From the IMG/VR virus record IMGVR_UViG_3300020043_004524, positions 1 to 25,435 of that record: a stretch of 25,435 nt of DNA; one strand, written 5' to 3'. The DNA comes from a virus (lineage: Duplodnaviria; Caudoviricetes). This document shows positions 1 to 25,435 of this stretch, piece by piece. The notes beneath the pieces were generated by a model. It made no database searches. It saw nothing but the letters and a program-made list of their open reading frames with translations, and was not told the DNA's origin. Within the stretch, counting starts at the first letter, position 1. Each line of letters opens with the position of its first letter. A program made the translations under genes and the position numbers.

Positions 1-311
1 TGCACGTCATTGTCACCACTTTTGTCCGGTGGATGGATGCCGAGCGCTTCGTGGAGCAGCTGCAGACGGAAAAGGGGACGTACATCGTGCGAACCCCGAA
101 CGGTTACGAGCAGCCGCACCAGATGTTCTTCGTGGCGCGGAACCTGAAGCGGGATTTGTTGCAGTGGCTGCCGGAAGCCTGCCTCACCATTCCCAGCTTC
201 CAGAAAGTGCGGAAGATGCAGGCGGGTGACAATGCCCAGGGAGACCTGTTCGGCGGCAACGAGCTGGGCGCATTTGTTGCCAGCAAGCCGTATTTGGTTG
301 CCGGTTCCTGA
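1..311 (+). CDS. terS: Terminase small subunit (P27-like), 5'-truncated by window edge
   Basis: Frame is open from the window edge (HVIVTTFVRWMDAERF...). The TPNGYEQPHQ motif resembles P27-family TerS. Its stop overlaps the terL start (TGATG). Confidence 0.75.
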   Translation, partial: HVIVTTFVRWMDAERFVEQLQTEKGTYIVRTPNGYEQPHQMFFVARNLKRDLLQWLPEACLTIPSFQKVRKMQAGDNAQGDLFGGNELGAFVASKPYLVAGS

Positions 312-1972
312 TGCTCAATGCAGACATCGACTTCGACGCCTACGGCCGCGCGGTGCTTGCCGGGGAAGTCACAGTCTGCAAGTGGACCCGGCTGGCTGTT
401 GAGCGTCATTACCGGGATCTGGAAACGGGTGCTGAGCGCGGCCTGGTGTTCAGTGAACCGCATGCCCGACACGCTCTGGGGTTTTTCGATTTTCTGCGGC
501 ACAGCAAAGACCGCTGGGCCGGTCAGCCGTTCCTGCTGTCGCCCTGGCAAGCCTTCTGGCATGCGGTGCTGTTCGGCTGGCTTCGCGCCGATGGCACGCG
601 CAGATTCCGCAAAGGCTACATGCGGGTGGCCCGCAAGAACGGGAAAACGACGACGATGGCCGGCACCGGCCTCTACCTGCTGGTGGGGGACGGCATAGCC
701 GGCGCCGAGGTTTACACCGCCGCCACCAAGCTGGACCAGGCGAAGCTGGCCCATAAGGAAGCGGAAATGATGGTGCTCCAGTCCCCGGCGTTACGGCGGG
801 CACTGGAGGTCTACAAGAACAAGATTTTCATTCCCGGCACGGCCAGCCTTTACGCGCCGCTGGGTGCCGATGCAAAGACTCAGGACGGCCTGAACCCGCA
901 CGGGGCGCTGGTGGATGAGCTGCATGCTCACCCGAACAGTGCGCTGTGGGATGTTCTGGACAGCGCCATGGGCGCCCGCAGCCAGCCGCTGATGCTGGCC
1001 ATCACCACCGCCGGATTCAACGGTGAAGAATCGGTCTGCGTGGTGCAGGACAACTACCTAAAGGGCATCCTGGAGCAACAGTTTGACGATGACGCCTACT
1101 GGGGCGTGATCTACGAAATCGACGACGAAGACGACTGGCGGAACGAAGCCTGCTGGATCAAGGCCAATCCGAACCTGGGCGTCAGCGTCAGCCTGGACAG
1201 CCTGCGCGAGGCGGCCCGTACCGCGGAGAACCAGCCGTCCAGCCTGGAGAACTTTCTTACCAAGCGGCTGAACCGCTGGGTGAAAGCACAAAACCTGTGG
1301 CTGCCAATGGAGCACTGGCGCGCCTGCCGGTCGGTGTACGCGCTGGACGATCTGCGCGATGCAGAAACCATCTGCGGCGGTCTCGACCTGGCCAGTACCA
1401 GCGACCTGTGCAGCTTTGTGCTGGCCGCCCGGATGCCGGACGGCAAGCGCCGCCTGTGGGGTCGGCATTACCTGCCGGAAGATGCTGCGCTGGCTAACGG
1501 CAACATCAACAAGCACCTGTACCAGCAATGGGCGCGTTCCGGGTGGTTGACGCTGACACCGGGAAATGTAGCCGATTACGACTGGATCAAGCGCGACATC
1601 CTGCAGGCGCTGGACACGCTGGATATCCGGGAAATCGGCTTCGACAACTGGAACAGCACCCAGCTGGTGAACGACCTGCTGGCCGAGTCGGCGCCGATGG
1701 TGGTCTTTCGCCAGGGGTTTGTCAGCATGAACCCGGCCATGAAGGAAGTGGAGCGGCTGATCCTGAAGCGCGACATGGAGCACCCGGGAGATCCGGTGCT
1801 GACCTGGGCGATGGGCAATGTGGTGGCCTCGCGTGACCCGGCCGGGAACGTGAAGCCGGACAAGGCCAAGAGCACGAACAAGATTGACCCGGCGGTGGCG
1901 TCCATCATGGCGCTGGGCCGGTTGATGGTCCACGCCGATGACGGCGGCGGTTTTGGCATTGAGGTATTGTGA
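311..1972 (+). CDS. terL: Terminase large subunit (HK97-like)
   Basis: Walker A VARKNGKTT, Walker B ALVDELHAH, nuclease motifs GGLDLASTSDL and KIDPAVA; 553 aa. Confidence 0.97.
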   Translation: MLNADIDFDAYGRAVLAGEVTVCKWTRLAVERHYRDLETGAERGLVFSEPHARHALGFFDFLRHSKDRWAGQPFLLSPWQAFWHAVLFGWLRADGTRRFRKGYMRVARKNGKTTTMAGTGLYLLVGDGIAGAEVYTAATKLDQAKLAHKEAEMMVLQSPALRRALEVYKNKIFIPGTASLYAPLGADAKTQDGLNPHGALVDELHAHPNSALWDVLDSAMGARSQPLMLAITTAGFNGEESVCVVQDNYLKGILEQQFDDDAYWGVIYEIDDEDDWRNEACWIKANPNLGVSVSLDSLREAARTAENQPSSLENFLTKRLNRWVKAQNLWLPMEHWRACRSVYALDDLRDAETICGGLDLASTSDLCSFVLAARMPDGKRRLWGRHYLPEDAALANGNINKHLYQQWARSGWLTLTPGNVADYDWIKRDILQALDTLDIREIGFDNWNSTQLVNDLLAESAPMVVFRQGFVSMNPAMKEVERLILKRDMEHPGDPVLTWAMGNVVASRDPAGNVKPDKAKSTNKIDPAVASIMALGRLMVHADDGGGFGIEVL

Positions 1973-1975
1973 ACC

Positions 1976-3220
1976 ATGGCGAAGAAACGCATCCGGCACC
2001 GGCAGCAGACGGCCGTTCAAGCCGCCGGCAGCTTGCCGATCAGTTCGGGCGTCTATGGCTCCGACCTGTATTCCCTGCTGGCCAGTCCCAACGCTTCCGG
2101 CATGGCGGTCACGGAAACCACCGTGATGTGCGTCAGCGCGGTCTATGCCTGCGTGCAGCTGATTGCCGGGGCAGTGGCCAGCCTGCCCATTCCCATTTAC
2201 CGGGAAAGCAGCGACGGCAAGACACGGTCCCGCGCCAACATTCCGTTGAGCGACCTGCTGAACCGCGAGCCGACGGCCCGTTGTTCGGCAAGCACCTTCT
2301 GGCGCTACATCATGACCAGCAAGCTGCTGCATGGTGACGGCTTCGCCAAAATCGTGCGCGAGTCGCGGACCTCGCCGCTGGCGGCGGAGATCATCCCCTG
2401 GCATCCGTCGGCGGTAATCGTGATCCCGAACGGCAACCGGCTGGCCTATCAGTTCTTCAGCATGCCGAACATTGACGGCGCGTCCATCCAGTCCGAGATC
2501 CTGGACCAGGACGACGTGCTGCACTTCACCGGCGTCGGCTTCAACGGCCTGCGCTCGGTGTCTCCTCTGCGCCACGCCCTGCGCAATGCCGCTGGCATCG
2601 CGCTGGCTGCCGATCGCTACAGCGCGGAGTTCTTCGGAGCCGGTGCAAAGCCGGAAATCATCATCAAGAGCCAGGCTGCCAAGCTGAGCGAAGAGCAGAA
2701 GGAGATGATCCGCGCCGCCTGGACCGATATCCATGCGGGCAATCGCCGCCGTCCGGGTGTGCTGGGCGCCGGTATGGAAGTGAAGGAGCTGACGATCAAC
2801 GCCGAAGATGCGCAGCTGCTGCAGGCCCGCCAGTTCCAGATTGAAGACATTGCCCGGATCTACGGCGTGCCGCCGTTCATGATCGGCCACACCCAGAACA
2901 CCACCAGTTGGGGCTCCGGTGTCGAGCAGATGGGCATCGGCTTCGTCAAGTACACCCTGCAGCAGCACCTGGTGGATGCCGAGCAGGAGATCAACCGCAA
3001 GCTGCTGAAGGGCAGCCCGTTCTTTGCAGAGTTCGCCACGGCCGGGCTGGAGCGCGGCGACATCAAGACCCGCAACGAATCGTACCGGATCGGCCTGGGC
3101 CGCGCCGGTGAACCGGGGTGGCTGACCATCAACGAGGTCCGCGCCTTTGAAAACCTGCCGCCGATTCCCGGCGGTGACGTGCTGGCCGCTGCGGCGCCGG
3201 CTGCTGGAGCAACGCCATGA
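1976..3220 (+). CDS. HK97-family portal protein
   Basis: SAVYACVQLIAGAVASLP, DAQLLQARQFQIEDIARIYGVPP and WLTINEVRAFENLPPIPGGD motifs; lies directly after terL. Confidence 0.96.
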   Translation: MAKKRIRHRQQTAVQAAGSLPISSGVYGSDLYSLLASPNASGMAVTETTVMCVSAVYACVQLIAGAVASLPIPIYRESSDGKTRSRANIPLSDLLNREPTARCSASTFWRYIMTSKLLHGDGFAKIVRESRTSPLAAEIIPWHPSAVIVIPNGNRLAYQFFSMPNIDGASIQSEILDQDDVLHFTGVGFNGLRSVSPLRHALRNAAGIALAADRYSAEFFGAGAKPEIIIKSQAAKLSEEQKEMIRAAWTDIHAGNRRRPGVLGAGMEVKELTINAEDAQLLQARQFQIEDIARIYGVPPFMIGHTQNTTSWGSGVEQMGIGFVKYTLQQHLVDAEQEINRKLLKGSPFFAEFATAGLERGDIKTRNESYRIGLGRAGEPGWLTINEVRAFENLPPIPGGDVLAAAAPAAGATP

Positions 3221-4038
3221 ACCAACTGATGAGCCTGTACGCGCTGAACCGCGCGGCCCGGCATGTTTTCCGCGTGGATAACGCCGTGTCGGAAAGCGAG
3301 GCCACCATTTACATGTACGACATGATCGTCAGCGATGACCTGACCGCCGAATGGTGCGGCGGCATCAGCCCGATGATGTTCCTGCGTGACCTGGCCAGCA
3401 TTACCGCGCCGACCATTCACCTGCGCATCAACAGCCCCGGCGGTGACGTGTTCGCCGCCCGCGCCATTGAGCAGGCCATCCGCGACAGCGACAAGACGAT
3501 CATCTGCCACATTGACGGCATCTGCGCCAGCGCGGCCACCTTCATTGCCATCGCCTGCGATGAGGTGGTGATGTCGCCCGGTGCGCTGTTCATGATCCAC
3601 AACGGCTGGACGTGGGGCTGCGGCGACCGCCACGACATGACCAAGACGGCCACGCTGCTGGGCAAGGTAGACAGCACCATTGCCCTGAGCTATGCCACCA
3701 AGTGCGGCAAGGATCAGGCGGAAATTTCGCTGTTGATGGATGCCGAGACGTGGTTCACCGCGCAGGAAGCGCAAGCGTTCGGCCTAGTTGATCGCATTTC
3801 TGGCGCGGCTGATGCGGTTCCGCCGGGGGCTCCTGCGGCGCCCGAGCCGGAAGAACCGGAAACGGACGGCCCGATGGACATGTGGAACCTGTCGGTGTAT
3901 CGCAATGCGCCGCGCAACATGAAGCCGAAGGCCCGCACCAGTCCGGCCCCGACGCCGAATCCGCCGCCGCCAACGGCCGGCAAGACCCCTGATTTTTCCG
4001 CGATGGCCCGCCGCTTGGCGGTGGCCGCCGCCCTGTAA
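3217..4038 (+). CDS. ClpP-type head maturation protease
   Basis: INSPGGDVF, IDGICASAATFI, MIHN and ETWFTAQEA motifs; Pro-rich C-terminal tail. Confidence 0.93.
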   Translation: MNQLMSLYALNRAARHVFRVDNAVSESEATIYMYDMIVSDDLTAEWCGGISPMMFLRDLASITAPTIHLRINSPGGDVFAARAIEQAIRDSDKTIICHIDGICASAATFIAIACDEVVMSPGALFMIHNGWTWGCGDRHDMTKTATLLGKVDSTIALSYATKCGKDQAEISLLMDAETWFTAQEAQAFGLVDRISGAADAVPPGAPAAPEPEEPETDGPMDMWNLSVYRNAPRNMKPKARTSPAPTPNPPPPTAGKTPDFSAMARRLAVAAAL

Positions 4039-4058
4039 CCCCGGTTTTAACCCGCCAC

Positions 4059-4081
4059 ACCCGCAATGTTGCGGGTTTTTT
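4059..4081 (+). terminator. Intrinsic terminator-like hairpin upstream of the capsid gene
   Basis: ACCCGCA-ATGT-TGCGGGT stem-loop followed by a T run. Confidence 0.6.
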
Positions 4082-4100
4082 CATTTTGGAGATCCAAAAG

Positions 4101-5318
4101 ATGAAGTCCATTCAAGCCCTCCGTGAGGAAAAGAATGTCGTTGCCAAGCGCGTGCAGGATCTGATGGCCGCCAGCCAACAGCCCGGCACCACCTGGACCA
4201 CCGAAAACCAGTCTGCCTATGACGCCGACATGGCCAAGATCGAGGCGCTGAATGCCGAGATCGTGCGCACCGAGCGCGCCCTGGAAGCCCTGAAGGACGG
4301 CCAGCTGCAGGAGCAGATCGACAATGCCGCCCACGGCAAGAAGATCAGCGCCTCCAAGCGCCTGCTGGCCAAGTGGCTGAAGGGTGGTGATTCCGCGCTG
4401 ACCGCCTCGGACTGGACCGAGATCCGCAACACCATGTCGACCACCACAGGCAGCCAGGGCGGCTACACCGTGCAGTCCGATGTGGCTTCCATCCTGTTCG
4501 ATGCGCTGAAGGACTACAGCGGTGTGCGTCAGGTGGCCACGATCATCCAGACCGACATGGGCAACAGCCTGTCTTTCCCGACTTCTGACGGCACCAGCGA
4601 AACCGGTGAACTGATTGCCCAGAACACCACCGCCACTGCTGCAGACCCCACTTTCGGCACTGCGGCTCTGGATGTGTACAAGTTCAGCTCCAAGATCATC
4701 GCCGTGCCGTTCGAGCTGCTGCAGGACAGCAACATTGACATAGAGGCGTTCATCAATCGCCGCTTTGCCGATCGTCTGGGCCGCGTGACCAACACCTACT
4801 TCACCACCGGCAGCGGTTCCAGCCAGCCCAAGGGCGTGGTGACGGCTTCCACCCTGGGCAAGACCGGCGCCAGCGGCCAGACCACCACGGTGATCTACGA
4901 AGACCTGATCGACCTGGTGCACTCGGTGGACGTTGCCTACCGCGCGCTGGGCCGCTGCGCCTTCATGCTCAACGATGCCACGCTGGCTGCCATCCGCAAG
5001 CTGAAGGACAGTGCCGGCCGCCCGATCTTCATTCCGGGTTATGACGGCCTGGGCAACCCGATGCCGGATACCATCCTGGGCTGCCCGGTGGTGATCAACA
5101 ACGACGTGGCCACCATGGCGGCCAGCGCCAAGTCCATCCTGTTCGGCGATTTCAGCTTCTACTACATCCGCGACGTGATGCAGGCCGAGCTGTTCCGCTT
5201 CACCGACAGCGCCTACGCCAAGCTGGGTCAGGTGGGCTATCTGGCCTGGATGCGCACCGGCGGCAACCTGCTGGATACCGGCGGCTGCATCAAGCACTAC
5301 GCCAACGCCGCTTCCTGA
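4101..5318 (+). CDS. HK97-fold major capsid protein with N-terminal delta (scaffold) domain
   Basis: GGAGA SD before ATG 4101; coiled-coil N-terminus; TTTGSQGGYTV, VPFELLQDS, GSGSSQPKG and ILFGDFS motifs. Confidence 0.96.
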   Translation: MKSIQALREEKNVVAKRVQDLMAASQQPGTTWTTENQSAYDADMAKIEALNAEIVRTERALEALKDGQLQEQIDNAAHGKKISASKRLLAKWLKGGDSALTASDWTEIRNTMSTTTGSQGGYTVQSDVASILFDALKDYSGVRQVATIIQTDMGNSLSFPTSDGTSETGELIAQNTTATAADPTFGTAALDVYKFSSKIIAVPFELLQDSNIDIEAFINRRFADRLGRVTNTYFTTGSGSSQPKGVVTASTLGKTGASGQTTTVIYEDLIDLVHSVDVAYRALGRCAFMLNDATLAAIRKLKDSAGRPIFIPGYDGLGNPMPDTILGCPVVINNDVATMAASAKSILFGDFSFYYIRDVMQAELFRFTDSAYAKLGQVGYLAWMRTGGNLLDTGGCIKHYANAAS

Positions 5319-5360
5319 TGACGGCGGGGCCGGTTCGCCGGCCCCACTGGAGCCTGAGTC

Positions 5361-5558
5361 ATGGCCAAGAAAACCGAGACAGTCATCAAGCCGGTGCGTG
5401 TTGCCGTGCTGTGTGACTGCACGAATATTGATGGCAGCCGCCTGAAAGCGGGCAGTGTGGTTGATCTTCCGCCGCACTGCTTTGAGGCGCTGCTGAAGGT
5501 TGGCATGGTCACGGACAATCCGGACCAGATCGCCTACAACGAACGGAACCCGGTATGA
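5361..5558 (+). CDS. Small hypothetical protein after the capsid gene
   Basis: GGAG SD; 65 aa; stop overlaps the next ATG (ATGA). Confidence 0.7.
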   Translation: MAKKTETVIKPVRVAVLCDCTNIDGSRLKAGSVVDLPPHCFEALLKVGMVTDNPDQIAYNERNPV

Positions 5559-6106
5559 AGCTGACCGTTGTGACGGCCGCTGCGGCGCCGCCCGTGCTGA
5601 TGGCCGATATCAAGCTGCACCTGCGGCTGGATACCGACACCAGCGACGAGGATCGCCTGCTGGAGCGTTTGGCGCGGACCAGCGCCGAGCGTTGCAGTCA
5701 GGAGACTGGCCGCGCGGTGCTGACCACCACCTACCAGGTGGAGGCCGGCATTGATGAAGTGCTGCTGCTGCCGAAACCGCCTTTTGTGGAGATGGTGTCG
5801 GTGACGGGTGTGGCGGAAGACGGCACCACCACGGTGTTGACGACCGACGACTACACCCTGACCGAAACCGCCCAGAAGACGCTGGTCACGATTACCAACC
5901 CTGGCGATGCGGTCACGGTGCGCGTTCGGTACACAGCCGGTTATGGCGCCACGGCAGACGACCTGCCCAACGCCATGATTAGCTGGATGCTGATGGACAT
6001 TGCCACGCTGTACGAACAGCGGCAGGCCGTGACGGCAGGGCAGGCCAATGCTGTGCCGTACCCCTTTGTGGGCGGCCTGCTGGATTCGCTGCGGGTGGAG
6101 TTCTGA
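5555..6106 (+). CDS. Head-tail connector (gp6-like)
   Basis: IKLHLRLD...DEDRLL, VRYTAGYG and ATLYEQR motifs; synteny. Confidence 0.9.
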   Translation: MKLTVVTAAAAPPVLMADIKLHLRLDTDTSDEDRLLERLARTSAERCSQETGRAVLTTTYQVEAGIDEVLLLPKPPFVEMVSVTGVAEDGTTTVLTTDDYTLTETAQKTLVTITNPGDAVTVRVRYTAGYGATADDLPNAMISWMLMDIATLYEQRQAVTAGQANAVPYPFVGGLLDSLRVEF

Positions 6107-6107
6107 C

Positions 6108-6434
6108 ATGGATATCGGCCAACTGCGCCACCAGGTGACCATCGAGCGCCCCGCCGAAACGCGCGGCCAGATGGGCAGCCAGAAAAAGGCATGGGCGCCT
6201 ATCTGCCAGACCTGGGCGCGTGTGCAGCCGCTGTCCGGCCGTGCGCTGGAAGTTGCCCAGGCGCTGCATGCCGAGGTTACCGTCAAGATCACTATGCGCT
6301 ACCGCGCGGACGTGAATGAAACCTGCCGCGTGGTTTATCGCGGCATCAATTACGCGGTGCAGTACGTGCTGAACCCGGAGGAACAGAATCGGGAACTGCA
6401 ACTGTACTGCACCACCGGGGTCAGCGATGGCTGA
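6108..6434 (+). CDS. Head closure / head-tail adaptor (SPP1 gp16-like)
   Basis: MDIGQLRHQVTIE, WARVQPLSGR and ITMRYR motifs. Start placed at ATG 6108, not the upstream start in the ORF track. Confidence 0.9.
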   Translation: MDIGQLRHQVTIERPAETRGQMGSQKKAWAPICQTWARVQPLSGRALEVAQALHAEVTVKITMRYRADVNETCRVVYRGINYAVQYVLNPEEQNRELQLYCTTGVSDG

Positions 6435-6978
6435 TCCGGTTGCCACCATGACCGTGAGCGGTCTGGCGGATCTGGAGGAAGCGCTGCTGGAGCTTGGAAA
6501 CTCGGTGGCCGGAAAGGCGCTGTACAACGCGCTGATGACCGCCGCCATCCCCATTCAGAACACCGCCATTGCCATGGCGCCGCAAGCCGCCAAACCGTAC
6601 TACCGGTACAAGCGGCGCGGAAAGAAGGTGCGTGGCAGGGCGGCCGCCGGTCAGCCGGCAGCCGGTACCACCACCGAGAGGGTACTGGAACAGCCTGGCA
6701 ACCTGCGGAAAAACATTTCCCGCAAACGGCTGAAGGGTCGCAAGTATGCCGAGTTGACCGGCGGCGAGGCGTACGTCGGTGTCAGTTGGCAAGGCAATGC
6801 CTTTTACGGCCGTTTCCTGGAGTTCGGGACCGCAAAAATGGCGGCCCGGCCGTTCTTGCGCCCCGCTTTTGACGCCAGATCCGGCGAGGCGCTGGGCATA
6901 TTCATGGACCGCCTGCGTGAAAACATCGAGCGCGCCCGCCGCCGGGCCGCCGCCAAAACCCAGGGGAACGCCAGATGA
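6427..6978 (+). CDS. HK97 gp10-family tail completion protein
   Basis: FYGRFLEFGTAKMAARPFLRPAFD signature. Confidence 0.92.
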   Translation: MADPVATMTVSGLADLEEALLELGNSVAGKALYNALMTAAIPIQNTAIAMAPQAAKPYYRYKRRGKKVRGRAAAGQPAAGTTTERVLEQPGNLRKNISRKRLKGRKYAELTGGEAYVGVSWQGNAFYGRFLEFGTAKMAARPFLRPAFDARSGEALGIFMDRLRENIERARRRAAAKTQGNAR

Positions 6979-7340
6979 CCACCATCCGCGCCAACGCTGC
7001 CGTGACCGACGCGCTCAAGCCTCTGGTACAAAGCCGGGTGTGGCCATTCGTGGCCCCGGAAACCAATGCGGGTGCACCTTACATCACGTACACACCGATC
7101 AGCAGTCAGCGCCTGCAAACGCTGGACGGCTACAGCGGCCACAATCAGGTATCCATGCAGATTGACATCTGGGCCGATGACGTGGAAACCACCACGCGCC
7201 TGGCCGAAACCGTCATCCAGCTGCTGGAGGCCCGTACCGACATTTCCGCCCGCGTCCAGCAGGACCGGGACGATCACGATTCAACCACCAACCTCGTTCG
7301 GAAGTCGCTCGATTTCCTGATTTGGGAGCAAACGCAATGA
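6975..7340 (+). CDS. Tail terminator (DUF3168-like)
   Basis: RVWPFVAP, PYITY and MQIDIWA motifs; lies before the tail tube gene. Confidence 0.85.
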   Translation: MTTIRANAAVTDALKPLVQSRVWPFVAPETNAGAPYITYTPISSQRLQTLDGYSGHNQVSMQIDIWADDVETTTRLAETVIQLLEARTDISARVQQDRDDHDSTTNLVRKSLDFLIWEQTQ

Positions 7341-7765
7341 CCGCCACCACGCTGAACACCAACAGCACCGTCCTGAAAATCGGCGACGGTGTCACCCCGA
7401 CCGAAGGCTTCACCAACGTCGGCCAGATTACCGACTGGGACGGCTTCGACGAAAAGTCGAAGGTGATCGACATCACCACCCTGGACGACGACTACTCCGA
7501 AAAAGACGGCGGTGCCGTGATCGACTCGGGCGCCACCGGCATGGATCTGCTGTATGACCCGGCCAACACCAACATCAACGCCTTGCGCACCGGTGTCGGC
7601 ACCAAGAAGAACTTCCAGCTGATCCTGAGCAACGGCACCACCCAGTTTGCCTTTGCCGCCGTGATCACCGGCTTCAAGATCATGGGCAAGAAGGACGACA
7701 AGATTCGCGCCAAGGTGTCGCTGGATGTGTCCGGCGCCATCACCAAGTCCACCATCACACCGTAA
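7337..7765 (+). CDS. Major tail (tube) protein
   Basis: LKIGDGVTPTEGFT and IDITTLD motifs; ATG overlaps the upstream stop (ATGA) with a GGAG SD. Confidence 0.88.
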   Translation: MTATTLNTNSTVLKIGDGVTPTEGFTNVGQITDWDGFDEKSKVIDITTLDDDYSEKDGGAVIDSGATGMDLLYDPANTNINALRTGVGTKKNFQLILSNGTTQFAFAAVITGFKIMGKKDDKIRAKVSLDVSGAITKSTITP

Positions 7766-7773
7766 GGCCCGCC

Positions 7774-8100
7774 ATGCTGACCCGTGAACAGATTCTCGGG
7801 GCCGGTTTCCGGTCCGAAGTGGTAAGCACCCGCATCGGTGACATGCGGGTGCGGGTGATGAGCGGCGCGGCCCGCGAGTTGTTCGAGGCCTCGCTCAAGG
7901 ACGGTGACAACAGCGGAACCATCCGCGCCCGCTGGCTGCGCCTGACGGTCTGCGATGATTCCGGCAACCTGCTGTTTACCGACGCCGACATCCCGGAGCT
8001 GGCCAAGCTGGACGCCGACGTGCTGATCCTGCCATTTGCGGTCGCCCTGCGCATCAACGGCATGGCTCCTGAGTCGGTGGAGCAGGCCGAAAAAAACTGA
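7774..8100 (+). CDS. Tail assembly chaperone (gpG-like)
   Basis: MLTREQIL start; ends in ...AEKN at a slippery site; lies between the tube and tape measure genes. Confidence 0.88.
   Translation: MLTREQILGAGFRSEVVSTRIGDMRVRVMSGAARELFEASLKDGDNSGTIRARWLRLTVCDDSGNLLFTDADIPELAKLDADVLILPFAVALRINGMAPESVEQAEKN
8091..8097 (+). other. Programmed -1 ribosomal frameshift site A AAA AAC
   Basis: X XXY YYZ heptamer in frame just before the TGA. The -1 frame is open from 8094 to 8435 (KLTERPIRQFYFRLAARLGRSV...). Confidence 0.85.
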
Positions 8101-8435
8101 CCGAGCGCCCCATCCGGCAATTTTATTTCCGGCTGGCGGCGCGGTTGGGTCGGTCGGTATCGGAGCTGCTGGCCACGGTTGACAGTGATGAGCTGACGGA
8201 GTGGCTGGCGGCCTGGCGCCTGGGCCTGTTGGACGATTGGAAACCGGTGCGCGACGTAATCGACTACGCCAGCGCCGGGATCTGCGCGACCATCGCCAAC
8301 GTCAATCGCGGGGCGGATTCCCAGCCTTATTCCCTGTTCGATTTCACGCTGTTTGCAGAAAAGCCGGAACGTGATCCGGCGGATTTGGAAGCAGAAATTG
8401 ATGCGGCATTTTCTGAGAGGTCGGTAAATGGCTAA
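8094..8435 (+). CDS. gpT-like frameshift extension of the tail chaperone (G-T fusion)
   Basis: LAARLGRSVSELL...ELTEW pattern; no good start of its own; continuous with the -1 frame. Confidence 0.82.
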   Translation, partial: KLTERPIRQFYFRLAARLGRSVSELLATVDSDELTEWLAAWRLGLLDDWKPVRDVIDYASAGICATIANVNRGADSQPYSLFDFTLFAEKPERDPADLEAEIDAAFSERSVNG

Positions 8436-10257
8436 TGTGCTCTCCAGCTTGATGGTCACGCTGGGCGCGGATACCGCCGCCTTCCAGCAGGACATGGGCA
8501 GGGCCGGGCAAACGGCCAAAACCGAGTTCGAGAAAATCACGGACGGCGCCAAAGCCATGGGCGCTGCCCTGGCCGCTGCGTTTACTCTGGATGCCATCAA
8601 GGATGGCGTGCTGCAGGCCGTCAACTTTGCCGATGCCATGGGCGACATGGCGGCGCGCACCGGGCAGTCGGTGGAGTCGCTGACGGCCATGGGCTACGCC
8701 GCCCAGTTCAGCGGCTCCAATGTCGAGACCTACAGCGCAGGCATCGAAAAGCTGAGCGACAACATCGCCAGCGCCGCCGCCGGCAACGATGCTGCCGCGC
8801 AGATGTTCGGTCGACTGGGCGTCAGCGTGCGCGATGCCAACGGGCAGATCCGCGACAGTAACCAGGTGCTGCTGGATCTGGCCGACAAGGTAGCGGCCAT
8901 GCAGTCCCCGGCGGAAAAGACGGCCGCTGTGATGGACCTGTTTGGCAAGACTGCCGGCCCTGAACTGTTGCAGCTGCTCAACCAGGGCAAAGACGGTATC
9001 ACGGCCCTGACCGCCGAAGCCCAGCAGATGGGCGCGGTGATCAGCACCGAGACCGCCGAACAGGCCGGACAGTTCAATGATGCGCTTGACCGCGCCAAGA
9101 TCGCCTCCAATGGCCTGTTCCTGACCATTGGCAAGGAAGTACTGCCGGTCCTCAACAGTTTCAGCAGCAAGGCGACGGATGCGGCCACCAGCGGCGGGGT
9201 GCTGGAAAAGGCCGCCACCGCCGTGGGTGTGGCGTTCAAAACGGTTTATACCGGCGGAGCCGTGCTGGGCAATGTGCTGGGAGTTATCGGAGACCAGCTG
9301 GGCAAGGTCGGGGCGATGGCTGCGGCTGTTGCCAGCGGCGATTTTGATCAGCTGAGTGCAATCTGGAGTGACCGCACGGCGGTTGAGCAGTACAAGGCCA
9401 GCATCCTGGAGCTGGGCAACATCTGGAATGATGTGGGGCAGTCGGCGGCCGGCGCAGCTCAGGCGCAGGACCGCGCTACCGGCGGCGCCGGCGGCAATGC
9501 TTCCGCTGGCCTCCCTGGGGCAGGGAAGGGCAAGGGCAAGGCGCTCAAGGCGCCCGGTTCTGCCGGTAAAAAGGGTAACCGTCTTGATGAGTTGATGGCC
9601 GATGATAGCATTGCCGGAGTTATGACGGACATTGGCTATGACGCCAACCAGCGCAACAGCGAGTTTGAGGAGACCGAAGCCCGCCGGGTGCAGGCCGCGA
9701 ACGAGTCGGCTGCGCAGCTGGAGTATCTGACCAACAAGCAGCGCGAGGATGAAGCGGCGTTGCAGGCCGCCAAGCGGCAGGAAATAGCGCTCACCAAGGA
9801 TTTTTTCCTGGGCGGTCTTGATCAGATGGCCCAGGGTCACGGCAAAGCGGCGAAAGCCGCCCAGGCCGTGCAGAAAGCGCAGACGCTCTACCAGATCGGA
9901 GTCAATACCTACTCGGCCGCCATGGGCGCTTACAACGCATTGGCCGGGATACCGGTTGTTGGCCCGGCGCTTGGCGTGGCTGCCGCTGCTGCTGCCATAG
10001 CATTCGGCGGCAAGATGATGGCTGGGGTCAATGGTGGTGGTAAACCCGCCGCGCCTGGGGCTACCAGCCTGCCGTCAGCATCCGGCGGCAGCTCCTCCGT
10101 GACGCCGGTCAGTCAGATGCCGCAAGATCGCCATCCGCAAACCATCCTCCAGATCCCCGCCAACAGCCTCATGACCGGCCGCATGATTGCGGACCTGCTG
10201 GATGAGGCGCTTGGCGACGGCAAACAACTGACCAACCTGCGAGTGCAAGCCGTATGA
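8428..10257 (+). CDS. Tail tape measure protein
   Basis: LMVTLGADTAAF N-terminus; Ala-rich helical sequence; AAVMDLFGK motif; 609 aa. Confidence 0.93.
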   Translation: MANVLSSLMVTLGADTAAFQQDMGRAGQTAKTEFEKITDGAKAMGAALAAAFTLDAIKDGVLQAVNFADAMGDMAARTGQSVESLTAMGYAAQFSGSNVETYSAGIEKLSDNIASAAAGNDAAAQMFGRLGVSVRDANGQIRDSNQVLLDLADKVAAMQSPAEKTAAVMDLFGKTAGPELLQLLNQGKDGITALTAEAQQMGAVISTETAEQAGQFNDALDRAKIASNGLFLTIGKEVLPVLNSFSSKATDAATSGGVLEKAATAVGVAFKTVYTGGAVLGNVLGVIGDQLGKVGAMAAAVASGDFDQLSAIWSDRTAVEQYKASILELGNIWNDVGQSAAGAAQAQDRATGGAGGNASAGLPGAGKGKGKALKAPGSAGKKGNRLDELMADDSIAGVMTDIGYDANQRNSEFEETEARRVQAANESAAQLEYLTNKQREDEAALQAAKRQEIALTKDFFLGGLDQMAQGHGKAAKAAQAVQKAQTLYQIGVNTYSAAMGAYNALAGIPVVGPALGVAAAAAAIAFGGKMMAGVNGGGKPAAPGATSLPSASGGSSSVTPVSQMPQDRHPQTILQIPANSLMTGRMIADLLDEALGDGKQLTNLRVQAV

Positions 10258-11036
10258 CCAGCACCGCCATCATCTGCTACGACAACCTCGCCGAGTCGCC
10301 GCTGCTGACCGCATCCACCGCCAGCAGCGCCGCTACCGGCTACAGCGCTGCCAACGCCTGGGACTGGCTGACCACCACCTACTGGTCGCCCACCTCCAAC
10401 GGCGTGCAGACCCTGACGTTTCAGTTCAGCGCCGACGTGACGGCCGACTATTTTGGCCTGTATCGTCACAACATGGGAACCGTTGGCGCCTCCGTCAAGC
10501 TGCAATACAGCACCGACGGCAGCACCTGGAGCGATGCATTTACCAGCCAGTCGCCGGACGATGACGAAATCCTGCTCAAGACGTTCACGTCCCAGGCCGC
10601 CGACTGGTGGCGCATCCGGTTTGACCTTGGCAGCAGCGCGGAAACCCTGTACGTGGGCATTGTCGCCTTCGGCCAGAAGCTGACCACGCAATACGGCATG
10701 CCCGCTGGGTTTGTGGTGCCGCGCCACGGCCGCGCCACCCAGATCCTGAACAACAAAACCGAGGGCGGCCAGTTCGCCGGCCGCTCCATCATTGCCCGCG
10801 GTGCCCGGTCCACCATCACCATCCGCAACGCCACGCAGGCCTGGGCGCGGTCGTACTGGGAACCGTTTGTGCGGCATGCCGAGCTGAAGCCGTTTTTTTT
10901 CAGCCGCAACCACACCGATTATCCAGAGGATGCCGCCTACTGCTGGACGGACGGCGACATCCCGGAATACGCCATCAACGATGACCGGCGCCAGACGCTG
11001 ACCCTGCCGGTGCAGTGCCTGTTGAGCGGGGAGTAA
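10254..11036 (+). CDS. Putative distal tail protein, possibly with an inserted beta-sandwich domain
   Basis: Lies directly after the tape measure gene. LQYSTDGSTWSD...WWRIRF resembles discoidin/F5-8-like domains. Confidence 0.65.
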   Translation: MTSTAIICYDNLAESPLLTASTASSAATGYSAANAWDWLTTTYWSPTSNGVQTLTFQFSADVTADYFGLYRHNMGTVGASVKLQYSTDGSTWSDAFTSQSPDDDEILLKTFTSQAADWWRIRFDLGSSAETLYVGIVAFGQKLTTQYGMPAGFVVPRHGRATQILNNKTEGGQFAGRSIIARGARSTITIRNATQAWARSYWEPFVRHAELKPFFFSRNHTDYPEDAAYCWTDGDIPEYAINDDRRQTLTLPVQCLLSGE

Positions 11037-11040
11037 CAGC

Positions 11041-13473
11041 GTGACCGATCACATCACCGAGGCCTCGCGTGTCGGCCGCATTCCGGTCGTGTTCGTCGAG
11101 CTGGACATTGACTGCTGCACCCGCACCTACGGCACCAGTCCATGCACGGCATCGGTCGGCGTCACCGGCGCGGCCAAGTGCTACAACACCTACGCCACCT
11201 GTCAGGACACCGCCCACTACAACAAGGGGGTGAAAACCTACAGGTTCAGCGAGCCGTCCGCCCGCTTGCTGGTGGGGCTGCAAACCATCCCGTTGCTGCG
11301 CTCGGTGTCGTTTGCGCCCCAGCAGATCACCCCCGGAAAAGGGCTTGGCGTGCGGGGCAGCGTCAGCATCCAGCTGGACGACGCGCCCTGGACGGACCTC
11401 GACATTGACCCCTATGTCACCGACCGCGCCACTCCGGCGGCGGGCACGTTCTGGGGCCGGTTCCGCGCCCGCAACCCGTATTATGAGGGGCGGCCGCTGC
11501 GCATCCTGTCGGGCTACATCACCAGCCCGTTCACCTGGGATGCGTTCCAGACCCGGGCCTACATCATCGACAGCCTGTCCGCCGTGCTCAAGGGCGACAA
11601 GGCCCAGATCACCGGCAAGGACATCCTCAAGTTGGCCGACGACAAGAAGGCCCTGTTCCCGCGCCCCAGCACGGGCACGTTGTCCGCCGGCATCACCGAC
11701 AGCGCCACCAGCCTGACGGCCTCGCCGACCGGCGTAGGCGACGACGAATACCCGGCATCCGGGAAAATCGCCATCAGCGGCGAGATCATGTCGTTCACGC
11801 GCTCCGGCGACACGTTCACCGTCACCCGCGCCCAGGACAACACCGAGGCGCAGGCCCACGACGCCGACGACACCATCCAGCTGGTTGGCGAGTTTGCCAG
11901 CGCCGAAATTCAGGACGTGATCTACAACCTGCTGACCGATTACGCGGACATCGACACCGCCTACATCGACAAGCCCGCCTGGGACACCGAGCGTGACACC
12001 TACCTGACCGGCGTCTGGAACCTGACCCAGCCGGAACCGGTCGGCGTCAACACCCTGCTGGCCGAGCTGACCGAGCAGGGCAATTGCCGCATCTGGTGGG
12101 ATGAGATCGAGCAGCAGATCCGGTTCCGGGCCATCCGCCCGCTGGATGCCGCGTTGCCGGTCTACACCGACGATGAGCATTTCCTAGCGGGTACGGTTGA
12201 CCTGAAGGACGACCCGAAACAGCGTATCAGCAGCGTGCTGGTCTATTTCGGGCGTCGGTCTCCGGCGGAAAAGCTGGACGACCTGAAAAACTACGCCGTG
12301 CGCTACCTGCAGGCGGACCCGGATGCCGCTGGCGCCAATCAGTACGGCAGCAACGTGATCAAGCGCATCAACAGCCGCTGGTTCCTGAGCACCAGCCTGG
12401 GCCGTGTTGAAGACCTGGCCGATGCCTTGCTGATGACGTTCCGCGACCCGCCGCGCATCCTGTCGTTTGCCATGGACCCGCGCCATGACCTGCGCGTGGG
12501 AGACATTTTCCGGGCGCGGACGCGATACCTGCAGGCCGCCGACGGCAGCAACAACCAGCTGGCGTTTGAGGTCATCGAGGCGCAGGAGGAGAGGGCGGGG
12601 CACCTGATCCGGTACCGGGCGCAGTCAATGCCGGCTGATATACCGCTGGTGGGCGAGCACAGCATCGTTTTCAGCACGGATGAGTTTGACGTGGACCTGT
12701 ATGCGGTGTTTGTGCTGGAGTTTGGCGCGCCGACATCGGCCGTCACGGTCAGCGTCACCGTCCAATCCGGGGTTTTTATCAGCGCCACCAGCAAGTCAAT
12801 CCCTGCGTTTAATGTCGGTGCCGGCTGGCCTGACGGCTCAATTATTGAGCTCGAAAACCTGGGCGAAATTGTGGGTCGCGGTGGCGATGCAGGTTCTGGC
12901 GGCCTGATTGACACGTCAACTATCGTCAGCCCCACTGCTGGTGATGATGGCGGCCCGGCGCTGGATGCCTCCGATTATCCGATCACGATCGACAATACGT
13001 CCGGCATCATATCTGGCGGCTCCGGTGGCGGCGGTGGCGGTGGTGCGGCGCGGTGCATCGGGATCATCGCGCCGTTGTCATGGGCTGGTGGGTCTGGTGG
13101 CGGCGGGGGATGGCCGTTTGGTGCGGGTGGAGCAATAAGCGCTGCGTCGGAATATCACTCCACCGCGTATGACAGCGGGCATCCTGGCGCTGCGGCTGGC
13201 GTGTCGGACGGAGGCGCGGGTGGGGTATCGGAGACAACAACGGACTCTGTGGCAGATCCTCCGCAAACCGTGACATCAACATCCGGCGCTGGCGGTGATG
13301 GCGGCGGTCAATACGCCCAGGATGGCGCTGATGGAGGCAACGGATCAACAACCGGCGGAGTCGCGTCAAGTACGCAAACCGGCGCGGGTGGTGGTGTTGC
13401 TGGGCCCGCAATTATCGGCGACAGCAACATAACGTGGACCGCCACCGGCACCCGGCACGGCGCAATTACCTGA
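11041..13473 (+). CDS. Tail tip / baseplate hub protein with Gly-rich C-terminal domain
   Basis: 810 aa, GTG start; N-terminal Cys cluster (CCTRTYGTSPC...KCYNTYATC); Gly-rich C-terminus; synteny. Confidence 0.75.
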   Translation: MTDHITEASRVGRIPVVFVELDIDCCTRTYGTSPCTASVGVTGAAKCYNTYATCQDTAHYNKGVKTYRFSEPSARLLVGLQTIPLLRSVSFAPQQITPGKGLGVRGSVSIQLDDAPWTDLDIDPYVTDRATPAAGTFWGRFRARNPYYEGRPLRILSGYITSPFTWDAFQTRAYIIDSLSAVLKGDKAQITGKDILKLADDKKALFPRPSTGTLSAGITDSATSLTASPTGVGDDEYPASGKIAISGEIMSFTRSGDTFTVTRAQDNTEAQAHDADDTIQLVGEFASAEIQDVIYNLLTDYADIDTAYIDKPAWDTERDTYLTGVWNLTQPEPVGVNTLLAELTEQGNCRIWWDEIEQQIRFRAIRPLDAALPVYTDDEHFLAGTVDLKDDPKQRISSVLVYFGRRSPAEKLDDLKNYAVRYLQADPDAAGANQYGSNVIKRINSRWFLSTSLGRVEDLADALLMTFRDPPRILSFAMDPRHDLRVGDIFRARTRYLQAADGSNNQLAFEVIEAQEERAGHLIRYRAQSMPADIPLVGEHSIVFSTDEFDVDLYAVFVLEFGAPTSAVTVSVTVQSGVFISATSKSIPAFNVGAGWPDGSIIELENLGEIVGRGGDAGSGGLIDTSTIVSPTAGDDGGPALDASDYPITIDNTSGIISGGSGGGGGGGAARCIGIIAPLSWAGGSGGGGGWPFGAGGAISAASEYHSTAYDSGHPGAAAGVSDGGAGGVSETTTDSVADPPQTVTSTSGAGGDGGGQYAQDGADGGNGSTTGGVASSTQTGAGGGVAGPAIIGDSNITWTATGTRHGAIT

Positions 13474-13489
13474 TCAACACAATGACCAT

Positions 13490-13513
13490 AACCCGCTCTG
13501 GCGGGTTTTTTTT
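13490..13513 (+). terminator. Intrinsic terminator-like hairpin
   Basis: AACCCGC-TCTG-GCGGGTT followed by a T run. Confidence 0.75.
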
Positions 13514-13523
13514 GGAGATAACC

Positions 13524-13934
13524 ATGCCTGCGCGCCGTCGTGATTTTATTTTGTATATTGGGGACACGTTTCAGCGGCAGATAAACCTGCGATCGGGTCC
13601 GGAAGCGGATATTGCCGACTTTACTGGCCGGTTTGTCATTTACAACGATGACGACTCCGAATTGATCGCGCTGACAACAGAAACCAGCGGTATTACCCTG
13701 CATAACGGGTATATCGAGATTGAAATAACTGACGTGGTGTCGTCCGGGATTAGCGTGGCCGGATTATCGCGTACTGGCACAATTGTCGAGCCGGCTGATA
13801 ATTGCGAGTTACCGTATTCCGCCGATGGGTATCTGGCGCGTTATGCCCTCCGTGTTGAGTCAACGACCGGTGTCGTCACAACGCTGCTGACCGGTACTGT
13901 TGGGATCGTCGAGTCTGTTGTGGAGGATGAATAA
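13524..13934 (+). CDS. Putative fibre adaptor (BppU N-terminal-like Ig fold)
   Basis: GGAGA SD before ATG 13524; IGDTF...RYALRVE...TTLLTGTV pattern; precedes the fibre gene. Confidence 0.6.
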   Translation: MPARRRDFILYIGDTFQRQINLRSGPEADIADFTGRFVIYNDDDSELIALTTETSGITLHNGYIEIEITDVVSSGISVAGLSRTGTIVEPADNCELPYSADGYLARYALRVESTTGVVTTLLTGTVGIVESVVEDE

Positions 13935-16484
13935 ATGCAGGTGCAATCTATTGGACTGGGCGTGATACCTCAGCCTGTTGACGATGATCAGTCTGGGCCG
14001 GAGGTTGAGAGCGTTTATATACCGGGTCCGCGCGGATACCACGGAGGCGGTGCGGCTGGTAGTAATTTTGCCGGTGACTGGGATATGTCGATTGGCGAGC
14101 CGGGGGGGCGTGCTGATGAGCTGACGATTGCCACATTGTCAACGCTGACGGGCACGACAATTACACCCGACTACCCGCTCAGCGTGACAGGAGATTATCT
14201 ATTCACCGGCGGCGAAACGGGACGGATACAGGTAACAGAACCAGAGTATAGCTCGTACGCTGCATTTGCACTGACTATGCCTGCGGGCGCTTGTACTGGT
14301 GTGCAAATAAGGTACTTGGTATCTGTGCTTTGCAACAGCGGCGCGGATGCTGCTGACATCGAGGCGATATTCAACGGCGCCGCGCCCTCAACGGCGGTCT
14401 GGGCCGTTGGCGTCATGTATGACATTTCGGCATATCCTCGTCCGCAGGTTAAAACATTTGCAGTTGTAAACAGCGTTCTTGATCTGGCTAACCCGTTTGT
14501 CGGTTCCGGGTTTAATTATGGTGATGTCTGGCCATTTGCTTACGTTTACCAAACAGGAACATTAACTGATTATTCGGTTGAGTCAATATCCGTTGTCCTT
14601 GATACGGCGGCTATAACCGGCGCTGGCCAGCAATTAAAAATCATTGCTGGCGGCCTTGCGGAATCTGGCCGGACTCAATCCGGATATGGTGCGATCGCTT
14701 ACGCGCAGAACGGGTTTTTATTGACGGCGGACGCGTACCTGCCGGACGGCGCTGTGGATGAAAACTGGTACAGGGTAACTGGCGCCGGGACGTTTGCCGG
14801 TGTTGAAACCGTAATTGGCGATTACGTCAAACTGATTGATGGAATGACAGACATCATTGCCGTGCATTATGGTGCTGATGGTGCTCAGGGGCCGCAGGGA
14901 GACCCCGGTCCTGCTGGCGCTGACGGTGCACCGGGCGCTGATGGTGCTCAGGGTGATCCTGGGCCTGCAGGTGCTGACGGTGCGTCGGCGTATGAGGTAG
15001 CGGTTGCCAATGGGTTTGTTGGCGATGAGGCCGCATGGTTGGCGTCGCTGGTAGGGGCTACTGGAGCAGCAGGGCCAACGGGCGCGACAGGGGCAACGGG
15101 CGCAACCGGACCTGCTGGCGCAACAGGAGCAACAGGAGCAACAGGAGCAACAGGAGCGCCGGGCACTGCCGCAACGATAGCTGTTGGTACTGTGACAACG
15201 GGAGCCGCGGGAAGCTCGGCAGTCATAACAAATTCAGGGTCATCCTCTGCTGCTGTTTTTGATTTTACTATTCCACGCGGGGATACCGGCGCATCGGGCA
15301 GCAGTACCGTCACAATCAGCGGCAAAACCGGCGCATATACAGTTGTTGCTGGAGACCTTGGCACTGTCATCAACTGTACGGCCAATACGTTTACCGTGTC
15401 GTTGACCGCAGCTTCAACGCTTGGTGCGGGATTTCATTGTTGGGTTTGGAACACGTCAGGTACGACAACCCATGTTATTACCATTGATCCCAACGGGGCA
15501 GAAACCATTGATGGTGCCACGACATTGTTACTTCGTCGTGGAGAGGGATGCCAGATCATTTGTGATGGTACTAACTGGCAAACAGGAGGCACTAAAAAAC
15601 AAAGGCTTTATTCAGAAAATGCAATTGTTTCTGTAACACGCCCTGCTGCATACGGTGGAAATAGTGTAGCCATTGGTTCTGGAGCTACAGCAACAGTGAC
15701 CTCTGCGGTTGCTATGGGTGAAACAGCTACGGCAACAGGGACAAATGCCGTGGCGCTTGGAAAAGCCAGAGCAGCGATGATTGATAGTTTTGCCGCTCAA
15801 ATTGGTGATAGCACAACAACTTATGGGGCCAAGACAGCCGCAAATACGATAGCAATGGGTTATCTTGCGGTCGCATCTGGACAATATGCAGCGGTACTTG
15901 GTGGTAGTAGTTGTCAGGCGCAAAGTGCTTATTCGTGCGTAATTGGTGGAGGATCAGCAACCGCACTAGGAACGTATTCTGTGGTACTTGGTGGGTATAA
16001 TACTGTTTCATCGGGTCATGGAAAAGTTGTAAGTGGTACAGGTATGACCGCTTTTGCAGGGCAAGGTACTGCCCAAACTGGGACAATGACAATTGCGCGA
16101 AATACCACTGACGGTACCCCTACAGTATTGTTATCAGATAATGGCACTGCAGGGACGCTAAACCAACTCGCGCTGGCAAACAATCAGTCGATGGCGGTTA
16201 CTGGCCGAGTTATTGCTCAGCGCAAGGGTAGTGAATCCACAACATCAACAGCAATGTGGACATTCAACGCAGTTATCCGGCGAGGTGCAAACGCAGCATC
16301 CACGGCATTAGTTGCCGCTGTTACGCCCGCTTTGATTGCAGCCGATGCCGATGCGGCGGCGTGGACTGTCGCTGTATCGGCTGATACGACAAACGGTACG
16401 CTGGCTGTAACGGCTACAGGTGAGGCCGGGAAAATAATCCGTTGGGTTTGCACGCTGGAATCCACTGAAACTATTTACGCATGA
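13935..16484 (+). CDS. Tail fibre / receptor-binding protein with collagen-like and YadA-head-like repeats
   Basis: Two Gly-X-Y tracts; SAYEVAVANGFVG and FDFTIPRGDTG motifs; NSVAIG/SAVAMG/NAVALG repeats; 849 aa. Confidence 0.85.
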   Translation: MQVQSIGLGVIPQPVDDDQSGPEVESVYIPGPRGYHGGGAAGSNFAGDWDMSIGEPGGRADELTIATLSTLTGTTITPDYPLSVTGDYLFTGGETGRIQVTEPEYSSYAAFALTMPAGACTGVQIRYLVSVLCNSGADAADIEAIFNGAAPSTAVWAVGVMYDISAYPRPQVKTFAVVNSVLDLANPFVGSGFNYGDVWPFAYVYQTGTLTDYSVESISVVLDTAAITGAGQQLKIIAGGLAESGRTQSGYGAIAYAQNGFLLTADAYLPDGAVDENWYRVTGAGTFAGVETVIGDYVKLIDGMTDIIAVHYGADGAQGPQGDPGPAGADGAPGADGAQGDPGPAGADGASAYEVAVANGFVGDEAAWLASLVGATGAAGPTGATGATGATGPAGATGATGATGATGAPGTAATIAVGTVTTGAAGSSAVITNSGSSSAAVFDFTIPRGDTGASGSSTVTISGKTGAYTVVAGDLGTVINCTANTFTVSLTAASTLGAGFHCWVWNTSGTTTHVITIDPNGAETIDGATTLLLRRGEGCQIICDGTNWQTGGTKKQRLYSENAIVSVTRPAAYGGNSVAIGSGATATVTSAVAMGETATATGTNAVALGKARAAMIDSFAAQIGDSTTTYGAKTAANTIAMGYLAVASGQYAAVLGGSSCQAQSAYSCVIGGGSATALGTYSVVLGGYNTVSSGHGKVVSGTGMTAFAGQGTAQTGTMTIARNTTDGTPTVLLSDNGTAGTLNQLALANNQSMAVTGRVIAQRKGSESTTSTAMWTFNAVIRRGANAASTALVAAVTPALIAADADAAAWTVAVSADTTNGTLAVTATGEAGKIIRWVCTLESTETIYA
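14871..15170 (+). repeat. Two collagen-like (GXY)13 tracts, including a GCAACAGGA x4 tandem at 15120-15155
   Basis: Read directly from the DNA and its translation. Confidence 0.9.
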
Positions 16485-16491
16485 GGTTGAT

Positions 16492-16773
16492 ATGGCCGTT
16501 TCTCTTGATGTGACAAACACCCCGCTGGGCGTTGGATTTCAAAACGCTTATGCGCGTATTGCAACGGTTGCCATCAGCAGGCAACCGGGCGGAGGACATA
16601 CAGTGATGATTGACGTTGCCATCTACGCAACTATCCCGGATGACAACACCCAGAACGTGGACATGCGCCGGTATGTGCTGCATCTGGCTGATTTGCCGGC
16701 AGGCGATCCACTGCCTGCCGCCTACGTCTGGATCAAAACGCAGCCGGATTTTACCGGGGCAGTGGACGTGTAA
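16492..16773 (+). CDS. Putative tail fibre assembly / accessory protein
   Basis: GAGG SD; 93 aa directly after the fibre; AYVWIKTQPDFTGAVDV C-terminus is typical of small genes at this position. Confidence 0.7.
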   Translation: MAVSLDVTNTPLGVGFQNAYARIATVAISRQPGGGHTVMIDVAIYATIPDDNTQNVDMRRYVLHLADLPAGDPLPAAYVWIKTQPDFTGAVDV

Positions 16774-17008
16774 ATCGTAACTGTATGCCGTCAGGTGTTT
16801 CAACCCATACGGCATCCGGCGCCGGATGCCGTATCAGGTCGTCGATCAGCAGAACGATAGTGATCAGCAGGGCGGCAATGACTGTGAGTTTTATGATGTA
16901 GGCGTCCATGTTTGATATCATCCTGGCGGCAGGTAGGCCGCGTTGGGCGCGGATGATACCGGCGCCGGTTGTGATTTCCAACAGCATGGCGGTGTATTGG
17001 TCTGTCAT
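16751..17008 (-). CDS. Hypothetical membrane protein (start uncertain)
   Basis: ATGA overlap with the upstream gene; one hydrophobic segment IIKLTVIAALLITIVLLI. Confidence 0.55.
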   Translation of the reverse strand: MTDQYTAMLLEITTGAGIIRAQRGLPAARMISNMDAYIIKLTVIAALLITIVLLIDDLIRHPAPDAVWVETPDGIQLRFTRPLPR

Positions 17009-17334
17009 GTCAACACCTCCCCTCGCAGCATCTCTACCGAGTCGCTGATACGCTCCAGCAGGTAATCCGGGATCGTCGCCTTACTTGCCATAAACGCGGA
17101 CTCAAGCGCCGACAGCAGCATCATCAGGTCGAGCGCCTGCTCGCGGCCCATGCGGGAGCTGGATATTGCCGTCTGCGCCGCCACGGTCGCGGCGTGGTGG
17201 TCGTTGCTGCCCTGGATATACGACTTCTTCATAATTTCCCGGACCACTTCGCGCAATGGGTCGATTTGCAGCGGCTGGACATTGATCACGCGGTAGATGG
17301 CGCGGAGGGATTCTTCGATTTTCTCGGTGGTCAT
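17005..17334 (-). CDS. Hypothetical phage early protein
   Basis: GGAGA SD; ATGA coupling at both ends. Confidence 0.7.
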   Translation of the reverse strand: MTTEKIEESLRAIYRVINVQPLQIDPLREVVREIMKKSYIQGSNDHHAATVAAQTAISSSRMGREQALDLMMLLSALESAFMASKATIPDYLLERISDSVEMLRGEVLT

Positions 17335-18119
17335 TTCTTGTCTCCAGTGGATTGCAGCAGGGCGCGGGCGCGATAGACCAGCTGCATTTCGTTTTCGTAC
17401 TTGCGCAGTTCGGACGGATAGTGGCTGCGGGACTGGTAGCGCATGTCCAGTTCAATTGACAGGTCATCGGCCAGTTCGGTTATCACATCCCGCCACTCCT
17501 GCGGGACGATCAATTTCGTGACGTCACAGAATTGATCCGGCACAGCAGGCACAGCCACGGCAGGCTTTTCCTCATACCGCACCTTCCTTGCTGCTTCTGG
17601 CTTCACCCACCCGCACGCTTCAGCAATGTCGGCCATGATTGCACGGTCAGCAGGCACAGCCACGGCAGGCGCAGCGGGGACGGGGCGGGCGTAGAGTGCT
17701 GTAACAATCGGCCCTGTCACATCATCACGGATGCTCGGAATATGCGGTTGAAACTGTAGACGCTTTTCACCCGTGCCCTGGTATTCGTGGATCATCCACG
17801 CCACTGCAGGCTGCTGCTGCGCCTCTTTCAGCGCCTTCTCTGCGCGGTCCAGCGACCCGGTCAGCCCGTTGACCTCGTCGCGCAAGGCGGCAAACGTGGC
17901 GTCATCCTGTGACCTCACGCGCAACCTAAAGCTCGTCATTTCCTGCTGGTGCTCACGGGTGCGCTTTGCCATCAGTTCTTTCAGCCGCTCGTTCTCCGTC
18001 GCCAGATATTCCAGCGCCTTTACCACCTGATGCCGTTCATAACTCTCTGTGCCTATCTGGTCGTAATACTGCGGGTTAATCCGGGCTCGCAGGTCGGCGA
18101 TAAGTTGTTCGATGTTCAT
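17331..18119 (-). CDS. Modular Ea22/Ead-like early protein
   Basis: GAGGA SD before ATG 18119; coiled coil; QQPAVAW...ALYARP module; PAVAVPA linkers. Confidence 0.7.
   Translation of the reverse strand: MNIEQLIADLRARINPQYYDQIGTESYERHQVVKALEYLATENERLKELMAKRTREHQQEMTSFRLRVRSQDDATFAALRDEVNGLTGSLDRAEKALKEAQQQPAVAWMIHEYQGTGEKRLQFQPHIPSIRDDVTGPIVTALYARPVPAAPAVAVPADRAIMADIAEACGWVKPEAARKVRYEEKPAVAVPAVPDQFCDVTKLIVPQEWRDVITELADDLSIELDMRYQSRSHYPSELRKYENEMQLVYRARALLQSTGDKK
17543..17670. repeat. 23-bp direct repeat CAGCAGGCACAGCCACGGCAGGC at 17543-17565 and 17648-17670
   Basis: Exact copies with a 105-bp (in-frame) period. Confidence 0.9.
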
Positions 18120-18126
18120 TTGATCC

Positions 18127-18879
18127 TCACTTGCAGCTACATGGCAAAACGGCGCAGGCATCGCACCGGCGCTTCACGGCGTCAGCCGTTTTACTGGCAT
18201 CAACAAAATGGTTTTTCCGCCAGTCCCGCCCCTGATAAATGCAGCTATCGCAATACGACTCCTGCGACAGCCCGTTGACCTGGCCACGGTTGGCGCAGGT
18301 TCGGCAGTCGGGCGCAGCTGTCAAGGAATCCTTCACCCCCGCCGGCACCACCCGGGCCCAATGCGTCACCACAAAATTACACCCGGCATTCACCTGGATC
18401 GGCTCGTCGTGCTCCGTGTCCAGCAGGTACCATTGCAGCCCATCCCAGTACCCGGCTTTCCAGTCGGTATCGATGCCGTCGATCAGGATGGTGACAATTA
18501 CGTCATCCGACAATCCCGGCTTGGCTTCATCGGCAGAGATCCAGCGCAGGGCGGGAGCCGGTAATGCTGCCGCGGCGTAAAACTCATGAATCGTGTCAGG
18601 CATCGCCAGCTTCTGGCACTGCATCTCAATTTTGCTACGGGTCCAGAACCGGATGAATTGTCCGCATTCGGAAAAGGCGACATACAGATCCGGTTTTTTG
18701 GTGGCCGCCAGCGTTAACGCGGCGTCAGCGTCAGCCAGCTCTTTGTGCAGTTGTTCAACCTCCGCGGTCAGCCCCTGAACAGCATCAGCAACCCTGTCGC
18801 GCAACTGTTCGGTCTGCCCGTACTGTTTCGCAATCGCGGTCAGATCATTCACCAGCTTTGCAATATCGTGATTTTTCAT
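18127..18879 (-). CDS. Modular early protein with a DUF551-like domain and Cys-rich C-terminus
   Basis: GGAGGAG SD; RWISADEAKP...VTHWA (DUF551-like); three CxxC motifs near the C-terminus. Confidence 0.75.
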   Translation of the reverse strand: MKNHDIAKLVNDLTAIAKQYGQTEQLRDRVADAVQGLTAEVEQLHKELADADAALTLAATKKPDLYVAFSECGQFIRFWTRSKIEMQCQKLAMPDTIHEFYAAAALPAPALRWISADEAKPGLSDDVIVTILIDGIDTDWKAGYWDGLQWYLLDTEHDEPIQVNAGCNFVVTHWARVVPAGVKDSLTAAPDCRTCANRGQVNGLSQESYCDSCIYQGRDWRKNHFVDASKTADAVKRRCDACAVLPCSCK

Positions 18880-18881
18880 AA

Positions 18882-18953
18882 TCACTCCTCCCCATCCGGA
18901 TCCAGATTGTCATCGGAGTCAAAAAGTTCATCGTTCAGCGGATCATTAAGCAT
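18882..18953 (-). CDS. Putative 23-aa acidic micro-ORF MLNDPLNDELFDSDDNLDPDGEE
   Basis: Fills the intergenic gap exactly. Its ATG overlaps the upstream stop region, and its TGA ends 2 nt before the next ATG. Confidence 0.5.
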   Translation of the reverse strand: MLNDPLNDELFDSDDNLDPDGEE

Positions 18954-19224
18954 TTTCGTTCTCAGCAATCTTTACGGCAGCCAGCGCCGCCATTTCATCC
19001 GCGTGCGCCTGGCACCGCGCCTTCGCTTGTTTGCGCATCGTCGGCTCCTCCGCATCCCGGTACACCTCCAGCAGCACGCCGGGCGCCCACCGGTTTTGCG
19101 GGGTAGGGGCATACCAGGCCGAATAGGTGCGGTCAAAATCCGGCCCGGCTTTGGTCACGGAATAGTGACCGTCCGCGCTTTTCACGCACCAGGGCGAAAA
19201 CGGCACCCACAACAATTCGGCCAT
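18946..19224 (-). CDS. Hypothetical phage protein
   Basis: GGAG SD before ATG 19224; AKARCQAHA helix. Confidence 0.7.
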   Translation of the reverse strand: MAELLWVPFSPWCVKSADGHYSVTKAGPDFDRTYSAWYAPTPQNRWAPGVLLEVYRDAEEPTMRKQAKARCQAHADEMAALAAVKIAENENA

Positions 19225-19237
19225 GGCATCAGCTCCG

Positions 19238-20065
19238 TCAGGTGTTGGCTTCAAGGATCTGGCAGTCGCTGGCGATGTTCTCGCGCAGCTGCTGCATCAC
19301 CGCCTTGATCGCGTCGTCACGCACAACGTGGAACCGGATCAGCTCGTACCACATCGTGATTTTTCCGCCGTTCAACCGGTACCGGAAATTGGCGTCAATG
19401 GCATAGCGCTGACTACCGCGAAACAGTTGCACGCCCAGCTGCAGCTTCACAGGAATCTGCAACTGACCGCTGGCGCCGGCTGACCCCTGGATAGTCTCGT
19501 TGTACTGGAATTGCACCTGGCCGTTCTCCAGCCGGATATGGCTGCGGAAATCCACCCCGGTCTTGGCCTGCAGCGTGGTGGCAATCTCCAGCATCAAGGC
19601 GGGTTCAGGTGCGTGTATTTCCGGCAGGCCGTCCTCGATAAAGCTGGCAAACGTGGTCTGGTCCATGGCCTTTTTGTCGCTGTTGACCCACTTCTCGGCC
19701 TCCGGCGTCAGCACAAAGTCATAAACCACCGCATGGCGACACCAGCGTTGACCCGGCCAGTCGTCAGACTCGTGGTAATCCAGCACGCCAAGAATCCGCT
19801 GCTTTTCGTAGTCCACAAAAATCGTGGAGTTCTGATCACAAAAGCGGTTGAAATACTCGATAAAGCTTTGAACAGACTGCGTGTTCACCGTCTTTTGCAG
19901 ATCCACCGGCCGTTCGCGCATGTGCTCGAAACGCTCCAGCTTGAAGCCCTGGGGCACAATCACGCAGGGGGTACCGGAAATTTCAAAGGGTTTCACGATC
20001 TCGGCCATCAGCCCGGCATTCAGGCCAGACTGCAGCTGCATCACAACATCGGGTTGGTTTTCCAT
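19238..20065 (-). CDS. DUF2303 (YfdQ-like) family protein
   Basis: SFIEYFNRF, GVLDYH, MDQTTFASFIED, RLENGQVQFQYNE and FRYRL motifs. Confidence 0.88.
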   Translation of the reverse strand: MENQPDVVMQLQSGLNAGLMAEIVKPFEISGTPCVIVPQGFKLERFEHMRERPVDLQKTVNTQSVQSFIEYFNRFCDQNSTIFVDYEKQRILGVLDYHESDDWPGQRWCRHAVVYDFVLTPEAEKWVNSDKKAMDQTTFASFIEDGLPEIHAPEPALMLEIATTLQAKTGVDFRSHIRLENGQVQFQYNETIQGSAGASGQLQIPVKLQLGVQLFRGSQRYAIDANFRYRLNGGKITMWYELIRFHVVRDDAIKAVMQQLRENIASDCQILEANT

Positions 20066-20092
20066 GATGGTCTCGGGGTTGGTTAGAGTGGG

Positions 20093-20377
20093 TTAGGCAG
20101 TATGTTTGCTTAACAAGATTCTCCTTTCGATTTTGTTAAGTAACTCTAAATCTAAAGGATTGTTTTGGCGCATCCATTTTATTCGTAAAAAAACATGGTC
20201 ATCATAAGTTGCTATAGGCTCACCATCAAAAGTGGCACTCATCATAACCATAGACTCATCACCACAAATTATAGCTGGTGCATATACGTCGTTATTATTG
20301 TCAATCCCTGCTGTTCTTTGCCATTCAGGGGCTTTTTTACTATTGCCACCAACAGTAAAAAACTCAATATTGCTCAT
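20093..20377 (-). CDS. AT-rich 94-aa hypothetical cassette protein, inverted relative to attC
   Basis: GGAGA SD before ATG 20377; the TAA stop lies inside the core site. Confidence 0.8.
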   Translation of the reverse strand: MSNIEFFTVGGNSKKAPEWQRTAGIDNNNDVYAPAIICGDESMVMMSATFDGEPIATYDDHVFLRIKWMRQNNPLDLELLNKIERRILLSKHTA

Positions 20378-20405
20378 AATTTTCTCCAATTCATCGTTAA
20401 AATAT

Positions 20406-20490
20406 GCCTAACTCTCATTCAAGCCGACACTAACCTAGCCTTGCTTTGTAATAAGTCAGGGGCGGTGCGGCTTAATTTAATCAGTTGGGT
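20406..20490 (+). other. attC: attC recombination site (85 bp)
   Basis: R'' GCCTAAC; L'' ATT[C]AAGC; CG[A]CAC; 34-nt variable terminal structure; GTGCG; L' GCTTAAT; R' GTTGGGT (fits GTTRRRY). Confidence 0.88.
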
Positions 20491-20859
20491 TCAAACAACG
20501 CGCTTGAGTTCGCCGGCGGGTGCCTCAACGGTTTTCACGGCGCTGGTATCCAGAGCCACCGACACCAGCGGCAACTTCTGCTGGCGCGGGTCTTCGCGGG
20601 TCAAGTTACCTTCCGGCGTGCCAAAGAAAATCGTCTGTTCCTTCGGCAAGCTGGGCAGCTTTTGCTTGATCTCGTCGGTCAAAAAATACTGACCGCTGGC
20701 GCCCTGGGGCTTGATGTTGATCACCAGCGTCAGCGTGGCGTTTTTGCCGGTGCTGCTGGCGCGGTCAACGCATTCGGCCAGCTTCTCTGACAGTTCCTCC
20801 GCCGCAGCGCCATATCGCAGCTGGTTGAGGGTAGAAACAAACAAATCGGGGCGTTTCAT
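20491..20859 (-). CDS. Conserved partner of DUF2303 (YfdP-like)
   Basis: TGKNATLTLVINIKP and FFGTPEGNLTREDPRQQKLPL motifs; GAGG SD. Confidence 0.82.
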   Translation of the reverse strand: MKRPDLFVSTLNQLRYGAAAEELSEKLAECVDRASSTGKNATLTLVINIKPQGASGQYFLTDEIKQKLPSLPKEQTIFFGTPEGNLTREDPRQQKLPLVSVALDTSAVKTVEAPAGELKRVV

Positions 20860-20864
20860 GGGTG

Positions 20865-21335
20865 TCACCTCTGTGTTTTCTGGTGCGACTTGCCGTGCTT
20901 GGCAAGCAGGGTTTGCAGACCGTCTGCAATTCGGGTCTTCCAGGCGTTGCTGGGGATCATGTGTTTCTGGAACCAGTTGGCCAGCGTCAGGCGCGGCACG
21001 CCTGTCAGCTCGGCTAGCTGCTTGTAGGTCAGGCGGGCGCTGAATAGGTCATGCTGGATATCAAACGACTCCGGCCAAGGGATAGCTCTCCTGCCTCTGC
21101 CGCGCACCGCATCATCCTGTTGGGCGCAGTCCTTTGTTTGTTGCGGAGCCCGGTGCGGCGGTAGCGGCGCCGGCGTATATCCGGGCAAAACAGTTACCTT
21201 TCCGCCACGACGCAAGAACTCCTCAACCTCTCGCTCCAGCTCCTGACGCATGGACTGGTTGGCATGTCTGGCAGTCGCCAGCGGCACGCTCTTGCGCAAG
21301 CTCCTGTCCATAAACTCCGCATCACCGACTCGCAT
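20865..21335 (-). CDS. Putative regulator: SutA-like RNAP-binding motif plus XRE-type HTH
   Basis: GAGGAGG SD; RQELEREVEEFLRRGGKVTVLP; LTYKQLAELTGVPRLTLANWF. Confidence 0.7.
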   Translation of the reverse strand: MRVGDAEFMDRSLRKSVPLATARHANQSMRQELEREVEEFLRRGGKVTVLPGYTPAPLPPHRAPQQTKDCAQQDDAVRGRGRRAIPWPESFDIQHDLFSARLTYKQLAELTGVPRLTLANWFQKHMIPSNAWKTRIADGLQTLLAKHGKSHQKTQR

Positions 21336-21591
21336 GGCTGGGCCTCCTCGCCACCTCGCGGGGGGCGCGCCATGGAAGCAGCTTGATGCCGTATTCCGTG
21401 GCCATGCATTTGCGCTCAATCAGCAGCATGCTGTTGTCCCAGCTCAGCCGGTTGTTGGTGCTGTGCAGCTGCATGTTTTCCGTCATCAAACGGCGGCGTT
21501 CGCGGGCTGCCATACGCAGTTCGTGCAGACACAGCAGCAGGGCTACTGCGGTTATGACAAGCGCCACGGACAAATAGATCTGGTCCATCAC
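21322..21591 (-). CDS. Small protein with an N-terminal TM segment and a coiled coil
   Basis: IYLSVALVITAVALLLCL followed by heptad-spaced leucines. Confidence 0.65.
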   Translation of the reverse strand: MMDQIYLSVALVITAVALLLCLHELRMAARERRRLMTENMQLHSTNNRLSWDNSMLLIERKCMATEYGIKLLPWRAPREVARRPSHASR

Positions 21592-21598
21592 GCGGCCC

Positions 21599-21751
21599 TC
21601 AGTGCACGGTCACGGCCAGCAGCTGGCCGGTGCTGTCGGTGTAGAGGACTGCGTGCAGTTGATCCTGCAAACGCGCAATGTGGTCCGGACTGCTCAGCAC
21701 GTCATGCGTGACCTGGGCGGCGGGGTTGGCGATGGGGGTGATGCTGGCCAT
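21599..21751 (-). CDS. 50-aa hypothetical protein, first gene of the leftward operon
   Basis: GGAG SD before ATG 21751. Confidence 0.6.
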   Translation of the reverse strand: MASITPIANPAAQVTHDVLSSPDHIARLQDQLHAVLYTDSTGQLLAVTVH

Positions 21752-21781
21752 GGCGGCGGCTCCGTTGTTGTTGTGCTGTGG

Positions 21782-21830
21782 TTGCACGATATACCAACAA
21801 GGTATAATATGACAATACCCAAACGGGATA
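21782..21830. promoter_or_regulatory. OL/PL region: two operators and putative overlapping promoters on both strands
   Basis: Operators TATACC-AACAA-GGTATA (21790-21806) and AATACC-CAAAC-GGGATA (21814-21830). Minus strand has TTGTCA-18-TATCGT. Plus strand has TATAAT at 21803-21808. Confidence 0.75.
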
Positions 21831-21841
21831 TTGGAGAAAAA

Positions 21842-22382
21842 GATGAAAAATGTTGATGACACGCTGAACGATCGCGGGCAGCACTACGGGGATTTTGCGC
21901 GCACCTTTGATGTGATCCAGCAGATCAAGGGGGCGCTCAAGGATGGGGCAGGCTGGGCAGACATGCCGCCAGAACGGCGCGAGGCGCTGGAGATGATTGC
22001 GGTGAAGATGGGGCGGCTGGTGAGCGGTGACTCAGGTCATGCCGACAGCTGGCATGATATTGCGGGGTATGCGCGGCTGGTGGAGCAGTCCGTACTGGAA
22101 AAGGCTTCGCCGCTGGAAGCGCTAAAGATTCCGGTCCGCTTGGTGTTTGATGATGAGGCCGGCGCTGTGAAGAAGTGTGTTGACTGCAGGAGCTTTGTCT
22201 TTGTTGAAAATCCGGAGAAAGGGATGACCTATCAACAATGCCGCCACCCGGCATTGGTTGATCCGGTTGACGGCTCCAGAGCGAATTGTTTTCAGGTTAG
22301 AAAAGGTTCGTCATCACTTCATGCTTGTGGGGTTGAAGGCCGGTATTTTGTCGAGAGAGCTGATAACGCCATCCAACGATAA
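21842..22382 (+). CDS. DUF6378-like domain fused to a Cys-rich C-terminal domain (start approximate)
   Basis: GGAGA SD; TLNDRGQHYGDF, ALEMIAVKMGRL and DSWHDIAGYARL motifs; CVDC...C...C...CG. Confidence 0.8.
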
Positions 22383-22559
22383 CCCCAGCTGCACGGCATG
22401 ATAATCCTGTGCCGCAGTCGTCATGAACGCGGCAATCAATTCCGGGTGCTTTTGTGCGTATCCATCGCCAAATTTGGCATCTATGCAGCGTATTGCCGCC
22501 AGCATGTATTCGTTGGCGGTGTCTGCCGCATGCTTCATTCGTAGCGCTTCATTGTTCAT
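22314..22559 (-). CDS. Hypothetical protein downstream of the repressor gene
   Basis: AGGA SD; IDAKFGDGYAQKHPELIAAFM looks like a phage-type conserved motif; probably co-transcribed with cI. Confidence 0.7.
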   Translation of the reverse strand: MNNEALRMKHAADTANEYMLAAIRCIDAKFGDGYAQKHPELIAAFMTTAAQDYHAVQLGLSLDGVISSLDKIPAFNPTSMK

Positions 22560-22573
22560 GGTTGGTTTTCCTG

Positions 22574-23278
22574 TCAAAGTGTCCCGCCTTGCCATACCAC
22601 CCGCCCGATAATCCGCACATCGGGCGACTCCTCAGAATCAATCACCTCGTCCGGAAACTCCGCTTTGTTGGGGTTGTCGGACGATACCCGGTACCGGCTG
22701 GCGCCAACGCGGTGCAGCCGCTTCACCCGTTCCTCGCCAAACCAGTTCAGCACATATACCCGGCCGCTTTCCGGCGCGGTCTGGCTGGTGTCCACCAGCA
22801 GCACGGCGCCGTCGGTAATGGTGGGGGCCATGCTGTCCTGGCGCGCGTAGATCACTACCAGATTGGCGGCTTTCCACCCCCTGTCGCGGATCCAGCTGCG
22901 CATAAAGGCCAGCCCGCCGTTCACTTCCACATGATCATTCAGCAGGCCGTTGCCGCAGGCGGCGTGGACGTTGTACCTGGGGATGATGATGTGAGTTTCT
23001 TCGCTGGGAGACTTTGGATCTGACGGCTGGCCTTCGTGTTCTTTTTCAGCTTCGGGGGGATGTTCCTTATCCATCCAACCGTGGGGAAGGTTGAACGCTT
23101 TTTCAATTTCACGGGAAATGGTTGGTCCAATCCCTTTTGATGGGTTTCTCCCGATGTAGTTGCTGATCAAGGCGGTTGGCTTTCCCAAAAGGTCGGCCAA
23201 GCCTTTGATTGGGTGCACGGGGTCGGCTTGCCTGGCCAGTCTTCTGGCGTTTTCCAGGCGGATTTCTCTAGTGATCAT
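22574..23278 (-). CDS. cI: CI-like repressor (HTH plus S24 peptidase)
   Basis: N-terminal HTH; AACGNG cleavage region; QDSM catalytic Ser; VKRL Lys; IIGRVVW C-terminus. Confidence 0.93.
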   Translation of the reverse strand: MITREIRLENARRLARQADPVHPIKGLADLLGKPTALISNYIGRNPSKGIGPTISREIEKAFNLPHGWMDKEHPPEAEKEHEGQPSDPKSPSEETHIIIPRYNVHAACGNGLLNDHVEVNGGLAFMRSWIRDRGWKAANLVVIYARQDSMAPTITDGAVLLVDTSQTAPESGRVYVLNWFGEERVKRLHRVGASRYRVSSDNPNKAEFPDEVIDSEESPDVRIIGRVVWQGGTL

Positions 23279-23297
23279 GCCGGGATTACACATTCTT

Positions 23298-23366
23298 TAT
23301 ACCTGTTTGGTAAATGGCCTTGTTGGTATTGCTGACATGGGTTACGCTATACCAACATGGTATAGT
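23298..23366. promoter_or_regulatory. OR region with three operators and putative PR/PRM
   Basis: Operators TATACC-TGTTT-GGTAAA (23298-23314), ATGGCC-TTGTT-GGTATT (23314-23330) and TATACC-AACAT-GGTATA (23348-23364). Extended -10 TGgTATAGT. Confidence 0.78.
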
Positions 23367-23376
23367 GAGAATCACG

Positions 23377-23625
23377 ATGAAGCTCCAGGCCTACATTCGC
23401 AGCCTCGATCCTGAGCAGTTGCGCATTTATGCGGATGCGTGCGGAACATCTGCCGCTTATGTGCAGATTCATCTTCTGCATGCCAGGAAGACTCCGCGCG
23501 CGCCGCTTCTCAGGGCATTGGCTTTCAACTCCGGCGGCGCAGTGACCGAGCTGGAAGTTCTCCAGCATTTTGGCCTGATCGAGGCCCCTGATGAGGACAG
23601 CGTAGCGACAGAAGCCGCCGCCTGA
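23377..23625 (+). CDS. cro: Cro-like (YdaS-type) regulator
   Basis: Divergent from cI; YADACGTSAAYV HTH; SGGAVT motif. Confidence 0.85.
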   Translation: MKLQAYIRSLDPEQLRIYADACGTSAAYVQIHLLHARKTPRAPLLRALAFNSGGAVTELEVLQHFGLIEAPDEDSVATEAAA

Positions 23626-23672
23626 CTACGGCGGATGCTTCCGCCGCCTGCCACAACAACAACACGGGACCC

Positions 23673-24167
23673 ATGCCCATGAACCAACAACAACGCGCCA
23701 CCCGCACAGTGCTGCCGCTCAAGGCCGCCATATATCACGCTGTCCACGACATACGCGGCGGCGTGGGCTCCATTGCCGGTGCCTACGGCTACAACGTCAA
23801 CACCCTGCAGCACAAAATCAGCCTCACCAACGACGGCCGCCACGTGCTCACCGTGCCCGAGCTGGCCTCCATCCTGGAGTACACCCGCGACCCGCGCATC
23901 ATGGACAGCCTGTGCCATGTGTTTGGCGACGCCGCGTGGTTTGACCTGAGCGGCCTGGCATCCCTCACCGACGCCAGCCTGTTCAAGCAGGTCGGCGAAA
24001 TGGTCAGCCTGGTGGGCGATACCACCACCCACGTGGCCGAGGCCATGGCCGACGGCTACATCAGCGCCGACGAACTGGCCCAGCTGGAGCGCGATGCCGC
24101 CCGCCTGCATGCCACTATCCAGACGCTGATCAGCACCGCCCGGGCGCGCATGGAAGGAACCGCATGA
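23673..24167 (+). CDS. Phage regulatory CII-family protein
   Basis: TLQHKIS...HVLTVPEL and AMADGYISADEL motifs; lies after cro. Confidence 0.85.
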   Translation: MPMNQQQRATRTVLPLKAAIYHAVHDIRGGVGSIAGAYGYNVNTLQHKISLTNDGRHVLTVPELASILEYTRDPRIMDSLCHVFGDAAWFDLSGLASLTDASLFKQVGEMVSLVGDTTTHVAEAMADGYISADELAQLERDAARLHATIQTLISTARARMEGTA

Positions 24168-25435
24168 ACAACCTGGACAATGTCAGCCAGCAAATGCAGC
24201 GCCTGGGCATCAACGTCGCCCCGGCGGATCTGCGCATAGACGGCCGCATCCACCGCGTACCGGTGGACGGGCAGGGCCGCAGCAAGAAAAACGGCTGGTA
24301 CGTGCTGTACACCATGTACCTGCGCAACGGCGACATGGTCATCACCGGCAGCTACGGCAACTGGAAGACCGGGGAATCCGCGGTCATCGAGTTGGAAAAG
24401 CGGGAATGGTCAGATGACGAAAAGCGCGACTATGCCGAACGCATGGCCGCTGCCCGCAAGGAAGCCGAGGAAGAACAGGCCCGCTTGCACCAGGAATGCC
24501 GCACCCGCGCCAACACCATCTGGGGCAAGCTGCCGGACTCCGGCGCCAGCCCGTACCTGCGCCGCAAAAAGGTCAACGCCTACGACGTGCGGTTCAGCCG
24601 CGACAACGTGATTGTGCCGCTGTACAACCTGGGCGGCGATCTTGTCAGTTTGCAATTCATCGCCGCCGATGGCAGCAAGAAGTTTTTGACCGGCACGCCA
24701 AAGAAGGGGAACTTCCACGTTATCCCCAACCGTCTGGCACTGGATGCCGCGCCGGTCATTGCCATCTGCGAGGGTTACGCGACCGGCGCCAGCATCAACA
24801 AGGCGCTGGGCTGGCCGGTGGTGGTGGCCTTTGACGCGGGCAACCTGGTGCCGGTTGCGGACAGCATCCACCGCGCCTACCCGGAATCCCGGCTGGTCAT
24901 CTGCGGCGACAACGATGCCAGCGGCGTGGGTCAGGAAGCGGCAGGCCGCGCAGCGGCTCAGGTTGGCGGGCTGGCGGCTATCCCGTCATTCCCCGGCGCT
25001 GCTGACGGCCTCAGCGACTGGAACGACCTGCATGTCATGCACGGCCTGCGGTCTGTTCAGCAGCAGCTGACGGACATCGTCGAGGGTCGCCAGCCGGTCA
25101 ACGCCGCGCCGCCGCCGTCAGAACCCGAACCTTCCCACTCCCAACCGGATAACGCGCCAGAATCCAGCCATAGCGGCCAGTTTGCCCGCTACAGCCACGA
25201 CGACATGCTGGGCAACTTCAGCTTGATCTACGGCACCGACACCGTCTGGGACACCCGCGAGCACATGCAAATGCGGCTGTCTCACCTTCGCCACATTGTG
25301 GGCCGGGACGCTTACAAGGATTGGGACAACGACCCGCGTCGCCAGATTGCCCGTGGCTTGGCGTTCGAACCCTCTGGAGCTGTGCCGCCGCACTACATCA
25401 ACCTGTTCCGGGGGTTCCCGCTCACACCCGCGCGG
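24164..25435 (+). CDS. TOPRIM DNA primase (probable primase-helicase fusion), 3'-truncated; absent from the ORF track
   Basis: Translated by hand from ATG 24164: KNGWY, SPYLRRK, SLQFI, ICEGYATG, VAFDAGNL, CGDND, SDWNDL, then INLFRGF. Confidence 0.92.
   Translation, partial: MNNLDNVSQQMQRLGINVAPADLRIDGRIHRVPVDGQGRSKKNGWYVLYTMYLRNGDMVITGSYGNWKTGESAVIELEKREWSDDEKRDYAERMAAARKEAEEEQARLHQECRTRANTIWGKLPDSGASPYLRRKKVNAYDVRFSRDNVIVPLYNLGGDLVSLQFIAADGSKKFLTGTPKKGNFHVIPNRLALDAAPVIAICEGYATGASINKALGWPVVVAFDAGNLVPVADSIHRAYPESRLVICGDNDASGVGQEAAGRAAAQVGGLAAIPSFPGAADGLSDWNDLHVMHGLRSVQQQLTDIVEGRQPVNAAPPPSEPEPSHSQPDNAPESSHSGQFARYSHDDMLGNFSLIYGTDTVWDTREHMQMRLSHLRHIVGRDAYKDWDNDPRRQIARGLAFEPSGAVPPHYINLFRGFPLTPAR

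Follow-up and report, generated by a model that had tools for sequence, protein, structure and literature searches.

Solo cassettes that lie outside integrons, at attG sites with a GWT consensus, have already been published as SALINs (Loot et al., bioRxiv 10.1101/2022.09.11.507474); in the accessible part of that preprint the word 'phage' occurs twice and 'prophage' never. Phage-borne CALINs and the use of their attC sites by IntI1 have been published as well (Qi et al. 2023, PMC9892861), and the attC sites of phage H101 are IntI1 substrates (PMC9892861). For the entry of these arrays into phages the authors favoured homologous or illegitimate recombination, and the accessible part of their text is silent on gene polarity. 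A survey of Acinetobacter phages, in the part openly available, took single attC-like matches as noise (PMC13676570).

Here we describe a single attC cassette in a phage genome. The window, that is, the whole 25.4-kb stretch of DNA analysed, is a viral record that is about 60% complete. It encodes terminase, portal, capsid and tail genes on the + strand and a leftward block of small genes; genes for a Peptidase_S24 repressor, a primase and a CII-type protein are present as well. This gene layout would fit a temperate tailed phage. The window further includes a gene for an 849-aa collagen-like tail fibre (13935–16484), with a GC content (48–60%) below that of the structural module, and an early gene (20865–21419, − strand) that combines a SutA RNA-polymerase-binding domain (PF20661, E 1.5e-8) with a weak repressor HTH. 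In our view a host integron integrase, supplied in trans, probably placed a complete attC cassette with a reversed gene into this phage, with base precision, at a non-attI (attG-type) site: a G/TT that separates two conserved genes.

Filled and empty alleles of the insertion site

Viral contigs were searched with the upstream gene (phrog_204), and 38 loci were retrieved. In two of them, L001 and L002, the flanks are 95–99% identical to the window and the site is empty, with the phage sequence joined directly at G/TT. The L001 record matches the window without a single difference over 717 bases to the left and 856 bases to the right. The two empty-allele contigs appear to be one phage and weigh about once. 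They confirm, with the expected G/TT junction, the proposal of the earlier note that a complete 392-bp cassette was inserted here. Its reading of the left end (G/TTAGGCA at 20092) and of R'' as the exact complement of the left core agrees with the sequence; the G of the right crossover, which it had placed at 20485, is at 20484.

DUF2303 adjoins phrog_204 in 37 of the 38 related loci. The spacer between the two genes is 12–68 nt in 35 of the 35 relatives in which it was measurable (L004, L028 and L038 being those in which it was not), versus 425 nt in the window; the filled state is therefore derived and recent. We find it very improbable that the cassette is older at this site and was lost from L001 and L002 through precise excision. 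Loot et al. (bioRxiv 10.1101/2022.09.11.507474, accessible part) did see such excision of genome-inserted cassettes in a minority of their clones, but the short spacer is common to all measurable relatives, an unrelated array of 42% GC has a copy of the gene with 99.4% identity, and the attC in place has lost its R stem. The entry route would be unchanged anyway.

The cassette ends have only GTT in common, a triplet found at 1.4% of positions. Both ends fall exactly at the cassette G/TT, and one whole cassette was gained with nothing extra. These features argue against a capture event, either illegitimate or driven by a phage recombinase at microhomology, in which part of another phage was taken up and incidentally brought an attC along. 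Phage early regions are mosaic, with other swapped blocks between the window and L106, and the shared leaders near R'' make homology-type exchange likely among these cassettes; as the origin of the present insert, such a capture seems quite improbable to us. Three further blocks of the window (18231–18337, 21552–21832 and 23017–23592) also differ from the empty-allele contigs and have no attC sites.

An insertion sequence or MITE was considered and rejected, since the inverted core repeats flank the gene and not the insert and the ORF has no Pfam match. The three shared bases, which might be taken for a target duplication, are the IntI crossover triplet.

Looking for a second record with filled junctions, we obtained just the two empty alleles and one further match, L126, an 18-base chance match that was discarded. 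The contigs of eight public runs reach the phage flanks or span the filled junctions in none of the eight, one of which, X21, yielded nothing. We give least credence of all to an assembly chimera of the window phage and an abundant cassette array. No independent contig crosses the filled junctions, and attC repeats are abundant in such samples; however, the junctions share three bases with the phage, which should be far under any assembler word length, and the phage sequence is restored exactly on both sides.

The target is a 33-nt spacer between two conserved phage genes. Its G/TT fits the GWT rule and has no attI inverted L box upstream. The CRGM hotspot motif of Loot et al. is absent from the target, in which positions 6–9 read TTCA. 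In gene leaders generally, GWT is somewhat commoner on the template strand, but the excess is too weak to build on (45 versus 30 over 31 genes; 5 versus 0 in the target spacer).

Anatomy of the cassette and its attC site

The features of the cassette and of its neighbourhood are collected in Table 1. The insert (20093–20484) has a GC content of 37%, compared with 61% in the remainder of the window. Its core repeats are of the R'' RYYYAAC and R' GTTRRRY type; GCCTAAC (20406–20412) and GTTAGGC (20092–20098) are complementary in the circular cassette, and the 8-base extension of R'' is the exact complement of the left core.

Table 1 Features of the inserted cassette and the adjoining phage genes (positions in the window).
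Feature	Position	Strand	Remarks
Inserted cassette, 392 bp	20093..20484	+ (attC top strand)	gap 0 in L001/L002; identical flanks of 717 + 856 bases
Left crossover and core site G/TTAGGCA (GTTAGGCA)	20092..20099	+	G is phage, remainder is cassette
94-aa gene	20093..20377	-	reversed relative to attC, co-oriented with phage operon
Leader with GGAG ribosome-binding-like motif at 20384-20387	20378..20405	-	sequence
attC site	20406..20490	+	covariance-model match and covariation (scores in text)
attC R'' GCCTAAC	20406-20412	+	sequence
attC L''	20417-20424	+	inside left arm 20417-20430; 4-nt spacer after R''
attC extrahelical bases	C 20420, A 20427 (left arm)	+	G and T on the bottom strand
attC loop, 34 nt	20431-20464	+	sequence
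attC right arm; L'	20465-20476; 20470-20476	+	followed by 7-nt spacer
attC R'	20484-20490	+	G/TT at 20484-20486, then phage sequence
Upstream phage gene phrog_204, intact	20491..20859	-	stop 20491-20493; 100% identical in L001/L002
Downstream phage gene DUF2303 (Pfam PF10065), intact	19238..20065	-	start 27 nt past the cassette gene stop

In integron cassettes the gene usually, if not universally, lies on the top strand of attC and ends at R''. Here it is on the bottom strand. The AT-rich 94-aa ORF had been recognized in the earlier note, which left unstated that it runs on the minus strand and so against the attC polarity. The gene starts 29 nt from R'', and its stop codon, TAA, lies within the complement of the left core. 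The GGAG motif ahead of it may act as a ribosome-binding site, and the leader (20378–20405) is common to cassettes with other genes (L049; loose ends at 20383–20387). Promoter-like sites within the cassette are at chance level (3 found versus 2.1 expected). With the G/TT on the template strand, the gene is aligned with the leftward operon because it is reversed.

Thirty attC sites from bacterial integrons, with no phage-type site among them, served to build a covariance model, and the window and the two empty-allele contigs (56,683 bases) were searched with it. The site at 20406–20490 on the + strand was the sole match, with 21.5 bits and a modest E-value (0.018, the calibration being rough); neither empty-allele contig gave an attC match. 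A rule-based attC detector reported one site in the window and one match over ten shuffles of the window, and an Rfam scan of the window returned nothing relevant. As described previously, the arms pair save for an extra C and an extra A. Seven of the 12 pairs of the stem show a compensatory change across 17 sites, and 99.6% of cells are paired, in an alignment of chosen sites (11 near the window type and 6 more distant) whose kinship inflates the covariation. The plain folding energy of the site is unremarkable (bottom strand z −0.64). The bottom-strand fold suggested in the earlier note has the full R stem in the circular form (−14.9 kcal/mol) and loses it in the in-place form (−9.0), so that the cassette should donate well when circular and poorly in its present state; the other check suggested there, an attC covariance model, recovered the site.

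The 4/7-nt spacers of this attC reflect a conserved attC type and not decay: eight other sites with 4/7 spacers were found, with at least eight other genes. The cassette attC is predicted to be recombined by IntI as a folded bottom strand, its 4/7 spacers being atypical. We also considered a true attC located downstream of the gene, on the strand of the gene itself. This was rejected, as the extrahelical bases give the opposite polarity in 8 of 8 hairpins detected in L039.

A complete integron, with intI and attI beside the cassette, is not present in the window, and neither is a CALIN, which has two or more clustered attC sites, the window having one. The single attC and the lack of a TIGR02249 match in the window record (about 60% complete), in line with the earlier statement that no integron integrase was in view, correspond to a SALIN.

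The 94-aa protein belongs to a family of 337 clusters at E ≤ 0.001. The ORF was not found in viral contigs, species genomes or named phages, and neither the protein nor any of 124 relatives could be assigned through Pfam, PHROG, PADLOC, PDB sequences or the Atlas, which leaves a role in defence or anti-defence unsupported. The structure of the protein was predicted with a pLDDT of 93.5. A fold search with this model gave a best Z of 5.2 (4ye7; rmsd 3.5, 79 aligned), with KilA-N-type chains at Z 3.7–3.9, and Foldseek gave no match at E ≤ 0.001. The modelled fold may resemble the KilA-N/Bro-N (APSES) DNA-binding domains, a likeness that is weak and no more than a lead. One canonical bacterial cassette with two genes (L134 145–1234, G634) includes a distant relative of the cargo gene, and other relatives were observed on Pseudomonas plasmids, beside integrase and transposon genes.

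Phage-borne arrays with reversed genes

One metagenome locus, L039, was found for the 94-aa gene, with a copy that is 99.4% identical at the nucleotide level. In L039, small genes of phage-like character (methyltransferase, phrog_322, HTH) are lined up with attC hairpins between them, and most of the genes are flanked by their own inverted core repeats. The array has a GC content of 42% and is unrelated to the window phage. The attC-arm pattern of the window was then matched against viral contigs and returned 14 loci, all of which have attC sites (13 after merging an overlap). The donor-type loci (L039–L053, L064 and L065) are CALIN-like. Two of the loci lie in complete phages, namely G004 (42 kb), which encodes a head-tail connector, a capsid protein and a lambda-type integrase, and G005 (43 kb), which encodes a terminase and a portal and whose array has at least 11 sites. 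The window attC was not found in named phages by blastn, and neither the leader pattern nor the L039 downstream-arm pattern gave any match in viral contigs.

The array loci were chosen by attC sequence and not by gene direction. In 40 of 43 distinct array segments shorter than 1000 bases, the longest ORF runs opposite to the attC top strand. Counted per site, the phage type includes 52 reversed, 6 canonical and 5 unclear cases (n = 63), compared with 6 reversed, 27 canonical and 15 unclear in the bacterial integron control (n = 48), a difference whose significance (Fisher p 7e-12) is overstated because contigs are related. The immediate source of the cassette looks like phage-borne arrays with reversed genes and not a bacterial array of the aadA/Xanthomonas type. 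The resemblance to aadA/Xanthomonas-type sites pointed out in the earlier note holds for the arms, which are near-identical to those of attCaadA7; it does not extend to the spacers (4/7 and not 5/6) or to the source, which looks like a phage array.

Two side observations were made on these arrays. A 1284-base contig filed in a Saccharibacteria MAG (L065) holds a reversed array with an attC nearly identical to that of the window, and is likely a mis-binned phage contig. A YATCG motif lies at most 35 nt from R'' in 35 of 62 phage-type cassettes versus 4 of 47 host cassettes.

Exchange of neighbours was seen at both ends of the cassette. At R', four public runs have attC right-arm ends ahead of the 94-aa gene at 20092, four in all and each different, and the window attC is followed at 20486 by differing sequence or cassettes in four public runs; these variable neighbours are canonical shuffling at R'. 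At R'', the partner of the 94-aa gene is the window attC in X1, a second attC in L039, and a third one in X7, X12 and X15. One gene with three different attC sites means that gene and attC have been reassorted. Among cassette pairs sharing a gene start, the attC is the same in 7 of 9, and these 7 all stem from just two pairs of contigs that are near-identical; in the other 2, whose contigs are unrelated, the attCs differ, and a further unrelated pair (L039/L042), dropped by the length filter, has the same attC type.

Two candidate routes for the gene-attC swap would be top-strand recombination at R'' and homology-driven exchange in the shared leaders. Sites with only two extrahelical bases can recombine the top strand at R'' at a low rate, according to the accessible part of Nivina et al. 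2016 (PMC5027507). At 20383–20387, near the ribosome-binding-like motif, loose ends of other genes meet, which marks this position as a candidate gene-swap point. With one gene that has three attC sites and one attC type that has eight or more genes, the long-standing question of cassette genesis becomes testable on defined substrates.

Integrase, host and relation to known systems

IntI was called at the TIGR02249 cut-off. None of the 16 viral records, that of the window included (2 complete, 14 fragments), has an IntI over this cut-off. In species genomes the left arm of the window attC occurs in two places, L064 and L065. L064 is a prophage region (terminase, P22-like portal, capsid) with a reversed array in G016, a MAG titled Agitococcus. 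G016 also encodes an IntI (478.7 bits), on another contig than the prophage array; next to it come an attI-like G/TT and then a canonical cassette, the attC of which is of the phage-site family. IntI and reversed arrays meet in one cell, G016. In the family of G016, 24 of 121 genomes have an IntI over the cut-off, and one of these 24, G022, has a phage-type reversed cassette within a chromosomal array, a hint that cassettes pass from phage arrays to host integrons.

Two cassettes of these host integrons may be noted in their own right. In G022 (C6; L105 2657–3148, L095 116–646), a reversed phage-type cassette stands among canonical ones, and its reading frame starts in the attC loop. The second cassette of the G016 integron (C11; L075 1912–4072) is 2.1 kb long and has a reversed gene for a 372-aa rolling-circle replication protein (REP_ORF2-G2P, E 1.9e-12); it could be able to self-replicate, or could be a small replicon captured through attC.

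As to the host of the window phage, DUF2303 was not found in the 121 genomes of the G016 family, and the best primase match was 44% among 401. The sole link of the window phage to array-carrying phages is a weak one: G004 shares the phrog_204/DUF2303 early gene pair (62%/52%) and the repressor (36%). IntI in trans would be the best enzyme for the insertion; that this 61%-GC phage infects a G016-type cell would be conjecture. The same precise insertion might have been made by another tyrosine recombinase, a phage-encoded IntI or a Xer-type enzyme, from a co-infecting phage or from the missing part of the genome. The window record is incomplete (about 60%), so that a phage recombinase may lie elsewhere, and G004 has a phage integrase next to its array. 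That enzyme, however, is a lambda-type integrase with an arm-binding domain, far below the IntI cut-off; no tyrosine recombinase was found in the complete G005, with its array of at least 11 sites, and a host IntI, that of G016, uses the same attC family. We therefore regard another recombinase as unlikely.

For insertion by a host IntI, attC x attC recombination would have released the cassette in circular form from an array in a phage or prophage, and the folded bottom strand of the circle would have recombined with the double-stranded GWT site of the phage, in a cell holding both DNAs and expressing IntI. The reversed gene would then be read by the leftward, likely early, phage transcript, with its own GGAG leader and with both neighbours left intact. 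The new attC could take further cassettes and seed an array. In a wider picture, which we put forward tentatively and hold to be somewhat short of probable, tailed phages keep their own pool of mirror-image cassettes, with attC before the gene, that are run by host IntI. These cassettes would hop among unrelated phages at bare G/TT sites, seeding arrays, and travel into and out of host integrons, and new ones would arise by a gene-attC swap at R'' or in the shared leader, so that a path of cassette genesis would be open to view.

If IntI acts here, integrons would also be a tool that phages borrow, to trade early genes between genomes of very different composition, and would be more than a bacterial store of defence and resistance genes. 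The locus provides a natural, base-exact filled and empty pair for an off-platform cassette insertion, in a phage, and ties the insertion both to a phage-side cassette pool in which genes are reversed and to a host IntI whose own cassette has an attC of this family. In the openly accessible literature searched, largely at title level, neither reversed cassettes in phages nor a phage locus with filled and empty alleles came up.

The attCaadA7-type sites share with the window site the extrahelical G and T on the bottom strand and near-identical arms, as far as the accessible part of Nivina et al. 2016 (PMC5027507) goes, and differ in their 5/6 spacers (PMC9892861, accessible part of Table S3), compared with 4/7 in the window. 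The window loop is also longer and AT-rich, and its attC is 5' of the gene on the mRNA strand. The sedentary chromosomal integrons of the G016 family share the attC family (long loop, TAACT start) in G016 and G022 and have IntI, whereas most of their cassettes are canonical (27 of the 48 control sites above) and are located after intI and attI.

Phage CALINs, as set out in the accessible part of PMC9892861, resemble the window in having attC sites in phage genomes without IntI and small genes and methyltransferases as cargo; unlike here, two or more attCs were required and no empty alleles were given. In H101 (NC_029094.1 76228–77987, L114), all three attC matches are on the + strand and the annotated genes on the − strand, which is the reversed layout. 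Among the published phages, H101 is reversed, TJE1 canonical and attC1 of P12002L reversed. SALINs share with the window case a single cassette with one attC, no integrase nearby, and a GWT site that is neither attI nor attC. The window case differs in that it lies in a phage, has a natural empty allele, carries its gene reversed relative to attC and apparently stems from a phage array. What entered this phage, by a real and precise insertion of the SALIN type, is a reversed cassette out of a phage-side pool.
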